Notes under the pieces: model-generated
The model's database searches: none
Told to the model about the DNA's origin: nothing
What the model saw: only the letters and a program-made list of their open reading frames with translations
Program-made: the position numbers and the translations under genes
Part shown: positions 1 to 64,000 of the stretch, one piece after another
Numbering within the stretch: position 1 is the first letter of the stretch
Layout of the letters: each line of letters opens with the position of its first letter
Assembly (NCBI GenBank): GCA_963790305.1
Contig: CAWBOC010000005.1
Location: 480,001-544,000 of the forward strand
Source: an uncultured Gemmatimonadaceae bacterium
GTDB lineage: Bacteria > Gemmatimonadota > Gemmatimonadetes > Gemmatimonadales > Gemmatimonadaceae
Length of the DNA stretch: 64,000 bases
Reading direction: 5' to 3'

Positions 1-1
1 G

Positions 2-835
2 CGCCTTCCTGTCGGACCGAGTGGGATCATCGAAGGCGCCGAGCCAATCGTGCGCGAGCGCGCCGGAACGAGGGAGGCCGTACTCCTCCTGCATGGCTTC
101 GGTGATACGCCGCAAACGCTGACCTATCTCGCGGATGAGCTCCACACGCGCGGGTGGGATGTGCACGCGCCACTGTTGCCGGGGCACGGGCGCACGCTTC
201 GCTCGTTCGCATCGTCGCGCTCGCAGCAATGGGTGGGCGCGGCGCGCGAGGCGCTGGACTATCTCCTCGCGCGGTACCAGCGCGTCGCGATCGTGGGACT
301 GTCGATGGGGGGAGCCCTCGCCGCGATACTGGCCGCCGAGCGTGACCGGGTGGTGGCGCTGGCGCTGCTCGCTCCCTACGTCGAGCTCCCACCGCGTCTG
401 CGCCGGCTCGTGAGGCACCACCAAATGATCCACGCGCTCACACCCGTGCTCCGAGGAAATAGCGAGCGCTCCATTCTCGACCCCGCCGAGCGCGCGCGAA
501 GTCTCGGATATCGCGCGATGACACCAACGCTCGCGCGGGAGCTCTCCATGCTGGCGGAGCGTGCGCGAACGGCCCTCCCCCGCATCCGCGTGCCCACGCT
601 GCTCGCGCAGTCGCGCCAGGACAACCGCCTCGCATCAGCAGTGGCCGATCGAGCTTTCGCCGCACTCGGCGCGAAGGACAAGGAGCTCGTGTGGCTCGAG
701 GGCGCAGGCCACGTGATCACCGTGGACTACGGCCGCGAGAAGCTCAACGAGACGGTCGCCGCCTGGCTCAGGCGATGGGCGGACGCCGGCGGTGCCAGTC
801 CGTACGAGTCTGATACTCCGACGCCGCCGCAATGA
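2..835 (+). CDS. Alpha/beta hydrolase (carboxylesterase/monoacylglycerol lipase-like), probably 5'-truncated by the window
   Basis: LLHGF oxyanion motif, GLSMGG nucleophile elbow, C-terminal GHVI catalytic His; the frame is open back to base 2 (RLPVGPSGIIEGAEPI). Confidence 0.85.
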   Translation, partial: RLPVGPSGIIEGAEPIVRERAGTREAVLLLHGFGDTPQTLTYLADELHTRGWDVHAPLLPGHGRTLRSFASSRSQQWVGAAREALDYLLARYQRVAIVGLSMGGALAAILAAERDRVVALALLAPYVELPPRLRRLVRHHQMIHALTPVLRGNSERSILDPAERARSLGYRAMTPTLARELSMLAERARTALPRIRVPTLLAQSRQDNRLASAVADRAFAALGAKDKELVWLEGAGHVITVDYGREKLNETVAAWLRRWADAGGASPYESDTPTPPQ

Positions 836-2192
836 GGAGCGTCTCCTCGAAGACGCGTCCAGTGAAGGTGAGAGAGGTCGGCAGCTGCTCGAGACCGAAT
901 CCGTTGGGGACCGCGAGACCGGGAAGCCCGGCAATGTTCGCTGCCGCGCCGAGTGGCTGAGTACGAATCCCTGGAGGCACGGGGACGGTTGGCCACGCCT
1001 CATTGAACGGCTTGCCGATGGGGAACGCGACGGTCCCGCGCGTTGGCGATACGACCGCGTCGTAGCGCGCGAACACCTCATCGAGGGCACGACCCATCGT
1101 GCCGCGGAGTCGCAGTGCCTTGAGGTAGTCCTTCGCGAGCACGACAGTGCCGGAGTATCCGCCATGTCGGTCTTCCGGTGCGCTGAGCAGCTTCGCGCGT
1201 CCGGTCTCCAGGAGATCCTCGAACGCGCTCGCTCCCTCGGCGTCAATGATCAGCGACGCCGCGGTACCGTACGGGTGATCGGGCAGCTCGACGTCGGGGA
1301 CGAGCTCGGCAAAGTCGGCGACAACGCGAAGCGACGCGTCGAAGTTGTCGGCAACCTCCTTCTGCACGCCGGCGGTGGCGTTCTTCAACACGCCAATGCG
1401 AAGCCGACGTCGCCGAGCCTGCTCGGGCGCATGCGCGAACTCTCGGGTGCTCGCGGATGGATCGCGCGGGTCGGGTCCCGCGATGGCGGCAAGCACGAGC
1501 CCACAGTCGTCGGCGGTGCGACACATTGGCCCGAGCTTGTCCATCGACCATGACAGCGCCATCGCGCCGTGTCGGCTCACGCGCCCGTAGGTCGGACGCA
1601 GTCCGGTAATCCCGCTGAACGCCGCCGGCGTGGTGATCGACCCCCACGTTTCACTCCCGATTGCGAACGGCACGAGCGCCGCACTGACGGCAGCGCCTGG
1701 TCCCGATGAGGAGCCTCCCGCCCAGTAGCGAAGATTCCATGGTGAACGAGCCGGGCCGGTGAACGAGGCATCCGCCTGACGATATCCAAAGCCTCCGGCT
1801 AGCTCGATCATGGCGAGCTTCGCGACGAGCACCGCGCCCGCGCGCGTGAGGCGCTGCACAACCGTTGCGTCGAAGTCGAAGCGCTGCTCGCGATATGGTG
1901 CCGCGCCCCATGTGGTGAGGTCGCCGGCGGTGGCGAGGAGATCCTTCACCCCATACGGAATTCCGTGAAGTGGCCCGCGCCACTGCCCGGCAGCGATCTC
2001 GCGCTCAGCGGCGCGCGCCTCGCGTAGCGCACGGTCGCGCGTGATGGTGACCACGGCGCCGAGCCTCGGCCCGTACTGCTCCAGTCGCTGCAGGTACGCT
2101 TCCGCGAGCTCGACGGGGGATAGCCTCCGTGCGCGGATGGCATCGCTCAAGTCGCGAACGCTGCCGTAGAGAACGTCGTCGGGGACGGTCAC
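768..2192 (-). CDS. Amidase signature family protein (GatA-like amidase)
   Basis: GPLHGIPYGVKDL (Lys), GGSSSG and GSETWGSI give the Ser-cisSer-Lys triad; GLRPTYGRVS. Confidence 0.92.
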   Translation of the reverse strand: MTVPDDVLYGSVRDLSDAIRARRLSPVELAEAYLQRLEQYGPRLGAVVTITRDRALREARAAEREIAAGQWRGPLHGIPYGVKDLLATAGDLTTWGAAPYREQRFDFDATVVQRLTRAGAVLVAKLAMIELAGGFGYRQADASFTGPARSPWNLRYWAGGSSSGPGAAVSAALVPFAIGSETWGSITTPAAFSGITGLRPTYGRVSRHGAMALSWSMDKLGPMCRTADDCGLVLAAIAGPDPRDPSASTREFAHAPEQARRRRLRIGVLKNATAGVQKEVADNFDASLRVVADFAELVPDVELPDHPYGTAASLIIDAEGASAFEDLLETGRAKLLSAPEDRHGGYSGTVVLAKDYLKALRLRGTMGRALDEVFARYDAVVSPTRGTVAFPIGKPFNEAWPTVPVPPGIRTQPLGAAANIAGLPGLAVPNGFGLEQLPTSLTFTGRVFEETLLIAAASEYQTRTDWHRRRPPIA

Positions 2193-2521
2193 TGGTCGCC
2201 TCCCCGGTGGACCGCGAACACGACATCGGGCTCGGTCCCATTGGGCAACAGGATGGCGCGCAGCCGGTCGGATGCTCGAAGCCCGCTCACAATGTCCTCT
2301 CGTACGCCCGCCATTTGCTCGTCGGTGAGGTGTGCACCGTACCGGCGCCTCACGAGTTGCGCCATCGCGTCGGCGAGCGCTGCGTTGCCGTCGGCATCCG
2401 CGCTCGACGGTGATGCATTTGGAGCAGGAATACTCGGTGCGGGCGGGACGGGCGGCGTTCCGACGCAGGCGCCCAGGGTGGCGGCGCCGAGCGTGAGCGT
2501 GAAATCACGACGAGTGGGCAT
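2189..2521 (-). CDS. Small Tat-signal lipoprotein, possible GatC/AtzG-like amidase partner
   Basis: MPTRRDF twin-arginine motif, LGAC lipobox, C-terminal LPNGTEPDVVF; stop overlaps the amidase start. Confidence 0.7.
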   Translation of the reverse strand: MPTRRDFTLTLGAATLGACVGTPPVPPAPSIPAPNASPSSADADGNAALADAMAQLVRRRYGAHLTDEQMAGVREDIVSGLRASDRLRAILLPNGTEPDVVFAVHRGGDQ

Positions 2522-2548
2522 GCGATCCTCGGTGGGCGCTGGATGCAA

Positions 2549-2574
2549 GACGGGGCGGCATTTGCCGCCCCGTC
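2549..2574 (-). terminator. Hairpin after the basic protein gene
   Basis: GACGGGGCGGCA-TT-TGCCGCCCCGTC inverted repeat. Confidence 0.55.
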
Positions 2575-2599
2575 ATCGTGCACCACGGTCGCCGCGCGA

Positions 2600-2968
2600 T
2601 CAAGTCACCCGATCGACCAGATTGCCGATGACTTCCGGCACGCGCTGCGCTGCATCTCCCGCCTGCTTCATCACCGTCGATGCCACACGCTTCGCGCGCG
2701 CGACTGGTGACTGCTTCCGCGCGCGCTTGCGACCACCAGACCGCTTGCGGCCACCGGAGCGCTTCCGCGCGGATGACTTCCGAGCCGAACCCCGTGCGGA
2801 TGATTTGCGACGGGACGACTTGCGCGCTGCGGATTTCCGTCCGCCGGATTTCCTGCGCGCGCTCTTTCTACCGGTCGACTTTCGACCGCTCGACTTCCGG
2901 CCGGCCGACTTCCGGCGCCGCCCACCCGAACGCGCTTTACCGCGAGACGACCGCTTCTTCGTCGCCAT
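2600..2968 (-). CDS. Histone H1-like basic protein with RKS repeats
   Basis: MATKKRSSRGK... with repeated (G/A/S)RKS units and a short helical C-terminus. Confidence 0.7.
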   Translation of the reverse strand: MATKKRSSRGKARSGGRRRKSAGRKSSGRKSTGRKSARRKSGGRKSAARKSSRRKSSARGSARKSSARKRSGGRKRSGGRKRARKQSPVARAKRVASTVMKQAGDAAQRVPEVIGNLVDRVT

Positions 2969-3049
2969 GGCAATGCTCTCCAAGTTGAGAGTTGGGTGCT
3001 CGCACGTCTTGGCAAGAATCGCGCGCGCGCAGCACCGTGGCGCGGCGCA

Positions 3050-3343
3050 TTATGGAGCATCGGAACGTGGTCGGCGCTGCATCGCGGTCCACCGTGCAAG
3101 ACGACGCGCCAGCTCCGCATCATCCCCCGCGAGCGCGCGCAGCTCCGTCAGTACCGCGTCGCGGGATGTGCCTCGGGCTTCCGCTATCAACGGCGGCTCC
3201 CCTATGCCCTGCCGCTCCGGATCGGCGCGTCGCTCGACCTGCAGCCGCGCGACGACGTCATTCGGGTCTCGCTCATCGACCGTGATGATCACGATGCGCC
3301 CGCCGGGCGAATCGTGCCGGTACACCGTGAGACCGTGCTCCAT
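3050..3343 (-). CDS. Small hypothetical protein (paralog of 11459-11710)
   Basis: ORF from MEHGLTVY; shares VERRxDPxR...EPPxIAEARGTSR with the 11459 ORF. Confidence 0.75.
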   Translation of the reverse strand: MEHGLTVYRHDSPGGRIVIITVDERDPNDVVARLQVERRADPERQGIGEPPLIAEARGTSRDAVLTELRALAGDDAELARRLARWTAMQRRPRSDAP

Positions 3344-3422
3344 GACACGTGAACATGGACGAACGACGAACGTCGCGGAAGGGAAGACGCATTGCGGATT
3401 GCGGATCGAACTGCATGAACCC

Positions 3423-4451
3423 TCATGCTCGTTTGACCCTCGTCTCTCCATGCGCCAGGACCCACAGGTTCTCCTCCGGCAGCGCCGCGCGCTTCCACGC
3501 TTCCCGCGTACGTCGCGGAGGCTCTAAAACCGGCTCGTCGGTGAGACGAAAGGTCCCCCAATGAATTCCGACCATTGCAGCGTTCCTGGCGAGGCCGTGG
3601 TGCGCATGTAGTGCACGAAAGGCGCTCACCGCGTCGTCCGGGTTGACGTGAACGGCCTGCATGAACCATCGCGGCTCATAGGCGCCGATGGGGATCGCGC
3701 TGACTACGAACGGACCGAACCGCTCACCAATGCGCGCGAACTCCGGATGGAACCCGGTATCGCCCGCGTAGAAAAAACGCCCCGCGGAAGTCGCGACCGC
3801 GAAGCCGCACCACAGCGTGCGATTGCGGTCGAAGGGCGTGCGAGCGCTGAAGTGTCGCGCCGGCGTGCACGCGACCGTCGCGTCTCCCACGCGTCGCTCG
3901 TCCCACCAGTCCAGTTCTGTGATGTAGCGCACTCCCAGCGATCGCACCAAGCCGCCGAGTCGCAGAGGGACAACCCACTGCGCATCGGACTGCGCCGCGG
4001 CGAGGGCTCGCACCGTCCAGGCGTCGAGATGGTCGTAGTGGTTGTGCGAGAGGAGGACGATGTCGATAGGTGGCAGCTCCGCGATCGGCAGCGCTGCCGG
4101 GATGAGGCGTCGCGGCCCGACCGTGCGCCACGGCGATGCCCTCTCGCTCCAGACGGGATCGGTGAGAATGTTGAGCGGACCAAGCTGCACGAGCAGTGTC
4201 GAATGACCAACCCAGGTGATTGCGATCTCGTTCGACCCCGCGCGGGGTGATCGCAGCGACGACGGCACGGCGTGCAACGTCCGGGCGCCGTCATCGCGGG
4301 GAAGCGGATGTCGCATGCGGTTCCAGCGCCACTTCAACAAGCCCGCGAACCGCGACTCGGCGAGGCCCCACGGATTGCGAAACTTCCCGTTGGGCGTGTG
4401 GTGCGATGGAGCCTTTGGCGGCGAACCCTCGGCGTGCTCTCTCTCGCTCAC
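3423..4451 (-). CDS. MBL-fold metallo-hydrolase (NAPE-PLD/RomA-like)
   Basis: WVGHSTLL, LTDPVWS, SHNHYDHLD, GDTG, IGAYEP and IHWGTF motifs. Confidence 0.9.
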   Translation of the reverse strand: MSEREHAEGSPPKAPSHHTPNGKFRNPWGLAESRFAGLLKWRWNRMRHPLPRDDGARTLHAVPSSLRSPRAGSNEIAITWVGHSTLLVQLGPLNILTDPVWSERASPWRTVGPRRLIPAALPIAELPPIDIVLLSHNHYDHLDAWTVRALAAAQSDAQWVVPLRLGGLVRSLGVRYITELDWWDERRVGDATVACTPARHFSARTPFDRNRTLWCGFAVATSAGRFFYAGDTGFHPEFARIGERFGPFVVSAIPIGAYEPRWFMQAVHVNPDDAVSAFRALHAHHGLARNAAMVGIHWGTFRLTDEPVLEPPRRTREAWKRAALPEENLWVLAHGETRVKRA

Positions 4452-5560
4452 TCGCCGAATGCAGCGAGATTTTCGTCCAGATGTGCGATGCTCCGCATTC
4501 CGACGAGCGCCGTCGATACCGGAAGACTCGTGACGAAGGAGAGCGCCCGCTGCGCATCGGTGGAAAACCCGGGAAGCGCCTCGCGAACCTCCGGGGGCAG
4601 GCCCGTGGCGAGACGCGCCTGCAACAGCGATGCACTCGCGACCACCGAGATCCCGAGCTCAGCCGCGGCGTGCATGAACGGCATCTCTCGCCCGCGTACC
4701 CGCTGCGTCGGCACGCGCACCGCCTCGGGCATGGCCAGGTTGATGGGAAGCTGCACGACACGAAACCGATGGTCGGGACCGCCAACGTCGTGCGCGGCGG
4801 CGACGACCTCCGCCAACTCGAGATGACCTCGCGTTCCCCGGGCCGCCCGGAAGCCGTTCCACGTCGCGCACCCATAGCGGGCGATGTCCCCTGCATCGCA
4901 CCGCGATTCGAGCATGGCGAACGTCTCGCGAAGCCGGTCGAGCAGCTGTGAGGGCTTGATCACATCGAGCTGCTGCTCCGGATTGTGCACGTAATACACG
5001 TCGATCGTCTCGAGCCCCATGTTCTCGCGACTGCGACGGAGCTGATCGGCCAGGAATCCCGGTGCGACGCTATGCGCATCGGCGACGACGTCGTCCGGGG
5101 AAAGGACTCCGTTCGCGAAATACTCCCGCTCGAGAAACGCGCGGTATTCCTCACGGGATGCCGGGGCGTTGTTGTCGAGCGGGATATAGCCGCCTTTCGT
5201 GCAGAGGACGATCTCCTCGCGCGCCACGAGCCCGCCAGCGATCGCCGCGCGAACTGCCCGGCCGACGACTCGCTCAGACCGCTGACACCGGTAGTTGATC
5301 GCGGTGTCCAGCAGGTTGATGCCACGTTCAATCGCCGCGCGAGCCGCGGCGTCGTAGCGATCGTCATCCGCCTCATCGCACTCGCCCAGGTAGGTCCCGA
5401 GCCCCACCGTCGACACGCGAAGCATCCGGTCGAGCGGACGATGGAACTCCTCGCCTCGGCGCTTCGCGAATCGCTCGGCGTGGCGCAACGTGGCTTTCGC
5501 CGTCGCTCGTCCAACCAGTAGCGGCACGGTCGCGGTGGCAGTCACGGGTGTCTTCACCAT
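4448..5560 (-). CDS. Aldo/keto reductase
   Basis: GLGTYLG, DTAINY, TKGG and DVYYVHNP AKR motifs. Confidence 0.88.
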   Translation of the reverse strand: MVKTPVTATATVPLLVGRATAKATLRHAERFAKRRGEEFHRPLDRMLRVSTVGLGTYLGECDEADDDRYDAAARAAIERGINLLDTAINYRCQRSERVVGRAVRAAIAGGLVAREEIVLCTKGGYIPLDNNAPASREEYRAFLEREYFANGVLSPDDVVADAHSVAPGFLADQLRRSRENMGLETIDVYYVHNPEQQLDVIKPSQLLDRLRETFAMLESRCDAGDIARYGCATWNGFRAARGTRGHLELAEVVAAAHDVGGPDHRFRVVQLPINLAMPEAVRVPTQRVRGREMPFMHAAAELGISVVASASLLQARLATGLPPEVREALPGFSTDAQRALSFVTSLPVSTALVGMRSIAHLDENLAAFGE

Positions 5561-5757
5561 GCTGACGCTACGCGATGAGACAACGCGCGCAAGGGCACGG
5601 ACATGTCACGAACGACAAAAATGATCGTCTTTGCCTCTGGAGGTAGCTTCGGGCACGATGCGTGCTTAAGTTACGAGTAGCCGGCCCGGGCCTCGCATAC
5701 TCGAGACCGGGCCGTTCCGTCACCATTGCGGCAGTCGCTACACGGAGGAGCACCAAG

Positions 5758-6504
5758 ATGTTGGATTTTGCCAGCTGGGCGTCGCACTGGTGGATACCAG
5801 TGCTGTTCGTCATCGTCGCGGGACACCTCACGAATGTCTGCGTGACGTTGTTCCTGCACCGCATGCAGACGCACCGTGGAGTCCAGTTCCACGCGCTGGT
5901 CGCCGTGCCGATGCGCCTCTGGCTGTGGCTCTCCACGGGTATCATCACGAAAGAGTGGGTCGCCTGCCATCGCAAGCACCACGCGTTCGCCGACCGGGAA
6001 GGCGATCCGCATTCGCCGCTCCTCGAGGGGCTGCGCAACATCGTCCTCAAGGGCGCGCTCTATTATCGCCAGGCGATTCGTCAGCCGGGCATGGTCGACA
6101 AGTACGGCAAGGGCACGCCGAACGACTGGCTCGAGCGCACGCTGCTGACGCCGCTGAACTGGCTCGGCATCGTCGTAATGCTCACCGTCGACATCTACCT
6201 GTTCGGCTTCTTCGTCGGCGGGCTCGTCTGGGGCGTTCAAATGCTCTGGATTCCCTTCTGGGCCGCCGGCATCGTCAACGGCATCGGGCACGCGCTCGGG
6301 TACCGCAACTTCGACGTGAAGGATGAGAGCCGCAACATTACTCCGATCGCGATCTGGCTCGGGGGCGAAGAGCTGCACAACAACCATCACGCCGACCCCC
6401 ACTCCGCGAAGTTCGGCGCGAAGTGGTATGAGCTGGACATTGGCTGGGTCTACATCCGGCTGCTTCAGGTCTTCGGGCTGGCGAAGGTCAAGTACGCCCG
6501 GTAA
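5758..6504 (+). CDS. Acyl-CoA/fatty acid delta-9 desaturase (DesA-like)
   Basis: His boxes HRMQTH, HRKHH and HNNHH; GGAGGAG RBS before ATG 5758. Confidence 0.92.
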   Translation: MLDFASWASHWWIPVLFVIVAGHLTNVCVTLFLHRMQTHRGVQFHALVAVPMRLWLWLSTGIITKEWVACHRKHHAFADREGDPHSPLLEGLRNIVLKGALYYRQAIRQPGMVDKYGKGTPNDWLERTLLTPLNWLGIVVMLTVDIYLFGFFVGGLVWGVQMLWIPFWAAGIVNGIGHALGYRNFDVKDESRNITPIAIWLGGEELHNNHHADPHSAKFGAKWYELDIGWVYIRLLQVFGLAKVKYAR

Positions 6505-6608
6505 CACGCGGTACGGGCAGGCCAAGACGTGGGTCGAGGGTTATCGTTCAACGACGAGCCCTTGACCCTTTTTCTTGGCCTCCAGTCCGCTTTACCACGA
6601 GAGGACCC

Positions 6609-6887
6609 ATGACCGACATAGCCTGCTCTCGCTGCGGCAACACGCGCGCGGGTTTCGAGCGTTCACCCTTCCCCGGTGCCGTAGGCGAGCGCGTTCAGCG
6701 TGAGATCTGCACCGTGTGCTGGGGCGAGTGGAATCGCCAGCAGATGATGCTCATCAACCATTACGGGTTGAACCTCATGGACCCGCAGGCGCGCCAGTTT
6801 CTCACCAAGAACATGGAGGCGTTCCTGTTCGGCGCGGGACCGAGCGAGCAGGTCGACACCACCAAGCAGGGAACGATCAACTGGTGA
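6609..6887 (+). CDS. yggX: Fe(II)-trafficking / oxidative damage protection protein
   Basis: FPGAVGERV...CWGEW...MLINHYGLN...ARQFL...MEAFLF pattern typical of YggX. Confidence 0.85.
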   Translation: MTDIACSRCGNTRAGFERSPFPGAVGERVQREICTVCWGEWNRQQMMLINHYGLNLMDPQARQFLTKNMEAFLFGAGPSEQVDTTKQGTINW

Positions 6888-7729
6888 ACGGCGGCCGGCA
6901 TCGCGTCCGCCGCGCGTATCGCAATCTCTTCGTAGCGTCCTCCCTCCTCGCCGCGTGCACGGACACTTCCTCGATCGGGATCGAGGAGGAGCGCGAGATG
7001 GGCCTCGCCGTCGCGGAGCAGGCCGCGCGCGAAATGCCGCTGCTGCAGGACGAGCCAGTCGTCCGCTTCGTGCGTGAGCTCGGCGGCCACATCGTGGATC
7101 GGGCCGACACGACCGGTCGAGCCTACGAGTTCCGGGTCATCGACTCCGAGATGGCGAACGCGTTCGCCATCCCTGGAGGGTTCATTTTCGTCAACCGCGG
7201 CATTCTCGAGCGCGCCGAGAGCGCCTCGGAGCTCGCCGGCGTCCTGGCCCACGAGATCGGGCACGTGGTCGAGCGCCACGGTCTCGAGCAGATGTCGAAG
7301 GCGCAGAATACGAATGTCATCGTCAGCCTCGTCTACGTACTGCTTGGGCGCGCTCCGGGCGGTGCAGAGCAGGTGGCGCTCCAGGTCGCGGGCAGCGCGT
7401 GGATGGCGAAGCATAGCCGCGAGGCGGAGCGTGAAGCCGACCGGGTGGCGGTCGTCTATCTCGCACGCGCCGGGCTCGACCCGCGCGGCATGCCTCAGTT
7501 TTTTCAACGACTGCTCGATGAAGATCGCACCAGTCCAAGCGAGCTCCTCGCGTGGTTCTCGACGCATCCCGTTACGGAAGATCGCATTGCCGACACCGAA
7601 GCGATGATCGCGCAGCTTCCGCCTGCCGCCGTCGAGCGCGCGGCGACCGACCTCCCGCAGTTCGCCCAGATGCGGCGCCGTCTGGCGAGTCTTCCCGCAG
7701 CTCCACCGGATCCTCGCACGCTTCCATGA
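6884..7729 (+). CDS. M48 family zinc metallopeptidase, lipoprotein (BepA/YfgC-like core)
   Basis: NAFAIPGG, HEIGH, EREAD, STHP; LAAC lipobox; GTG start overlaps the yggX stop. Confidence 0.9.
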   Translation: MNGGRHRVRRAYRNLFVASSLLAACTDTSSIGIEEEREMGLAVAEQAAREMPLLQDEPVVRFVRELGGHIVDRADTTGRAYEFRVIDSEMANAFAIPGGFIFVNRGILERAESASELAGVLAHEIGHVVERHGLEQMSKAQNTNVIVSLVYVLLGRAPGGAEQVALQVAGSAWMAKHSREAEREADRVAVVYLARAGLDPRGMPQFFQRLLDEDRTSPSELLAWFSTHPVTEDRIADTEAMIAQLPPAAVERAATDLPQFAQMRRRLASLPAAPPDPRTLP

Positions 7730-7777
7730 TCATGGTGAGGCGGCGCGCGCCGTCTTACATTGCCGAGCACCCATCCG

Positions 7778-9644
7778 ATGCATGTGTTGAATAGGGCCAC
7801 GACCTTCGCGAGGGCACTCGCGCTCATCGCACTCTCCGCGTGCGCGGGGTCGACGCCTACGCCAGCGGCCGCCCCTCCGATCTCGACCGACTCCGGAAGT
7901 GTCGCCGTCGCGCCCCCTCGGGCCGCGGCCGACTGGGTGGATTCGGTGCTCGCGTCGCTGTCGCTTCGAGAGAAAGCGGCGCAGATGGTATGGCCGACCG
8001 TGTACGGAGATTATTCCTCGAGCGATTCCCCACAGTGGGAGACGCTGAGACGCCTGATCCAGGAAGAGCGTGTCGGCGGGTTCACGGTGTCGGTGGGATC
8101 GCCCGTGGAGATCGCGGTAAAGCTCGACGCCATGCAGCGGATGAGCCGCGTTCCACTGCTTTTCGGCGCCGACTTCGAGTTTGGCGCCGGCTACCGCGCA
8201 CGGGGCGGTTGGTTCCTCCCGAACGCCATCGACCTGGGTGGCGCGGTCGTCTTTCCGCCGCAAATGGCGCTTGGAGCCACCGGCGACACGTCGCTCGCCT
8301 ACGAGCAGGGTCGAGTGACAGCGCTCGAGGGACGGGCTCTGGGCGTCCACGTCGCCTACGCACCGATTCTCGACGTCAATAACAATCCCGCCAATCCGGT
8401 CATCAATACGCGGTCCTACGGCGAGGATCCAGCACTGGCGGCGCGGTTGGGCGCGGCATTCGTGCGTGGACTTCAAGACCACGGCATGATCGCGACCGGA
8501 AAGCATTTTCCCGGACACGGCGACACCGAGGTCAATTCCCATTCTCGCGCTGCCGGTCGTTGGAGTTTCGAGGGCCAGGCTCGACACGGTCGAGCTCGTG
8601 CCATTTCGCGCATCGGTCGCCGCTGGCGTCGGCGCCATCATGACGTTCCACGGTGCCATGCCAGCGCTCGATTCGACAGGAGCGCCAGGGACGCTGTCGC
8701 GGAAGGTGCTCGGCGACCTGCTTCGCGGTGAGCTCGACTTCGAGGGTGTCGTGATTTCAGACGCGATGGACATGCGCGGCGTCCTCGACAAGTATGGCGC
8801 CGTCGAGGCGGCCATCCGCGCCGTGGAAGCTGGCGCCGACGTGCTGATTCAGCCGCTCGATGCGCGTCAAGCCATCGAAGCGATCGTGCAGGGCGTGTCG
8901 AGTGGTCGATACGACGAGGCGCGAATAGACGCGTCCGTTCGTCGGTTACTCGAGGCCAAGCGACGCGTTGGTCTCGATCGGCGCCGCTCGATCCCGATCG
9001 ACAGCGTGAGATTCGCGGTCGGGGATTCCGACCACGTTGCCATCGCGCGAACGATCGCTGAGCGATCGATGACGCTCGTCCGTGACTCGCTCAAGCAGCT
9101 ACCGCTCTCGAGGCTCCCACGCTCGCGACGTGTGCTGTCGATCACGCTGGCGCGTCGGACGGACCTCGGGGCGGGTGGCGCATTCGACGCCGAGCTTCGC
9201 CGCCACTTCTCGTCGGTTCGCTCGGAGCTGGTGAATGCCGATGCTCCGGCGAACGCCGAATGGGAACGGCTCCTCCGCTTCGCCAGATCCTTCGACGTCG
9301 TGATCGTGAGCTCCTACGTGTCCCACGCCTGGAATGCCACGAGCGCCGAGGCTCCGAAGGAGTTCGCGAACTTCGTGAAGGCGCTGGTGACGGCGCGCAA
9401 GCGCCCGATTGTCGTTTCCCTCGGCAATCCGTATCTCTTGCAGCAGATTCGCGGCGTGCCTGCGTATTTGATCGCATGGAGCGGGATCGGTGCTTCACAG
9501 CGAGCGGCGGCTCGTGCCTTGCTCGGCACGAATGCGATCACTGGACGGTTGCCGATTCGCATTCCACCAAGTACATCACTTGGTGCGGGATTGATGCGCG
9601 GTGGGGATTCGGTGAGCGCTCGCACTTCTGGAACGCAGCGCTAA
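7778..9644 (+). CDS. GH3 beta-N-acetylglucosaminidase-like lipoprotein; apparent +1 frameshift near 8543
   Basis: KHFPGHGDTEVNSH and SDAMDM motifs lie in two frames; removing one T restores SHLALPVV...ELVPFR. Confidence 0.85.
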
Positions 9645-9748
9645 CCGGCGAGCGTTCTGATTGACGGGTTAGAAAGAAACCGCTATATAGTCGCGCTTCG
9701 CGACGAGCAGCATCGATAGGCGCGGAACGCGACCAATTTCGGGGAGAC

Positions 9749-9776
9749 TTGACATTAGTGACTGAGTGTGACTAAT
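9749..9776 (+). promoter_or_regulatory. Putative promoter (-35 TTGACA) with an overlapping palindromic operator upstream of the NrtR-like gene
   Basis: TTGACA at 9749-9754; ATTAGTGAC-N5-GTGACTAAT inverted repeat with one mismatch. Confidence 0.55.
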
Positions 9777-10511
9777 TCGCGCCCGATGCGCGAGCGTCCC
9801 CAAACAACCGCCCCGGCCGGCCGCCCAGCCGTCGCAGCCCGTCCCGTCATTCGACGGGCGCTCCTCTCCGTCGACGTCATCCTCTTCACGCCTCATGGGC
9901 GCCGCCTGACCGTATTGTTGGTGCGCGCGGCGGATCCGAACGCGCGTGAACGGTGGGAGCTCCCGTGGGATGCCGCGCGTGCCGAAGAGGCGCTCGATGT
10001 CGCCGCTTCCCGCATCGCACGATCGGCGTTAGGCGCAGGTGCGGCGTGGACGCGACAGGTCGTGGCATCGGGCAGCGAGCAGCGGCACCCCGGTGAAACC
10101 GAATTCTCGATCGCGTACCTCGGCCTCGTACCGGCGGGCACGCCGCCGCCAGTCGGCGGTGAGGCGAGCTGGTTCCCGCTCGATGAAATTCCGCCGCTCG
10201 CGCCACGCCACCGCGCCATGGTGGATTCCGCCCTCGCAATGCTTCGGCTGGAGCTCGATCAATCTCCCGTCGCCTTCCGCTTGCTCCCGGCGACGTTCAC
10301 GCTGAGTCAGCTTCAGGAAGTCTACGAGGTCCTTCTCGGTCGCAAGCTGCACAAGGCCAGCTTCCGCCGCGCGCTCCACGCCGCCTGGCTCGTGGAGCCT
10401 ATAGATGAATGGCGCAGCGAAGGCAGAGGGCGACCCGCGCAGCTCTTCCGCTACGCGCCGAAGAAGAGACGGACGGGTCGGCGCGGGGTGAGGTTCGATC
10501 TCCTAGGCTAG
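9768..10511 (+). CDS. NrtR-family regulator (Nudix-like domain plus winged helix)
   Basis: SVDVILFT...; FTLSQLQEVYEVLLG...HKASFRR...GRPAQLFRY; start may be 9786. Confidence 0.88.
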   Translation: MTNSRPMRERPQTTAPAGRPAVAARPVIRRALLSVDVILFTPHGRRLTVLLVRAADPNARERWELPWDAARAEEALDVAASRIARSALGAGAAWTRQVVASGSEQRHPGETEFSIAYLGLVPAGTPPPVGGEASWFPLDEIPPLAPRHRAMVDSALAMLRLELDQSPVAFRLLPATFTLSQLQEVYEVLLGRKLHKASFRRALHAAWLVEPIDEWRSEGRGRPAQLFRYAPKKRRTGRRGVRFDLLG

Positions 10512-10652
10512 GGGTCGGGAGTCAGGAGTCAGGGATCAGGGATGGAAAGGGGCCGCGGCGCTTCGCGCCTGCGGCCCTCATCAGATGAGCGCGGCAGCTA
10601 TGCTGCCGCGCTTTTCCATCCCTGATCCCTGATCCCTGACTCCTGACCCCTA
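10509..10652. repeat. Large inverted repeat of 7-bp units enclosing two small hairpins
   Basis: GGAGTCA/GGGATCA units on the left and TGATCCC/TGACTCC units on the right; inner GGGCCGC..GCGGCCC and AGCGCGGCAGC..GCTGCCGCGCT hairpins. Confidence 0.85.
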
Positions 10653-10763
10653 TCGTCACCGGTTAGCTAACCGGAACAAAAACGTGACCCCAAAGGTACA
10701 CCCCTTGCGTTACCTTATTAGTACCAATACGTATATTACTACGAAACACACGGAGGGAGCCGG

Positions 10764-11039
10764 TTGCTCGCCTACCTGGACGCGCTGTGTGCCGCTTTGC
10801 TTGCGCGTGACACCAAGGAGATTGATCGCCTTGGCCGTCATCCACTTGCACGCGCCCTGCCGCGGACGGTACGTGAGGAAGTCCTCGCGATTCGTCGCGT
10901 TGGACCCGGCTCCCTTCGCGCGCCCATAGAGACCCTTCGCCATTACCACCGCACGGCCCATCTGGCAGGAATCGCGCGCGACCCAGCTTCCCAGGGCGCG
11001 CAGGCGGAGCTGCCGCTGGCTGCGGGAGGCGCGGGCTAA
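10764..11039 (+). CDS. Hypothetical protein
   Basis: GGAGGGAG RBS, TTG start, AT-rich upstream region; stop overlaps the next start. Confidence 0.7.
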   Translation: MLAYLDALCAALLARDTKEIDRLGRHPLARALPRTVREEVLAIRRVGPGSLRAPIETLRHYHRTAHLAGIARDPASQGAQAELPLAAGGAG

Positions 11040-11416
11040 TGGGCGTTCTTCGCCGCAAGCAGGGGAGCACCGTGCGGCAGTCGGGGGCGACGCCGGCGCT
11101 GACCGAGGCTACGCTTCGTCGCCTGTCCGACCAGGGTATCAGCGAGACGCCGGTTCCGGCGCGCGTCCTCGAGACGCCCAGCGGACAGCGGTGGCTCGTC
11201 GTTCTCATCGCGCGACTGGCCTCGGTCGATTCGGTTGGCGAGACCCGCGGCGCACGACTGATCGTTCGCGCCGAGCCCTTGTTCGGCGGACAGGATCGCG
11301 CCCGCATCGTTACCGTGAGAGCTGTCTCGCTGGACGAGATGGACGGATCGGTCCTGCGGGATGCGCTTCTCCGGCGGCGAGGTAGTGAGCCGGCGACCAA
11401 GCGACGCAGAGGATGA
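11039..11416 (+). CDS. Hypothetical protein
   Basis: TAATG translational coupling to the upstream ORF; followed by a terminator hairpin. Confidence 0.6.
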   Translation: MGVLRRKQGSTVRQSGATPALTEATLRRLSDQGISETPVPARVLETPSGQRWLVVLIARLASVDSVGETRGARLIVRAEPLFGGQDRARIVTVRAVSLDEMDGSVLRDALLRRRGSEPATKRRRG

Positions 11417-11451
11417 AAAACGGCGGCCAACGATGGCCGCCGTGTTCGTTT
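11416..11451. terminator. Bidirectional terminator between convergent genes
   Basis: AAAA-ACGGCGGCCA-ACGA-TGGCCGCCGT-GTTCGTTT. Confidence 0.7.
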
Positions 11452-11458
11452 ATCGACC

Positions 11459-11710
11459 TCAGTCGTGTCGTCGCAGCAGTGCCCGCGAGATCGCGGTATT
11501 GTCCCTGGCGATCGCGTAGAGCTCCCTGAAGACCGTAGCTCGAGACGTTCCGCGCGCTTCCGCGATGATCGGGGGCTCGTGCCCCGCACGGCGAGAAGGG
11601 TCTGACCGCCGCTCTACCGCTAGAAAGGCGTGGTGCAGTCCGCCTTCGGAATTGTCGGCTTCGATCATGACGAAGCCTCCAGATGGTAGCTCGCGACTGT
11701 AGAGCAGCAC
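11459..11710 (-). CDS. Small hypothetical protein (paralog of 3050-3343)
   Basis: Shared VERRSDPSR...EPPIIAEARGTSR motif; AAGGA RBS upstream. Confidence 0.75.
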   Translation of the reverse strand: MLLYSRELPSGGFVMIEADNSEGGLHHAFLAVERRSDPSRRAGHEPPIIAEARGTSRATVFRELYAIARDNTAISRALLRRHD

Positions 11711-11769
11711 GGGTCATCCTTCATTGGATGGACAATGGGCACCCCGCATCGGGTGTCCGCCTACGCGCG

Positions 11770-12387
11770 CTAATATACGACTGGCGGCTCCCGATAAAGC
11801 AAGGTGTTTTCCATCTCGGGTGGAGCGCCGCGCTCCCTGGCGCTGGCACTTACCGGGAGCTCGATGACTCCCTCTGCGGGCAGGACGCGCCTGACCGCGA
11901 TCAGACGCCGTCCAAACCAGGTCGGACGGGCCCGCGTGCCGCCGAAGCGATCGAGCCTTACCCGCTTTCCGGTGCTCGAGGCGTGAATGATCGTATCGCC
12001 GCCAACGTAAACGGCGATGTGCTGGGCGCCGCGACCGCCGAAAAAGAACAGCAGATCGCCGGGCTGCAGATCGCCCGGGACGGGCGCGTCGCCTACGGCG
12101 GCCTGTTCCTTCGCAGTGCGCGGCATCCGAACGCCGTGCTGCGCGAAGATCCAGCGCACGAAACCGGAGCAGTCGAATGCGCGCGGTGTCGTGCCGCCGA
12201 GGACATAGCGCACGCCGAGGTATCGCTTGGCGGTGCGTACAACGTCCAAGCCGTGCACGGGCGCGCGCACCTCGATGGTGCGCATAGCCGTAAGCGACGG
12301 CGCCTGCCGAGCCTGGGCCGAGAGCTGACCCGGCGCCGTCAACAGGGCCGCGCAAATGACAGCGAATCGCGCGTTGATGGTTGTCAT
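11770..12387 (-). CDS. NlpC/P60 (C40) peptidoglycan endopeptidase
   Basis: Signal peptide; YVLGG..AFDCSGFV, PGDLLFF, HIAVYVG, IHAS. Confidence 0.92.
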   Translation of the reverse strand: MTTINARFAVICAALLTAPGQLSAQARQAPSLTAMRTIEVRAPVHGLDVVRTAKRYLGVRYVLGGTTPRAFDCSGFVRWIFAQHGVRMPRTAKEQAAVGDAPVPGDLQPGDLLFFFGGRGAQHIAVYVGGDTIIHASSTGKRVRLDRFGGTRARPTWFGRRLIAVRRVLPAEGVIELPVSASARERGAPPEMENTLLYREPPVVY

Positions 12388-12461
12388 CTTGGCGATGACG
12401 ACCCAAAGGCTGCGTGGAAACGTCCCGAACGTTCTGCGAAAGTGTTTTCGCGACCGAAGAA

Positions 12462-13509
12462 TTACCGACGCGATCTCACCTTGCGGGACTGAGCCTCGAG
12501 AAGCGCCCGTACGGAGTTTCCGTTCTTCATGGCAGGCGCCCAAATGTCACCACTTCGCCGAAGGCGATCGGGGACGGTCTCGATCGTGAAGTCGCGGGGG
12601 TCGAGCGTCTTGTCGACCTCCTTCCATGCGAGGGGCGTGGAGACGGTCGCGCCTGGTCGTGCGCGGACCGCGTAAGCTGCCGCCACCGTTTTCCCGCGGA
12701 TGTTCTGCAGATAGTCCACGTACACCGTTCCAGCCGGGCGCGCGCTGACCGACCGCTCGATGGTGGCAATGGTCGGTGCGCGCGCAGCGACCCGGGTCGC
12801 GATCAACTGCGCGGCGAGCACCGCCGTCTCATCGGAAACGCCCGGCCGAAGCGGGATGACGATGTGCATTCCTGAAGAGCCTGATGTCTTCGGGACAGCT
12901 GTGAGCTCCAGGGCATTCGAGCTCCTCGTGCACCAGCTTCGCCACTTCGACCACTCGCGAAAAAGGCGCTGTCGGCCCGGGGTCGAGATCCAGGATCGTG
13001 AAATCGGCCAGCTCGAGCTTCGGAACGCGCGAGTGCCACGTGTCGACCGAGATGGCGCCGAGCTGAACGGTGTAGAGCAGCGTCGCCAGATCCCCGCCAA
13101 TGAATCGCCGCTGCTGCTCTCCCTGCTCATTGCGAATCGTCTCCGCGCGTACCGCGGGCGGCACCTTGTCGGGTGCCTTCTGCTGATAGAACGACTGACC
13201 CTCGATGCCGTCCGGATATCGCTTGAGCACGAGGGGTCGATCGCGCATCACAGGCAGGATTGCCTCTTCCACGCGGGCGTAGAAGCGCATCACGTCCCCC
13301 TTCGTGATGCCGTCGCGGGGGAAAAACACTTTGCCGAGGCTGGACACTGACAGCGTGGCGCCGCGGCCGAGCTCCACCGTGCCGTCGCCTCTGTCGCGCT
13401 CGATCGCCTCCAGCTGCGTGACCACGGGCGACTCGGAGGGCGGCGATGCCTTCGAGCGGGTCGTCCGTGCTGCGGCCGACGCCGGCCGCTTTGCCGTCGC
13501 GCGTTTCAT
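12462..13509 (-). CDS. ligD: LigD polymerase (primase-polymerase) stand-alone domain; apparent frameshift near 12918
   Basis: KVFFP..TKGD, RYPDGI..FYQ, DLDP, KTSGSSGMHI, YVDYLQN, YAVRARPGA.VSTPL. Confidence 0.88.
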
Positions 13510-15208
13510 GGCTTCTTGCGCTGCACGCTCTCGGGCTCGCGTCCTACGTCACGCGCGGGCTTGTCGTCGCGGACGCCAAGGAAGATCGGCTGACGAAGCT
13601 TCCCGTCGGCCGTCCACTCGTTGAACTTCACTTCGACGACGACTTCGGGGCGCGTCCAATGCGCGCGCTCATTCGTCCGCGGCGGCGTCGCGAAGGGCGG
13701 CGTTTTCCGCTCGAGGCGGGCGAGCCGGCGATACATGTCCTTGAGGCCCGCCCGGGTAAACCCTCCGCCGGTGTGCCCGACATAGATGAAACGATCGCCG
13801 TCGAAGTAGCCAAGCAGAATCGCGCCGATATGCTCGCGCGTATTGCGCGGCTCGGTCCAGCCGCCGACGACGAACTCCTGGCGATGCTCGACCTTCAGCT
13901 TCAGCCACGCTTTCGATCGGACGCCCGGCTCGTACTGAGAGCTGGTGCGCTTGGCGATCACCCCTTCCCACCCGTCCCGCCGCACGCGTTCCAGCATCTC
14001 CTCGTCCATCGGCGGGAATCGACTCGCTGAGGCGGAGGCGATTGCTGGTGCGCCGGCGGAGCACCCGTTCGAGATGCTTTCGACGCGTCGTCCACGGCTC
14101 CTTGAGCAGGACGTCGGGACCGTCGATGAGAATGTCGAAAAGCGCGATCGCGGCGGGCTGCGACTCTGCAAAGTCGCTCGATGGCGACGGCGTCCTTCAC
14201 GTGCATGCGATCCTGCAATGCCTGAAAGCGGGCGACTTCACCGTCGACGACCGCGATGATCTCTCCATCAACCACGAGCTCGCGTTCCGCCTTTCGGCCA
14301 AGTGCACGGAGCGCTTCAGCGATCTCCGGAAACTGTTTCGTCTTGTCGTTGCCATTGCGGGTGATGAGACGAACCGCGTCTTTCGTCACGAACGCGAGGA
14401 CACGGATGCCATCGTACTTTGGCTCGAACGTCCATCCGTCGCCGTCGGGTACCGAGGCCCCAATGCTCGCGTACATGGGCTCGAGGCGGGCGGCGGCCCG
14501 CGAGAGGGCGGGCGCCGCCGATGCCTTACGAGTGCTCGGCGGTGCTCGACGGCTCGCCGTGGGTGACTTCCCGGCTTTCGCGGTGCGTTTTTTCCCGGCG
14601 GCGATTTCGTCCATGGTGCGGCCCGTCGTCACCGACGTCGTGGTTTCAGCGACGATGTCGACGTCGTCGCGCGCCTCGTCGTCGCGATGCTTGATCCAGA
14701 GCCATTGGGGCTTCGAGGACCCGGAATCGCGTCCGCGCATGCGAACGAGCACCCACGAGCCCCGCAGCCGCTCGCCCTGGAGCGTGAACTTGAGATCCCC
14801 TGCGCGATAGCCGCGCCGGATCGCGCTTTCATCATCCCCGTCATCGGCCGCGTCTGCCCGGTACGTGCCGCGATCCCACAGCATGACAGTGCCGCCGCCG
14901 TATTCCCCCTTCGGGATGGTGCCCTCGAAGGTGTTGTAGTCGATGGGATGATCTTCGACCTCCATGGCGAGGCGCTTGACGCTCGGGTCGAGGCTGGGTC
15001 CTTTGGGGACCGCCCAGCTCTTCATCACTCCATCGAGCTCGAGGCGCAGGTCGAAATGCAGGTGGCTGGCGGCGTGCTTCTGGATGACGAAGCGCAAGGT
15101 TCCCTTTCTGGCGGGAACGCGGTCGACATCTCCGGCAGGCTCTGCCGTGCGGGAGAAGTTGCGCTTGCGCCGGTACTCCGCCAGCGGTGCCGAGCGAGTG
15201 CGCGGCAC
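13506..15208 (-). CDS. ligD: LigD phosphoesterase plus ATP-dependent ligase; apparent frameshifts near 14171 and 14005
   Basis: FVIQKHAASHLHFDLRLE...SWAVPKGP (PE domain); EPKYDGIR, DGEI, EGVIAKR, WLKLK, LRQPIFLGVRDDK (ligase). Confidence 0.88.
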
Positions 15209-15214
15209 GGCCCG

Positions 15215-16096
15215 TTAGGCGGAGCGGCGTGATTTGGGTGGCGTGCGCTCCTTGGAGGCTGCAGACTTCCGCGGCGCGCGAACCGCTCCCGACCGTGTGC
15301 CCTTGCCGCCGGATCGCGCCTTCTTGCCCTGCTCCAGGCTTTCGCGAAGGCGCGACATCAGGTCGAACACCTGCTCGTCGGCGGGCTCGGCCTCCTGCAT
15401 CGGCTCGAGGTCGGCCTTCTTCCCCTTGAGCTTCGCCTTGATGATGCGCATGAGGTTCGCGCGATAGTCATCGGTGTACTTGTCGGGCGAAAAGGGCTCG
15501 GCGAGGTTGCCGATGAGCTGCTCGGCCATCGTGAGCTCCTGCGGCTTCACGACCTCGGCGGTCGGGAAGGAGAACTCCTTGGTGTCGACCAGCTCGTTGG
15601 CGAACCGCATGAGCTCGAGCACGAGCGCATCGCCGACGACCTTCACGGCGGCCAGATTCTGCTTCTGACGGATAATGATCTTGCCGATGCCGATCGCGCC
15701 GGTGCGGCGCATTGCTTCGCGAAGGAGCGCGTAGGGTCGCTCGCCGCCCTTCGAAGGCACGAGGTAATACGGCGTCTCGAAGTAGCGGGGATCGATCTCT
15801 TCCTGCTTCACGAAGTCGAGGATGTCGATGGCGCGTGAGCCTTCGAGGGCGGCGCGCTCGAAGTCCTCATCGGTGAGCACGACGTACTTTCCCTTCGTGT
15901 ATTCATAGCCCTTGACGATCTCACTCCATGGGACCGGCTGACCGTCTTCGGCGCACACGCGCTCGTACTTGACCGGCGAGAGGTCTTCGGCGTGGAGCAT
16001 TCGGAACGAGATGCGATCTCCCCGCACGGCGGTCCGAAGCTCGACGGGAATACTGACGAGTCCGAAGCTGATGGCTCCTTTCCAGATCGCCGCCAT
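15215..16096 (-). CDS. ku: Ku NHEJ DNA end-binding protein
   Basis: IWKGAISFGLVSIPV, IVKGYEY, PYYLVP; basic C-terminal tail. Confidence 0.95.
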   Translation of the reverse strand: MAAIWKGAISFGLVSIPVELRTAVRGDRISFRMLHAEDLSPVKYERVCAEDGQPVPWSEIVKGYEYTKGKYVVLTDEDFERAALEGSRAIDILDFVKQEEIDPRYFETPYYLVPSKGGERPYALLREAMRRTGAIGIGKIIIRQKQNLAAVKVVGDALVLELMRFANELVDTKEFSFPTAEVVKPQELTMAEQLIGNLAEPFSPDKYTDDYRANLMRIIKAKLKGKKADLEPMQEAEPADEQVFDLMSRLRESLEQGKKARSGGKGTRSGAVRAPRKSAASKERTPPKSRRSA

Positions 16097-16205
16097 GACC
16101 TGCTCTCCGCGTTGGGGTTCGCCAGGATCGCGATGTGTAAGAAGGCAAGAGCGGGGCCACCTGTGGAAAAGAACATTTGTGATCTGAGAGTGTGAGTATG
16201 CACAG

Positions 16206-16240
16206 GAAAAGGCCCGGGCAGCGTGGCCCGGGCCTTTTTT
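16206..16240. terminator. Rho-independent terminator after csp
   Basis: AAAAGGCCCGGGC-AGCGTG-GCCCGGGCCTTTTTT. Confidence 0.8.
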
Positions 16241-16264
16241 CTGAGGGGTCGTTCGAAGGTCCGA

Positions 16265-16471
16265 TCAAGCCTTCGTGACGTCCGATGCCTGCGGTCCCTT
16301 CTGTCCCTGAACGATCTCGAACTCGACGCGATCGCCCTCGGCGAGTGACTTGAAGCCTTCGGATTGGATCGCGCTGAAGTGGACGAACACGTCTGGACCT
16401 CCCTCACGGGAGATGAATCCGTACCCTTTCGCGTCGTTGAACCACTTCACGGTGCCGGTGATGCGTGCCAT
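16265..16471 (-). CDS. cspA: Cold-shock protein
   Basis: [15 protein letters not shown]...DVFVHFSAI...GQKGPQA. Confidence 0.95.
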
Positions 16472-16666
16472 GGTGCGCTTCCTCTTCCCTTACGGGGCTG
16501 ACGGTGGTGCGTGGTCACGTTGGACGACCGGATGTAGCGCGTCCCGCGCGGCCTAAACAGGTGACGTCAAAGGTAAACACCTGAGACGCAAGCAAAAGGG
16601 GGCGGTGCGCAAAATCCGCTCCGCCCCCCCGTTCGACTGTGAGACACCTCTATCCGCTGTCGGCGG

Positions 16667-16876
16667 TCAAGCGGCCCCTGCAATGTACTTTGCCACCCGT
16701 CCGCACTTCGAGCACCGCAGCGTGACGTGCGAGCGCGGAGGAGGAGGCATCTGCTGCGGATCGCGCATGATCTGCCCCGAGCATGATGGGCACGACAATG
16801 GCGATCCGGTGCGATCGTGTGAGATGAGCTGCAGGGCCTGCGCAGGATTGTACGTCGCCGGACGGGGCTTTCGCAT
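16667..16876 (-). CDS. Small zinc-ribbon protein
   Basis: CPSC...CSKC; GGAGG RBS; followed by a G/C hairpin with U-tail near 16594-16631. Confidence 0.7.
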   Translation of the reverse strand: MRKPRPATYNPAQALQLISHDRTGSPLSCPSCSGQIMRDPQQMPPPPRSHVTLRCSKCGRVAKYIAGAA

Positions 16877-16951
16877 GAGGACCTCCGTGGGTATACGACT
16901 AACCATTCCGGCGGGCGCGGGGGTTCCGGCCGAAACAATGCTGCGAATAGC

Positions 16952-17680
16952 GTGACGCCACAGCGACTGCTGGCTCTAGCAAGACGGCTGTTGGCGGTCC
17001 CACTGTGCGTCGCTTGGGCTGGCTGCGGGCCCCGTCTGCATCTTCCCGCTCCACCATTCAGCCCCCCGGGCGCGCTCCCACCGGGAGACGCTGGCGCCAC
17101 GCTGGCACGGCAACTGGCGCCTGTCTTGTACCTACAGCCCGACGAATGGTTCCCGCTGGTCCGGGCGGTGGCCGTGCTTCACCCCACCCGGCCCATCATC
17201 GCCTATCATCTCTTGTGGCGGGACGACGCCCACGGGGCCTGGGTACCCTTGACCAAGCCTTCCGACCAGGAAATCGTGTGGGTCGGCTACGACTCAACGG
17301 GGGCCCCTGTCGATCTCTGGACCTACTGGCACGGAGACGTCCTCCACGTTCCCTGGCCCAAGCGGCAGGTTCTGGTCGACGTCCAGTGGGGGAAGCACGG
17401 GTCGCTTCCGCGGTCGACCCGCCCCGAGTCCCTGCCGGTGGGGAGATCGCTCGAGGCGTTCTATCTCCTGACCTGGGCGGGGATCCCGGATCTATGGCTG
17501 GGTCGCCTGTCGCGGCGCGGGCCGCTGTGCTTTTGCGGCAGCTATGCGCGCTACGCGGCGTTCACCAGGCCACTCGGGTTGGCCGGCCGAATCGACGTCG
17601 TGGCGCGCGCGGCCGATCCCGCCGAGCTGCTGCGGTCGGTGTTCGGGCCGCGCTATTCGCGAAAGCGACCGTGGCCGTAG
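16952..17680 (+). CDS. Hypothetical lipoprotein
   Basis: Signal peptide with AGC lipobox; globular Trp-rich region. Confidence 0.65.
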   Translation: MTPQRLLALARRLLAVPLCVAWAGCGPRLHLPAPPFSPPGALPPGDAGATLARQLAPVLYLQPDEWFPLVRAVAVLHPTRPIIAYHLLWRDDAHGAWVPLTKPSDQEIVWVGYDSTGAPVDLWTYWHGDVLHVPWPKRQVLVDVQWGKHGSLPRSTRPESLPVGRSLEAFYLLTWAGIPDLWLGRLSRRGPLCFCGSYARYAAFTRPLGLAGRIDVVARAADPAELLRSVFGPRYSRKRPWP

Positions 17681-17972
17681 CCCGCGCCTAACGAGTCACG
17701 CGGCGCGACCCCGTCGGGGTTCCTTCGACCTGATCGGACGAAATGACCTCGCAGCGACCGGTCGTCTTGTCTGACTCGTGTGTTGCATGCCTGCCTCACG
17801 AGTGCATTGATCCCTTCCGCGTTGCGTCAACCGGCGTGCCGTACTCGGAATATGAATTGCCTAATCCGAGGGCGCTTGCCACGCATGGCGAGCGGCCCGC
17901 ACCTCGACCGTTTCTCGGGAGAGCGCCGGCGCAGGAATCGGAATCCCAGCATCTCGCTCACCGGAGTCATTC

Positions 17973-18542
17973 ATGTTCGCCACGCGACGTTTCGCTTCCC
18001 TTCTCGCGCTTGCGCTCGCCGCCGTCATGCTGACGTCGTGCGCCGACGATCACGTGCCTACAGCGCCGCCGGCTCCGCCAGCGATGGCGCCCGATCCTTC
18101 ATTACTCGGCGATCTCATTGGTGGTGTCACCGGGACCGTCGGCGGCCTCGTGAACCAGCTGGGACTCGTCTCCTGCAACGTGCGGACGACACACACGGGT
18201 TCGGCCGAGATCGGCCCGATGGGTGGCGTCGTGTGGGTCGGTCCGCATCGCCTCTTTGTCCCGCCGTACGCGCTGCGTGAGAGGGTCCGCATCACCGCGG
18301 TCGCGCCGAAGGGCCAGTACGTCCAGATCCAGTTCGCGCCCGAAGGGCTCGAGTTCCGTCGGCCGACGCTGCTGACGATGAGCTATTCGGAGTGCAGCCT
18401 GCTGAGCCCGCTGCGCCTCAAGATCGTGTACGTCAACGACAGACTCGAAATCCTGGAAGTGCTGCCGACGCTGGTCAGCGTGCTGACGCGTACGGCAAAC
18501 GCGCCCGTCGATCACTTCTCGCGGTACATGTTGGCTGACTGA
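17973..18542 (+). CDS. Hypothetical lipoprotein with a ZU5-like beta domain
   Basis: LTSC lipobox; IGPMGG..LFVPPYAL..VRIT, F.PEGL.F..P..LTMSY, V.HFS.Y pattern. Confidence 0.75.
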   Translation: MFATRRFASLLALALAAVMLTSCADDHVPTAPPAPPAMAPDPSLLGDLIGGVTGTVGGLVNQLGLVSCNVRTTHTGSAEIGPMGGVVWVGPHRLFVPPYALRERVRITAVAPKGQYVQIQFAPEGLEFRRPTLLTMSYSECSLLSPLRLKIVYVNDRLEILEVLPTLVSVLTRTANAPVDHFSRYMLAD

Positions 18543-18549
18543 CCTGCGC

Positions 18550-20158
18550 ATGACGACGAGCATTCGTCCATTCGCGGCGTTTACGGCGCCGGGGCCCGTT
18601 GGGCCCCGGCGCCCCGTCGTCTTTCTTGGTGAAGCGCGCGAGCACGAACGCGCGGGACGCGTCGTCGAAGCGATCAAGTGCTACGAGTCCGCGATCGACA
18701 ACGCGGATCCCACGATCGACGGACCCGTGCTCGCGGAGGCGCTGCGGCGACTCGGCGTCGTCCGGCGCCGGCGTCACGAATACGACCAGGCGATTGCGCT
18801 CTGTCAGCGAAGCCACGAGGTCGCGATGGCGCGCAACGATGGCTTGCTCGCCGCCGAGGCGCTCAACGGCATCGCGCTGGTCCACGTGGAGCGCGGCGAG
18901 TGGTCACAGGCGCGCGAACGTCTGAGTCGCGCCCTCGAGCTCGGCGCGGAGAGCAAGGAGCTCGTGGGGCGAATCGAGCAGAATCTCGGAATCATGGCGA
19001 ACATCCATGGAGATCTCGCGGCGGCGATGAATCACTACCGTCGCTCTCTCGAGGCGTTCCGTCAGGGCCGCGATGAGCGCGGGTGCGCCATCGCGTACCA
19101 CAATCTCGGGATGCTCAGCGCCGACCAGCGTCTGTGGGATGATGCGGAGCAGTACTATCGCGCGAGTCTCGAGGTCGCGGAGGCGACGGGCGACGTCCAC
19201 CTTCGCGGACACGTGCTGCTCAACCGCACCGAGGTTCACCTCGCGCGCGTCGCGGTTCGAGCCCGCACGTCAGGATGCGGAAGAGGCACTACGGATCTTC
19301 GACTCGCTCGGCATGGCCGGCGGAAAGTCGAGCGCTTATCGCTTTCTCGGAATGGTGTATCGAGAGACAGGGCGCACGACACTCGCCGAAGCGCGACTGC
19401 GGTCCGCGGTGCATCTCTCGGCTGGTGTCGGCGCGGCACTCGACGAAGCGGAAGCGTCACGCGAGCTGGCGCTGCTCTACCAGGGACTGGGGCGGAGCCA
19501 GGAAGCGCTGCGGCTGCTCAACATGTCGCACCGACTCTTCCGCCGTCTCGATGCGCGCGTCGACCTGGTTGACGTCAAGGCCAAGGTGGGGCACCTCGAG
19601 AGCGTGTACCTCGAGATCGTGCGAGAGTGGGGACGGTCGATCGAATCGAGCGATACATATACGCACGGGCATTCCGAGCGTGTCGCGACCTACGCGGCGG
19701 CCCTCGCAACGGGCATGGGTCTCGACGAGACGGAGCTGCAAACCATCCGCGTTGGCGCGTACCTTCACGACCTCGGCAAGGTGAAGATCCCGCACGAGAT
19801 CCTGAACAAGCCTGGCCGCCTGACGAACGAGGAATTCGACGAGATGAAGCGACACCCGGAATACGGGATCGAGCTGCTCGCGTCAGTCGAGTTCCCGTGG
19901 GACATTCGCCCGCTGATTCGGTCGCACCACGAGAAGCTCGATGGCTCGGGCTATCCCGATCGTCTGCGTGGCGATGAGATCCCGCTGACAGCGCAGCTGA
20001 TCTGCATCGTGGACGTCTACGACGCGCTGACGACGACACGCTCCTACCGTGGCGCGATGCCTCACCAGACCGCGGTCGAGGAGATGATCCGAAGCGAGCG
20101 CTGGTGGAGGCCGGACGTCATGGCGGGCTTCAGGGCGAGCGTCGGGAAGGATTCCTGA
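18550..20158 (+). CDS. TPR-repeat HD-GYP phosphohydrolase; apparent frameshift near 19249
   Basis: Multiple TPR helices (NLGIMA, HNLGML); HSERV, LHDLGK, HHEKLDGSGYP, DVYDALTT. Confidence 0.88.
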
Positions 20159-20159
20159 T

Positions 20160-20214
20160 CGAATGCGGAAAGCGGAATGCGGAGTTGGTATCCGCATTCC
20201 GCTTTCCGCATTCG
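20160..20214. repeat. Perfect inverted repeat of GAATGCG heptamers between convergent genes
   Basis: GAATGCGGAAAGCGGAATGCGGA-N7-TCCGCATTCCGCTTTCCGCATTC. Confidence 0.9.
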
Positions 20215-20222
20215 CATCCGAA

Positions 20223-20453
20223 TCACCCGACGTAGACGACGTCCCCCTCCGGATCTATCCCCATCTCCTGAATGTGGCCGCAGACGCCGCACACCATCGT
20301 CGCGTGCCAGGCCTCGTTGAACTCCTTCCGGTGCTCCTTCGCGGCCTCTTTGACGGTGACCTTCTTGTAGCTGTACTCCCGACAATGCTCGCAGGCGTGC
20401 CCGCGCGCTATGCGCTCGGCACGCTCCCGCGAGATCTTCTTGATCTTCGGCAA
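20223..20453 (-). CDS. Small zinc-ribbon protein
   Basis: TTG start with GAGGAG RBS; CEHC...CGVC. Confidence 0.7.
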   Translation of the reverse strand: MPKIKKISRERAERIARGHACEHCREYSYKKVTVKEAAKEHRKEFNEAWHATMVCGVCGHIQEMGIDPEGDVVYVG

Positions 20454-20454
20454 C

Positions 20455-21542
20455 TCAGCGCTCCTCGTCGGGATTCCGCAGCGTCGCGCGCGCGGTCGGG
20501 CGGGGCTGCTGATACCCACCAGGGGGCGGCGCAGCCGGCTCGCGCGAAGGGCCGGCAGCAGCCTGGGCCGCTGCGCCCGCCTTCGCCGAGCAGCTCGCGC
20601 ATGCCCCCGAGCGCACCGAGGACGCCGGTGGCCTCAGCGGGCAGGAAGATCGTCGTGCCCTTGCCCTGCGCGACGTGCGGCAACGCCTCGAGATACTTGA
20701 GGCCGAGCAGATACATCGCGGCCTGGCCCTCGGGCAGTGAGTTGGCGATGCGTTGAATGGCTTCCGCTTCGGCGTTGGCCATCGCCAGGCGTGCCTCCGC
20801 GAGGCCCTGGGCGCGCAGTACCGCCGCTTCCTTTCTCACCTTCGGCTTTGCGAACCTGCGCCTCGCGTAGTCCCTCGGACTCGAGAATCGCGGCGCGCTT
20901 GCTCGCCTCGGCGTTCGTCACCGCGGCGCGGCGCTCTCGCTCGGCGCGCATCACCAGCTCCATCGACTGCTGAATGTCGCGCGGCGGCTCGATGGCCTGG
21001 AGCTCGACGCGCGTGACGTCGACGCCCCAACCGATCGAAGCCTCCTCGATGACTTCCCGCATCTTCTTGTTGATCAGATCGCGGCTGGCGAGCGTCTGAT
21101 CGAGCTCCATGTCACCGACGATGTTGCGGAGCGTCGTGCGCGTGAGCGTCTCGAGCGCGTACGGGAGATTCTGAATCGAATACGTGGCCTTCTGCGGATC
21201 GGCGATGCGGTAGTACAGGACGGCGTCGATGTCGATCGTGACGTTGTCCTTGGTGATGACAGGCTGGCTCGGGAAGTTGAGCACCTGCTCACGCAGATCG
21301 ATCCGCGACGTCGAGCCGGAAGTAATCTTCTTCACGCCGTTGACATCGGCCTCGAAGTACCGCACGTCGATGGGGCGGGGCCGCTCGATGAACGGGATGA
21401 GCATGTTGAAGCCCGACCGGGCGAGGCGATTGAACTTGCCCAGCCGCTCGATGACCAGTACCTCGGCCTGGCCGACGATCTTGAACGACTTCGTCGCTAT
21501 CAGCAGCGCCAGAAGCGCGATTATTCCAAGGCCGATGAGCAT
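20455..21542 (-). CDS. SPFH/band 7 (QmcA/paraslipin-like) protein; apparent frameshifts near 20833 and 20588
   Basis: N-terminal TM, IERLGKF, ITKDNV, LRNIVG, WGVDVTRVELQ, RAERERRA; repaired frame ends LRNPDEER*. Confidence 0.85.
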
Positions 21543-21587
21543 GCCTACACCTCGAAGAGGGGGGATCTCATTCTACGCGCCTGACGA

Positions 21588-22652
21588 TCACTCACGCCAG
21601 TCGGCGACGAAGATGTTGGTCTCGCCCTGCTGCGCTGCGTGCCGGTTGGAGGCCCAAACGAGGCGCTTGCCATCCGGGCTGAACATCGGAAACGAGTCGA
21701 AGTCCGCGTGCGTCGTCACACGCTCGAGGCCGGAGCCGTCGAGGCCCACCAGATACAGGTCGAAGTCGCGCCCGCGCGGATTGGTGTGATTCGAGGCGAA
21801 GATGATTCGCCTTCCATCGGGCGTGAAGTACGGGGCGAAGTTGGCCCCGCCGAGGTTGGTCACCTGCCGCTGATTGCTGCCGTCTGCATTCATGACCCAG
21901 ATCTCCATGCGCGAGGGTCGAACCAGCCCCTGCGCGAGGAGTCCCTTGTACTCGGCGAGGGAGGCCGAGTCGGCCGGATGGCTGGCGCGATAGACGATCT
22001 GCGATCCATCGGGGGAGAAGAATGCTCCGCCGTCGTAGCCGGGTGTCGTCGTCAAACGGCGGACGTCGCTGCCGTCGGTGCGCATCGTGTAGATCTCGAG
22101 GTCGCCATCCTTCGTCGACGTGAAGACGATCCGCGAGCCGTCCGGCGAGAGCGTACCCTCCGCGGTGTAGGCGTTCCAGTCCGTGAGGCGGCGCATGCCC
22201 ACGCCGTTTGCGTTAGCGGCGTAGATCTCGAACCGGTCGAGCCGCCACACATACCCGCGAGAAAAATCGGGGCGCGGCGGGCACGCGCTGTCGGCGTGGT
22301 GGGTGGACGAGAAGAAAATGCGGCGGTCGCCATCGAAGAAATAGCCGCACGTGGTCTTGCCGGTTCCGTTCGACACGCGGCGCAGATTGCCGCCGTCGGC
22401 GTCCATGACGAACTGTTGGTCGCAGGAGCGGCCGTCGCGCGTCGACTGGAAGATCAGGCGCGTTCCGTCGGCGCTCCAGTACGCCTCGGCGTTCTCACCG
22501 CCGAAGGTCAGCTGTCGGATGTTGGCGAGGTGGCGCTCGCCGGGCTCGGACGACCGAGCCACTGCGAGCTGCGACCTGCGAGCACTGCCACATGCAGCAG
22601 CGGCCACCGCAAGGGTGGCCGCCGCTGTGAACACTACGAGGCGTCGGCGCAT
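21588..22652 (-). CDS. TolB-like PD40 beta-propeller lipoprotein
   Basis: AAAC lipobox; repeated SPDG motifs; QLTFGGENAEAYWS. Confidence 0.88.
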   Translation of the reverse strand: MRRRLVVFTAAATLAVAAAACGSARRSQLAVARSSEPGERHLANIRQLTFGGENAEAYWSADGTRLIFQSTRDGRSCDQQFVMDADGGNLRRVSNGTGKTTCGYFFDGDRRIFFSSTHHADSACPPRPDFSRGYVWRLDRFEIYAANANGVGMRRLTDWNAYTAEGTLSPDGSRIVFTSTKDGDLEIYTMRTDGSDVRRLTTTPGYDGGAFFSPDGSQIVYRASHPADSASLAEYKGLLAQGLVRPSRMEIWVMNADGSNQRQVTNLGGANFAPYFTPDGRRIIFASNHTNPRGRDFDLYLVGLDGSGLERVTTHADFDSFPMFSPDGKRLVWASNRHAAQQGETNIFVADWRE

Positions 22653-22672
22653 GCCGACAATTTAAGGCACCG

Positions 22673-24310
22673 TCAGCGAGACGCGCGAGCCACGGCGAAA
22701 AGGTCCTTTTGCGTGTTGCCCTTCTTCATGAGCTCGATGGCGCGGAGCAGCTGCGGGTCATCGGGAATCTCGCGGCGCGCCGCGGCGGCATCGCCGAAGG
22801 CGAAGCGCGTCACGAAGTGCGACAGCCACTTGTCGATCGTCGGGCGGGCCGCGTCGAACAGCTGCTTGTCGACCTCGACCTTGGCAGCAGTGAGCCGGCG
22901 ATAGAACTCCTCGCGCCACTCGGGCTGCACCTGGAAGTTGGGATTCGACACGCGAGCCTTGAGCTCCTGGGCATAATTCCAGAGCGCGATGCGAACCTGG
23001 GGCGACTTCGGTCCGATCGCCTTGAGGAACTCCTGCTCCCGCGTGGTGACCGTGTCATCAGGAATGATCACGTCGGGGGTAATGCCGCCGCCGCCGTACA
23101 CGATGCGCCCCGCGTCGGAGCGGAACACCGGCCGGGTCTTCTTCACGGCGTCGGTCTCCAGCGAGTCAGGCGGAACATCCTCCCGCTGGCCCGTTGGGTT
23201 GACGCGTGCCGCCGCGGTGGTGTCTCCGGGGCGCGCGCCCGACGCGAGAAGCTGCGTTTCGTCCTTCCGCTCTTTCTGGATGGAACGCCCGACGGGCGTA
23301 AACCACTTCGCGGTCGTGAGCTTGAGCGCGTACCCACCCTCGAGCGGGAACACGGTCTGGACGAGTCCCTTTCCGAACGAGGTGGTGCCGACAACGAGCG
23401 CACGGTCGTGATCCTGGAGCGCGCCCGCGACGATCTCCGACGCCGACGCGGTGTAGCCATCGACGAGGACGACGAGCGGCATGTTCGGCATCTTCGGCTT
23501 GCCCTTCGCGACGAACTGCTGCGACATCATTCCGCGTCCGCGAACGCTCGCGATCTCGTCTCCGCCCTCGAGGAAGATGTCGGCGACGGCGAGGCCCTGG
23601 TCCAGAATGCCACCGGGGTTTCCACGGAGATCGATGATGATGCCGTTTGCGCCCGCCTTCAGCATCTGATCGACGCTGGTCTCGAGCTCTTCACCCGCGC
23701 TCTCGTTGAACGACTGCAGCGGGATGTACCCCACCTTGTTCTCGAGGAGGAGCGCGTAGGGAACCGCTGGAATGTGAATCGTCGCGCGCGTGAGGCGGTG
23801 CGAAATCACCTCCGTCACACCGGGCCGCACGAACCGCACGTTGACCTGGGTGCCGGGGGTACCGATCAAGGCGTTGGACACCTGTTCCGTAGACCACCCG
23901 CGGGTCGACGCGGTGTCGACCTGCACGATCCGGTCGCCTTCCTGGATGCCGGCCGCTTCCGCCGGAGTGTTGGGAAAGACCTGGACGACGGTGATGACGC
24001 CATCCTGATCCTCGATCCGCATCCCGATACCGCCATAGCGTCCCGTGGAGTTCGTCGAGAAGCGCTGCAGCTGCTTCGGGGTGAGGAGCTCCGAATACGG
24101 ATCCTCGAGCTCCTCGACGAGGCCCCGCGCCGCCTTTTCGTAGAGCGCAGCGTTATCGACGGTGTCGACGAAACGGTCGGCAACCAGTGAGAGCACCTGA
24201 TCGAACAGCCGCGCGCCGTCGCGTGTCGCGCGATCCTGAATGACGAACCCGCCGACGAGGGCGGGTGCGACGACGACTGCGATCAGGGAGAGCTTCCGGA
24301 AACGATTCAT
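22673..24310 (-). CDS. ctpA: S41 carboxyl-terminal processing protease with PDZ domain
   Basis: DPYS, GGIG PDZ, DLRGNPGG, ASASEI, SFGKG. Confidence 0.92.
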   Translation of the reverse strand: MNRFRKLSLIAVVVAPALVGGFVIQDRATRDGARLFDQVLSLVADRFVDTVDNAALYEKAARGLVEELEDPYSELLTPKQLQRFSTNSTGRYGGIGMRIEDQDGVITVVQVFPNTPAEAAGIQEGDRIVQVDTASTRGWSTEQVSNALIGTPGTQVNVRFVRPGVTEVISHRLTRATIHIPAVPYALLLENKVGYIPLQSFNESAGEELETSVDQMLKAGANGIIIDLRGNPGGILDQGLAVADIFLEGGDEIASVRGRGMMSQQFVAKGKPKMPNMPLVVLVDGYTASASEIVAGALQDHDRALVVGTTSFGKGLVQTVFPLEGGYALKLTTAKWFTPVGRSIQKERKDETQLLASGARPGDTTAAARVNPTGQREDVPPDSLETDAVKKTRPVFRSDAGRIVYGGGGITPDVIIPDDTVTTREQEFLKAIGPKSPQVRIALWNYAQELKARVSNPNFQVQPEWREEFYRRLTAAKVEVDKQLFDAARPTIDKWLSHFVTRFAFGDAAAARREIPDDPQLLRAIELMKKGNTQKDLFAVARASR

Positions 24311-24376
24311 GGGACTGCCGGCAGAGGTGAGGAGGCTACGTCTCCTTAAATACGATCGAGACAGGGCGAGGTTCCG

Positions 24377-24562
24377 CTATCCACTCATTCCGCCAGAGCC
24401 TTCTTCCGTTCCGCCCTGCCAGAGCGATCGCCAGGACATTTCGCGCCCCTTGCGGAACCCCTTCTGCGTGAGCTTCACCCCGTCCGGGGAGATCGTCACG
24501 GTGTAGGGCTGCCCATCAATGTCAATTTCGCGCTTGAGCGTCTTGTCGAGTTTCGTGGTCAT
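24377..24562 (-). CDS. Small hypothetical protein
   Basis: MTTKLDKTLKREIDIDGQPYTVTISPDGVKLTQKGFRKG; compact ORF with coding-like codons. Confidence 0.7.
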   Translation of the reverse strand: MTTKLDKTLKREIDIDGQPYTVTISPDGVKLTQKGFRKGREMSWRSLWQGGTEEGSGGMSG

Positions 24563-24683
24563 TGCGAGAGGAGCTCCGTGCTGGGGGAGGTGTCGAAACC
24601 GAGGACTGACGGAATGCGGAACAGACTAAGGGAAGCATGAACCAGCCTGTGCAGTAAAGTCACTGGCTGGGGGGTCAACAGTC

Positions 24684-24715
24684 AATCAGCAATCCGCAAT
24701 CCGCATTCCGCATTC
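24684..24715. repeat. TCCGCA(A/T) heptamer array downstream of the rep gene
   Basis: AATCAGC AATCCGC AATCCGC ATTCCGC ATTC. Confidence 0.8.
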
Positions 24716-24726
24716 TGAGCGGGCCC

Positions 24727-25579
24727 TCAGGCCGCCCTCGAGGCCAGGACATAGTCGACGTACCACTGCCTCTTTTGCTGGCGAACGGCCACATCCCGGA
24801 GGAGTCCGGCCTCCACGAGCATCTCGTGGGCGGGCTGGAGGACGCGCTGGAGGTGGGACGGGTAGCGCTGTGTGAGGGGGAGCTGAAGGGCGAGTTGATC
24901 CAGAGCGACACGCCAGGTGACCGTACCCTCCATGCGGGCGACCTCGAGCAGGCGATACAGGCGGCGGGCGACCGGGGACGAGAGCTCGAGGTAGTGATTC
25001 GCGGACAGCGAAACGGTGTGTCCGGCATTGACGTTGGCCCGCGCCAGCGGCGACAGCGCGACGCGAGCGACACCAGGCTCCGAGACGGTCAACGTCGGGA
25101 ACAGGGTGAGCTGATCGCGGTCGGCACCGCGGCGCCGATCGATGGAAACCGCCGTGAGCAACGTGAAGGCGGCGTCGATCGGCCCACCGGCGGTGGCGCT
25201 CCAGTACGCGGCCTGTGATTCGAGTGTCGTCCGCTCGAGGCGCATGAGCGCGGAGCGGAGCTGCTCGTAGGTGCGTCCGTCGACGCGCCGCCCCATCGAG
25301 CGGAGGAAGGCGTGGAGGGTGAAGGTGATGACGCCATCGTCCGGGCAGCTGGCCTCGTTCCATCGATGCCACAGCTCGACGTAGACGTCCTGGTCGAAGG
25401 TGCCAGGGAGCCGGTCGCCCGGACTGGGCAGCACTCGCCATCGGCCCCCCGCTCGGCGGCTCGTACGCGATAGCGGAGTCCTCGGCGGAATCACTGAGCC
25501 GGAAGAGCGGAAGGGCCTCGAGCGAGCGATCGAGGACGATCGTTCGCGCGGCGGTTCGGCGTCGTGCCGCGAGGGACAT
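24727..25579 (-). CDS. Plasmid-type replication initiator (RepA/TrfA-like winged-helix) protein; apparent extra G near 25450
   Basis: LEALPLFRLS, LPGTFDQDVY, FTLHAFLR.MG...YEQLRSAL.RL, YLELSSPVARRLYRLL, L.PAHE.L. Confidence 0.75.
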
Positions 25580-25619
25580 GGAAACAAACTGGACTCCCAT
25601 CGGGGGAGAGTCCAGACAC

Positions 25620-25701
25620 GAATGCGGATTGCGGAATGCGGATTGAGGACTACGTGCTACTAATCGTCACAATTTTATCCGCATTCCGCATTCCGCATTC
25701 G
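25620..25701. repeat. Inverted GAATGCG heptamer arrays upstream of the rep gene
   Basis: GAATGCGGATTGCGGAATGCGGAT...ATCCGCATTCCGCATTCCGCATTC. Confidence 0.85.
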
Positions 25702-25704
25702 CCC

Positions 25705-26423
25705 TTACCCTAACGCGATGACCTGTCCGGTCATCGGTCTCGATGCATCGGAGCACAGCCAGACGACCATGCGCGCCACATCGTCGCGCTCCACGTACCG
25801 CGCGTCGCTCCCCATGCTCTTTTCGTTGGCGGCGGTGCGAATCGAGGTGGGGGCCAGTGCATTCGCGCGGACGCCGTTCGCACGCTCCTCTTCGGCGAGG
25901 GCGCGCATGAGTGTGAGCACTCCGCCCTTTGCCGTCGCGTAGGCGGCCATGTTGGCGACGGATGCGCCGGGGAGCGCCGCCGCGGATCCGAAGAACACGA
26001 ACGCTCCGCGCGATGCGCGAACGAGCGGCAGGAAGGCGCGCGCCGTGAGCGCGGCGGTGGTGAGATTGAGCGCGAGCTGCTTCTGCCAGACGGCGGGCGT
26101 GCTGTCGGCGATGCTCGACATCGCGAACCCGCCGGCGAGATGCACCACCGCATCGAGCCGGTTGTCGGTGTCTCGACGCGACGGCCTCGGTGAGCGCCTG
26201 AACGGCAGCTTCGTTGGTGAGGTCGCAGGCATAGGCATCCGCGCGACCACCTCGAGCGCGAAGCGCCGCGGCGCGGGCTTCGGCCGCATCGCTCGAGCAG
26301 ATCCACCGCGGCGATCGCGGCTCCGGCATCGACAAGCGCGGCCGCGACCGCTTCGCCGACCTGCCCTTCTCGTCCAATCCCGGTGACGAGCACCGAGCGA
26401 CCAGACAGTGCCCCGTGAGCCAT
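25705..26423 (-). CDS. SDR family oxidoreductase; two apparent +1 frameshifts near 26295 and 26168
   Basis: VLVTGIGREGQVG Rossmann motif, YATAK catalytic motif, GVRANAL, MTGQVI. Confidence 0.82.
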
Positions 26424-26540
26424 GGCGGGAACAATGCGATCCCGGGCGGAAAGCGCAAGCACGGATATTGAGTGGCGAAATGGTGAGAGCTATGCTCTCC
26501 GCCGTCACGTGACGGTCGCCATTTCTTTCATCGCGATACT

Positions 26541-27837
26541 GTGCGCGCTCTCAAGACCACCGGACTCATTACCGCCGGCGTTCTGCTGTCTCGGGTTCTC
26601 GTGCGTGGGGGTGCTCTATCTCACCCGTGGCACGCCCGTAAAATCGGTCAGAACGTTCGGCAAGGCCCCGCCTCCCGGCGTCATCGATCCCCTCTTTCGT
26701 CGCACCATCGAGCTGCTCGCCGGCATGACGATGCAGGATGGAAACGATGTCGAAGTGCTCTTCAACGGCGATCAGACGTACCCGCGACTGTGGGCCGATC
26801 TCAAATCGGCGCGCCAGACGATCACGCTGCAGATGTACTACGGCAATCCGGGAAAGGTGGCGGATACGGTCAAGAACATTCTGATCGAGCGAGCGCGAGC
26901 GGGCGTGCGCGTGCTCTTTCTGCATGACGCGATCGGCTCGCAGAATCTGAAGAAAGAGTGGCGGGATAGTCTGAGCGCAGCGGGAGTGCAGGTGGCGGTA
27001 TTCCGGCCGCCACGCTGGTATCAGCTCGACAAGGCCGGACACCGCTCACACATTCGCGTTGTCGTCATCGACGGCCACATCGGCTACACCGGCGGCTTCG
27101 GCATCGATGACAAATGGCTCGGCGACGGCCGAACCAACGGAAGCTGGCGCGATACCAACGTTCGCTTCCTGGGTCCCGCCGTCATGCAGCTTCAGGCCGC
27201 GTTCGCCGCCGGCTGGGCGGAAGCGACCGGAGAGCTGATCACGGGGCAGCTGTTCTTTCCGATCGAGGAATTCCGGAGTGACGGCGACGACTTCGGTGCC
27301 TTGCTGCACATGGCGCCAACGATCGGCAGCACGCCCGCCGAGCGCTTTCTGGCGCTCTCGATCGAGGGGGCGCGGCGGACGATGTACATCTCGAACTCGT
27401 ACTTCGTGCCTGACGATGACTTTCGCCGTATGCTCGTGGCGGCTGCCCAGCGCGGTGTCGATGTGCGCATCCTGACCGCAAGCGACAAGACCGACATCAA
27501 GACCACGTGGTATGCCGGCCGGAAGCGGTACGAAGAGCTGCTGGAAGGGGGCGTCCGCGTGTACGAGTACGCGCCGACGATGATGCACGCGAAGACGTTC
27601 GTGATCGATGGGGTCTGGAGCACGGTCGGCACGATGAACTTCGACAACCGGTCGCTCGCCTACAACGATGAGTCGAACCTCGTCGCCTTCGATCGACGGG
27701 TCGGTGCCACGATGGACTCGATCTTCCTCGAGGACATCAAGCACTCGACCGAGATCAAGCTCGAGACGTTCCGCCGTCGCCCCTGGCATCAGAAGGTCTT
27801 CGAGAGGGGCGCGAACATCCTGTCGCGTCTCCTGTGA
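26541..27837 (+). CDS. cls: Cardiolipin synthase-like phospholipase D; start uncertain, possible frameshift near 26590
   Basis: HIRVVVIDG (variant HKD) and HAKTFVIDG; GTMNFDNRS, WRDT, YFVPD. Confidence 0.85.
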
Positions 27838-30800
27838 CCCGGTTCTCGTTTCAGGCGGACCACGCGCGTGTGAGCGCCCGAGGCGCATCGGCGGCGCTGC
27901 GCACCTTTCATCCGCTGGTGCGGGCGTGGTTCACCGAGACGTTAGGCTCGCCGAGCGAGCCGCAGCGGCAGGGCTGGCCGGCAATCGCGAGTGGCGGTCA
28001 CACGCTCATTCTGGCGCCGACCGGCACCGGCAAGACGCTGGCCGCGTTCCTGTGGGAGCTCAACGCGCTGATCGTCGCGGGACTCGCCGCGCCGCTGCCG
28101 AATGCCATTCGCATCCTCTACGTCTCGCCGCTCAAGGCGCTCAATAACGACATCCAGCGGAATCTGGAGGCGCCGCTGACGGATCTCCGGCAGCGGTTCG
28201 AGCGCGCCGGTGAGGCGTTCCCCGAGATTCGTGTCGCGGTTCGCACGGGAGACACGCCCGCGTCCGCCCGGGCGCGCATGCTACGCAAGACGCCGCACAT
28301 CCTGATCACGACGCCGGAATCGCTCAACATCATGCTGACGAGCACGCGGGGTCGAGGGATGTTTTCCGACGTGCGCGTGGTGATCGTCGACGAGATTCAC
28401 GCGGTGGCGGGCACGAAGCGAGGCGTGCATCTCGCGCTGCAGCTCGAGCGGCTCGAGGCACTGACGGGCCGATCGCCACAGCGCATCGGGCTATCGGCGA
28501 CGGTGAGGCCGGTCGGTGAGATCGCCTGGTTTCTGGCTGGGGTGAGGAAGAGCAGGCGGCAACCTCGATGACCGGCCTGCCACCGTACAGGTGGTCGATT
28601 GTGGACTCGTCAAGCAGCTCGACATCGCCGTTCGCGCTCCTGTGCCCGACCTCGCCAACGTCGGGGGCAGCGTCTGGCCGAAGGTCATCCCACTCGTGCT
28701 CGAGCGGGTCCGTGAATCCCGAACGACGCTCGTCTTCGTCAACAATCGCGCGCAGGCGGAAAAGATCGCGGCGCGGCTGAATGCGCTCGCGGAGGAGGAG
28801 ATCGCGCAGCCGTATCACGGCTCGCTCGCCCGAGAGCGGCGACTGCGGCTCGAGATCGCACTCAAGGCCGGGGAGCTTAGGGCGCTCGTCGCGACGAGCT
28901 CGCTCGAGCTCGGCATCGACATTGGATCGGTCGACCTGGTCATCCAGCTCCAGTCGCCCAAGCGTGTCACGTCGGGACTCCAGCGCATTGGGCGCGCGGG
29001 ACACACGCTCGGCGAGACGAGCCGCGGTGTGCTCGTTCCGACGTTTCGCGATGACCTGGTCGAGATCGTGGCGATCGCCGAAGCGATGCGCGAAGGCGAC
29101 GTCGAGCCGACCATGGTGCCCCAGAACGCGCTCGACGTCCTCGCGCAAACCATCACGGCCATGGTCTCGGTGGACGATTGGCATGCGGACGATTTGTTCG
29201 CGCTCGTTCAACGCGCCTACCCGTACCATCGTCTGACCCGGGCGGCGTTCGATGAGGTCGTGTCGATGCTCGCCGGGAAGTATCCATCGGACCTCGCTGG
29301 CGAGCTGGAGGCGCGCATCACGTGGGACCGCGTGAATGGCGTGATCACCGGCTCGCGAGCAAGCCGGATGCTGGCGGTCATCTCGGGCGGAATGATTCCC
29401 GATCGAGGGCTCTATGCCGTCACGCTTCCTGATCGCACACGGCTCGGCGAGCTGGATGAGGAATTCGTGCACGAATCGCGCGTCGGCGACGTCTTTCAGC
29501 TCGGATCCTCGACCTGGCGGATCGCGACCATCGAGCACGACCGCGTCATCGTGCACCCAGCACCCGGTGCGCCAGCGCGGATGCCGTTCTGGCACGGCGA
29601 GTACGGCGCGCGCGCCGTAGGGATGGCGCGACGCGTCGGCGCCGTGCGACGGCTCGAGACCCAGCGAGCGGACTCATCGGGTACGTCGCACGTCTCAGTG
29701 GATGACGCATTGATGACGTCGCTCGAGCGCTACGTCGGCGAGCAGCGGGCGGCAACGGGGGCGGTGCCTGACGAGCGCACCATCGTCGTCGAATACTTCC
29801 GCGACGACCTCGGCGCGTGGCGCATCGTGCTGCATTCGATCTTTGGTGGCCGTGTGAACGCCCCGTGGGGCATGGCGCTCGCGCAGCGCCTGCGTGAAGC
29901 GCTCACCGCGAGCATGGCGGGACCGGCAGAGCCAGGCGTGACGCGGATCGACATTCAGGTACAGACCACCGATGACGGCATCATGCTGCGCCTGCCCGAT
30001 CTGGGCAGCGCTCCGCCTGTTGACCGGGTGTTGGGTCTCACCGCGGACGAAGCCCGCCGTCGGGTGATCGAGGAGGTGGGCACCACCTCGCTCTTCGGCG
30101 CGCGCTTTCGCATGAACGCGGCCCGGGCACTGTTGCTTCCTCGCGGAACCGCCCGACGGCGCATGCCGCTGTGGCTGCAGCGCCTCAAGGCAGCGGATCT
30201 TCTGGAGACGGTGCGTGCGTGGCCCGAATTTCCGATTCTGGTCGAGACCTATCGTGAAGTGCTCCGTGACGCCTTCGATCTCGAGGCGTTGCTCGACGTC
30301 CTCAAGGAAATCGCTGCGGGCCAGATCGCCGTACGCGTGGTGGAAACCGCGCAGCCGTCGCCGTTCGCGGCCAGCCTCCAGTTCGGGTTCGTGATGGATT
30401 GGCTCTATGGCGATGACACGCCGAGAGCCGAGCGGCGTGCGGCACTGTTGGCGGTCGATCGGGCGCTGCTCGACGATGTGATGCTGGTGGAAGGCGCCGA
30501 TGATGACCTGCGGAACGCCATCGAGGAGCTGCTGGCGATACGGCGTGGGACGGCGACAACCCGGCGTGCGCGGAGTGCCGATGAGCTGGCGCAGCTCATT
30601 GACCGCGCTGGCGATCTCACCGCGACCGAGGTGCGCGAGCGGATCGCCGAGCCGGCGACGTGGAAGCGTGGTGACCCACTCGATGAGTTGCTGGAAAGCG
30701 GGCGGGTCATCGCGATCCCGGTCGTAGCTCGTGGGGATCCGGAATGGCGGTTCATCCTCACCGAGGATTACCCGCGATACGCCGCGGCGCTCGGGGCGGA

Positions 30801-32496
30801 ATCGTTAGGCACCGTGCGAGGCCGCGCGGAGCTGCGCGAGCTGACCGCGGCGGCGGCAGTACCGGATGCACTGCGGACACCGGCGCTGGATCCGATCGCG
30901 GCGCGGCGAGAGGTCATGGCGCGGTTCCTCGCGCTATCGGGGCCAGTCACGGCTGGTGAGGTCGGCGCGCGCTATGGATGGGATGGAGGCTGGGTGGGAG
31001 CGCGACTGGCGGATTGGGAGCGTAGTGGCCGACTCGTGCGTGGCCGCTATCGACGCGAAGTGCGGGAGCCGGAATGGTGCTCGCGCCGCGTCGTGGAGCG
31101 CGCGCGCCTGCGCGCCCTGGCGGAGCTGCGGCGACAGATCGCGGCGGTGGAGATGCCGGCGTTCGCCGCGTTTCTCCAGCGGTGGCAGCACGTAGATCCA
31201 CGCCATCGCATGAGCGGATCGGACGGCGCGGAGCGCGCTCTCGCGCAGCTGCTCGGAATCGCCCGACCGCCCGATGCCTGGGAGCGGGACTACCTTCCCG
31301 CGCGTCTGGACCTCTACGAGCCGACGTGGCTGGCACAGCTCGGAGCATCCGGACGCTTCGTGTGGGCGGGAACGCCTCGCGTTGATCCGAGCGGCCGGGC
31401 GATCGCGCTGAATGCGCTCCGCTTCTTCGAGCGCGGCTCGGGGTCGCTATGGATGGCGCCGTCCTCGGACGAGCTCCCGTTGAGCGAGCAGGCGCGTGCG
31501 ACGCGCGCGGCGCTCGCGCAGCACGGCGCGTCGTTTCTCGCCGATTTGCAAGCGGTCACGGGCATCTCCATGCTCGCGCTGCGTGACGCACTGCGGGAGC
31601 TCGTCGCCGCGGGGGAAGTGACGAATGATGCGATCGAGGCGATGCGCGAGATCACACGAACGCGGCCATTGCCTAACCGCACGCGGCCCGGCGCAGCCGA
31701 TCCGGCGCGGTGGCTTCCGGTCGACTATGCGCCAAGTTCCGGACGGCGGGTGGTACAGCGTCGGATGTCGGTACGCCGGTTGCCGCGATGGCGCCGGCCC
31801 GATCGGAGTGGATCGGTGTCGGGATGGGTCGGCCGCTGGTCGCTCGTTCGCACGCCCGGAACCATGGGTCAGATGCCGTCGCCCGAGGAGCATGCGGCGG
31901 CGATCGCGCGCCAGTGGCTCGAGCGATATGGCATCGTCGCGCGCAACTGGTGGCGGCGTGAGCGTCCGCCAGTGCCGTGGCGCAGCATCTATCTCGAGCT
32001 CAAGCGGATGGAATTTCGCGGCGAGGTGCGCCGCGGGTACTTCGTGAGAGGGTTGGCGGGCGCACAGTTCGCGCTTCCGGAGGCGGTGGAGCAGCTACGG
32101 GCTACCGAGCCCGATGCAACCGCGCCCTTCGTCGTCATCGCGGCAAGCGATCCGGCGAACCCCTACGCGCTCGAGCTGGACGGCGACGACATCGATCCCC
32201 TTTCGCGACCGCGGGGACGCGGCGCACTCCTCGTCACGCGTGAGGGGCGTGTGGGGATGTCCGTCGAAGGACGCGGGCGGCGGATTACGATCGCGCCATG
32301 GTTGGTCGAGGCCGATGTCACAGCCGCTGCCACCGCGTTCCTCGCGCATCTCCGCGCGTCGCGGGCCGCGAGCCCGCGACCTCGCGACGTGGAGGTCGAA
32401 ACAATTGACGGCGTGAACGCGGCGGCGATGAAGTGGACTGAGGCGTTTTTGAAGGCGGGGTTCCGACGCGAGACGAGCGGGCTGCGAGCGTTTTGA
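27834..32496 (+). CDS. lhr: Lhr-family large SF2 helicase; apparent frameshift near 28550
   Basis: APTGTGKT, VSPLKALNNDI, DEIH, SAT, SSLELGIDIG, QRIGRAGH; C-terminal EVRRGYFV.GL.GAQFALP. Confidence 0.9.
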
Positions 32497-32504
32497 ACGG
32501 CAAA

Positions 32505-32532
32505 GACGTCAGACGTCAGAATTCTGACGTCT
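32505..32532. repeat. GACGTCA heptamer palindromic repeat between convergent genes
   Basis: AGACGTCAGACGTCAGAATTCTGACGTCT. Confidence 0.7.
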
Positions 32533-32545
32533 CTGCCGTTGCCCT

Positions 32546-33094
32546 CTACCGGATATCCTCCCGCCCAAGTGCCGCCCGCACCGCTTCGCGAATGGCGACG
32601 ACCGCCGACGAGGATGACGCGGGGGAATCGTCGCGCACGTGGAGCTCAATGCCGTCGGCGACGTGCACGCGTCGCCACACACCGTCGAGCTCGCCATCCC
32701 GGACGACCGCGATATCGGAGCCCGCGCCGAGCGCGGGCGCGAGCGCGGTGGCGACGCGTCGCTCGAGGGCGTCCCCCGTCAGCTCCACGAGCTCCGGCTT
32801 GATGCGCTCGAGCGTCTGGCCCTCGCGCTGCCGAATCTTGATGTGGAGGAGCTGCAGGAGATGACGATACCCGTAGGTCGCGGCCGTGCCGGTGCCCTCG
32901 GGGCGGTCGAGCAGGCCATTCGCGACGTAGAACCGAATCGCGCGTGCGCTGAGCGACGCGCGGGCGGCGGCGTTGGTCGGGCGCATTGCGGCGGCATCGA
33001 CCAGCGCAGTGGCGTGCGCGGCGAGTCCTCGCGCGTTCCACGGCGCGTGGCGCGCGTGGGTGCGGAGCAGGGCAACGGGCGATAGATCCGCCAT
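32546..33094 (-). CDS. MerR-like HTH DNA-binding protein
   Basis: SARAIRFYVANGLLDRP...YGYRHLLQLL.IK..Q.EG.TL..I. Confidence 0.8.
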   Translation of the reverse strand: MADLSPVALLRTHARHAPWNARGLAAHATALVDAAAMRPTNAAARASLSARAIRFYVANGLLDRPEGTGTAATYGYRHLLQLLHIKIRQREGQTLERIKPELVELTGDALERRVATALAPALGAGSDIAVVRDGELDGVWRRVHVADGIELHVRDDSPASSSSAVVAIREAVRAALGREDIR

Positions 33095-33143
33095 GGTCGG
33101 AAGGTACGGCGAACGACTTCGAGGTGCCAGCCAGCGTCGGTCG

Positions 33144-34110
33144 TTACGCTCCGTCCGCGAGGAATCGCGTCACGATCCCGTTGAACTCTGCCGACTGCTC
33201 ATCGTGCGGCACCATCCCCGCGGGATCGAGAATCGTGAGCTGGAGATCCGGATTGAGCGCCATGAACCCGCGTGCGTCCTCCACGGGCGTCTCGACCGCC
33301 TGCTCTCCCCACACCAGCAGCACTCGCTGACGGAGACGCCGAACTGCTCCGCGAACATCGAGATTCAGAATGACCGGAGAGAAACGCGGCTGGCGCATGC
33401 CGCGCGCCGGGTTGATGCGCGGCGCGGTGATAGATATCCACCAGCTCGGGCGTCACGAAGTCGAGATCGACGTACGCGCGCTCGAGCCAGTAGCGGAGGC
33501 TGCGTCGCGACGCGAGGGTGTTGAAGACCGCAGCACCGACGAGGGGCGCGTCGACCACGAGTCGCGCCACATCGCCCCCGGTCGTGGCGGCGCTGTTGCG
33601 CCTTACGAGTCCTGTCGGCTCAATCAAGACGAGCGCGGGATACTGGCCCGGATCGCGGGCCCCGAGCACGGCGGCGTAGGCGGCCGTCAATGACAATGCG
33701 ATGAGTGTCGCCGGCGCTCCAATGGCTTGACGCGCGAAGTCGTCGATAAGCCGCATGTAGAGCCGCGCGCTGTATCGCACCTGCGGGCGATCCGACATTC
33801 CGAAGCCGAGCAGGTCGAGGGCGTACACGTCGTGTGTTGCCGCAAGGGCATCAATGTTCGAGCGCCACTCGTACGACCACGCTGCGGTGTGAATGCCGTG
33901 GAGCAACAACACCGCACGCTCCTGCTGCGTGCGCGCCTTGCGATGTGCGTAGAACAGCCTGCGCCCGCGCCAATCGAACCACTGGCCGTCTCCGCCGATG
34001 AGATTTTCGAGGGGGGCGACGCGGCGCGACGCGAGCGCATTCAACGTCGCGGCCGCGCCGATCGCCGCGCCACTGGCGAGCAGGGCGCGGCGCCACGACG
34101 GTCGAATCAC
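33144..34110 (-). CDS. Alpha/beta hydrolase; apparent frameshift near 33369
   Basis: LLHGI, DLLGFGMSDRP, ALSL nucleophile region, LLVWGE, PHDE. Confidence 0.82.
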
Positions 34111-35312
34111 GCGCCGCTCGGCTCGGAGGGTGCGCCTTTTCCTGAGGACGCCGGCTTTACCGCCACGGCCCGCTCGACGGGACGGGATGTCGCCTTTCGC
34201 GCGCGCGGTGGGGTCCGCTCCGGTGCCGAGCCAGGAAGTGTGATGCGCACCGTCGTCCCGCGTTCGGCATCGCTGTCGATCGCAATCGATCCGCCGTGCT
34301 CCTCAATGATGCGGCGCGCGAGCGCGAGCGCGATGCCGCTCCCCCCGCGCCGCACCGGAGAAAAAATGTCGAACGCGCGAGTGAGCTCGTCAGGCGGAAT
34401 CGGCGGTCCGCCATGGGTGATCGCGCAGCGCCACCGTCCGCGAGCCTGTGTCTCCGACACGAGCTTCAAATCCGAGCCCTGCGGTGCGCCGTCAGCCGCG
34501 TGGGCGAGCAGTGTCACGAACGCCTGCGACAGCTGCGTAGAATCGAGATCGCAGGTGGCGTGCTGCTTCGGCCGCTCCCGCGTCACCAGCAGCGAGCGGC
34601 TCTCGAGTACGCCGCGATGCGCCTGGAGGACATCATCCCATACGCGATCGGGATCACCCGGCTCGAGACGCGGGGCATGGACGCTCCCATATTCGAGCAG
34701 GTCGGTGACCATTCCGTTCAGTCGCTCCACCTCACGGAGGATGCGGCCAATGTTCCGCTCCAGCACTGGATCCTCTCTCGCCCGAAAGCGAAGGAGCTGA
34801 GCCGCGGACGACAGCCCAAACAGGGGGTTGCGAAGCTCGTTGGCGATGCCAGTGACAATGGTGGCCGCTGTCTCGAGCTCTTCGCGGTGCTGCACGCGGC
34901 CGAGGTGCCGTGCGTGCTCGATCGCGATCGCGGCCTCATCGGCGATCGCGGCGAGCTCCCGTTCCGCGCGCGCGAGGATCGCGCTCGAGTCTACGTCTTC
35001 CGCCAGCACCACCATCGCGCCGACGAGACCGGAAGGCGCAAGCATCGGCGCCGTGAGCTCCTGTCCTCGCAATGTGCAATGCATGAGGACGCGTCCGGCA
35101 GCCAGGGCCTCCAGTCCGTGCTCGCGAACGCGCTCTTCGAGCGCTTCGCGTTCCGCATCGTATCCGACGGCATGCGCGACGCGAAGTCGCGTGGATCCTT
35201 CGTCGGAGATGGCGAACGCGATCGCTTCGGCACGCATCGTTTGCCTGATGCGGCGCGCAAGCTCCTGCGTCAGTCGCTCGAGCTCGAGCTCGAAGACGCT
35301 CATGCAATGCAC
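34107..35312 (-). CDS. GAF-domain histidine kinase-like protein with degenerate catalytic boxes (pseudokinase candidate)
   Basis: H-box reads IANELRNPL; N-box TLLAHA, G1 THGGPPIP, G2 GSGIAL; RIIEEHGG..GTTVRITLP retained. Confidence 0.82.
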   Translation of the reverse strand: MHCMSVFELELERLTQELARRIRQTMRAEAIAFAISDEGSTRLRVAHAVGYDAEREALEERVREHGLEALAAGRVLMHCTLRGQELTAPMLAPSGLVGAMVVLAEDVDSSAILARAERELAAIADEAAIAIEHARHLGRVQHREELETAATIVTGIANELRNPLFGLSSAAQLLRFRAREDPVLERNIGRILREVERLNGMVTDLLEYGSVHAPRLEPGDPDRVWDDVLQAHRGVLESRSLLVTRERPKQHATCDLDSTQLSQAFVTLLAHAADGAPQGSDLKLVSETQARGRWRCAITHGGPPIPPDELTRAFDIFSPVRRGGSGIALALARRIIEEHGGSIAIDSDAERGTTVRITLPGSAPERTPPRARKATSRPVERAVAVKPASSGKGAPSEPSGA

Positions 35313-35389
35313 ATCATAGAAGTGGATCGGGGGCCGTGGGCAAGGAATTCAGGACCCTGCCCCGGCCCCCGATCGAGTTCCAGCAATGA

Positions 35390-36346
35390 TCAGCGGCGGG
35401 AGCGCTTGCGTGCGCCGCCGCGACCGGGATTCTTTTTGCCGCGCGTGCGGGCGCCCCCGGCCTTCTTCGCGCTGCCAGTGCGACCGCGAGCGCCTCCACT
35501 CTTTCGAGCGCCACCGCCCTTGCGACCGCTGCTGCCGCCGCCGGCCTTGGAGCGCGCGCCACCAGCCTTCTTTTTCCCACCGCCGCCCTTGCGAGCGGCC
35601 TTCTTCGCGCTCGACTTCTTTTTCGCCGAGCCGCCACTCTTCGTCGCGGACTTGCGACCTCCGCCAGCCGCGGCGGCACCTCCGCCCCCGCTGCGCGCAC
35701 TTGTCGCGCCGCCCCCCTGCATGCCTCCCGGCGACGATGGACGAGCGCCGCCCGCCAGGCTCGAAGCGGTCATGGATCCGCCGGTGGTCGTGCCGCCGCG
35801 TGTGGCTCCGCCACCCCCTCCGCCAGCGCTACCGCCACCTCCGGGCCTCGACGCGCTGCTAGCGCCGCCTCCGGGCCTCGACGCGCTGCTAGCGCCGCCT
35901 CCGGGGGGTCCGCCAGGACGCGATGCGCCGCCGCCACCTCCCCCGGATCCCCCAGGGCGCGATGCGCCGCCGGTGCCGCCCCCCATCCCGCCGCCTGGCC
36001 GCGACCCGCCGGTGGCACCGCCCGCGCCGGTTCCCGCGCCACCGCGCGTAGCGCCACCGGCACCCCCACGGCCCGCGCCTCCGCCTCGGGGCGTCGCGAA
36101 CTCCTCCTCCTCTTCCAGCTCGTCGACGGACCCGGCGTCATCATCGTCGTCCAGGTCGTCGTCATCATCTTCGGCGCTGTCCCAGAGGTCGTCGCCGTCG
36201 TGTTTCGTCATCCCCCAGCCGCTCCCCTCTTCATCATCGTCATCGTCGTACGAGCTCCCGCCACCACCGCCGTAACCGGGCTCGTCCGAGTCATCATCGC
36301 GGTCGGAGAAGAAAAGCTCCTCGTTCGACTCATCACCGCGCCGCAT
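35390..36346 (-). CDS. Low-complexity disordered protein: acidic N-terminus, Gly/Arg-rich middle, Lys/Arg-rich tail
   Basis: CAGGAGG RBS before ATG 36346; D/E tracts, SRPGGG repeats, KKAARKGG tail. Confidence 0.75.
   Translation of the reverse strand: MRRGDESNEELFFSDRDDDSDEPGYGGGGGSSYDDDDDEEGSGWGMTKHDGDDLWDSAEDDDDDLDDDDDAGSVDELEEEEEFATPRGGGAGRGGAGGATRGGAGTGAGGATGGSRPGGGMGGGTGGASRPGGSGGGGGGASRPGGPPGGGASSASRPGGGASSASRPGGGGSAGGGGGGATRGGTTTGGSMTASSLAGGARPSSPGGMQGGGATSARSGGGGAAAAGGGRKSATKSGGSAKKKSSAKKAARKGGGGKKKAGGARSKAGGGSSGRKGGGARKSGGARGRTGSAKKAGGARTRGKKNPGRGGARKRSRR
35841..35900. repeat. Perfect 30-bp tandem duplication inside the low-complexity gene
   Basis: CCGGGCCTCGACGCGCTGCTAGCGCCGCCT x2. 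Confidence 0.9.
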
Positions 36347-36525
36347 GTCTGCCTCCTGAGGGTATGTGGTGCGCGAACCTCGCGGGTCACGCGAACTGCG
36401 CTCATGCCAGCGTGCCGCCGCGCGGTGCACGACATGTGCCTCTCGCGACGGCGCGCACTGCTCTGCGACGCTCTCATACAACACCAGGAGAGTTCCGTCA
36501 AGGCGGGATTGTTTCTCTGCAAACC

Positions 36526-36616
36526 TGAAGACCTCAGGGGTCAGACGTCAGCGATCAGAATTCAGAAGAGGCAGTTTCTGACATCTGATCCCTGACGTCT
36601 GACCCCTGAGGTCTTC
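36526..36616. repeat. Long inverted repeat built of (G/A)CGTCAG/GATCAG heptamer-like units
   Basis: GAAGACCTCAGGGGTCAGACGTCAGCGATCAGA...TCTGATCCCTGACGTCTGACCCCTGAGGTCTTC. Confidence 0.85.
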
Positions 36617-36648
36617 GGCCGTGCAGAGTCCGCGTTAGCGACCGCGCT

Positions 36649-37765
36649 CTACCCTTCTGTTTCGTCGAGGAAGACAATGGACGCACCCCGGCCGACGACC
36701 GACTTCAGCGCGGCGAATACCCGCGGGTCCAGCAACCGGTTGACGTGCTGCTCCAGCAGCCTCAGCGTGTCGTCCTGCGTCAGTGGCTCGCGGTAGGCGC
36801 GCTTGGAGGTGAGCGCGTCGAAGGCGTCGGCTGCCGCCAGGATCTTTCCGCCGATCGAGATCTGCTCGTCCTTCAGACCGCGCGGGTAGCCTGCGCCGTC
36901 GTGGTGCTCGTGGTGATCGTGCACGAAGCGAAGCGCCTCGCCGATGTGCTTGAGCGGCGCCAGGATCTCCATGCCGATGCGCACGTGGTCCTTGATGTGC
37001 GCGAACTCATCGGGGGTGAGCTTGCCCGGCTTGTTCAGGATGTCTTCCCGAATCCCGATCTTGCCGACGTCATGGATGCGTCCCGCGAGACGCACGTTCT
37101 CCACGGTATCGGGGTCCAGACCGAGCTGGTCGGCGATCGACGCGCCGAGTGCGGCAACGCGCTGCGAGTGCCCCCGGAGGTAGATGTCTTTCGCTTCCAT
37201 CGCGTTGATGAGCGTCTCCACGATGTTGACCGTCAAGCCACGCAACGCCCCCTTTTCGCGCTCGAGCTCCGCGGTGCGCAACGCCACCTCTTCGCGGATG
37301 AGCCGCTCGACCTTCCGTTGCTCAATGGCGAGATCGCGCTTGTGTAACGCACGCTCGACTGCCTGCTGCAGATCGACGAGCTCGATCGGCTTCATCAGGT
37401 AGTCGTACGCCCCGCGCGAGAGCGCTTCCGTCGCCGTCGGTGCGTCGTTGACGGCCGTGAGCATCATGATCGCCAGGTCGGGGTCGATCTCGAGCGCCTT
37501 GGGCACGACCTCGACACCACTCATGCCGGGCATGCGCACGTCGCAGAGCATGAGCACGAAGCGGTTACGCTCGAGAATGCTCCAGCGCCGCGGCACCGCT
37601 CTCGGCGGTATGCACGTCGTAGCCTCGCGTCTTCAGGAACTTGCCGAGGGCGAGGCGAATGGTTTCCTCGTCGTCGACAACGAGCATGCGTTTGATCCAC
37701 TCGTCGCCCGACATGCCGGATGGACGCTGGACTCGTGGAATGGGTAGGGTCGAAGTCTCGCTCAT
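36649..37765 (-). CDS. Response regulator REC plus HD-GYP phosphodiesterase; apparent frameshift near 37576
   Basis: LVVDDE, CDVRMPGMSG, DYLMKP; HSQRV, HDVGK, HHEHHDGAGYP. Confidence 0.9.
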
Positions 37766-40700
37766 GGGTGCCTGCTAGGGTTCGCCGCGATCGTCGCGCC
37801 GTCAGCGGTAGCCGAGGCGGGGAGGGAAATTCGGAACGTGGAGCCGATGCCCACGACGCTCTGGGCGGAGAGGGTACCGCCGTGCGACTGCATGATGCCG
37901 TAGCTGACGCTGAGGCCGAGCCCCGTTCCAGTCCCTTCCGGCTTGGTCGTGAAGAAGGGCTCGAAGATGCGCTTCTGTACGTCCGGAGTCATGCCGGTGC
38001 CAGTGTCCCTGACCTCGACGACGACCCTGCTTCCTTCGTTACGCGTGCTGACTCCGAGCTGCCGGATGGGCGTGCTCGCCATCGCGTGCTCGGCGTTCAC
38101 GATGAGATTCAGGAGCACTTGCTGAAGCTGGCGATCGTCGCCGCGCACTCGCGCCAACGCCGGATCGAGCGCGGTCTCGAGCGTGACGCCGGTGGATCGC
38201 ATGCCGTACGAGCGCAACCGGATGGTCTGTTCCACGAGATCGTTCATGTCGACCATCACGCTCCGCGGCCCCGTCTTGCGGGCAAAGGCGAGCAGATCAC
38301 GGATGACGGAGACCGCGCGATCGGCCTCGCGCTTCATGAGGGAGACCGATTCCCGCTGCTCACCCGAGAGATCATCCTCGAGCAGGAGCTGCGCAAAGGC
38401 GCTGATGCCGGTGAGCGGGTTGTTCACCTCGTGCGCTACTCCCGCCACCAGCTCACCGAGCGCAGCCAGCTTCTCGGACTGCCGCAACTGCTCGGCCATC
38501 CGGCGCTCCTCGGTGAGGTCGCGCACGACAATGACGTGGCCGACCCGACGGCGAGTGCCATCGCGAATCGGGCTTACGATGAGCCAGGCGGGGAAGTCGT
38601 TCCCATCTTTCCGGCGGAGCGGCCGCTCGCCAGCCCAGTGGCCGACGTCATCCATCGCGCGGGCGGCGGCGTTGCGGTCCTGCATGCTCCACAGGTGCAC
38701 CTGGAAGGTGCCGACGTGCAGTCCAACCAGATCGTCGGGCGAATACCCGAACTGCGCGGCGGCGGCACCGTTCGCGTACCGAACGATGAGATCGCGCGAC
38801 ACGATGAAGACCGGTTGCTCCATCGCCTCGAGCGCGGTCGCGAGGACGCGCCGGCGCTCCTGCTGATGCCGCTCCTCCTCGCGGAGCTGCAACGTCTCCA
38901 GGGCGAGCGCGAGTGAGTCGGCGAGCCGGCACAGCGTCTCGCGAACGTGCACGGGGAGGCTGGTATCGCGAACGAGCAGCTCACCGCGGGAACGCTCGCC
39001 TGACGAGAGCGTCACTCGGATCGTGCCGACGTCATCCCTGGCCGGCGCGACACCGCGTGTCGCTACCGTCCGACGCATACCGTCGGTCCCAATGACGTCG
39101 AGTGTCATTCCGCTAGTGGGACAGGCACCGGCGACCAGGCTCAGGACCGCATCGGCGCCTGCTTCGAGATCGCTCGCCGCGAGCGCGGCGCGTGCGACCG
39201 CGGCCGCCAGCTGTGCACGCTCCAGCTCCCGGCGCTCGGTCTCGAAGGCGCGGGCGTTGACGATCGCCGTTCCCGCCTGACGAGCGATGAGCATGACGAG
39301 GTCGACGTCATCCCAGTCGTATGCTTGCGGATCGTACGACTGCGCCTGAAGCACGCCGAGCGCCCGATCTCCGTGGAGAATCGGGGCGCTGAGGACGACC
39401 GCCACCTCACCACGGCCTTCCGTGACGTGCACCTGCCCTGACCACCCGGCACGGGAGCGCGCCGCGACGTTGGGCTGCCGGGTCAAGAATGCCTGGGTGG
39501 TATTGCCACTGCCGGGCGGAAAGCGCGGCAGCGTATCCGTCTCGATCGGCTCGGCGTCGTTGACGCAGTACTCCGGGACGAAGACGCCGCCGTCCTCATC
39601 GAAGGAGAGGAGCACGAAGCATGGCGAGTCGACGACGGATGCCACGGCAGAGTAGATCTTCGAGTACACCTCGTCGAGCGATATCGTCTCGGAGATCGCT
39701 CGCTGAACCTGGGCCACGGCCTCGAACCGCGCGGCGCGTCGCTCGAGATCCCCGACCAGCCGCGCGTTCCGAACGGCCAGCGCCACGTGCGTGCCGAAGT
39801 CGGTGAGAAGCTGGCGTTGTTCCGGCTCGAATGTCTGGGCGCGGCAGTACCGCAGCGTCAGTACCCCGCGCGCCCGCCCTTCGATCATCAGCGGCAGCAC
39901 GGCAACGGCGAGAATTCCCGTCTCCAGAAGAGCCGGGACGGTGTGGACGTCGCGCAGGGGCGTCACGTCGCAGGTGAAGACCGGGCGCCCCGAGCGCATC
40001 GCCTCTCCGAGCGGTGTGTTCCAGAACCAGTGCTGCACGGCCCCGGCGACGTCGTGGCCGATACCCTCCTGAAGCGCGACATCGATGTCATCCGACTCCG
40101 CATCAGCGAGGTAGATGCCGACGCCGTCGGCGTGCAATGCCTCGCGCGCAATGCGGGTGATGTCGGCGAACATGGCGTCGGCGGTGACATGCCGAGCCAG
40201 TGCCTGCGCATTGGACGCGAGGATTCTCGCGTGGTGCATCGTGCGGGCGGCGGCACGAAAGAGGCGCGCGTTCTCGATCGCGATGGCACCGTGGCCAGCC
40301 AGGGCGAGCAACAGCTCCTCGTCCCGGTCGTCGAAGCACCGCCCGGGGTCGCCGAGGATCACGATCGCACCGATCGCGCGGTCGGCCACGAGCAGCGGCA
40401 CTCCGATCGCCGTCTGGCGGCCGGGGGGAACGCGCTGCGCGGTCCAGGGCCACGGGGCATCGGAAGCGCCGAGGTCGGCCGTGCGGAGCGGTTTTCGCGC
40501 ACGCACACACGCACCAGCGAACGAGCCATTCAGAGGTATGACGGCATCGAGCAGCGAGTCCTCGGCGCCGTACGTCCCGCTCACCCGAAACGAATCCTCC
40601 TCTGCCATCAGGACTCGTGCGCTGACGCCGCCCACGAGCTCGGCGGCGTATTGGGCGACGAGTGCCAGCACGCGATCGAGCTCGAGTGACTGGTTGATGC

Positions 40701-41142
40701 GTTGAATGACCTCCGTCAGCGCGCGCGCATCGTCCGCACTTCGCTCGGCAGCTTCGCGATGCTGACGGGCGGACTCGTCAGGCGCGCGGGAGTCCAGGTC
40801 GAGCTCGAGGAGAATCGCGTCGTCACCTAACGGCGCGACGGACCGGAGCACGGGACCGGCCTCGTCATCGGCCAGCGGAAGCGCCGGGCCATGGTAGGGA
40901 ATACGGTCGCGCATGACGGCGCGGAGCGCCGAATCGAGCGACGGCGTCCGCAGCGCGGGCAGCCGGTCCCAGAGCGAGGTACCGAGCGCGTCGTGGGTGG
41001 GAATGCCGGTGAGCTTGGCGAGCGCGCGCGTCCATCGAACGATTTCCCACCGCGCATCGACCACGGCGAGCCCGAGACTCAGCGCATCGAGCTCATCGGA
41101 GCCGATGACGGTTGAGGCGCCGTTGCGGGCGGGAGGGACCAT
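37762..41142 (-). CDS. PAS/GAF multi-sensor histidine kinase
   Basis: PAS and GAF repeats; GVAHEVNNPL, QQVLLNLIVNA, DTGTG, FFTTK, GTGLGL. Confidence 0.92.
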   Translation of the reverse strand: MVPPARNGASTVIGSDELDALSLGLAVVDARWEIVRWTRALAKLTGIPTHDALGTSLWDRLPALRTPSLDSALRAVMRDRIPYHGPALPLADDEAGPVLRSVAPLGDDAILLELDLDSRAPDESARQHREAAERSADDARALTEVIQRINQSLELDRVLALVAQYAAELVGGVSARVLMAEEDSFRVSGTYGAEDSLLDAVIPLNGSFAGACVRARKPLRTADLGASDAPWPWTAQRVPPGRQTAIGVPLLVADRAIGAIVILGDPGRCFDDRDEELLLALAGHGAIAIENARLFRAAARTMHHARILASNAQALARHVTADAMFADITRIAREALHADGVGIYLADAESDDIDVALQEGIGHDVAGAVQHWFWNTPLGEAMRSGRPVFTCDVTPLRDVHTVPALLETGILAVAVLPLMIEGRARGVLTLRYCRAQTFEPEQRQLLTDFGTHVALAVRNARLVGDLERRAARFEAVAQVQRAISETISLDEVYSKIYSAVASVVDSPCFVLLSFDEDGGVFVPEYCVNDAEPIETDTLPRFPPGSGNTTQAFLTRQPNVAARSRAGWSGQVHVTEGRGEVAVVLSAPILHGDRALGVLQAQSYDPQAYDWDDVDLVMLIARQAGTAIVNARAFETERRELERAQLAAAVARAALAASDLEAGADAVLSLVAGACPTSGMTLDVIGTDGMRRTVATRGVAPARDDVGTIRVTLSSGERSRGELLVRDTSLPVHVRETLCRLADSLALALETLQLREEERHQQERRRVLATALEAMEQPVFIVSRDLIVRYANGAAAAQFGYSPDDLVGLHVGTFQVHLWSMQDRNAAARAMDDVGHWAGERPLRRKDGNDFPAWLIVSPIRDGTRRRVGHVIVVRDLTEERRMAEQLRQSEKLAALGELVAGVAHEVNNPLTGISAFAQLLLEDDLSGEQRESVSLMKREADRAVSVIRDLLAFARKTGPRSVMVDMNDLVEQTIRLRSYGMRSTGVTLETALDPALARVRGDDRQLQQVLLNLIVNAEHAMASTPIRQLGVSTRNEGSRVVVEVRDTGTGMTPDVQKRIFEPFFTTKPEGTGTGLGLSVSYGIMQSHGGTLSAQSVVGIGSTFRISLPASATADGATIAANPSRHP

Positions 41143-41313
41143 GAAGGCAGACGGCGGGCTCGAAGGGGCGGTCGTGACGCGGCCGGTCGGGCGCTCCGAC
41201 CACCGGAATGAGACGAGCCAGCGGAAAACGGTGTAACGGTTTGCGTCAGCCTAAGATTCGTCTAATCAACAGCTTGAGGTGAAGGTGATGAGGGAGAACG
41301 TGTGACCATTGGG

Positions 41314-42159
41314 TCACCCTCCGACGAACTCCACCTTCACCTCGTGGGGGATGATTCCGGCCTTGTGCCCTTCATTGAGAAGGAGTCGGACGGCGGCGCG
41401 ACCCCGCTCGCCATAATCGAGAGTCCACTCGTTGACGTACATGCCGACGAACGTGTCGGCTCGGCGTGGATCGAGGCCGCGTGCATATTGCATCGCGTGG
41501 TCGAGCGCGTTGCTGCGATGCTCCAGTCCATATGCGATACTGGCGTGTAAGTGGCGCGATATGGTCTCGATAAGTTCGGGTCCAAGGTCCTTCCGGATGA
41601 CGTTGCCTCCCAGTGGGAGAGGCAGCCCGGTCTCCTGGAACCACCACTCCCCCATGTCCGCCAGCAGGTGGAGCCCCCGGTCCTGGAAGGTCAGCTGCCC
41701 CTCGTGGATCAGCAGGCCGGCATCGACCTCGCCCCGCTCGACCACATCCTCGATCTCGTCGAAAGGCGTGGGCACCGGCGCGAAGTCGGGCTGCCAGAGC
41801 TTGAGGGCGAGGTATGCCGTCGTCAGCGTGCCGGGGATGGCGATGCGCGCGCCCGCCAGCGCGTCGCGGGAACGCGGCTCGCGAGCGACAAGTCGAGGCC
41901 CGTAGCCGTCGCCCATCGAGGAGCCGTGTGGGAGCAGCGCATAACGATCGGCCAGATAGGCGTAGGCATGGATGGACACCGCGGTGACCTCGAGCTCACC
42001 GCGCAACGCGCGACGGTTGAGTGTCTCGATGTCCTGAAGCTCGTGCTCGTAGGCGATGCCGTCGGTATCGATCTTCCCGGCTGCGAGCGCGTAGAACATG
42101 AACGCGTCGTCGGAGTCGGGAGAGTGGGCGACGCGAATCACACGGCGCGCGGCGCTCAT
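41314..42159 (-). CDS. mqnD: 1,4-dihydroxy-6-naphthoate synthase (futalosine menaquinone pathway)
   Basis: AHSPDSDDAFMFYAL, DIETLN, LIHEGQLT, PLPLGG, YVNEWT. Confidence 0.9.
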   Translation of the reverse strand: MSAARRVIRVAHSPDSDDAFMFYALAAGKIDTDGIAYEHELQDIETLNRRALRGELEVTAVSIHAYAYLADRYALLPHGSSMGDGYGPRLVAREPRSRDALAGARIAIPGTLTTAYLALKLWQPDFAPVPTPFDEIEDVVERGEVDAGLLIHEGQLTFQDRGLHLLADMGEWWFQETGLPLPLGGNVIRKDLGPELIETISRHLHASIAYGLEHRSNALDHAMQYARGLDPRRADTFVGMYVNEWTLDYGERGRAAVRLLLNEGHKAGIIPHEVKVEFVGG

Positions 42160-42935
42160 CGTGGAACCTCCACGCGCGCCACATCGAGGGCGGCGTCGAT
42201 GTCGGCACGGTGGCGCGTGTACTCGTCGCGATTCCGCCGTCGCTCGGCGGGCTCTGCCGCGATCAGGCGACGTTCGAACGTGGAGGCAGCCGATTCGTTT
42301 CCGGCCAGGCGCGCCGCCCGAATGGCCAGCACGAGTCCGAGCAGATGGTTCGGCTCGGTGCGGAGAATGGTGTCGGCCTGCGACCGCGCAAAGTCAGCGA
42401 GGCCGGCGACTTCCGCGATGCGCCCCATGTCGTAGCGCGCGTCGAGGTCGAGTGGCTGGAGCATTTGGAACGCGGGGATGGCCATCTGCGCAAAGAATTG
42501 AACGCTGTCGGTGCGGCCACGCTCGTGCAGCGCCATGATGCGATCGAACAGGCGGTCAGCGCGTTCACGTGGAGTGAGCTGCGAGATATCGGGAGCGCGC
42601 GCCATGGGCTGGTCGGGAGCGACCCCACCCAACGGCGTTTGAGGGAGCGCGCTGGGCTGACTAAAGCGCTGTGCGGCGACGAGCGCGATGAGGGCAACGA
42701 GCGCGATCGACGCGACAATCCAGGGGATGGCGTTGGTCGCGCGATCGGGTGTCGGTCCTTCGCTCGCGGCGCCGACCGGAGCGCCGCAGTGATGGCAGAA
42801 GCGCGCGCCTGGGGTGAGCGACGACCCGCAGCTTCTACAGGTCGCGCCCTCGAGCGGCGCGCCGCAGTTGGCGCAAAAGCGCCCCTCGGCGGCAGCCCCG
42901 CACGAGGGGCAGATGGTGGTTGTGGGAGCGGCCAT
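42156..42935 (-). CDS. Double zinc-ribbon membrane protein
   Basis: Four CxxC motifs, one TM segment, helical C-terminus. Confidence 0.8.
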   Translation of the reverse strand: MAAPTTTICPSCGAAAEGRFCANCGAPLEGATCRSCGSSLTPGARFCHHCGAPVGAASEGPTPDRATNAIPWIVASIALVALIALVAAQRFSQPSALPQTPLGGVAPDQPMARAPDISQLTPRERADRLFDRIMALHERGRTDSVQFFAQMAIPAFQMLQPLDLDARYDMGRIAEVAGLADFARSQADTILRTEPNHLLGLVLAIRAARLAGNESAASTFERRLIAAEPAERRRNRDEYTRHRADIDAALDVARVEVPR

Positions 42936-43024
42936 GCGGGGAATGTAGTGAAACGAGGTCGCTGGAGAAGCGCCGGAAAAGGCGCTGCACGCTTGGACGA
43001 ATTGCGGCTCGCGCGTTAGGATTC

Positions 43025-43066
43025 CCCCAGCGCTATTCCAGCGCTGATCCAGCGCCTTTCCAGCGC
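43025..43066. promoter_or_regulatory. Four 11-bp-phased direct repeats in a divergent intergenic region
   Basis: CCAGCGC at 43027, 43038, 43049 and 43060. Confidence 0.65.
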
Positions 43067-43075
43067 CCCTTCTCG

Positions 43076-43348
43076 ATGACCGATCCCCAGCTCCGGCTCT
43101 TTCCGGGTGTTGGCTCCAAACGGATGGGCGAGCTACGACGTGGATCCACGTCGTGGGACGTGTTTCTCGAGTGTGAGAGCGACCGCGCGAATAGTCCTAC
43201 GCGCGGTCGCATTCATTTCGTGGCTGGTGGCTGCACGCGCACGAGCGCGTGGATCTTCCTGGAGTGGACCACGCGGGACGTGGAGGAACGCTTCTACGAG
43301 TTTGCCGCTGGGGAGCTCTGGGGGCTCGTCGAGGGGATTGGGGACTGA
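43076..43348 (+). CDS. Hypothetical protein
   Basis: MTDPQLRLFP...RGRIHF...AWIFLEW; followed by a heptamer hairpin. Confidence 0.65.
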   Translation: MTDPQLRLFPGVGSKRMGELRRGSTSWDVFLECESDRANSPTRGRIHFVAGGCTRTSAWIFLEWTTRDVEERFYEFAAGELWGLVEGIGD

Positions 43349-43352
43349 CGAA

Positions 43353-43406
43353 CGCGGAACCTGCGGAATGCGGAACGAGCGAATCCGCATTCCGCATTCC
43401 GTATGC
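43353..43406. repeat. Inverted GAATGCG heptamer hairpin between convergent genes
   Basis: TGCGGAATGCGGA...TCCGCATTCCGCATTCCG. Confidence 0.8.
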
Positions 43407-43407
43407 G

Positions 43408-43851
43408 TCAGCTCGTGTGTCTCCCGCCCGGATCGCTGATCTTCTCGATCGTGCGCTCGGCCTTTTTGTCGTCGCGCGCTTCGCGAACAATGTCGGCCTG
43501 GGCAACGATGCCGACGAGCGCGCCGCGCTCGTCCACGACGGGGATGCGCCGGACCTGCTCCTTGCCCATGAGGTCCATGACCGAATCGACGTCGTCCTCC
43601 TCACGCGCCGTGCGCACGCTGGAGGTCATTGCTTCGCTCACGGGACAGCTCGATGAATCGTGCCCTTCGGCAACATGCCGGATGGCAATGTCGCGGTCGG
43701 TGACAATGCCGACGAGGCGGTCCGACCCGTCGCGGTCGACGACCGGGAGGACGCCGACATCCTCTTCCTTCATGAGCCGCGCCGCCTCACGCACCGATGT
43801 TTCCGGCGTGACGGACTTCGGCTTCCTGGTCATGATATCTTTGGCCTTCAT
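43408..43851 (-). CDS. CBS domain protein
   Basis: DIMT, VGVLPVV, GIVTDRDI, VRRIPVVD. Confidence 0.92.
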   Translation of the reverse strand: MKAKDIMTRKPKSVTPETSVREAARLMKEEDVGVLPVVDRDGSDRLVGIVTDRDIAIRHVAEGHDSSSCPVSEAMTSSVRTAREEDDVDSVMDLMGKEQVRRIPVVDERGALVGIVAQADIVREARDDKKAERTIEKISDPGGRHTS

Positions 43852-43986
43852 GGTACTCGACTCCTAGCTCGGGACAGGGTTGGCAGTCGCAATCCGCTTG
43901 CCAGCGCGTGAGGGAAGACGACGGCTCCTCCCGCTTGACCTGGAACCACTTCCCTCCTCCCGCAGCCACCAAGTACGATACGCCCC

Positions 43987-45351
43987 GTGCCACGACAGAC
44001 GCGCTCCACGCTCCCTGACGTTCGTGGCGCGACCGCCAACGACATTCTGGCGCTCGCGCGCCAGCACCACGTTCGCTTCCTGCGACTACAGTTCACCGAC
44101 ATCCTCGGCATCAACAAGAACGTCGAGGTGCCGTCGTCGCAGTTCGAGAAGGCGCTTGCCGGCGACATCATGTTCGACGGGTCCTCGATCGAGGGGTTCG
44201 TACGGATCGAAGAGTCGGACATGCTCCTCGCACCCGATCTCAACACGTTTCGGGTGTTTCCGTGGGGAGATGCCGAGAGCCGCGTCGCTCGCGTCATCTG
44301 CGACATCAACCTGCCGGATGGGAGTGCCTTTCCGGGCGACCCGCGCGGGGCGCTCAAGCGACAGATCGCACGCGCCGCGCAGATGGGATTCGTCATGAAT
44401 GCCGGTATGGAAGCGGAGTTCTTCCTCTTCAAGCCCGGCACCGCGGGAGAAGCCACGACCACCACGCATGATGTGGGCAGCTACTTCGACCTTGCACCCG
44501 CCGATCTCGGCGAAGACGCCAGGCGCGCGATCGTCGACGTGCTCGAGCAGATGGGATTCGAGGTCGAGGCGGCGCACCACGAGGTCGCGCACGGGCAGCA
44601 CGAAATCGACTTCCGTTACGCGGACGCGATGACGACGGCCGACAACATCGCGACTTTCCGCTTCGTCGTGAAGCACGTGGCGCAGCGATTCGGGCTTTTC
44701 GCGTCGTTCATGCCGAAGCCGATCTTCGGACAGAACGGCAGCGGCATGCACACGCATCAGTCGCTCTTCCGCGACGATGAGAACGCGTTCTGGGATCAGA
44801 AGGCGGAGTGGGAGCTGTCGCGGACGGCGCTGCATTACATTGGCGGCCTCTTGAAGCACGCGCGCGGATTCTGCGCGATCACGAACCCGCTGGTGAACTC
44901 CTACAAGCGGCTGGTGCCGGGCTACGAAGCGCCGGTGAACGTCGCCTGGTCGATGCGAAATCGCTCACCGCTGATCCGAATTCCGGAGCGGCGAGGGCAA
45001 GGCACCCGCGTCGAGCTCCGTATGCCAGACCCCGCCGCGAACCCGTATCTTGCCCTGGCGGTAATGCTCGCTGCCGGACTCGAAGGGATCGAGACCCAGG
45101 CCGATTGGCGCGAGCCGGTGAACGTCAACATCTGGGAGATGTCGCATCGCGAGAAGCGGCGGCTCCGGATCGACGATCTTCCACACGATCTCAACGAGGC
45201 GTGTGATGAGCTCGACAAAGACCGGGCGATTCGTGACGCGCTCGGCGATCACATTACCGAGCACTTTCTCGCCGCGAAGCGCGAGGAGTGGCGCGACTAC
45301 ATCACGCAGGTGTCTCCGTGGGAGCTCGAGAGCTACCTCGCGAAGTACTGA
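43987..45351 (+). CDS. glnA: Glutamine synthetase type I
   Basis: RLQFTDILG, FDGSSIEGF, HHEVA..QHEIDF, FMPKP..GSGMH, NSYKRLVPGYEAP, ELRMPDP. Confidence 0.95.
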   Translation: MPRQTRSTLPDVRGATANDILALARQHHVRFLRLQFTDILGINKNVEVPSSQFEKALAGDIMFDGSSIEGFVRIEESDMLLAPDLNTFRVFPWGDAESRVARVICDINLPDGSAFPGDPRGALKRQIARAAQMGFVMNAGMEAEFFLFKPGTAGEATTTTHDVGSYFDLAPADLGEDARRAIVDVLEQMGFEVEAAHHEVAHGQHEIDFRYADAMTTADNIATFRFVVKHVAQRFGLFASFMPKPIFGQNGSGMHTHQSLFRDDENAFWDQKAEWELSRTALHYIGGLLKHARGFCAITNPLVNSYKRLVPGYEAPVNVAWSMRNRSPLIRIPERRGQGTRVELRMPDPAANPYLALAVMLAAGLEGIETQADWREPVNVNIWEMSHREKRRLRIDDLPHDLNEACDELDKDRAIRDALGDHITEHFLAAKREEWRDYITQVSPWELESYLAKY

Positions 45352-45375
45352 GGTGATCGAAGAGGGGTGCGCGGT

Positions 45376-46614
45376 GTGAGTCTTACCTCCAAGGTGCTGG
45401 TTGGTGTGTTGGTCCTGCTGGTTGGGGGACTCGTCGTCGTGCGCCGAGCGCTCGACCGCGACACCGCATCCGGCGCGACCGCATCGATGGCGCATGCGGG
45501 TCATGGCGCGCAGCATGGCTCGCCGCAGGCGGGCGTGGACTGGACGCGCGTCACCGATCGGGACCTCGACATCGCCGAGCTGTTCGTCACCGCGCGGCGA
45601 CAAGGAGTCGCGGAGGCCCTGCGTAGCCTCGAGTCACTCGCCGCCGCCGACACGGCCTTGTCCAGCATGGGTCACGTCATCGCCCACGCGCTTGGGCGCT
45701 TTGCCGTCGCGCAGCGCGACGGCGATCCTGCCGTGTATGCCGGCTGCCGAGAAGTCTTTCAAGCGGGCTGCAACCACGGCGTCATGGAGGGGTATTTCGC
45801 GTCCCCACGCGCGGCGAATGCGGACGCTGTCAGGCCGCAGGCGCTCGACTCGCTGTGCGCGAAGATTTCGCGGCCGGGGGCGGCACGGCTCGTGTCGCTC
45901 GAATGCGCCCACGGTACGGGACACGGGCTCGTGGCGCGCTATGACGGCGACGTTCGTCAGGCACTTGGGACGTGCGATCATCTGATGCAGCGCGACGCGC
46001 GCGAAGAGTGCCACGACGGCGTTTTCATGGAGAACGCCGTCCGCGGAACGACCTCGGTGGACATGCGCGTCGGTGATGCGGCGGTGCGGACCGCGGGTCG
46101 CCGCCAGCAGCCGCTCGTGCGTCGTGACGATCTCCTGTTTCCGTGCGACGACGTGGATGAAAGGTACCGTGCGTCGTGCTGGAAGTATCAGCCCATCATC
46201 ATCGTGGACGCCGTCCGCGGCGATGAGGCGCGCACGCTGGACGCCTGCACACGCGCGCCGGGCGCGTATCACCCCCAATGCTACTTCGGCGTTGGAAAGC
46301 AGGGCACCGGGTGGTGGGAAGATCAGCGTCGCGTCGCGCAACTCTGCGAGCGGGTACCGTCCGCGCACCGCGGGTCGTGTACCGCCGGGGCAGTGGAATC
46401 GTACCTCGACGAGATGTGGACCGTCGACCGCGCGATGGCGTTCTGCGGTGTCGTGGCCGCCGAAGCGAAGAGCGGCTGCTACCAGGCCATCGGATCGCGC
46501 CTCGCCATCATGCGTACCGACTATCCCACCATCGAAAGCGAGTGCCGGCGCGCAGAGCGCGGCTTCGCGGCTGCCTGCACGAAGGGCGTGGCGCTGGTGT
46601 GGCTCCGGAGCTAA
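45376..46614 (+). CDS. Membrane-anchored Cys/His-rich hypothetical protein
   Basis: N-terminal TM; HVIAHALG, GCNHGVMEG, CAHGTGHG, CHDGVFMEN; many spaced Cys. Confidence 0.8.
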   Translation: MSLTSKVLVGVLVLLVGGLVVVRRALDRDTASGATASMAHAGHGAQHGSPQAGVDWTRVTDRDLDIAELFVTARRQGVAEALRSLESLAAADTALSSMGHVIAHALGRFAVAQRDGDPAVYAGCREVFQAGCNHGVMEGYFASPRAANADAVRPQALDSLCAKISRPGAARLVSLECAHGTGHGLVARYDGDVRQALGTCDHLMQRDAREECHDGVFMENAVRGTTSVDMRVGDAAVRTAGRRQQPLVRRDDLLFPCDDVDERYRASCWKYQPIIIVDAVRGDEARTLDACTRAPGAYHPQCYFGVGKQGTGWWEDQRRVAQLCERVPSAHRGSCTAGAVESYLDEMWTVDRAMAFCGVVAAEAKSGCYQAIGSRLAIMRTDYPTIESECRRAERGFAAACTKGVALVWLRS

Positions 46615-47798
46615 AGATCGACTGACAAAATCGCCCTGAGCCCCAGCGCAGCCATCGCTAACGCGACGAAGATGCCGGCCGCCGTGAGCCATGCGGGGTG
46701 CCGGTAGTCTCCGACGATGCGCACCCGGTACGCCGCGATCAACATCGCCCCGAGCGAGAGGGGGAGAATGAGCCCGTTGATCGCGCCGACCAGCACGAGC
46801 ACGGTCACGGGCCGGCCAATGACCAGGAAGATCGCCGCCGAGATGGCGATGAACGCAATGATGGCGCGGCCCGGGGCGCGATCGATGCGCGGGCTCACCG
46901 ACCGGAGGAACGACACCGAGGTGTACGCCGAGCCGACCACGGAGGTGATCGCCGCCGCCCACATCACGACGCCGAAGATCCGCTGGCCGAGGTCACCGGC
47001 GGCCTGCTGGAACGCGGAGGCGGCCGGGTTGGCGGCATCGAGGGTCGCCCCATGGGCGACGACGCCGAGCGTCGCCAGAAACAGGAGGATCCGCATCAGT
47101 GACGCCACGCCGATGCCTAACGAAGCGGAGCGGGTGACCACACCGAGGGATTCGCGGCCGTGGACGCCGGCGTCGATGAGCCGATGCGCGCCGGCAAAGG
47201 TGATGTAGCCGCCCACGGTGCCACCGACGATCGTCACGATCGAGAGCGGATCGACCTCCAGCGGCGCGAACGTGCGAATGACCGCCTCGCCAAGCGGCGG
47301 TCGCGCGCTGATCACCACGTAGATGGTGAGCGCGATCATGACGAATCCCAGGATCTGCGCGAAGCGATCCATCACGCGTCCTGCCTCACGCGCCATGAAG
47401 AGTCCGATCGCGACGGCCGCGCTCACCGCCGCGCCCGTCTTCACATCGATGCCCGCGAGCGCGTTCAGGCCCAGCCCGGTCCCGGCAATGTTGCCGATGT
47501 TGAAAGCCAGCCCGCCTAACGCCACCAGCGCGGCGAGCAGGTGTCCGAGACCCGGGGCGACGGCGTTCGCGACGTCCTGCGCCCGGCGCCTGGCGACCGC
47601 CAGCACCCGCCAGATATTGAGCTGGGCGCCGAGGTCGAACAGGATCGAGATGAGAATCGCGAAGCCGAAGCTGGCGCCGAGCTGCGCCGTGAACACCGCC
47701 GTCTGCGTGAGGAAGCCGGGTCCGATGGCTGAGGTGGCCATCAGGAACGCGGCTCCGACGGTGGCGGTCGTGATCGCGCCGCGACGAGGATCGGTCAT
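46611..47798 (-). CDS. NRAMP-like (YcsG-type) transporter
   Basis: FLMATSAIGPGFLTQT, GGTVGGYITFAGAHR; many TM segments. Confidence 0.88.
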   Translation of the reverse strand: MTDPRRGAITTATVGAAFLMATSAIGPGFLTQTAVFTAQLGASFGFAILISILFDLGAQLNIWRVLAVARRRAQDVANAVAPGLGHLLAALVALGGLAFNIGNIAGTGLGLNALAGIDVKTGAAVSAAVAIGLFMAREAGRVMDRFAQILGFVMIALTIYVVISARPPLGEAVIRTFAPLEVDPLSIVTIVGGTVGGYITFAGAHRLIDAGVHGRESLGVVTRSASLGIGVASLMRILLFLATLGVVAHGATLDAANPAASAFQQAAGDLGQRIFGVVMWAAAITSVVGSAYTSVSFLRSVSPRIDRAPGRAIIAFIAISAAIFLVIGRPVTVLVLVGAINGLILPLSLGAMLIAAYRVRIVGDYRHPAWLTAAGIFVALAMAALGLRAILSVDL

Positions 47799-47813
47799 GG
47801 CGCCTTATACGAC

Positions 47814-47845
47814 ACGAAGGGCCTTCCGATCGGAAGGCCCTTCGT
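47814..47845. terminator. Perfect 32-bp palindrome after the lipoprotein gene
   Basis: ACGAAGGGCCTTCCGA-TCGGAAGGCCCTTCGT. Confidence 0.7.
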
Positions 47846-47848
47846 CAG

Positions 47849-49336
47849 TTACGGCTTGGTCTTTTGGTTCTTTGCGCCAGGTGGCCGTATCTCCGGTTTG
47901 CCTTGCGATTTCTCGTCCGGCTTGCCGGTGGCTTTGTCCTCGGCCTTCGCTTCGGACTTCTCTTCCTTCGCTTCCGCCTTCACCTCGGCCTTCTCTTCCT
48001 GCTTGGCTTCTGGCTTCGAGGCCGGCTCTTCCTGCTTCTGTACCGGGTCGGGCTCGGGCTTCGACACCGGAGTCTCGGGCTGGCGCGGCGGCTCGACCGT
48101 CACGGCCGGCTTTTCAGCCTTGTGCTCGATCTTCTCCGCCTCTTGCTCGGCCTTCTGCTCGTGGCGGATCTGCTTCTCTTCCTGCTTGTCCTCTTGGCGG
48201 ATCTGCTTCTCTTCCTGCTTCTGCTCCTGGCGGACCTGCTTCTCCTCCTGGCGCTCCTGCTTGACCTCGACCTTCTCCGCCTGCTTGTCCGGCTGCTGCG
48301 GCTGCCCGTTGGTCGGGGTGTCGACGCGTGGTCCGCGACGCGGGTCGTTGGTCTTCTCGTTCTCGATCCCGCGTCCCTTCACGTTCGGATCATCGGTATG
48401 GCCATAGGCGTTGCCGTTGCCGCGCTTCTCCTTCTCCTTCTGCTTCTCCTTCACGTCCTTGACGTCGTTGTTCGTGTCGGTGCGCGGAGGGTCACGGTCG
48501 ATGACCATGGGCGCGTGCTCCGGCGGCGTCGGCTCGCTCACGCGATCGATCGGTGCGCGAACGGGCGTCGTCTCTGGGAGACGGCGACGAGCGCGCTGCC
48601 CATTGCCGACGACGATCGAGTCGGGACGCGTCGGCGCCGATCTAACGATGGTCCCGCCCGATGGCGCGTTGACGGGGCACCAGGCGCGGTCGGCGACTTC
48701 CTCCGGAACCTCGTAGACCGTGCGGTTCGCGCAGTAGATGCGGACGGTGCGATACGGATCGCTCGCATACGTCGCGGCGAGCGCGTAGGCGTCTTCCGCC
48801 CACGACTCGTCGATGACCGAGGGAAGGAAGGCGCGCGAGATGGCCCGCATCGTCACGTACGGGTTCGTGCCTCGATAGGCGGCGGGGCCGAGTACGCGGC
48901 GCATGTAGCTCGGGTGGAACGCTTCGTCGGGCAGCCGAAGCGGCTCATCCGAGGCGATCGCATACACCCAGCGCGCCGGCACCGCGGTTCCCGAGGGACG
49001 CCCGTAGTACATCGTCGACTGAACCTTCCACGACACCGGGACCCAGTTCAGGCCCGCCAGCATCCAGGTGCGCTGGTGCGCGTACGACGGCGCGAGCAGT
49101 GCGACGCCGCGGTCGGGCACGATTTCGAACAGCGCCACGTACGATGGGCGGTTCGTTTGCACGACCAGCTGTCCGCGGATGGGCCGCGCGAGCGTGATCT
49201 CGAGTGGCGCGATACGCGGTGGCGGTGGCGGCGGTGGCGGCGCGGGACGACGGACGACGTACACGTTGCCCGAAGAGCACGCGGCGAGCACGATGGACGC
49301 AACGAGCGTTGCGACGCGGCGAAGTGGAGTACGCAT
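47849..49336 (-). CDS. Lipoprotein with a DUF4384-like N-terminal domain and a charged repetitive C-terminus
   Basis: LAAC lipobox, poly-Pro linker, TNRPSYVALFEI..GVALLAP; KQEEKQIRQED-type 11-aa repeats. Confidence 0.75.
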   Translation of the reverse strand: MRTPLRRVATLVASIVLAACSSGNVYVVRRPAPPPPPPPPRIAPLEITLARPIRGQLVVQTNRPSYVALFEIVPDRGVALLAPSYAHQRTWMLAGLNWVPVSWKVQSTMYYGRPSGTAVPARWVYAIASDEPLRLPDEAFHPSYMRRVLGPAAYRGTNPYVTMRAISRAFLPSVIDESWAEDAYALAATYASDPYRTVRIYCANRTVYEVPEEVADRAWCPVNAPSGGTIVRSAPTRPDSIVVGNGQRARRRLPETTPVRAPIDRVSEPTPPEHAPMVIDRDPPRTDTNNDVKDVKEKQKEKEKRGNGNAYGHTDDPNVKGRGIENEKTNDPRRGPRVDTPTNGQPQQPDKQAEKVEVKQERQEEKQVRQEQKQEEKQIRQEDKQEEKQIRHEQKAEQEAEKIEHKAEKPAVTVEPPRQPETPVSKPEPDPVQKQEEPASKPEAKQEEKAEVKAEAKEEKSEAKAEDKATGKPDEKSQGKPEIRPPGAKNQKTKP

Positions 49337-49564
49337 GTGCGGGTCCTTGCCGGAAACGGCAGAGACGTCGGGAAATCAGAATTCGATGTCGGAATTCAGA
49401 GGGCACGATGACCTGCCTGTGCCCCTTGGTTGACGCGTGCAGGGTCGCTGTGGAAACGGGGATGGCGTTTGTTCGGGGCGGAACTTTTTACAGGCCTGCC
49501 CATCGCTCGGAACCGAGACTTGGTCTACATTGGTCGCCCCCTGCAACCATTTAGCGAGGATCCC

Positions 49565-50029
49565 ATGGCCAATCCGCCCAAGGGCTACCACACCGTCACG
49601 CCGGGCATCACGGTCAGCGACGGGGCGAAGGCGATCGAGTTCTACAAGGAGGCATTCGGAGCCGAGGAGGTGGAACGCATGGAAGGCCCCAATGGCTCGA
49701 TCATGCACGCGGAGATCCGCATCGGGGATTCGACCATCATGCTCGGGGGCGAGAATCCGATGTGGGGGATGAAGTCGCCACTCACCCTGGGCGGCGTCCA
49801 CGGCTCGCTTCACATCTACGTTGACGACGCCGACGCGGCCTTCGCCCGGGCGCTCGACGCCGGGTGCGAAGTCGCTCAGCCGCTGGAAGATGCCTTCTGG
49901 GGCGATCGCTATGGCAAAGTCACCGACCCCTTTGGTCACCAGTGGGGCCTGGCGACGCGCGTGAAGGAGTTGAGCAGGGAGGAGATGCGGAAGGCCGGGG
50001 AGGCGTGGATGCAGACGATGGCGGGGTGA
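49565..50029 (+). CDS. VOC/glyoxalase family protein (PhnB-like)
   Basis: YHTVTP, AIEFYKEAFGA, HAEIRIGDS, FWGDRYG.V.DPFGH.W. Confidence 0.92.
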   Translation: MANPPKGYHTVTPGITVSDGAKAIEFYKEAFGAEEVERMEGPNGSIMHAEIRIGDSTIMLGGENPMWGMKSPLTLGGVHGSLHIYVDDADAAFARALDAGCEVAQPLEDAFWGDRYGKVTDPFGHQWGLATRVKELSREEMRKAGEAWMQTMAG

Positions 50030-50275
50030 CTCCGGGGTGCGACAGTTGTGGTAGGCGACCATCGACTGTCGCACCAATCCATCGGAAGGCTAAAATCGCC
50101 GCGGGCTAAATTTGACGCAGATCGTTGTGGGCCAATCAGTTAGCACCACTCTACATATGGCCCGTCGGTTGCGCTTGCCCCGCTCCGGTGCGAGCTCCCT
50201 CTGTGCTCGAAGGGAGCTCGCACCGTTTCTCTTTCCCCGTGGGGCGGTAACCCCCAACACCCGCACGCTATAGAT

Positions 50276-50953
50276 ATGTTCGAGATCGTTCGTCAGGATT
50301 TGCGCCGTTGTGTTCGCGTCAACCAGATGGGCACCTCTCATGGCCTGGCGGATTACCTCCGCGAGCTGTTCAACCCGGGAACGCAGGCGATCATCATCCA
50401 TCGCTTCGGCGTGTGGTCAGATCGAATCCGCTTTGTTCCGCTGCGTTATTTCCTCCGCACGGTGCACTTTCTGGTGCAGGCTTTCTTCCCCTGGCGCGCT
50501 GGTATCTACATCCCGATCAGGGCTGACATCGGGCCGGGGATAGCAATCCATACGTGGGGTGGGGGTGTCTTTTTGCCGGCCTGCAAGATCGGTCGGAATT
50601 TGACCATCATCGGAGGCGGCGTGCTGTTCGATTACGCCACGCTGGAGATTGGCGACAATGTGACGATCGGTGCCGGAACGAAGGGCACAGGCCGCCGGCG
50701 CATCGGTAACCGGGTCACGACGGGGCCCAACTCGGTCGTGATCGAGGACGTTCCCGATGACAGCCTCGTCTTCGGGAACCCGGGTCGCGTCATTGCAAAG
50801 CCGCGCCCGAGGCGGATGGGCGCGAGAGCTGGCGCCTCGAATGCGGCACAGCCCGCGCACGTCGCCAGCGAACCCAGCGCGATCAACGCGCCGGAGCCCG
50901 ACTCGGCTGCGACCGCCCCGTCCGTCAGCGCTCCGCGGCTCGCGGCGCTCTAG
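50276..50953 (+). CDS. Serine O-acetyltransferase-like left-handed beta-helix acyltransferase
   Basis: Helical N-domain, GIYIP..A.IGPG..IH, hexapeptide repeats, NSVV..DVP....GNP.RVI. Confidence 0.8.
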   Translation: MFEIVRQDLRRCVRVNQMGTSHGLADYLRELFNPGTQAIIIHRFGVWSDRIRFVPLRYFLRTVHFLVQAFFPWRAGIYIPIRADIGPGIAIHTWGGGVFLPACKIGRNLTIIGGGVLFDYATLEIGDNVTIGAGTKGTGRRRIGNRVTTGPNSVVIEDVPDDSLVFGNPGRVIAKPRPRRMGARAGASNAAQPAHVASEPSAINAPEPDSAATAPSVSAPRLAAL

Positions 50954-50987
50954 TCTCCTCCTTCCCTAACGAGACGCACGGCGCGCC

Positions 50988-52151
50988 GTGGATTTCGCGC
51001 TGACCGCGGAGCAGGTCGAGCTCCGCGACAACGTTCTCGACTTCGCCCGCCGTGGTCTGAGTGCCGAGGCGGATGGAAGCGCCGCCGCGTCCATCGGCGG
51101 CTTCCGACGCGACCTGTGGGAACGCTGTGGGGAGTTCGGCATCCTCGGCTTGCCAGTCCCTAACGAGTACGGTGGCAGCGGGCACGACATGGTCACCACG
51201 ACCATCGCGATGGAGGCCCTCGGCGAGGGATGCCCCGATCACGGGCTGCTCTTCTCAATGCACGCGCACATGTGGGCAGTGGTGACGCCGATCATCGCGT
51301 TCGGTACACCGGAGCAGCGTGAACGCTATCTGCCGCGACTGGTGGACGGCTCATGGGTGGCGGCACATGGCATCAGCGAGCCCGGGTCCGGCTCCGACGC
51401 GTACTCGATGCGGGCGCGCGCGATCAAGGAGGGCGATCAGTACGTGCTGAACGGAACGAAGACGTTCGTGACGAACGCGCCGGTGGGTGACCTGTTCGTC
51501 GTCTTCGCCACCGTGAAGCCTGAACGCGGAATGTGGGGCGTGACCGCGTTTCTCATCGAGAAGGGAACGCCGGGACTTTCCGTCTCCCGTCCCTTCAAGA
51601 AGCTGGGTCTCACGACGTCGCCGATGGGCGAGGTCGTGCTCGACGATTGTCGCATCCCGGTTGCCAACCGGCTCGGGAAGGAAGGACAGGGTGCGACGAT
51701 CTTCAACCACTCGATGGGATGGGAGCGGAGCTGTATCCTTGCCAGTCAGGTGGGTCGAATGCAGCAGCAGCTCGACGCATGCGTTCGCTACGCCCAGGAG
51801 CGCGAACAGTTCGGGAAGCCGATTGGAAGCTTCCAGCTCGTCGCCGCCAAGATCGCCGACATGAAGGTGCGACTCGAGACGTCGCGCCTGCTCCTGTATC
51901 GCGCCGCGTGGCAGCTCTCGAGAGCCGCCGAGGGCAGTGCGATGGAAGCGGCGATGGCGAAGCTGTACATCAGCGAGTCAGCCGTGGCGTCGGCGCTCGA
52001 CGCCGTGCAACTGCACGGCGGCTATGGCTACATGCAGGACTTCCACGTCGAGCAGCAGTTGCGCGATTCCATTGGCGGCACCCTGTACTCCGGTACGTCG
52101 GAGATCCAGCGAATGCTCATCGCGCGCCACCTCGGACTCAGCCCCGCCTGA
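50988..52151 (+). CDS. Acyl-CoA dehydrogenase family, probable L-prolyl-S-PCP dehydrogenase (PltE/RedW/AnaB-like)
   Basis: ISEPGSGSD, LNGTKTFVTNAP, HSMGWERSCI, QLHGGYGY, YSGTSEIQR; adjacent to the A domain and PCP. Confidence 0.85.
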   Translation: MDFALTAEQVELRDNVLDFARRGLSAEADGSAAASIGGFRRDLWERCGEFGILGLPVPNEYGGSGHDMVTTTIAMEALGEGCPDHGLLFSMHAHMWAVVTPIIAFGTPEQRERYLPRLVDGSWVAAHGISEPGSGSDAYSMRARAIKEGDQYVLNGTKTFVTNAPVGDLFVVFATVKPERGMWGVTAFLIEKGTPGLSVSRPFKKLGLTTSPMGEVVLDDCRIPVANRLGKEGQGATIFNHSMGWERSCILASQVGRMQQQLDACVRYAQEREQFGKPIGSFQLVAAKIADMKVRLETSRLLLYRAAWQLSRAAEGSAMEAAMAKLYISESAVASALDAVQLHGGYGYMQDFHVEQQLRDSIGGTLYSGTSEIQRMLIARHLGLSPA

Positions 52152-52152
52152 C

Positions 52153-53748
52153 ATGAATTATCTCCTCTGGCATGCGCCGGCTCAGAGCGCGCGCGTATTT
52201 CCCAATCGACCGGCGGTGCAGGACACCGCCACGACCTTCACGCATCGCGAGCTGCACGAGCTCAGCAATGGCGTGGCTACCCTGCTCACGTCCTGCGGCC
52301 TAACGCGCGGTGAGCGCGTGGGAATGTGGATGCCGAAGCAGGCGCGCTCCGTCGCCGTCATGCTGGGCGCCTCGAAGTGCGGCGGCATCTACGTCCCTGT
52401 GGATCCGCAGGCCCCCGTCGAGCGGGCCGCGTACATCCTCGGCAACGCCGACATCAGCGTGCTGGTCACATCGCGCCGACTCCTGGCGTCGCTGTCGCAG
52501 CACATCGGAGCCTTTGCGTCCTTGCGCGCGATCGTCGTGGTCGATGAGAAGGACGCCGAGCTCTCGGGAAGGCCGGTGCCGACCTTCGGGTGGGGTGCCG
52601 TATCCCCGACGACGGAGCCGCCCGTGGTAGCGAACGCGGTGGACAGCGATCCCGCGTACATGCTCTACACGTCGGGCTCCACGGGAACACCCAAGGGCGT
52701 GGTGATCAGCCACCTCAACGCGCTCACCTTCATCGAGTGGACGATCGCGACGTTCGGTATTCGGCCCGAGGATCGACTGTCGGGCCACGCCCCGCTGCAC
52801 TTCGATCTTTCCGTGTTCGACATTTACGCCGCGCTCGGGACGGGTGCCTGCGTCGTGATGGTCCCCGACCGCATCGCACCCTTTCCAGCCGAGTTCGCGA
52901 AATGGATCGAGGACCAGAGGATCACGGTCTCGTACATGGTGCCCTCGGCGTTCATCCGGCTGCTGAAGCATGGTGAGCTCGAGCGGTTCAGCTATGCCTC
53001 GCTGCGCACGATCCTGTTCGCCGGCGAGGTGTTTCCGGTGAAGCACCTGCGCGAAGTGATGCCGCACTTCCCGAACGCGGACTGGTTCAATCTCTACGGG
53101 CCCACGGAGACGAACGTCTGCACGTGGACGCCTGTCCCCAAGCCGCTCGTTCAGGAGCATGAGCTCTCGATCGGCCAGTCGTGCGAGAACTTCGACTGCT
53201 TCGCGCTCACGAGCGATGGTCGCAAGGCGCGACCCGGAGAGGAAGGGGAGCTCGTCGTGCGCGGGCCTGGCGTCATGCTCGGCTACTGGAAGCTGCCCGA
53301 GCGCACGGCAAAGAATCTGACGCCAAATCCTCTGCACAAGGACTTCACCGATCTCATCTACCGCACCGGCGACCTGGTGCGCGTGCTCGAGGACGGCATC
53401 TCCTTCCAGTACATCGCTCGGCTCGACCATATGGTGAAGACACGCGGCTACCGCGTCGAGCTCGAGGAGATCGAGCACGTCCTGCACGCGAACACGCGCA
53501 TCCGCAACGCTGCGGTCGTGGCCATCCCCAATGACGAGGTCGGCGCGCGGCTTCGCGCGGCGGTCGTCGTCGAAGACGGGGACGGGCTGTCACAGCAGGA
53601 GCTTGCGACCCACTGTGCGACGAGGCTTCCGAGCTACGCGATTCCCGAGCTGTTCGTGATGATGCATGAGCTGCCCACGACGTCCACCGGGAAAGTGGAT
53701 CGTCGCAGTCTCGCCGAATCACTCGGACAATACACGGCGGCGGGGTGA
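52153..53748 (+). CDS. Stand-alone amino acid adenylation enzyme, predicted L-proline specific (PltF/RedM-like)
   Basis: YTSGSTGTPKG, FDLS, NLYGPTE, YRTGDL, TSTGKVDR; manually aligned specificity code D-L-F-Y-L-A-L-V-C-K. Confidence 0.88.
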   Translation: MNYLLWHAPAQSARVFPNRPAVQDTATTFTHRELHELSNGVATLLTSCGLTRGERVGMWMPKQARSVAVMLGASKCGGIYVPVDPQAPVERAAYILGNADISVLVTSRRLLASLSQHIGAFASLRAIVVVDEKDAELSGRPVPTFGWGAVSPTTEPPVVANAVDSDPAYMLYTSGSTGTPKGVVISHLNALTFIEWTIATFGIRPEDRLSGHAPLHFDLSVFDIYAALGTGACVVMVPDRIAPFPAEFAKWIEDQRITVSYMVPSAFIRLLKHGELERFSYASLRTILFAGEVFPVKHLREVMPHFPNADWFNLYGPTETNVCTWTPVPKPLVQEHELSIGQSCENFDCFALTSDGRKARPGEEGELVVRGPGVMLGYWKLPERTAKNLTPNPLHKDFTDLIYRTGDLVRVLEDGISFQYIARLDHMVKTRGYRVELEEIEHVLHANTRIRNAAVVAIPNDEVGARLRAAVVVEDGDGLSQQELATHCATRLPSYAIPELFVMMHELPTTSTGKVDRRSLAESLGQYTAAG

Positions 53749-53826
53749 CGGCATTGCGCAGTGCTCGACGGCCGGTGCAGCTTCAGCGCGGTGTCCTAAC
53801 GTGTTCTCCCATCGAATCGTACCAAC

Positions 53827-54078
53827 ATGCTACGGAATGACCTGACGAAGTTCATCCAGGAGAACCTCCTCCAGAAAGATCCGACCCCGGTCGGGCCGGA
53901 GGATTCCCTCATCGATAGCGGGATCATCAATTCGATGGGCCTGATCCGGCTCGTGAGCTTCATCGAGACTCGGACTGGCGTCCGCATTCCGGATGCGATG
54001 ATCACTCCGGACAACTTCGAGACGGTCACGGCGATCGAGCGGACGATCGACGAGGTGCGGCACCAGCGCGGGGTCTGA
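53827..54078 (+). CDS. Peptidyl carrier protein (PltL/RedO-like)
   Basis: GIINSMG phosphopantetheine site, GVRIP...NFETV.AI. Confidence 0.88.
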   Translation: MLRNDLTKFIQENLLQKDPTPVGPEDSLIDSGIINSMGLIRLVSFIETRTGVRIPDAMITPDNFETVTAIERTIDEVRHQRGV

Positions 54079-54202
54079 CGGCGGGCAGCACGTTCGGCAG
54101 TACGTGATGTCAGGGGATGGAAGCTGTTGCCGGCGCGGGGATTGGTCGTCACCCATGAGATCCTACCGCCTCCTCGAAGTCCCCCCGCCTCGAGAGCCTG
54201 CC

Positions 54203-54925
54203 ATGTCCGAACGAATTGCCCCGCCATGTCCCCACGACGTGGGGCCTGGCATACCAGTCTGCCTTCGCTGTCGTAAGGAGAACCGCGTAACGACGCGAGA
54301 GCGTCGTCGGCGCGCACTTTTTGCCACGGCCGCCCTTGCCCTTGGAATCGCCACCATTGGAGCCGCGGGCGCCGCCGGCATGCTCGACAGCGAGCTGCGT
54401 GCGGCCGGTTTCACAAGACCTGAAGCAGCGGTGCCCTCTACGCCCTCGGTATCCGAGCCGCAGAGCGCCCCCGCGACTGCACCAGATTCTGCACCCGTTG
54501 TGTCCATCGCGTCCGAAGACACCGTGGTGAGCGTAGCGAGCGTGACCACCCCACCCGCACCAGAGCTCGCTCCCACCATTGGTGAAGGCCGGACGGCGTT
54601 ACGCGATGGGATCGTCGCGCAGCGAAGCGGTGATGAGATCACGGTCCACTTCGATACTCCGCTGTCGCGCACGCGGCGGCCGGAGAAGTTCGAAGGGGTC
54701 CTGCGCGCGACGCTCCCGCAGATCTTTGGAGCCTCGGTCGATTCCGCGCTCGCCACCATGCCCACGGGCACGCTGGTGCCTCCGCACGGTCTGACGACGG
54801 ACCTGCCGACGCAGGGACTCTACGTCCCCATACCCGGCGGATCGACGCTCCGCGTCTGGCCCGAGACGCGTTCCGGGGAGGACGGCCCGCTGGTGGTGCG
54901 CTACCGCGTGCTCGTGGTTTCCTAG
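54203..54925 (+). CDS. Hypothetical membrane protein with an N-terminal CxH..CxxC motif
   Basis: CPHD..CLRC, basic patch, TM, Pro-rich linker, globular C-terminus. Confidence 0.7.
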   Translation: MSERIAPPCPHDVGPGIPVCLRCRKENRVTTRERRRRALFATAALALGIATIGAAGAAGMLDSELRAAGFTRPEAAVPSTPSVSEPQSAPATAPDSAPVVSIASEDTVVSVASVTTPPAPELAPTIGEGRTALRDGIVAQRSGDEITVHFDTPLSRTRRPEKFEGVLRATLPQIFGASVDSALATMPTGTLVPPHGLTTDLPTQGLYVPIPGGSTLRVWPETRSGEDGPLVVRYRVLVVS

Positions 54926-54940
54926 CCCGGCCTGCCGCCG

Positions 54941-56350
54941 TTAGGCGGCGTTGCGCCTCGGCACTCGCAGGGTACGTGTTTCTCCATCCATGCCCTGCCG
55001 TATGACCAGCCGCGCATTCTGACAGATCGGGAAGTCATCGAACACCGGCTGTAGCGCGACCAGGAGCGCATCCGCGCTCGGTCCGTAGTGATAGAGTGCT
55101 GTCTCGGTAGGACCATTCCACGCGCCGCGCAGCTCACCGTTCACCGAATCGGCCGCCAGGGCGAGACGCTCCATCAGCGCGTCAATGTCCGTCTCCGCAT
55201 AGATCTCGTCGGGGAGGCTCGTGCCATCGAGGTAAACTGCCAGCCCTTCCTGCACGCCAAAGGGCTGTTCGACGTCCACGCCATCCTGCTGGAAGAGGAA
55301 TTGCGACCCCACGGGCGCGCCAGCGTCCTCGAGGATTCGCTTGGCGACATCGAGCGACTCGTCGAGATTCGCCAGCGACAACTCGACATCGACATACCCG
55401 ATCTCGGCGGCCGAGGTGAGCTGGGAGCCGCCGCCGGTGACCCATCCGAGCATGCGGATGCTGAGCGCGTCCTGCACTGGATCTTCGTAGCGCGCTCCAC
55501 GATCCATGGGCTCTATGTGCTCGGGGATGCGCGCAATGACGACATGCGGGAAGCGGTCACGGTCGACCACATCCTCGCGCACTGCTCCGAGGCGCAGCGG
55601 CGCGGGAGCGGCGCTGATCTCGCCGCGCATCCACTCCGGATGTCGCTGGATGGCATCGAGGATCGGCTCGCCCTGGATCTCGAAGTTCTCGCCGAGCATG
55701 GTTCGCAGCATCGGCTCGAACAGCCCGACGCCCAACTGCTCCCGGAATTCCGCGAGGGTGCGCTCGTCCTTGGCATAGCGCGCGAAGAGCTCGTCCGCAT
55801 CGGTCAGCCGCAGCGGAGCATGGCCCGTGGCGGCGACGCGCTCACCATGAGTCCGGAGGGTCGAGCGCGTGTCGACGGTGGCATCGACACGCTCGACGAC
55901 GAGGTCCGGCGGCATGGGGAGACCGTTGTCGATCGTTCCGCGCGCCGTCACGAGCACACGCCCATCGGCGAGCCAGCTGTGGAGGACGAGGCACTGTACC
56001 GGGTCGCCCTCGGCCGCGGGCACCTCGAACCACATGGCGGCGATCGCGCCGTGGGCGCCGAGCGCGAACCGGACGAACGACTTCTTCGACACGTCGGTGA
56101 GGATGAGCGCGGCGTCCTCGAAATCGCCCAGCGTCTCGAAGCCGACTCTCGTCAGCTCGCGCTCGACTCTCTGGTAAAAGCTGACGTCACGCTCGGGGAA
56201 ATCGGACGCATCCACCCGCTCGTAGCGGGCGCGATGCTCGATCATCGTCCGAATCTGGGCCACGAGCGTTTGCGCTACCTGCTCGAAGACCTCGGCCGGA
56301 AGGGCATCGCCGACTCCATTGCCGTCGTCCTCGTATTCGTCTGCTTGCAT
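54941..56350 (-). CDS. Conserved-looking acidic hypothetical protein
   Basis: GGGAG RBS before ATG 56350; PMDRG.RYEDP...G.VTGGGSQ, GLAVYLDG, GPTETALY. Confidence 0.72.
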   Translation of the reverse strand: MQADEYEDDGNGVGDALPAEVFEQVAQTLVAQIRTMIEHRARYERVDASDFPERDVSFYQRVERELTRVGFETLGDFEDAALILTDVSKKSFVRFALGAHGAIAAMWFEVPAAEGDPVQCLVLHSWLADGRVLVTARGTIDNGLPMPPDLVVERVDATVDTRSTLRTHGERVAATGHAPLRLTDADELFARYAKDERTLAEFREQLGVGLFEPMLRTMLGENFEIQGEPILDAIQRHPEWMRGEISAAPAPLRLGAVREDVVDRDRFPHVVIARIPEHIEPMDRGARYEDPVQDALSIRMLGWVTGGGSQLTSAAEIGYVDVELSLANLDESLDVAKRILEDAGAPVGSQFLFQQDGVDVEQPFGVQEGLAVYLDGTSLPDEIYAETDIDALMERLALAADSVNGELRGAWNGPTETALYHYGPSADALLVALQPVFDDFPICQNARLVIRQGMDGETRTLRVPRRNAA

Positions 56351-56438
56351 CTCCCGCTCTAGATGAAAGGGCTGGAGGAGAGACTGGTCAGACGGCGGGG
56401 AGGCAACGGGACGCCGTTCGCAGTATTCTTCCCGCACG

Positions 56439-57602
56439 ATGTTCCACGACCCGCCTCGGTTTCCGCGCGGCTTTCGAACGGCGAGCCGCAACTGCGGCCT
56501 CAAGCCGTCGGCGAAAGACCTCGCCGTGTTCGTGAGCCAAGTGGACGCTGCCGCGGCGGCGGTGTTCACGCGCAATCTCTTTCCCGGAGCGCCGGTACTG
56601 CTGGGGCGGGAGACGATTCGCGGTGGCGTACTCCGGGCAATCGTCGTGAACAGCAAGGTGAGCAACGTGGCGACGGGAGAGCGTGGTCTCGCGGCAGCAC
56701 GGCGCATGGCGACGGCGGCTGCTCAGGCGTTAGGCACGTCGCCCGATCGCGTGCTCGTCAGCTCGACCGGCGTCATCGGCGTTCCCCTGCCCATCGAGAA
56801 GATCGAGCGAGGACTCAATGGCATCGCGGACGATCTCGTCGATGATCCGCGCGTTGGCGCCGAGGGCATCATGACGACCGACTCGCATCCCAAGGCGCTC
56901 TCGCTGGGCGTCGGTGATGCCACCATCACCTGGGTGGCGAAAGGCTCCGGAATGATCGAGCCGAACATGGCGACGATGCTGTCCTACATCATGACGGACG
57001 CGGCGATCACGGCGCAGGCGCTCGACCGGCTCCTGCGCGAGGTCGTGGACGTCTCGTTCAACATGCTGTCGGTCGACACCGACACGAGCACGTCCGATAC
57101 CTGCGTCATTCTCGCCAATGGCCTGGCCGGACCGGTCGAGGGCGATGCCTTTCGCAAGGCGCTCACGACGGGATCCCTTCGCATGACGGAAATCCTCGCA
57201 CGCGACGGGGAAGGCGCAACCAAGCTGCTGCGGGCGACGGTCCGCGGCGCCGTCAATGCGGCCGAGGCGCGCCGGATCGCGAAGTCCATCGTGAACTCGC
57301 CGCTGGTGAAGACGATGGTCCACGGCGCCGATCCGAACGTTGGCCGGCTGCTCATGGCGGTCGGCAAGTGCTTCGAGTGCACGATTCGTCCAGAGGCCAC
57401 CGAGGCATGGATCAACGGCCAGAAGGTCGTGCACCAGGGCGAGCGGACGTCGTTCGAAGAATCCGCCGTGCGTGCCGCGCTCGCCACCGATACGACCGAT
57501 ATTCTTGTCTCGCTCGGGGTCGGCGACGGGGAAGCAACTGCCTTTGGGTGCGATCTTAGTGCGGGGTACATCTCTGAGAATGCGGCTTACTATTCCAGCT
57601 AA
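56439..57602 (+). CDS. argJ: Ornithine acetyltransferase / N-acetylglutamate synthase
   Basis: STGVIG, IMTTD, KGSGMIEPNMATML autoproteolysis site, RDGEGATK, SPLVKT, GCDLS..Y...NA.Y. Confidence 0.93.
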   Translation: MFHDPPRFPRGFRTASRNCGLKPSAKDLAVFVSQVDAAAAAVFTRNLFPGAPVLLGRETIRGGVLRAIVVNSKVSNVATGERGLAAARRMATAAAQALGTSPDRVLVSSTGVIGVPLPIEKIERGLNGIADDLVDDPRVGAEGIMTTDSHPKALSLGVGDATITWVAKGSGMIEPNMATMLSYIMTDAAITAQALDRLLREVVDVSFNMLSVDTDTSTSDTCVILANGLAGPVEGDAFRKALTTGSLRMTEILARDGEGATKLLRATVRGAVNAAEARRIAKSIVNSPLVKTMVHGADPNVGRLLMAVGKCFECTIRPEATEAWINGQKVVHQGERTSFEESAVRAALATDTTDILVSLGVGDGEATAFGCDLSAGYISENAAYYSS

Positions 57603-57619
57603 TACCCAAGACGTTGTTT

Positions 57620-57658
57620 CTGATAACTGAAACCTGACGTCTGATCCCTGACGTCTTC
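57620..57658. repeat. CTGACGT/CTGATCC heptamer array
   Basis: CTGATAACTGAAACCTGACGTCTGATCCCTGACGTCT. Confidence 0.7.
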
Positions 57659-57670
57659 GGGTGTTGACCT

Positions 57671-58141
57671 ATGTCATCGATGCCGACTGTGCGTCGCGCT
57701 CACGTTCGTGACTCTGCTTCCATCTCAGAGCTGATCGGCCTCTACGTCGCCGACGGCACCCTCCTGCCGCGCGCCCCGGAGTTCATCGCCGAGCGGATCA
57801 TCGATTTTCTGGTGAGCGAGGAAGAAGGGCGGGTCGTCGGGTGCGTGCACCTCGACGAGTATTCACCGAGTCTCGTCGAGGTCCGGTCGCTGGCCGTCGA
57901 CCCGGATTACCAGCGGCGGGGAATCGGGATCGCGCTCGTCGAAGCGGCGGAGAAGCTGGCGCGCGTTCGCGAGTACGCCACGGTGTTCGCCGTCAGCAGC
58001 AACGAGGACTTCTTCCGCGCGCGCGGTTACGACATACGACACATCCCGGAGCTCGACCGCGAACGCAGCGAGGTGAGTCGCTACAAAGGGGTGTACGCCA
58101 AAGATCTGGGCGTGACGGCGCCAGCGACTCAATCCTTGTAG
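57671..58141 (+). CDS. GNAT acetyltransferase, short ArgA-like N-acetylglutamate synthase
   Basis: GTLLPR, VVGCVHL, EVRSLAV...QRRGIG; follows argJ. Confidence 0.8.
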   Translation: MSSMPTVRRAHVRDSASISELIGLYVADGTLLPRAPEFIAERIIDFLVSEEEGRVVGCVHLDEYSPSLVEVRSLAVDPDYQRRGIGIALVEAAEKLARVREYATVFAVSSNEDFFRARGYDIRHIPELDRERSEVSRYKGVYAKDLGVTAPATQSL

Positions 58142-59349
58142 GGATCGAACTCGTTGGCGCCAGCCATCACCACCACGAGTGGCCGCAGCGTGTGCAGCAC
58201 CTCGACCGTTCCTTCCTGGGCCGCGAGGACCTCGGGAAGACGACGGTAGACGTGCGGGCTCTCGTCGAGCCCGCCACCGCGCAGGATCACTCCCTTCGCA
58301 CCGATCCACTCTTTCATCATCTCCGGCGTGACGCGGCCGGGAGAGACGATGCGCGCCTTCGGGCCCCATCCCTTCTTCTTGCCGGCGGCCTGCGAGCGGG
58401 ACATCACACGCCCCGCGCCGTGCACCGTCGAGAACAGCGCCTCGCGCTGCACCGCCGCGACATCGTCGCCCTGGCGGCCCTGCACGATGACCGCGTCGTC
58501 CCCCATCGAGCCACCGATGAATCCCTTCTGACCGGGAAACGCCGGCGTCGCGCCCTTGCGAACGACCACGAACTCTTCGCCATCGTGCGTCTCCTTCCAG
58601 GCGAAGTTGTGGTGATTGTGCACGAGCTCCATCTCGCGACCGCCGAGGATGGACACGACCTTGCGAGCGACCCACTCGCGACCGGCATATGCGTACCGGC
58701 CGGCGAGATTCATCAGGTGCCAGTAGTCGTGGCCCAGCGGCTCGTTGATGTCGAGCAGCGCCTCGCGCTCAGGAACCCGCTCGCCCCACTTCTTCCCCTG
58801 GCCTAACGCGAGGAAGCCGGAGGCGACGGTGTGCCCAAAGCCGCGGCTGCCGAAGTGCACGCCGACCCACAGCGTGCCCGTCTCATCGGCGAAGACGTCA
58901 ACGTAGTGATTGCCGCTGCCGACGGTGCCCAGCTGCGAGCGCGCCTTGTCGACGAGCGTCTTCCGCTCGCGCGCAGGCGCGGCGTCCCACGCCTCATCGT
59001 GAAAGAGCGCGTGATCGATCGGCGCGTCATCGGCGCGATTCTTCCGCCCGATGCCGAAGCTGACCGTGTTGGCGATCTCATCGGCAATTGCTCCCAGTGC
59101 GCCACGCTGCGCGACGTCGGTGTCCCCGAGGTCTGCGACGGTGAGATTGGTGCGAATGGCCGCGTTGCCGCAGGCGATGTCGAAGCCGACGCCGACCACG
59201 GACACCTTGTCGCGGTAGGCGGCAACTCCGCCGATGGGCATGACGTAGCCCACGTGGCCGTCCGCCATGAGCGCAACACGCTCGGCGGTCTGTGCCACCT
59301 TCTGGAGCTGGATGATGGTTTGTTCGTCGTGCTGGCCGAAAATCTTCAT
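58129..59349 (-). CDS. rtcB: RNA 2',3'-cyclic phosphate/5'-OH ligase
   Basis: MADGH.GY..PIGGV, GFDIACG, GTVGSGNHY, HFGSRG, HHNFAW, RKGATP, HGAGR, DESP.VY. Confidence 0.95.
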   Translation of the reverse strand: MKIFGQHDEQTIIQLQKVAQTAERVALMADGHVGYVMPIGGVAAYRDKVSVVGVGFDIACGNAAIRTNLTVADLGDTDVAQRGALGAIADEIANTVSFGIGRKNRADDAPIDHALFHDEAWDAAPARERKTLVDKARSQLGTVGSGNHYVDVFADETGTLWVGVHFGSRGFGHTVASGFLALGQGKKWGERVPEREALLDINEPLGHDYWHLMNLAGRYAYAGREWVARKVVSILGGREMELVHNHHNFAWKETHDGEEFVVVRKGATPAFPGQKGFIGGSMGDDAVIVQGRQGDDVAAVQREALFSTVHGAGRVMSRSQAAGKKKGWGPKARIVSPGRVTPEMMKEWIGAKGVILRGGGLDESPHVYRRLPEVLAAQEGTVEVLHTLRPLVVVMAGANEFDPYKD

Positions 59350-59358
59350 GGACGTCTG

Positions 59359-59435
59359 AGGTCGTCGAGGTGGTCAAGGGTGTCGAGGTGATCGAGGTGT
59401 GGTCGCCTTGATCGCCTCGACGCCCTCGACAACCT
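59359..59435. repeat. Inverted array of 9-bp (GTCGAGGTG-like) units
   Basis: GAGGTCGTCGAGGTGGTCAAGGGTGTCGAGGTGATCGAGG...CCTTGATCGCCTCGACGCCCTCGACAACCTC. Confidence 0.8.
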
Positions 59436-59956
59436 CATTTCATGAACATTCCGCCCTTTTCGTCGCCCGAATCGTTGTACACGGCGGGGACACGGACGCC
59501 CAGGAGGCGGAAATAGGTTCCGAGCTGCGCTCGGTGGTGCACCATGTGGTTCAGGCAAAGCGTGCGATAAATGAGATAGCGGGGTTGCGTGAACAGCGCG
59601 GCGCCGTTGGCGACGAGTGACCATGACTTCTGCAGGTGCGGGTCGCTTGCCTTTCCGAGAGCGGCGCGCAACCCGAGCATGTTCGTGTCGAACATGTCGA
59701 GCATCTCCCGATGCGAACGCACGACTTCCTGCTGCGGCAGCGGCTCACCCCCGGGAGCGACATCGAGAGAATCCGTCGTGAGGGCGAACTGGCCCCACGT
59801 TGGAAGCACGGCGATGAAGGTCGCGAGCTCCCCCAACGTCATTGATTTGCTGTGCGGCTTGAATCCCAGACTCTCCATTGGAACGCGCTCGAGATGCTTC
59901 CGTGTGAACGCGGCTTCGAGATCGAGCTCCGGAAGCAGAAGGTCCCGCACGGGCAT
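59435..59956 (-). CDS. DinB family protein
   Basis: TRKHLERVP..KPH.KSMTLG.LA; NHMVHHRAQLGTYFRLLG..VP..Y. Confidence 0.88.
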   Translation of the reverse strand: MPVRDLLLPELDLEAAFTRKHLERVPMESLGFKPHSKSMTLGELATFIAVLPTWGQFALTTDSLDVAPGGEPLPQQEVVRSHREMLDMFDTNMLGLRAALGKASDPHLQKSWSLVANGAALFTQPRYLIYRTLCLNHMVHHRAQLGTYFRLLGVRVPAVYNDSGDEKGGMFMK

Positions 59957-59991
59957 TGGTATCTCTCCTGAAACGGTCGTTCCTGCACCCA

Positions 59992-60762
59992 TCACGCGCT
60001 TGCTTTCGCGCGAGAGGTGTGCCGTCGGGCCGCCAGCGACGCGTCGGCGCGTGCGCTGGCGAGCCCCACGTACAAACCGCGGCCGCTGAGGCCTTCAGCA
60101 TCGAAGACCGTGATGAGTCCGGCAGCGGTGAACGCCGACAGATACTGCTCATGTGTGAACAGCCGTACATGGTGCCGCTCGAAGAATCGCTCGACGCCGT
60201 TCTCCGACGCGACCATGTGGTGCATGTCGAGCACGGCGACGTCGCCTTCGCGCCGGCTCACGCCAACGCGCGCGATCTTCAACCCCTCACCCTCGGCGAC
60301 ATCGACGTGCAGGTGCCCGTCGATGAAGCGGTCCGGCGTGAGCCACGGCTCCACGATGACGAGACCACCCGGCAGAACGTGCCGTGCCATCGTCGCGATG
60401 GCGCGACGCAGCTCGCTCACGCTACCCAGGTAGCCGATCGCGCTGAACAAGCACGTGACGGCATCGAAGCGCTCGCCGAGGGCGAAGTGCCGCATGTCGT
60501 ACTGAAAGAGCGGCACGTCGGGCAGCCGACGGCGTGCGACGGCGATCATCCAGGGCGACAGCTCGACACCCTCGACATCGTACCAGGTCCGCAGGTGCGA
60601 GAGATGGACTCCCGTCCCGCACGCCACGTCGAGCAGCGTGCGACGTTCGCGGCGCGGCGTGCGCGCGCAACGGTCGATCACGCCGTGGATGAGGCGTGCT
60701 TCGTTCGCGTAGTCCTTCGTCGCGTAGATCACGTCGTAGAGCTCAGCCAATCGCGTATACAT
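59992..60762 (-). CDS. Class I SAM-dependent methyltransferase (TylM1/DesVI-like fold)
   Basis: YD.IY..KDY..EA, LLDVACGTG, DMR.F.LG..FDAVTCLFSAIGY, PGG...VEPW. Confidence 0.88.
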   Translation of the reverse strand: MYTRLAELYDVIYATKDYANEARLIHGVIDRCARTPRRERRTLLDVACGTGVHLSHLRTWYDVEGVELSPWMIAVARRRLPDVPLFQYDMRHFALGERFDAVTCLFSAIGYLGSVSELRRAIATMARHVLPGGLVIVEPWLTPDRFIDGHLHVDVAEGEGLKIARVGVSRREGDVAVLDMHHMVASENGVERFFERHHVRLFTHEQYLSAFTAAGLITVFDAEGLSGRGLYVGLASARADASLAARRHTSRAKASA

Positions 60763-60844
60763 GGTCCTGTCCTCGTGCATGGGCGGGGAGAGGAGGTGTT
60801 TGAGCCTTTACACCGCGAGCCTCTCCCCACCGGGACATCAAGTG

Positions 60845-60873
60845 CGAATGCGGAATGCGGAATTCGGAATTCG
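60845..60873. repeat. GAATGCG/GAATTCG heptamer array
   Basis: CGAATGCGGAATGCGGAATTCGGAATTCG. Confidence 0.75.
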
Positions 60874-60874
60874 A

Positions 60875-61204
60875 TTACTGATCTTCCCACGGCTTCTTGT
60901 CCGCCTTCTCTTCCCGCGCGAGGAAGCGCTCCTGACGGCGGTCCTTCGCGCGCTGCTCGGCGGTGCACTCGATCATTCCGATCACGTCCTTGCAGCGAAC
61001 GCGAATGCGGCAGCCCGAGATATCCCGGAACTCCAGCCACCGTGGACGCCAGCGTCGCGCGAGCACGCGCTGGATACGTTCCGCCTGCGGCATGCGCACG
61101 TTGTACCAGCCGTTTTCGCAGCGCACCACCCAGTAGTCGCGCGCAACCGGCTGTTCCTCGTCAGGCTTCTCCTCGTTTTTGAGATACTCTGCAATGCGGT
61201 TCAT
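60875..61204 (-). CDS. Hypothetical protein, first gene of the putative rtcB operon
   Basis: GGAG RBS before ATG 61204; beta-rich core and charged helical tail. Confidence 0.7.
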   Translation of the reverse strand: MNRIAEYLKNEEKPDEEQPVARDYWVVRCENGWYNVRMPQAERIQRVLARRWRPRWLEFRDISGCRIRVRCKDVIGMIECTAEQRAKDRRQERFLAREEKADKKPWEDQ

Positions 61205-61304
61205 CGTCTCACTCCGACAGCGTAGCACGGCGGAAGGCAGAATCGCCCTCGGCGCTGGGAGTCGCGTTCGCCATCACCTCGGGCGCCACGCCCCCGCCGG
61301 CCAC

Positions 61305-61350
61305 AAAAGAAATCGCCCCACCTGCTGTGCTTGCGCAGGTGGGGCGATGC
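61305..61350 (-). terminator. Strong intrinsic terminator/attenuator within the operon leader
   Basis: Minus strand ATCGCCCCACCTGC-N9-GCAGGTGGGGCGAT followed by TTCTTTT. Confidence 0.85.
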
Positions 61351-61385
61351 TGCCGACCCCTATCGGAGTGTCGGATGCTCCGCTG

Positions 61386-61565
61386 TTAGGCCGAGCTCCT
61401 CCCGTCTCCGCATCCTGCGCCTATCGTTCGCGCCATCCAGGCGTCGCTTCGCCGAACGTCTTCCCTCGTGGAAGGAATTCGCGCGAGCGCGCACGGCCGT
61501 CCCGCTGGCTGATGCTTGCCAGCCAGGCGGTACGTACCGAGTTGGAAGGTCGAGTGCGCGGTCAT
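61386..61565 (-). CDS. Putative 59-aa leader peptide (uORF)
   Basis: My translation: MTAHSTFQLGTYRLAGKHQPAGRPCALARIPSTREDVRRSDAWMARTIGAGCGDGRSSA*; it ends about 35 nt before the terminator; no strong RBS. Confidence 0.5.
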   Translation of the reverse strand: MTAHSTFQLGTYRLAGKHQPAGRPCALARIPSTREDVRRSDAWMARTIGAGCGDGRSSA

Positions 61566-61708
61566 TGGTATCAGATACGAGTTGCTATGCCTTCTGTTCG
61601 TTGGACCCCGGAAACGAGAATCGCGTCACGATGGTCGTGGTCCGAGCTCCACGCGATGTGGGGCGGAGAACAGCGACGACATCGGGACGCGACTCCCAGG
61701 GAGGCGTC

Positions 61709-61736
61709 AGTATAAGGGCGCTGCGGAGATTGTCAA
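61709..61736 (-). promoter_or_regulatory. Near-consensus sigma70 promoter
   Basis: Minus strand TTGACA-16 nt-TATACT. Confidence 0.75.
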
Positions 61737-61753
61737 GAGGGGGCGTTAGGTTT

Positions 61754-62416
61754 TCACGAGAATATGCCGCCGATGATCTCGAGTATCGCCTCGAACACGC
61801 TGCCGGCGGCGTCGGCGACACCTCCTGCCACGCCGCTGCTTGCTACAGCCTCGGCGGCTCCCGATAGCGCATACCCGGCCGCGCGTGCGCCGAGGAAGAG
61901 CACGTCGGGCATGTACAACAGAGAGTCGACTACGAGAAGGCCCGGGACATCGGCAGTCGTGGCGAGACCAGCTCTGCCGCGCCGAGTGACATCTCTCTCG
62001 AGGCTGAGCTTCCAGATCGCGGCGATCTCAGCGTGATCGAACCATACTCCGCGACATGACTTGCACACGTCGAGCCGGATGTTCTGATACGTCTGCGGCT
62101 CGAGCGTCTGCTGACACGCCGGACAATCGATGGTGTTGCGAGACCCGCAGCTCGCACATTCGTGCGCGTTCCGGTCGATGGGCGTGTGACAGGAATGACA
62201 GAGCGCTCGCGCATCGGGTGGGAACGGCGAGACATGATTCCAGAATGCCTGCGGCGGATGCCGACGCAGTCGCTGGATCTCGCCGAGCTCGAACCAGACG
62301 CCGCCGCACCGTCGGCAGTAGTCGAGCTCCAGCTCCTCCGCGAGACCGACCCGCGTCTTCTCGAGGTGCGATCCCAAACAGACCGGGCAGGGATAGCGCG
62401 GCTCGATCTTAGGCAT
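61754..62416 (-). CDS. zf-TFIIB-like multi-zinc-ribbon protein
   Basis: CPVC..DYCRRCGGVWFE.GE; CHSC, CASC; CPAC..DVCKSCRGVWFD. Confidence 0.82.
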   Translation of the reverse strand: MPKIEPRYPCPVCLGSHLEKTRVGLAEELELDYCRRCGGVWFELGEIQRLRRHPPQAFWNHVSPFPPDARALCHSCHTPIDRNAHECASCGSRNTIDCPACQQTLEPQTYQNIRLDVCKSCRGVWFDHAEIAAIWKLSLERDVTRRGRAGLATTADVPGLLVVDSLLYMPDVLFLGARAAGYALSGAAEAVASSGVAGGVADAAGSVFEAILEIIGGIFS

Positions 62417-62858
62417 CGAGAATTCCCTTCGCGTGCGGTTTGTCCGCAAGGTTCTTGACATCGTGAAAAACATAGACGACGACACCGGAGTCGGTCACTT
62501 CGACATCAGCAAGCTGTCGAACCATGAGTGACTCGAGGAGCTCGTTGGCTTTCTCAGGCGTGATCGCGAACTCGGTGACCAGCTCAACGGCGGTGAGCCG
62601 GCCCTGCCGTTGGGCGGCGAGGCGCAGAATTTCCGATTCGTAGGTCTGCTGGCGCAGCACTTCTCGTCGTTCCGCCAGGCGAGCACCACCTCTCAAACGC
62701 TTGGTGAGCAACGCGATCCCACCGAGCGCCGGCAGCGCGACGGTAATGAGCAGCGCGGCGATGGTCGCCGGCGCGCTGGTCTCCGCGCCGGAACGCAGGA
62801 AGCCCAGGAGCATGAAGCCAGCGAGCGCGAGCAGAGCGAAACCGACGACCTTTGTCAC
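62409..62858 (-). CDS. Hypothetical membrane protein with two TMs and a winged-helix-like C-terminus
   Basis: Two hydrophobic segments; ILRLA...GRLTA.E...SGVVVYVF; overlaps the downstream gene. Confidence 0.75.
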   Translation of the reverse strand: MTKVVGFALLALAGFMLLGFLRSGAETSAPATIAALLITVALPALGGIALLTKRLRGGARLAERREVLRQQTYESEILRLAAQRQGRLTAVELVTEFAITPEKANELLESLMVRQLADVEVTDSGVVVYVFHDVKNLADKPHAKGILDA

Positions 62859-63020
62859 CGTCGAAAATCCTTCGCAGAGGTCTACGCAATACTACGTGCG
62901 TGGTGCGTCGCGCGCTTCATTCGCGATCACTGACGATCGAGTCGACGTGGCACCGCCAATGCGGTATAGTAGCACTCGGACAAATTTCCCTCTCAGCCCT
63001 TGCCTCGGAAGGAGGCTCGT

Positions 63021-63683
63021 ATGGCTATTGCCCGGTGGGTTGCTTCCGCCCTCGCCGTCGCCGCAATGATACCCGCGACTGGTCTGACGCAGCCGAACGT
63101 GAACTTCAAGGATTCGTGGTTCTGGGGGGTGAAGGGGGGAGTGATCTCGTTTTCCACCGCGACGGTCGATGGCCGCGTCGAGCCTGTCGTCGGTGGGGAA
63201 TGGCTGCTGACGCGCACACAGGGCGGGCTGTACGTGTCGTACGATCAATCGATGTTCGACGCGAGCTCCGCGTTCGAGGACACAACGGGGCAGTCGCGCA
63301 CGGTGACCATACGTGACCTGCGGCGACTGACCGTAGCGGCGATGGCGTTTCCGTTATTCCTCGACGCGGGTTTCGCGTCGATCCGGCCCTACGCGGGTGC
63401 CGGGTTCGCGCTCAACTTCATTCGGTCCGCCGCGCTCGTCGGCGCGCCGCCGACCGACACCATTCTCCGGAAAGACGTGAACAATCGCCTCGAGGAGGAG
63501 CGCGACCGAGCCGCCCCGGTGTTGATACTCGGGCTTCAGTTCCAGGTGGGACGATTGGCGGTCTTTGCGCAGGGCACGGCGATGCCGGCGGAAGCGGAAT
63601 TCTTCCTCAACGGCCGCCCGACGGTGTTCGCCGAGGCGGGGTTACGCTTCAACGCGGGCAGCTCGAAATCGAGGAGAGACTAG
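63021..63683 (+). CDS. Secreted outer-membrane beta-barrel-like protein
   Basis: AAGGAGG RBS, signal peptide, amphipathic strands, PYAGAG, C-terminal EAGLRF. Confidence 0.72.
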   Translation: MAIARWVASALAVAAMIPATGLTQPNVNFKDSWFWGVKGGVISFSTATVDGRVEPVVGGEWLLTRTQGGLYVSYDQSMFDASSAFEDTTGQSRTVTIRDLRRLTVAAMAFPLFLDAGFASIRPYAGAGFALNFIRSAALVGAPPTDTILRKDVNNRLEEERDRAAPVLILGLQFQVGRLAVFAQGTAMPAEAEFFLNGRPTVFAEAGLRFNAGSSKSRRD

Positions 63684-63690
63684 AACGGCA

Positions 63691-63783
63691 GAGGTCGTCG
63701 AGGGTGTCAATGTGATCGAGGGTGTCGAGGTAAAAAGCCGTTACCTCGACACCCTCGACGACATCGACATCCTTGACTACCTC
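63691..63783. repeat. Inverted array of 9-bp units between convergent genes
   Basis: GAGGTCGTCGAGGGTGTCAATGTGATCGAGGGTGTCGAGGTAA...TTACCTCGACACCCTCGACGACATCGACATCCTTGACTACCTC. Confidence 0.85.
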
Positions 63784-63787
63784 CGCT

Positions 63788-64000
63788 TCATACCGGGAAC
63801 AGCATCTCCCGATACTTCGGCAGCGGCCACAGCTCGTCGGCCACCACCAGCTCGAGCTTGTCGCACGCCGCACGCACTCCAGCCATCGCCTCCGCGCCCG
63901 TCGACGTCAGCATCTTCGCGCACTTGTCGAGATCGTCGTGCATGTGCTCCGCCTTCTCGATGACCGCGGCCAGCTTCTCCCGCTCGGCGCGCAGATCCTC
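63788..64000 (-). CDS. Glutamine synthetase type III, C-terminal part (runs off the window)
   Basis: My translation ends ...VRAACDKLELVVADELWPLPKYREMLFPV*, the typical GSIII terminus; not in the ORF track. Confidence 0.85.
   Translation of the reverse strand, partial: EDLRAEREKLAAVIEKAEHMHDDLDKCAKMLTSTGAEAMAGVRAACDKLELVVADELWPLPKYREMLFPV

Follow-up and report, generated by a model that had tools for sequence, protein, structure and literature searches.

What is the gene of a sugar-type LbH acyltransferase doing at the head of a gene set predicted to turn carrier-bound L-proline into a pyrrole, and to which acceptor would the acyl group go? These questions are raised by a four-gene cassette in the window, by which we mean the whole 64,000-nucleotide stretch of DNA from an uncultured soil Gemmatimonadaceae bacterium that was analysed (Table 1). 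Gene calls confirmed that the four co-oriented, closely spaced genes described in a first-pass annotation of the sequence are real and positioned as it had proposed; all are on the + strand, in the order LbH, ACAD, A enzyme and PCP, with intergenic gaps of 34, 1 and 78 bases. The longest ORF of the A gene begins at 51937, but alignments with homologues start at the first residue of the 531-aa product encoded from 52153. Across all four genes dN/dS is 0.01-0.09 (0.04-0.08 for LbH and 0.01-0.03 for the PCP). Our preferred reading, to which as a whole we give a probability of about one half, is that these genes form one co-inherited module that would make pyrrolyl-S-PCP, and that the LbH protein would use it to acylate a glycan or an NRPS-PKS product.

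Table 1. Features of the cassette and its flanks, with positions counted from the first letter of the window
Feature	Position	Strand	Remarks
VOC/glyoxalase-family gene, left flank, outside cassette	49430..50029	+	Glyoxalase 75 bits; adjoins empty site elsewhere
Inserted segment of ~4 kb with cassette	50030..54103	.	Between VOC gene and gene of 273-aa membrane-anchored protein
LbH acyltransferase (putative), SAT fold, carrier-protein-linked LbH clade	50276..50953	+	225 aa; Hexapep 22.9 bits
ACAD-family prolyl-carrier-protein dehydrogenase, PltE/PigA/RedW/AnaB type	50988..52151	+	Three Acyl-CoA_dh domains
Stand-alone A enzyme, predicted L-proline activation	52153..53748	+	AMP-binding 283 bits + AMP-binding_C
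Stand-alone PCP	53827..54078	+	Ser36 in GIINSM; PP-binding 25.7 bits
273-aa protein gene, right flank, outside cassette	54104..54925	+	Cys-rich N-terminus, one hydrophobic segment

The A enzyme has the specificity code DLFYLALVCK, read from motif anchors that follow the GrsA position numbering, and this reproduces the code given in the first-pass annotation. At these positions 15/15 related A domains have DL(F/L)Y(L/N/C/F)ALVCK, and 11 of the 15 are identical to the window enzyme. The code also agrees with the consensus for stand-alone L-Pro A enzymes, L(L/F)YLALVC, as given in PMC3874040. The enzyme exceeds the AA-adenyl-dom cut-off (353 bits against 317) and its top single-domain PDB match is PltF (323.6 bits), with DltA at 203 bits; code and scores speak against a DltA-like Ala/Ser ligase, and the score to the exosortase-A-associated ligase model TIGR03098 (342.3 bits) is below its cut-off of 592.35. 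The specificity code and these similarities suggest that the enzyme adenylates L-proline and loads the PCP. The latter scores above the PP-binding cut-off of 20.8 bits and matches 2my5 (38 bits), PltL (37.2 bits) and DltC (30 bits) in the PDB; it has the previously remarked GIINSM motif, the Ser of which is unchanged in 26/26 aligned carriers.

In the PDB the ACAD protein matches AnaB (430.1 bits), 6cxt_B (342.9 bits) and PigA (318.9 bits), and the Glu of its WER motif lines up with the WER motif of each of these proteins; together with the proline code and the PltF match, these scores uphold the earlier assignment of the triad to the PltF/PltL/PltE-type prolyl modules. AnaB stops at a pyrroline, and we know of no sequence marker that tells two-electron from four-electron ACAD enzymes apart. 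An enzyme that halted in the same way, after one two-electron oxidation, would supply a dehydroprolyl or pyrroline-carboxyl group and no pyrrole, which would fit both the rank of AnaB as top PDB match (430 against 319 bits for PigA) and scores below the two pyrrole-pathway NCBIfam equivalog cut-offs (452.7 against 500 bits for the PigA model and 446.3 against 650 bits for the RedW model). We consider this outcome rather improbable in view of the halogenases of the PltA/Bmp2 type, which act on pyrrolyl-S-carriers, that occur within the cassettes of locus L018, directly 3' of the PCP gene (413 bits to PltA, 5buk and ChlB4), and of genome G185, upstream of the ACAD gene (61% identical to that of L018). 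Family membership and these halogenases, which we count for pyrrole as the product, point to the oxidation of prolyl-S-PCP by an ACAD-type flavoenzyme, most likely to pyrrolyl-2-carboxyl-S-PCP.

The LbH protein has a core of residues 1-175 followed by a variable Ala/Pro-rich tail, and its Hexapep score lies below the Pfam cut-off of 27. With the profile of its family, SATs score best (97.8 bits, against at most 57 bits for gamma-carbonic-anhydrase-like proteins), and in a Foldseek search with the AF2 model (pLDDT 88.5) CysE chains took ranks 1-10 (TM 0.54-0.61); the model has the SAT fold, a helical N-domain plus LbH. The protein reached the cut-off of neither CysE (TIGR01172, 46.3 against 210.65 bits) nor EpsC (NF041874, 52.5 against 150 bits), and it does not belong with LpxA/LpxD, the LpxD models giving 19-19.5 bits against cut-offs above 200. 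In the profile alignment a His-Thr of the family aligns on the catalytic Asp-His pair of SATs, which is thus not in register, and His92 lies one position ahead of the SAT catalytic His; since the pair is absent and His92 shifted, even the catalytic competence of LbH is something that we infer. Thioesterases are known among LbH proteins, and the missing pair, as well as weak PDB matches to gamma-carbonic-anhydrase-like proteins, would suit an enzyme of the PaaY/CaiE kind that frees pyrrole-2-carboxylate, the cassette product then being a small diffusible acid, or that proofreads the carrier. Such a role is very unlikely given the profile and Foldseek results, both of which place SATs first, and the constant polysaccharide context described below, which argues for a polymer-linked role of LbH. 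The LbH core is basic (pI 10.3, charge +7.8) and the PCP acidic (pI 4.8, charge -4.4), and we list these charges in support of a pairing of the two proteins.

The ACAD gene directly follows LbH in 18 of 20 informative LbH-family loci (nine genome and nine metagenome loci), several of which share a genus, or possibly populations, and are therefore not independent; the exceptions are L017 and L054. The order LbH-ACAD-A-PCP recurs in two of the five acidobacterial LbH matches, and a 97/96 branch of the LbH tree has all 19 ACAD-linked rows and both PCP-only rows together on the same side. On this evidence LbH and the triad are conserved together, which counts in favour of the first-pass annotation. 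At the VOC site of genome G005, LbH and PCP are cleanly deleted and ACAD and A are intact; at its exopolysaccharide site LbH and PCP lie 13 bases apart, without the 2761 bases of ACAD and A seen in G021, so that the deletions at the two sites are complementary. Genome G185 also has a pair of LbH and PCP-like genes, with its halogenase-ACAD-A locus on another contig. These pairs standing apart from ACAD and A lend support to a joint action of LbH and the carrier, as does the exopolysaccharide context in relatives; from gene linkage we propose that the PCP thioester may be the acyl donor of LbH. L054 contains LbH by itself, and in L040 and L041 (43-46% identical) there is no carrier gene in the neighbourhood.

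Within the genus, the VOC gene borders directly on the 273-aa gene in G002, G003 and G007, and the cassette occupies the same site as in the window in G004, G008 and the metagenome loci L044-L046. The 273-aa gene was found in 5/5 cassette-site-empty or cassette-less same-genus genomes searched, and its product has no family match in Pfam or NCBIfam. In two same-genus species (G002 and G003) a non-orthologous MAT-like Hexapep gene holds the LbH position. The window copy is an insertion of ~4 kb at a secondary site between two housekeeping genes, and as part of the preferred reading we regard it as relocated. The cassette had been called orphan and minimal, without PKS, NRPS or halogenase. Taken literally, as a self-contained system whose partner genes are nowhere, this agrees with a window that lacks any partner gene, including the acceptor that PltF/PltL/PltE-type triads have beside them (a KS, a C domain, a halogenase or a dedicated transferase), and in genome-wide scans Condensation, ketoacyl-synt and Trp_halogenase had no match on contig C5. 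The statement holds for the window but fails for the genome, because an NRPS-PKS is present at C9:955838-969526. We give the self-contained version hardly any weight and no longer use either adjective, as the cassette occupies an insertion site, is embedded in the XrtA-type exopolysaccharide and NRPS-PKS loci of relatives from two phyla, and has orthologues of its partner NRPS, PKS and hydrolase genes on C9.

The genes that flank the cassettes of relatives inside XrtA-type exopolysaccharide loci map to C9:915-971 kb in this genome, and the C9 region matches TIGR03019 (320.2 bits, cut-off 260.35) and TIGR03006 (334.6 bits, cut-off 276.2), both above cut-off; for the exosortase gene (PF09721) there was no match in this genome, which is 94.33% complete. 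The cassette is probably part of the exopolysaccharide pathway of the cell. In G314 and L049, genes encoding F-A(MOx)-PCP, KS-AT-KR-DH-ACP and two hydrolases are followed by the cassette, contiguous and on one strand; this NRPS-PKS lacks a C domain to take up pyrrolyl-PCP, and the orthologues of the NRPS, the PKS and both hydrolases lie on C9 of this genome. Triads of the Gemmatimonadota genomes G185 and G036 adjoin SGNH proteins of 905-918 aa.

The contiguity in G314 and L049 also fits a reading in which pyrrolyl-S-PCP is the starter for the C9 NRPS-PKS, LbH is an acetyl-CoA-dependent polysaccharide O-acetyltransferase or an accessory, and the two alpha/beta hydrolases offload and transfer the product. 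The NRPS of G000 (C-A-PCP-C-A(MOx)-PCP, then KS-AT-KR-DH-ACP) begins with a C domain and lacks a TE domain, C domains accepting pyrrolyl-carrier starters are known in other pathways, orthologous NRPS genes (92-93% identical) are present in G004, G005, G007 and G008, all with cassette genes, and in Acidobacteriota A-PCP and P450-C-A genes come after the cassette. We nevertheless hold this reading to be unlikely: the NRPS of G314, L018 and L049 opens with a formyltransferase domain and lacks a C domain, the acidobacterial assembly line itself opens with A-PCP, only 3 of the 21 genomes with an A(MOx) NRPS (among 401 of the phylum) have the LbH cassette, G001 has a C-type NRPS without an ACAD match, and the pairing of LbH with PCP when ACAD and A are elsewhere would be left unexplained. 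The first-pass annotation had named a canonical acceptor cluster outside the window as an alternative explanation of the triad. The NRPS-PKS orthologues on C9 partly bear this out, but they do not simply explain the triad, as the NRPS of G314 and L049 begins with a formylation domain.

In the transfer that we favour, the A enzyme would activate L-proline as its adenylate to give prolyl-S-PCP, formation of the holo-PCP depending on an Sfp-type PPTase encoded at C9:970869-971690; ACAD would then yield pyrrolyl-2-carboxyl-S-PCP as the most likely product, and the basic SAT-fold LbH protein would acylate a hydroxyl or amine with the PCP thioester, not acetyl-CoA, as donor. The acceptor would belong to the XrtA-type exopolysaccharide/NRPS-PKS pathway at C9:905-974 kb, as a polymer sugar or a peptide-polyketide made by it. 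Several points count against this proposal: LbH alone in L054, L040/L041 without a carrier and the absent Asp-His pair; the NRPS of this genus, starting with a C domain able to take pyrrolyl-S-PCP directly; the two alpha/beta hydrolases, which could be the transferases; an ACAD below both equivalog cut-offs and closest to AnaB; and the exosortase gene not found in this 94%-complete genome. A transfer from proline to pyrrole via a sugar-type LbH acyltransferase was not found in the literature searched.

Like PltF/PltL/PltE (pyoluteorin), PigI/PigG/PigA, RedM/RedO/RedW and AnaC/AnaD/AnaB (anatoxin), the cassette combines a Pro A enzyme, a small PCP and an ACAD; unlike them, it lacks a neighbouring KS, C domain or halogenase, begins with the gene of a SAT-fold LbH protein, lies within polysaccharide loci of relatives and has an ACAD below the PigA and RedW equivalog cut-offs. 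In clorobiocin and coumermycin, carrier-bound pyrrolyl-2-carboxyl is moved to a noviose hydroxyl by dedicated stand-alone acyltransferases (CloN/CouN), which to our knowledge are not LbH proteins, whereas the candidate here is a SAT-fold LbH enzyme, with the two alpha/beta hydrolases as alternative candidates. The N-terminal helical domain and left-handed beta helix are shared with CysE and with EpsC of exopolysaccharide loci, but the window LbH is linked to a carrier-protein gene, not to cysteine synthesis, and scores far below their cut-offs. LpxA and LpxD, LbH acyltransferases that use acyl-ACP with fatty acyl donors and a sugar acceptor, are a precedent for an LbH protein taking an acyl group from a carrier-protein thioester onto a sugar, although they form another sub-fold family and the LpxD similarity is weak (19.5 bits). 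The Dlt system (DltA/DltC/DltB/DltD) likewise uses an A enzyme and a small carrier to provide a polymer of the cell surface with acyl or aminoacyl groups; the cassette differs in its code for proline and not D-Ala, in the extra dehydrogenase and in a cytoplasmic LbH protein that would replace the MBOAT/SGNH relay. The XrtA/PEP-CTERM ligase, ACP, hydrolase 1 and hydrolase 2 set also has an adenylating enzyme and a carrier beside two alpha/beta hydrolases in an XrtA-type exopolysaccharide locus, but the proteins here are below the cut-offs of TIGR03098, TIGR03100 and TIGR03101 (342 vs 592, 91.6 vs 168 and 104 vs 203), the code is for proline and the search for an exosortase gave no match in this genome.

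Pyrrole triads are known to provide the starters of antibiotics and pigments; here the same chemistry is tied to a sugar-type acyltransferase in exopolysaccharide loci of abundant, poorly cultured soil phyla. For genome mining, this locus is a caution that a type II NRPS cassette which looks orphan may be part of a locus far away. We propose tentatively, as a possibility that we would not yet favour, that an LbH clade of at least Gemmatimonadota and Acidobacteriota has changed its donor from acetyl-CoA to pyrrolyl-2-carboxyl-S-PCP, the exopolysaccharide receiving a pyrrole-2-carbonyl group that is halogenated in some lineages; this would represent a class of glycan decoration and a type of donor not described for the SAT-fold LbH family. 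If the preferred model is true, a natural-product-like acyl group would join the known decorations of bacterial surface polymers, the SAT/LbH family would gain a carrier-protein donor outside lipid A synthesis, and there would be a handle on the unexplained adenylase/carrier/hydrolase sets in XrtA-type loci.

The four plus-strand genes reported by the first-pass annotation are present in the window at the positions it gave, with intergenic gaps of 34, 1 and 78 bases, in an assembly of 4.31 Mb and 13 contigs that is 94.33% complete (genome G000, with the window at C5:480001-544000). They encode a hexapeptide-repeat acyltransferase (LbH), a protein of the acyl-CoA-dehydrogenase family (ACAD), a stand-alone adenylation enzyme (A) and a carrier protein (PCP), the last three of which form a triad predicted to convert a prolyl to a pyrrolyl group on the carrier.

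Genes of the LbH-ACAD-A-PCP cassette in the window
Gene product	Position	Strand	Remark
LbH protein	50276-50953	+	Hexapep 22.9 bits, under the Pfam cut-off of 27
ACAD	50988-52151	+	
Adenylation enzyme	52153-53748	+	
Carrier protein	53827-54078	+	

All four genes are under purifying selection (dN/dS 0.01-0.09 against three related copies). Relative to the copies of genomes G004 and G008 (loci L014/L015), dS is 1.56-1.70 for the LbH gene (window 50276-50800) and 0.45-0.77 for ACAD, A and PCP, so that the cassette appears to be a mosaic whose LbH allele goes back further than the three other genes. An Rfam search of window 49000-55500 at E values up to 0.1 gave no matches, the promoter scan returned no sites and terminator-like sites numbered 5 against 3.1 expected. 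Matching RNA data were absent from the 21 sequencing runs, in which everything that matched was soil-metagenome contigs with at most 0.20 of the sampled words. Further downstream, a minus-strand ORF of 588 aa (54941-56707) overlaps ArgJ (56439-57602, +), matches no family and is probably a spurious high-GC ORF.

The A enzyme scores 353 bits against the generic amino-acid adenylation model (cut-off 317) and 342 bits against the exosortase-A ligase model TIGR03098 (cut-off 592). Placed, like ACAD, by ranking of PDB scores, it has PltF as its best single-domain solved relative (323.6 bits), followed by GrsA-PheA (217.8) and DltA (203); the 393 bits obtained with LgrA are two A domains summed. Its code, DLFYLALVCK, was read at ten positions, numbered as in GrsA and found via motif anchors, and the same columns give DL(F/L)Y(L/N/C/F)ALVCK in all 15 related A domains, 11 of them with the code of the window. 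This proline-type code and the ranking of PltF over DltA argue against an enzyme that activates Ala or Ser and clusters with DltA, the outcome named by the first-pass annotation as fatal to its proposal.

ACAD reaches 452.7 bits with the PigA model and 446.3 with the RedW model, short of the equivalog thresholds (500 and 650), and its closest solved relatives are AnaB (430.1 bits), 6cxt_B (342.9) and PigA (318.9), the WER Glu being aligned in all three. Among solved structures the carrier comes closest to 2my5 (38 bits) and PltL (37.2 bits), and its Ser36 is invariant in the 26 carriers aligned. We favour a pyrrole as the product of the triad, because a PltA/5buk/ChlB4-like halogenase (413 bits) lies directly after the PCP gene in the related locus L018 and a 61%-identical one occurs in genome G185; that ACAD would instead yield a two-electron product, like AnaB, seems to us unlikely. 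PF04820 halogenases have no match anywhere in G000, where the L018 halogenase as query recovers only flavoproteins at 28% identity.

Serine acetyltransferase (SAT) identity of the LbH protein is ruled out by score (46.3 bits against the CysE model, cut-off 210.65, and 52.5 against EpsC, cut-off 150). The protein is nevertheless modelled with a SAT fold: SATs are the top matches of a 53-sequence profile of its family (97.8 bits, E 5e-27), and the AlphaFold2 model (pLDDT 88.5, residues 1-175 mostly above 90) retrieves CysE structures at ranks 1-10 (TM 0.54-0.61). In the profile alignment a nearly invariant His92-Thr of the family falls on the SAT Asp-His, which suggests a rearranged active site. 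The family is tight, with 125 of 1145 candidate proteins at E ≤1e-5 and about 110 clusters at least 48% identical, beyond which identity drops sharply, and it is rare (6 of the 401 sampled genomes of the phylum). The LbH core, with a pI of 10.3, is strongly basic, and the carrier, with a pI of 4.8, is acidic. An ESM Atlas search with LbH returned generic Hexapep clusters and nothing more specific.

The co-conservation of LbH with the triad, for which the first-pass annotation had proposed a survey of neighbourhoods, is borne out by genome and metagenome loci, by a second phylum and by the tree. On genome contigs, the order LbH-ACAD-A-PCP is kept in 7 of 8 family loci, with LbH identity down to 50%, although several LbH-cassette loci come from the genus of the window and are not independent; the exception is L017 of genome G005, which has LbH and PCP only, and G314 adds a ninth full cassette, G000 itself included. 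The metagenome search covered close relatives only and gave 16 loci (L051 being the same record as L018), in nine of which LbH is immediately followed by ACAD; only LbH is present in L054, L047 and L057 stop at the LbH gene, and no ACAD was seen in the distant L056, L058 and L059 (32-37% identical). Among 401 sampled genomes of Acidobacteriota, five have distant LbH homologues (32-38%), and two of these (G578 and G820) carry LbH-ACAD-A-PCP. The 31-row LbH tree, rooted at the midpoint only, contains a branch supported at 97/96 that has on one side all 19 ACAD-linked rows, both PCP-only rows and three unlinked rows, and on the other seven rows without linkage. Two species of the same genus (G002 and G003) possess an ACAD-A-PCP set that is 62% identical, with a non-orthologous maltose-acetyltransferase-like Hexapep gene at the upstream position of LbH. 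We reject chance adjacency of LbH on the strength of the tree, this non-orthologous replacement and the second phylum.

Two genomes separate LbH and PCP from ACAD and A. At the site of the window, G005 shows clean deletions corresponding to window 50325-50920 (LbH) and 53738-54122 (PCP), and ACAD and A are intact there (95% and 89% identical, respectively). In its exopolysaccharide (EPS) locus the LbH and PCP genes lie 13 bases apart; in G021, whose locus is near-identical, 2761 bases of ACAD and A separate the two. On contig C17, G185 carries a halogenase, ACAD and A in one locus together with a PCP of their own, and on contig C57 a pair of LbH (39% identical) and PCP-like genes. On the simplest reading of these arrangements, LbH and PCP would work as a pair; alternatively, the split in G005 and G185 could have arisen by stepwise decay or come from a mixed bin.

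The left and right flanks of the cassette, a VOC gene and a gene for a 273-aa protein, adjoin each other in G002, G003 and G007, an empty site from which we conclude that the cassette of the window is an insertion of about 4 kb, shared with G004, G008 and the metagenome contigs L044-L046. The 273-aa protein (window 54104-54925, +) is rich in Cys at its N-terminus, contains a single hydrophobic segment and belongs to no Pfam or NCBIfam family; every same-genus genome searched, with or without the cassette, keeps it at 68-87% identity.

The cassette is not the orphan it was first taken for, since in relatives it sits in EPS/NRPS-PKS loci whose partner genes have counterparts on contig C9 of G000. 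Elsewhere it neighbours glycosyltransferase, Acyl_transf_3, carbamoyltransferase, Asn-synthase-type amidotransferase, FemAB-like, deacetylase, GDSL and GSDH genes, and nearly all of these map to C9:915-971 kb. This region exceeds the cut-offs for the FemAB (TIGR03019) and deacetylase (TIGR03006) of the exosortase-A-type (XrtA) EPS system and stays below those for XrtA hydrolases 1 and 2, amidotransferase and glycosyltransferases; despite the two matches above cut-off, a search of the 94%-complete genome for an exosortase (PF09721) came back empty. The carbamoyltransferase and XrtA-type amidotransferase genes (C9:915214-917291 and 930957-932910) match their relatives in 2-3 pieces or ORFs, which suggests that the assembly contains additional frameshifts or indel errors. 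In Acidobacteriota, the cassettes lie between EPS export/chain-length/kinase genes and the priming glycosyltransferase, followed by A-PCP and P450-C-A NRPS genes.

The only NRPS of G000 lies within this EPS region, as part of an NRPS-PKS at C9:955838-969526 (loci L003 and L004) that reads C-A-PCP-C-A(luciferase-type MOx)-PCP, then KS-AT-KR-DH-ACP, lacks a TE domain and is followed by two alpha/beta hydrolases, a flippase, AT3 proteins and, at C9:970869-971690, an Sfp-type PPTase. The A(MOx) domain of the NRPS is divided between two ORFs that overlap (962840-969526 and 961660-962961), whereas relatives have continuous frames (2489-2669 aa), which points to a frameshift or assembly indel. In G314, a single strand carries F-A(MOx)-PCP, KS-AT-KR-DH-ACP, hydrolase 2, hydrolase 1, GSDH and LbH-ACAD-A-PCP; the metagenome locus L049 has, likewise on one strand, the PKS end, hydrolase 2, hydrolase 1 and LbH-ACAD-A-PCP, without GSDH, and in L016 and L020 both hydrolases are directly upstream of the cassette. 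The formyltransferase-A(MOx)-PCP protein, of about 1550 aa, is conserved (L018:523-5199, L043:11444-15997) and found in 21 of 401 genomes of the phylum; it is widespread in Gemmatimonadota EPS loci, where the KS-AT-KR-DH-ACP PKS usually comes after it.

Past the triad, the proposed mechanism is drawn from linkage only. The pyrrolyl group may be transferred by LbH: the NRPSs of G314, L018 and L049 start with a formyltransferase domain and have no C domain, and the acidobacterial line starts with A-PCP, so that a pyrrolyl starter has no obvious entry point in them. The A(MOx) NRPS is moreover far commoner (21/401) than the cassette, the two occurring together in only three genomes. In the genus of the window the group may instead follow an NRPS route, as the NRPS there has a C-type starter domain.

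Other triads of Gemmatimonadota have different partners. The pyrrole cluster L029 (G040:C104:1-11186), which lacks an LbH gene, combines ACAD with two halogenases, an O-methyltransferase and, between the latter and the second halogenase, an LpxL-like lipid A acyltransferase; an NMT1/ABC transporter and an A enzyme complete it. L065 (G185:C17:5224-12569) and L031 (G036:C5:4858-10368) have triads in EPS context beside proteins of 905-918 aa, matched only in their C-terminal GDSL/SGNH part and without assignment over some 620-680 N-terminal residues; these proteins are possibly membrane acyltransferase fusions. The LpxL-like and SGNH pairings fit a general theme in which carrier-borne pyrrole acyl groups pass to glycan- or lipid-type acyltransferases.

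N-acyl amino acid synthases have reportedly been linked to PEP-CTERM by Craig et al. in 2011. Our literature search found no papers for the code strings, and the accessible work on pyrrole-decorated polysaccharides, Gemmatimonadota BGCs and exosortase-linked NRPS/PKS holds nothing on the cassette, though subscription journals and supplements may hold data. The observation made by the first-pass annotation is thus confirmed and its interpretation supported in part: the module is a variant of the thiotemplated pyrrole cassette, and what sets it apart is its dedicated SAT-fold LbH partner and its place in an EPS/NRPS-PKS pathway.

Follow-up and report, generated by a model that had tools for sequence, protein, structure and literature searches.

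The rtcB operon in the window (the whole 64,000-nt stretch of DNA analysed) is preceded by a leader in which a sigma70-type promoter, a 5'-terminal hairpin (H1), a uORF (upstream open reading frame), a terminator hairpin (T2) and a long bulged hairpin (H3) follow one another. Sequence comparison establishes the order, spacing and complementarities of these predicted elements, together with their link to RtcB and Ro60. The leader is real and conserved, with a ribosome-sensing stage that is probably right and represents a variation on known attenuators. As a whole, it may constitute a two-stage transcription attenuator of RNA-repair operons in which H3 opens H1 in trans, an interpretation that we adopt tentatively and that falls just short of an even prospect. 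The H1-uORF-T2-H3 leader of Gemmatimonadota is undescribed in the literature searched.

Position and distribution of the leader

The minus-strand leader is flanked on one side by a zinc-ribbon gene and on the other by an operon encoding a 109-aa protein, a methyltransferase, a DinB-family protein and RtcB (Table 1). Its promoter is the better of the two sites found by a promoter scan of positions 55000-64000. In related loci, a promoter with at least 9/12 consensus matches precedes H1 in 38/46 cases, and the -10 element ends 6-15 nt (mode 9) ahead of the invariant H1 5' arm. No internal promoter-like site was seen at 8/12 or more consensus matches, which speaks against the separate downstream promoter that an earlier note on this DNA had named as a possible driver of the operon. 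That note had described the promoter, the 59-aa uORF, a small hairpin and a GC-rich 14-bp terminator with a U-tract, all of which are present; its inventory nevertheless missed the conserved H1 and H3 with its box. The gene that it called dinB belongs to the DinB family (PF05163), a family distinct from DNA polymerase IV. The DinB-family gene is missing from the rtcB operon in two close relatives, and the rtcB gene is the sole one found in the genome (94% complete).

The 109-aa protein has 268 homologues and gave no match against Pfam or NCBIfam. Its structure model (pLDDT 81) has a best fold match of Z 5.3, and fold searches yielded nothing at E 0.001 and no Z above 5.3; the weak matches are to Sm/Hfq/SH3-like folds, the Sm/Hfq-like ones at Z 3.0-3.7. 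Elsewhere in the window, a short ATTCCGC tandem repeat at 60840-60875 lies past the stop codon and has many copies in the genome, often as inverted pairs. Long intergenic hairpins of GTCGAGG-like units occur at 59350-59434 and 63697-63780 and probably form a repeat family, while the translations of 50988-54078 resemble a cluster of acyl-CoA dehydrogenase, adenylation enzyme and carrier protein.

The leader is matched in 7/8 genomes of the same genus. Among 401 genomes of the phylum, a motif of 18 nt taken from the leader's 5' end gave 40 matches in 36 genomes (reversed control, 1); nine of these were judged to be chance, the rest of the structure being absent, and 31 in 29 genomes were kept. 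A gapped H1 pattern proved too narrow (9/401 genomes). A pattern anchored on T2, chosen so as not to select on the uORF or H1, matched in 58/401 genomes (reversed control, 2) and in at least 120 metagenome stretches. The sample used for statistics joined 30 genome loci and 120 metagenome stretches, yielding 136 distinct loci, 128 with enough upstream DNA and 91 after 75% dereplication; p-values are overstated because kin remain among the dereplicated loci. A plasmid search for the leader gave no match, and none of 40 matches in viral contigs carried the 5' arm, T2 or the promoter. Rfam and ARAGORN reported nothing on the leader, and its identification as an Rfam leader, riboswitch, T-box, tRNA or tmRNA was rejected for want of a curated-model match.

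Table 1. Features of the leader and the operon downstream of it, in window coordinates
Feature	Position	Strand	Basis
Sigma70-type promoter TTGACA-16-TATACT	61709..61736	-	11/12 consensus matches
H1, 5'-terminal hairpin, predicted first terminator	61610..61700	-	Folding and conservation
59-aa uORF, conserved in position but not in peptide	61386..61565	-	Open reading frame
Antiterminator strand GCGCAGG (predicted)	61414..61420	-	Pairs with CCUGCGC 61339-61333
Hairpin around uORF stop codon; predicted scaffold of antiterminator junction	61364..61410	-	Folding
Small switch hairpins	61341..61374	-	61374-61353 in one fold
T2, terminator hairpin of 14 bp followed by U-rich tail	61304..61348	-	Perfect arms
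H3, long bulged hairpin downstream of T2	61223..61303	-	Folding and conservation
H3 apex box ACGCGACUCCC, complementary to leader 5' end	61267-61257	-	Invariant 11 nt
Unnamed 109-aa protein, often in these operons; predicted small beta-barrel	60875..61204	-	Structure model
Class I SAM methyltransferase	59992..60762	-	PF13649 and others
DinB-family protein	59435..59959	-	PF05163
RtcB RNA ligase	58129..59349	-	PF01139, 218 bits

The uORF and the terminator T2

The arms of T2 (61348-61335 and 61325-61312) pair at -29.8 kcal/mol. A terminator pattern scan called none, T2 being passed over because its 9-nt loop exceeds the 8 nt permitted by the scan; the U-tracts in the window's leader are interrupted. 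The leader as a whole folds with a z-score of -4.85 against 100 shuffles. When the nascent RNA is folded as far as the T2 loop, the predicted structure is a three-way junction (-45.1 kcal/mol) closed by 7 bp between GCGCAGG and CCUGCGC, which contains the stop-codon hairpin and a second hairpin burying the remainder of the T2 5' arm. The antiterminator strand is located 26-32 nt upstream of the uORF stop codon, and an alternative small hairpin containing the T2 5' arm (61360-61341) appears in the antiterminator fold. Once the T2 3' arm has been made, the terminator fold wins (-57.8 vs -46.5 kcal/mol). Folding, which the earlier note had suggested as a check, thus predicts mutually exclusive antiterminator and T2 structures; the antiterminator drawn there stands in its 7-bp part, whereas the additional AUGC:GCAU pairs would cost 8.4 kcal/mol.

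In the proposed mechanism, a ribosome completing the uORF would let T2 form and transcription stop, and a missing or stalled ribosome would result in read-through of T2 into the repair genes. On bare nascent RNA, the GCGCAGG strand and the stop-codon hairpin junction would capture the T2 5' arm before its 3' arm exists. A ribosome at the stop codon would remove about 20 kcal/mol of the antiterminator state, acting more by melting the stop-codon hairpin scaffold, kinetically or sterically, than by masking the antiterminator.

Comparative data bear on this mechanism at several levels. In 70/91 loci, an ATG-initiated frame of 25 codons or more terminates 25-41 nt ahead of T2, vs 0-9/91 in seven other 17-nt control windows, of which the more distant ones offer less space. 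Counting stop codons irrespective of frame gives 78 in the same interval across the 91 loci, vs 11-24 in control windows. Upstream of the stop codon, an RCAG motif is found in 59/73 uORF-bearing loci and is absent in 14; it is placed exactly 30 nt before the stop in 28 and is in frame in 43/59. Its purine tracks the T2 pyrimidine (C/G 43, U/A 10, C/A 3, U/G 3; n = 59), giving an antiterminator-T2 covariation of p = 1e-6 with kin not independent. The conservation in relatives proposed as a check in the earlier note is therefore found for both the uORF position and the covarying antiterminator. The antiterminator forms in 69/73 nascent folds vs 25/73 shuffled, and at least four pairs enclose the uORF stop codon in 63/73 loci vs 20/73 shuffled. 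In close relatives with intact leaders, uORF indels are multiples of three, and in one genome (G003) the ATG, frame, H1, T2 and H3 have all been lost together.

The occupied state was simulated by blocking 15 nt on each side of the stop codon, which we take to be the size of the ribosome footprint. The block weakens the antiterminator state on average from -42.5 to -22.3 kcal/mol, with the antiterminator helix still forming in 59/73 equilibrium folds; switching must therefore depend on kinetics or steric effects. The claim that a ribosome at the uORF end masks the antiterminator accordingly fares poorly in these folds, which make melting of the stop-codon hairpin the more probable event. The last uORF residue is Pro in 25/73 loci, with all four codons used, and the window's peptide ends in Ala. 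The Pro endings would be in keeping with slow termination at a Pro-stop.

The peptides themselves are mostly unrelated in sequence across related loci and, in 39 loci, are 24-140 aa long (first-ATG calls, the upper values being rough). They are rich in Arg, Ala, Gly and Ser, with no single sensed residue evident. Alternatively, the uORF could be considered incidental, with T2 controlled by a protein antiterminator or a metabolite, or ending a noncoding RNA, and the operon driven from elsewhere. The window's ATG has no nearby Shine-Dalgarno-like site, such sites are weak in many relatives, and non-synonymous changes are as frequent as synonymous ones, as this explanation would have it. Yet the stop position, the antiterminator frame and triplet indels are kept across unrelated peptides, and the leader has neither an internal promoter-like site nor an Rfam family, making an incidental uORF very improbable. 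Taken by itself, the proposition that translation trouble leads to read-through is highly probable on these comparisons. Ribosome-dependent attenuation, as the earlier note had claimed, is well supported by the fixed stop-T2 spacing, the triplet indels and the covariation, although the mechanism was incomplete in that it lacked the H1/H3 layer. The uORFs of six dksA/USP-type operons (L055, L058, L067, L019, L260 and L305) share an HRTRVS-like motif which, unlike the otherwise unconserved uORFs, is possibly a stalling sequence.

H1, H3 and their proposed pairing in trans

The start of H1 lies a few bases at most from the predicted transcription start. In the window, it consists of a 5' arm (61697-61680), a structured insert, a 3' arm (61633-61616) and a U-rich tail. 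Of 48 loci, 44 share the same 14 nt at its start, its 3' arm changes almost solely by G-U wobble, and U makes up a mean of 6.9 of the 10 nt past the stem (46 loci; no arm called in two). The insert spans 22-91 nt in most loci, which is unusual for a terminator, and a few loci (L127, L094) have a short H1 loop, which would allow hardly any time for pairing in trans.

The H3 box is exact in 49/55 loci and unpaired at the apex; in the window, the box region and the H1 5' arm can form a 13-bp duplex. Two-sided changes affect 12/15 pairs of the H3 stem (45 sequences), with a covariation score of 0.356 vs 0.198 shuffled and at most 0.182 slid, in an alignment fitted to a hand-given structure in which just 70.6% of cells pair; RNAalifold on the plain alignment returned no H3 consensus. 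Of 64 loci, 36 carry both H1 and the box, 22 carry neither, six have H1 without the box and none has the box without H1. Among 11 new matches to an H3 model, nine have H1 and T2 upstream, and the other two look like chance.

H3 is transcribed some 350 nt after H1 and is therefore too late to act on the H1 of the same molecule. Closure of the leader in cis by the box was rejected, the forced pairing being 10.8 kcal/mol worse. The duplex of the box with the leader 5' end is stronger than H1's own 3' arm in 38/40 loci. Cofolds of H3 with nascent H1, computed without kissing complexes, reach -5 kcal/mol or better in 24/40 loci, vs 11/40 with a shuffled box, and predicted binding is weak in 16/40. 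In two genomes of one genus (G282 and G511), H1 stands before dksA/traR, and a uORF, T2 and H3 without H1 lie on the divergent strand. The presence of H1 and H3 on divergent transcripts suggests action in trans; the H3 box of these genomes varies by one base, and their predicted net H3-H1 binding is just 0 to -2 kcal/mol. In another genome (G004), H1 occurs alone some 60 nt upstream of the RNA-repair operon hen1-pnkp (L076:1000-5144; G004:C42), with a full cassette elsewhere in the genome.

Read-through of T2 would produce H3, whose box would pair in trans with the 5' ends of new transcripts and keep the predicted first terminator H1 from closing, so that the response is amplified; other H1-led operons, such as hen1-pnkp, would also be switched on. 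As a model, termination at H1 and its opening by H3 in trans, with the resulting positive feedback and activation of other H1-led operons, is possible, if somewhat short of an even prospect.

The main competitor, itself unlikely but to be taken seriously, accepts the attenuator as described and regards H1 and H3 as binding sites for one protein, or as elements that protect the 5' end in cis and direct the processing of the long transcript. The box and the H1 5' arm are invariant with no compensatory change seen, which fits protein recognition equally, and H3 is in cis with H1 and T2 in the nine credible model matches. H1 also persists, intact, in four genomes (G013, G095, G352 and G185) where the H3 model found no H3, these being drafts of 190-540 contigs and the model having also missed the real H3 of G282. 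A candidate binder would be the 109-aa barrel protein, which follows 17/47 full cassettes and has the weak Sm/Hfq-like fold matches described above, or Ro60. In addition, tRNAs and YrlA-like RNAs are often located downstream of H3. However, Ro60 (TROVE) was not found in the window's genome, and a protein site leaves unexplained why H3 shows an exact 11-nt complement in a loop. Finished H1 is invaded by H3 at -5 kcal/mol or better in just 1/40 cofolds and is left uninvaded in the other 39, and G282 and G511 keep H3 on transcripts without H1; both observations weigh against the protein or cis explanation.

The direction of control could instead be reversed or negative, such that the short H1 transcript is a small RNA with H3 as its target or sponge, or that H3 promotes decay of the leader. 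H1 would indeed yield a constitutive RNA, some 90-120 nt long, whose ends are paired and which has a U tail, and the sign of an effect cannot come from equilibrium energies. Against this, the 5' arm is buried in finished H1, and in G282 H3 has no downstream gene to regulate, no gene being called past it on its strand and a convergent gene following. The loop-displayed, bulged apex of H3 looks instead like that of antisense effectors. Similar apices are found in IS10 RNA-OUT and plasmid antisense RNAs. We consider the reversed scheme improbable, and retain opening of H1 by H3 as the working interpretation.

Further explanations were rejected. A mobile element with 13-bp inverted ends is at odds with the single exact 5' arm in the genome and a 3' arm that varies like RNA; no second full-length leader copy was present among the matches listed. 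The idea that the 5' arm senses fragments of rRNA or tRNA was dismissed, as the best duplexes are no better than shuffles, 8-18/25 of which reach them. At 15/17 positions, the consensus of the H1 3' arm agrees with 23S rRNA (0/150 shuffles), a site that is presumably helix 89; the motif was picked after the match had been seen, and the matching part of H1 shows compensated variation in other families. A duplex of the H3 box with tRNA-Pro(GGG) is possible at -20.7 kcal/mol, one of 25 shuffles doing as well, in a match likewise made post hoc. The two sites lie at G000:C6:141057-141073 (23S rRNA) and G000:C1:15762-15835 (tRNA-Pro).

Known systems and downstream genes

The RtcR-independent control claimed in the earlier note holds in so far as no RtcR (PF06956) was matched in the 94% complete genome, with a positive Escherichia coli control, but such control is not new in kind. 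According to the accessible part of the report on Pseudomonas aeruginosa, the PA5471.1 leader peptide has been proposed to attenuate armZ, an RtcB-like gene, together with prfH, so that leader-peptide control of an RtcB-like gene without RtcR is already known (PMC12057347). Both systems combine a leader peptide with a downstream terminator, an arrangement proposed to open an RtcB-like gene upon ribosome impairment, RtcR being uninvolved in the Pseudomonas description (PMC12057347). They differ in that the RtcB here scores 72.8 bits vs a release_rtcB cut-off of 271.8, and in that the uORF here is long and variable; no PrfH over its cut-off was found in the 94% complete genome. The available sections of the Pseudomonas report mention nothing like H1 or H3 (PMC12057347).

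The uORF-translation logic resembles that of the actinomycetotal whiB7/wblC attenuator, in which, as far as the accessible text goes, efficient translation leads to termination and inefficient translation to an antiterminator, with positive feedback (10.1101/2023.06.02.543512). The Gemmatimonadota leader shares the fixed short stop-terminator distance, found here in 70/91 loci. The genes are different, the uORFs here are without a single evident sensed residue, and feedback in the part of the whiB7 account consulted runs through WhiB7 protein at the promoter, whereas here it would be RNA.

In the portions available of the respective sources, RtcR operons are activated when RtcR binds broken tRNA (PMC7790460), and bacterial Y RNAs carry the motif GNCGAAN(0-1)G (PMC4201824). 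The cargo of these rsr-yrlBA-rtcBA operons, namely RtcB, Ro60 and Y-like RNAs, is alike (PMC7790460; PMC4201824), while a sigma70-type promoter and an attenuator, with no RtcR found, take the place of RtcR here. H1 was rejected as a Y RNA, the GNCGAAN(0-1)G motif being absent from its 5' arm, with no Rfam YrlA match and no TROVE.

Trans-acting RNAs that influence termination are known in several forms. In synthetic STARs, as outlined in the accessible text, a trans RNA pairs with the 5' half of an intrinsic terminator and blocks it (PMC5648800); the 11-nt box has the same complementarity to a terminator 5' half, and H3 is proposed to pair with that of the predicted terminator H1. Unlike engineered STARs, H3 would be a natural activator, encoded in the leader that it opens and made under ribosome control. 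T-box leaders also rely on a trans RNA preventing an intrinsic terminator, though their input in the available description is uncharged tRNA rather than an RNA from the leader (PMC7430163), and natural sRNAs acting on Rho-dependent termination are described in part of another source (PMC6582626). No natural equivalent of H1/H3 was found in print. The literature search found no account of this leader; neither the phylum nor rtcB matched in the main text of two motif surveys (PMC11109978; PMC8632094), whose supplements could contain the motif, and leader terms gave no match in PMC9223846. Were H1 indeed opened by H3 in trans, nature would have its own equivalent of engineered STARs, together with an RNA-only feedback loop. 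That H3 is a natural small transcription-activating RNA, providing RNA-only positive feedback and replacing RtcR as the master regulator of RNA repair in Gemmatimonadota, is possible, though rather less likely than not. If it is true, the H3 regulon would comprise RtcB, Ro60 with Y-like RNAs and spare tRNAs, Hen1-Pnkp and DksA/TraR. Bacterial RtcB is mostly understood through RtcR, to which the cassette would be an alternative driven by ribosome performance itself, in a phylum that is common and little studied.

Downstream genes were tallied for 81 dereplicated loci with 1.4-4.5 kb of downstream sequence, a mixed H1- and T2-anchored set that includes four rows of palindromic T2 read backwards. 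RtcB or Ro60 lies downstream of 33/47 full cassettes, of 2/9 loci with H1 and T2 (2/7 without the backward-read rows) and of 1/24 with uORF-T2 alone (1/22 without them). By gene neighbourhood, the predicted H1/H3 layer is the part of the cassette specific to RNA-repair operons. The uORF-T2 module alone precedes MATE pumps in 11/24 loci and DksA/TraR in 4/24, and EF-P lies downstream of a T2 in one further locus. Other downstream genes include EF-Ts, HPF, RsgA, USP, tRNA-Asp/Arg/His and sub-threshold YrlA-like RNAs. The core idea of ribosome sensing thus gains comparative support, including from the same module before other translation-stress genes, and the module may mark a translation-stress regulon in Gemmatimonadota covering MATE pumps, DksA/TraR, EF-Ts, EF-P and HPF.

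Several individual loci merit mention. In the window's genome, a second uORF-T2 module with no recognisable H1/H3 precedes a DksA/TraR-like ORF outside the window (G000:C5:311900-312580). Modules without H1/H3 stand directly before MATE genes at L084-L088, L108, L142, L147, L173 and L287-L289, which suggests antibiotic-inducible efflux through the same attenuator. A full cassette precedes a protein of roughly 200 aa with an EF-Ts domain at L188, L192, L128 and L131. Extra genes for tRNA-Asp(GUC), tRNA-Arg(ACG/UCG) and tRNA-His(GUG), together with sub-threshold YrlA-like RNAs, lie inside the operons of L057, L064, L069, L073, L074, L114, L137, L148, L168 and L179.
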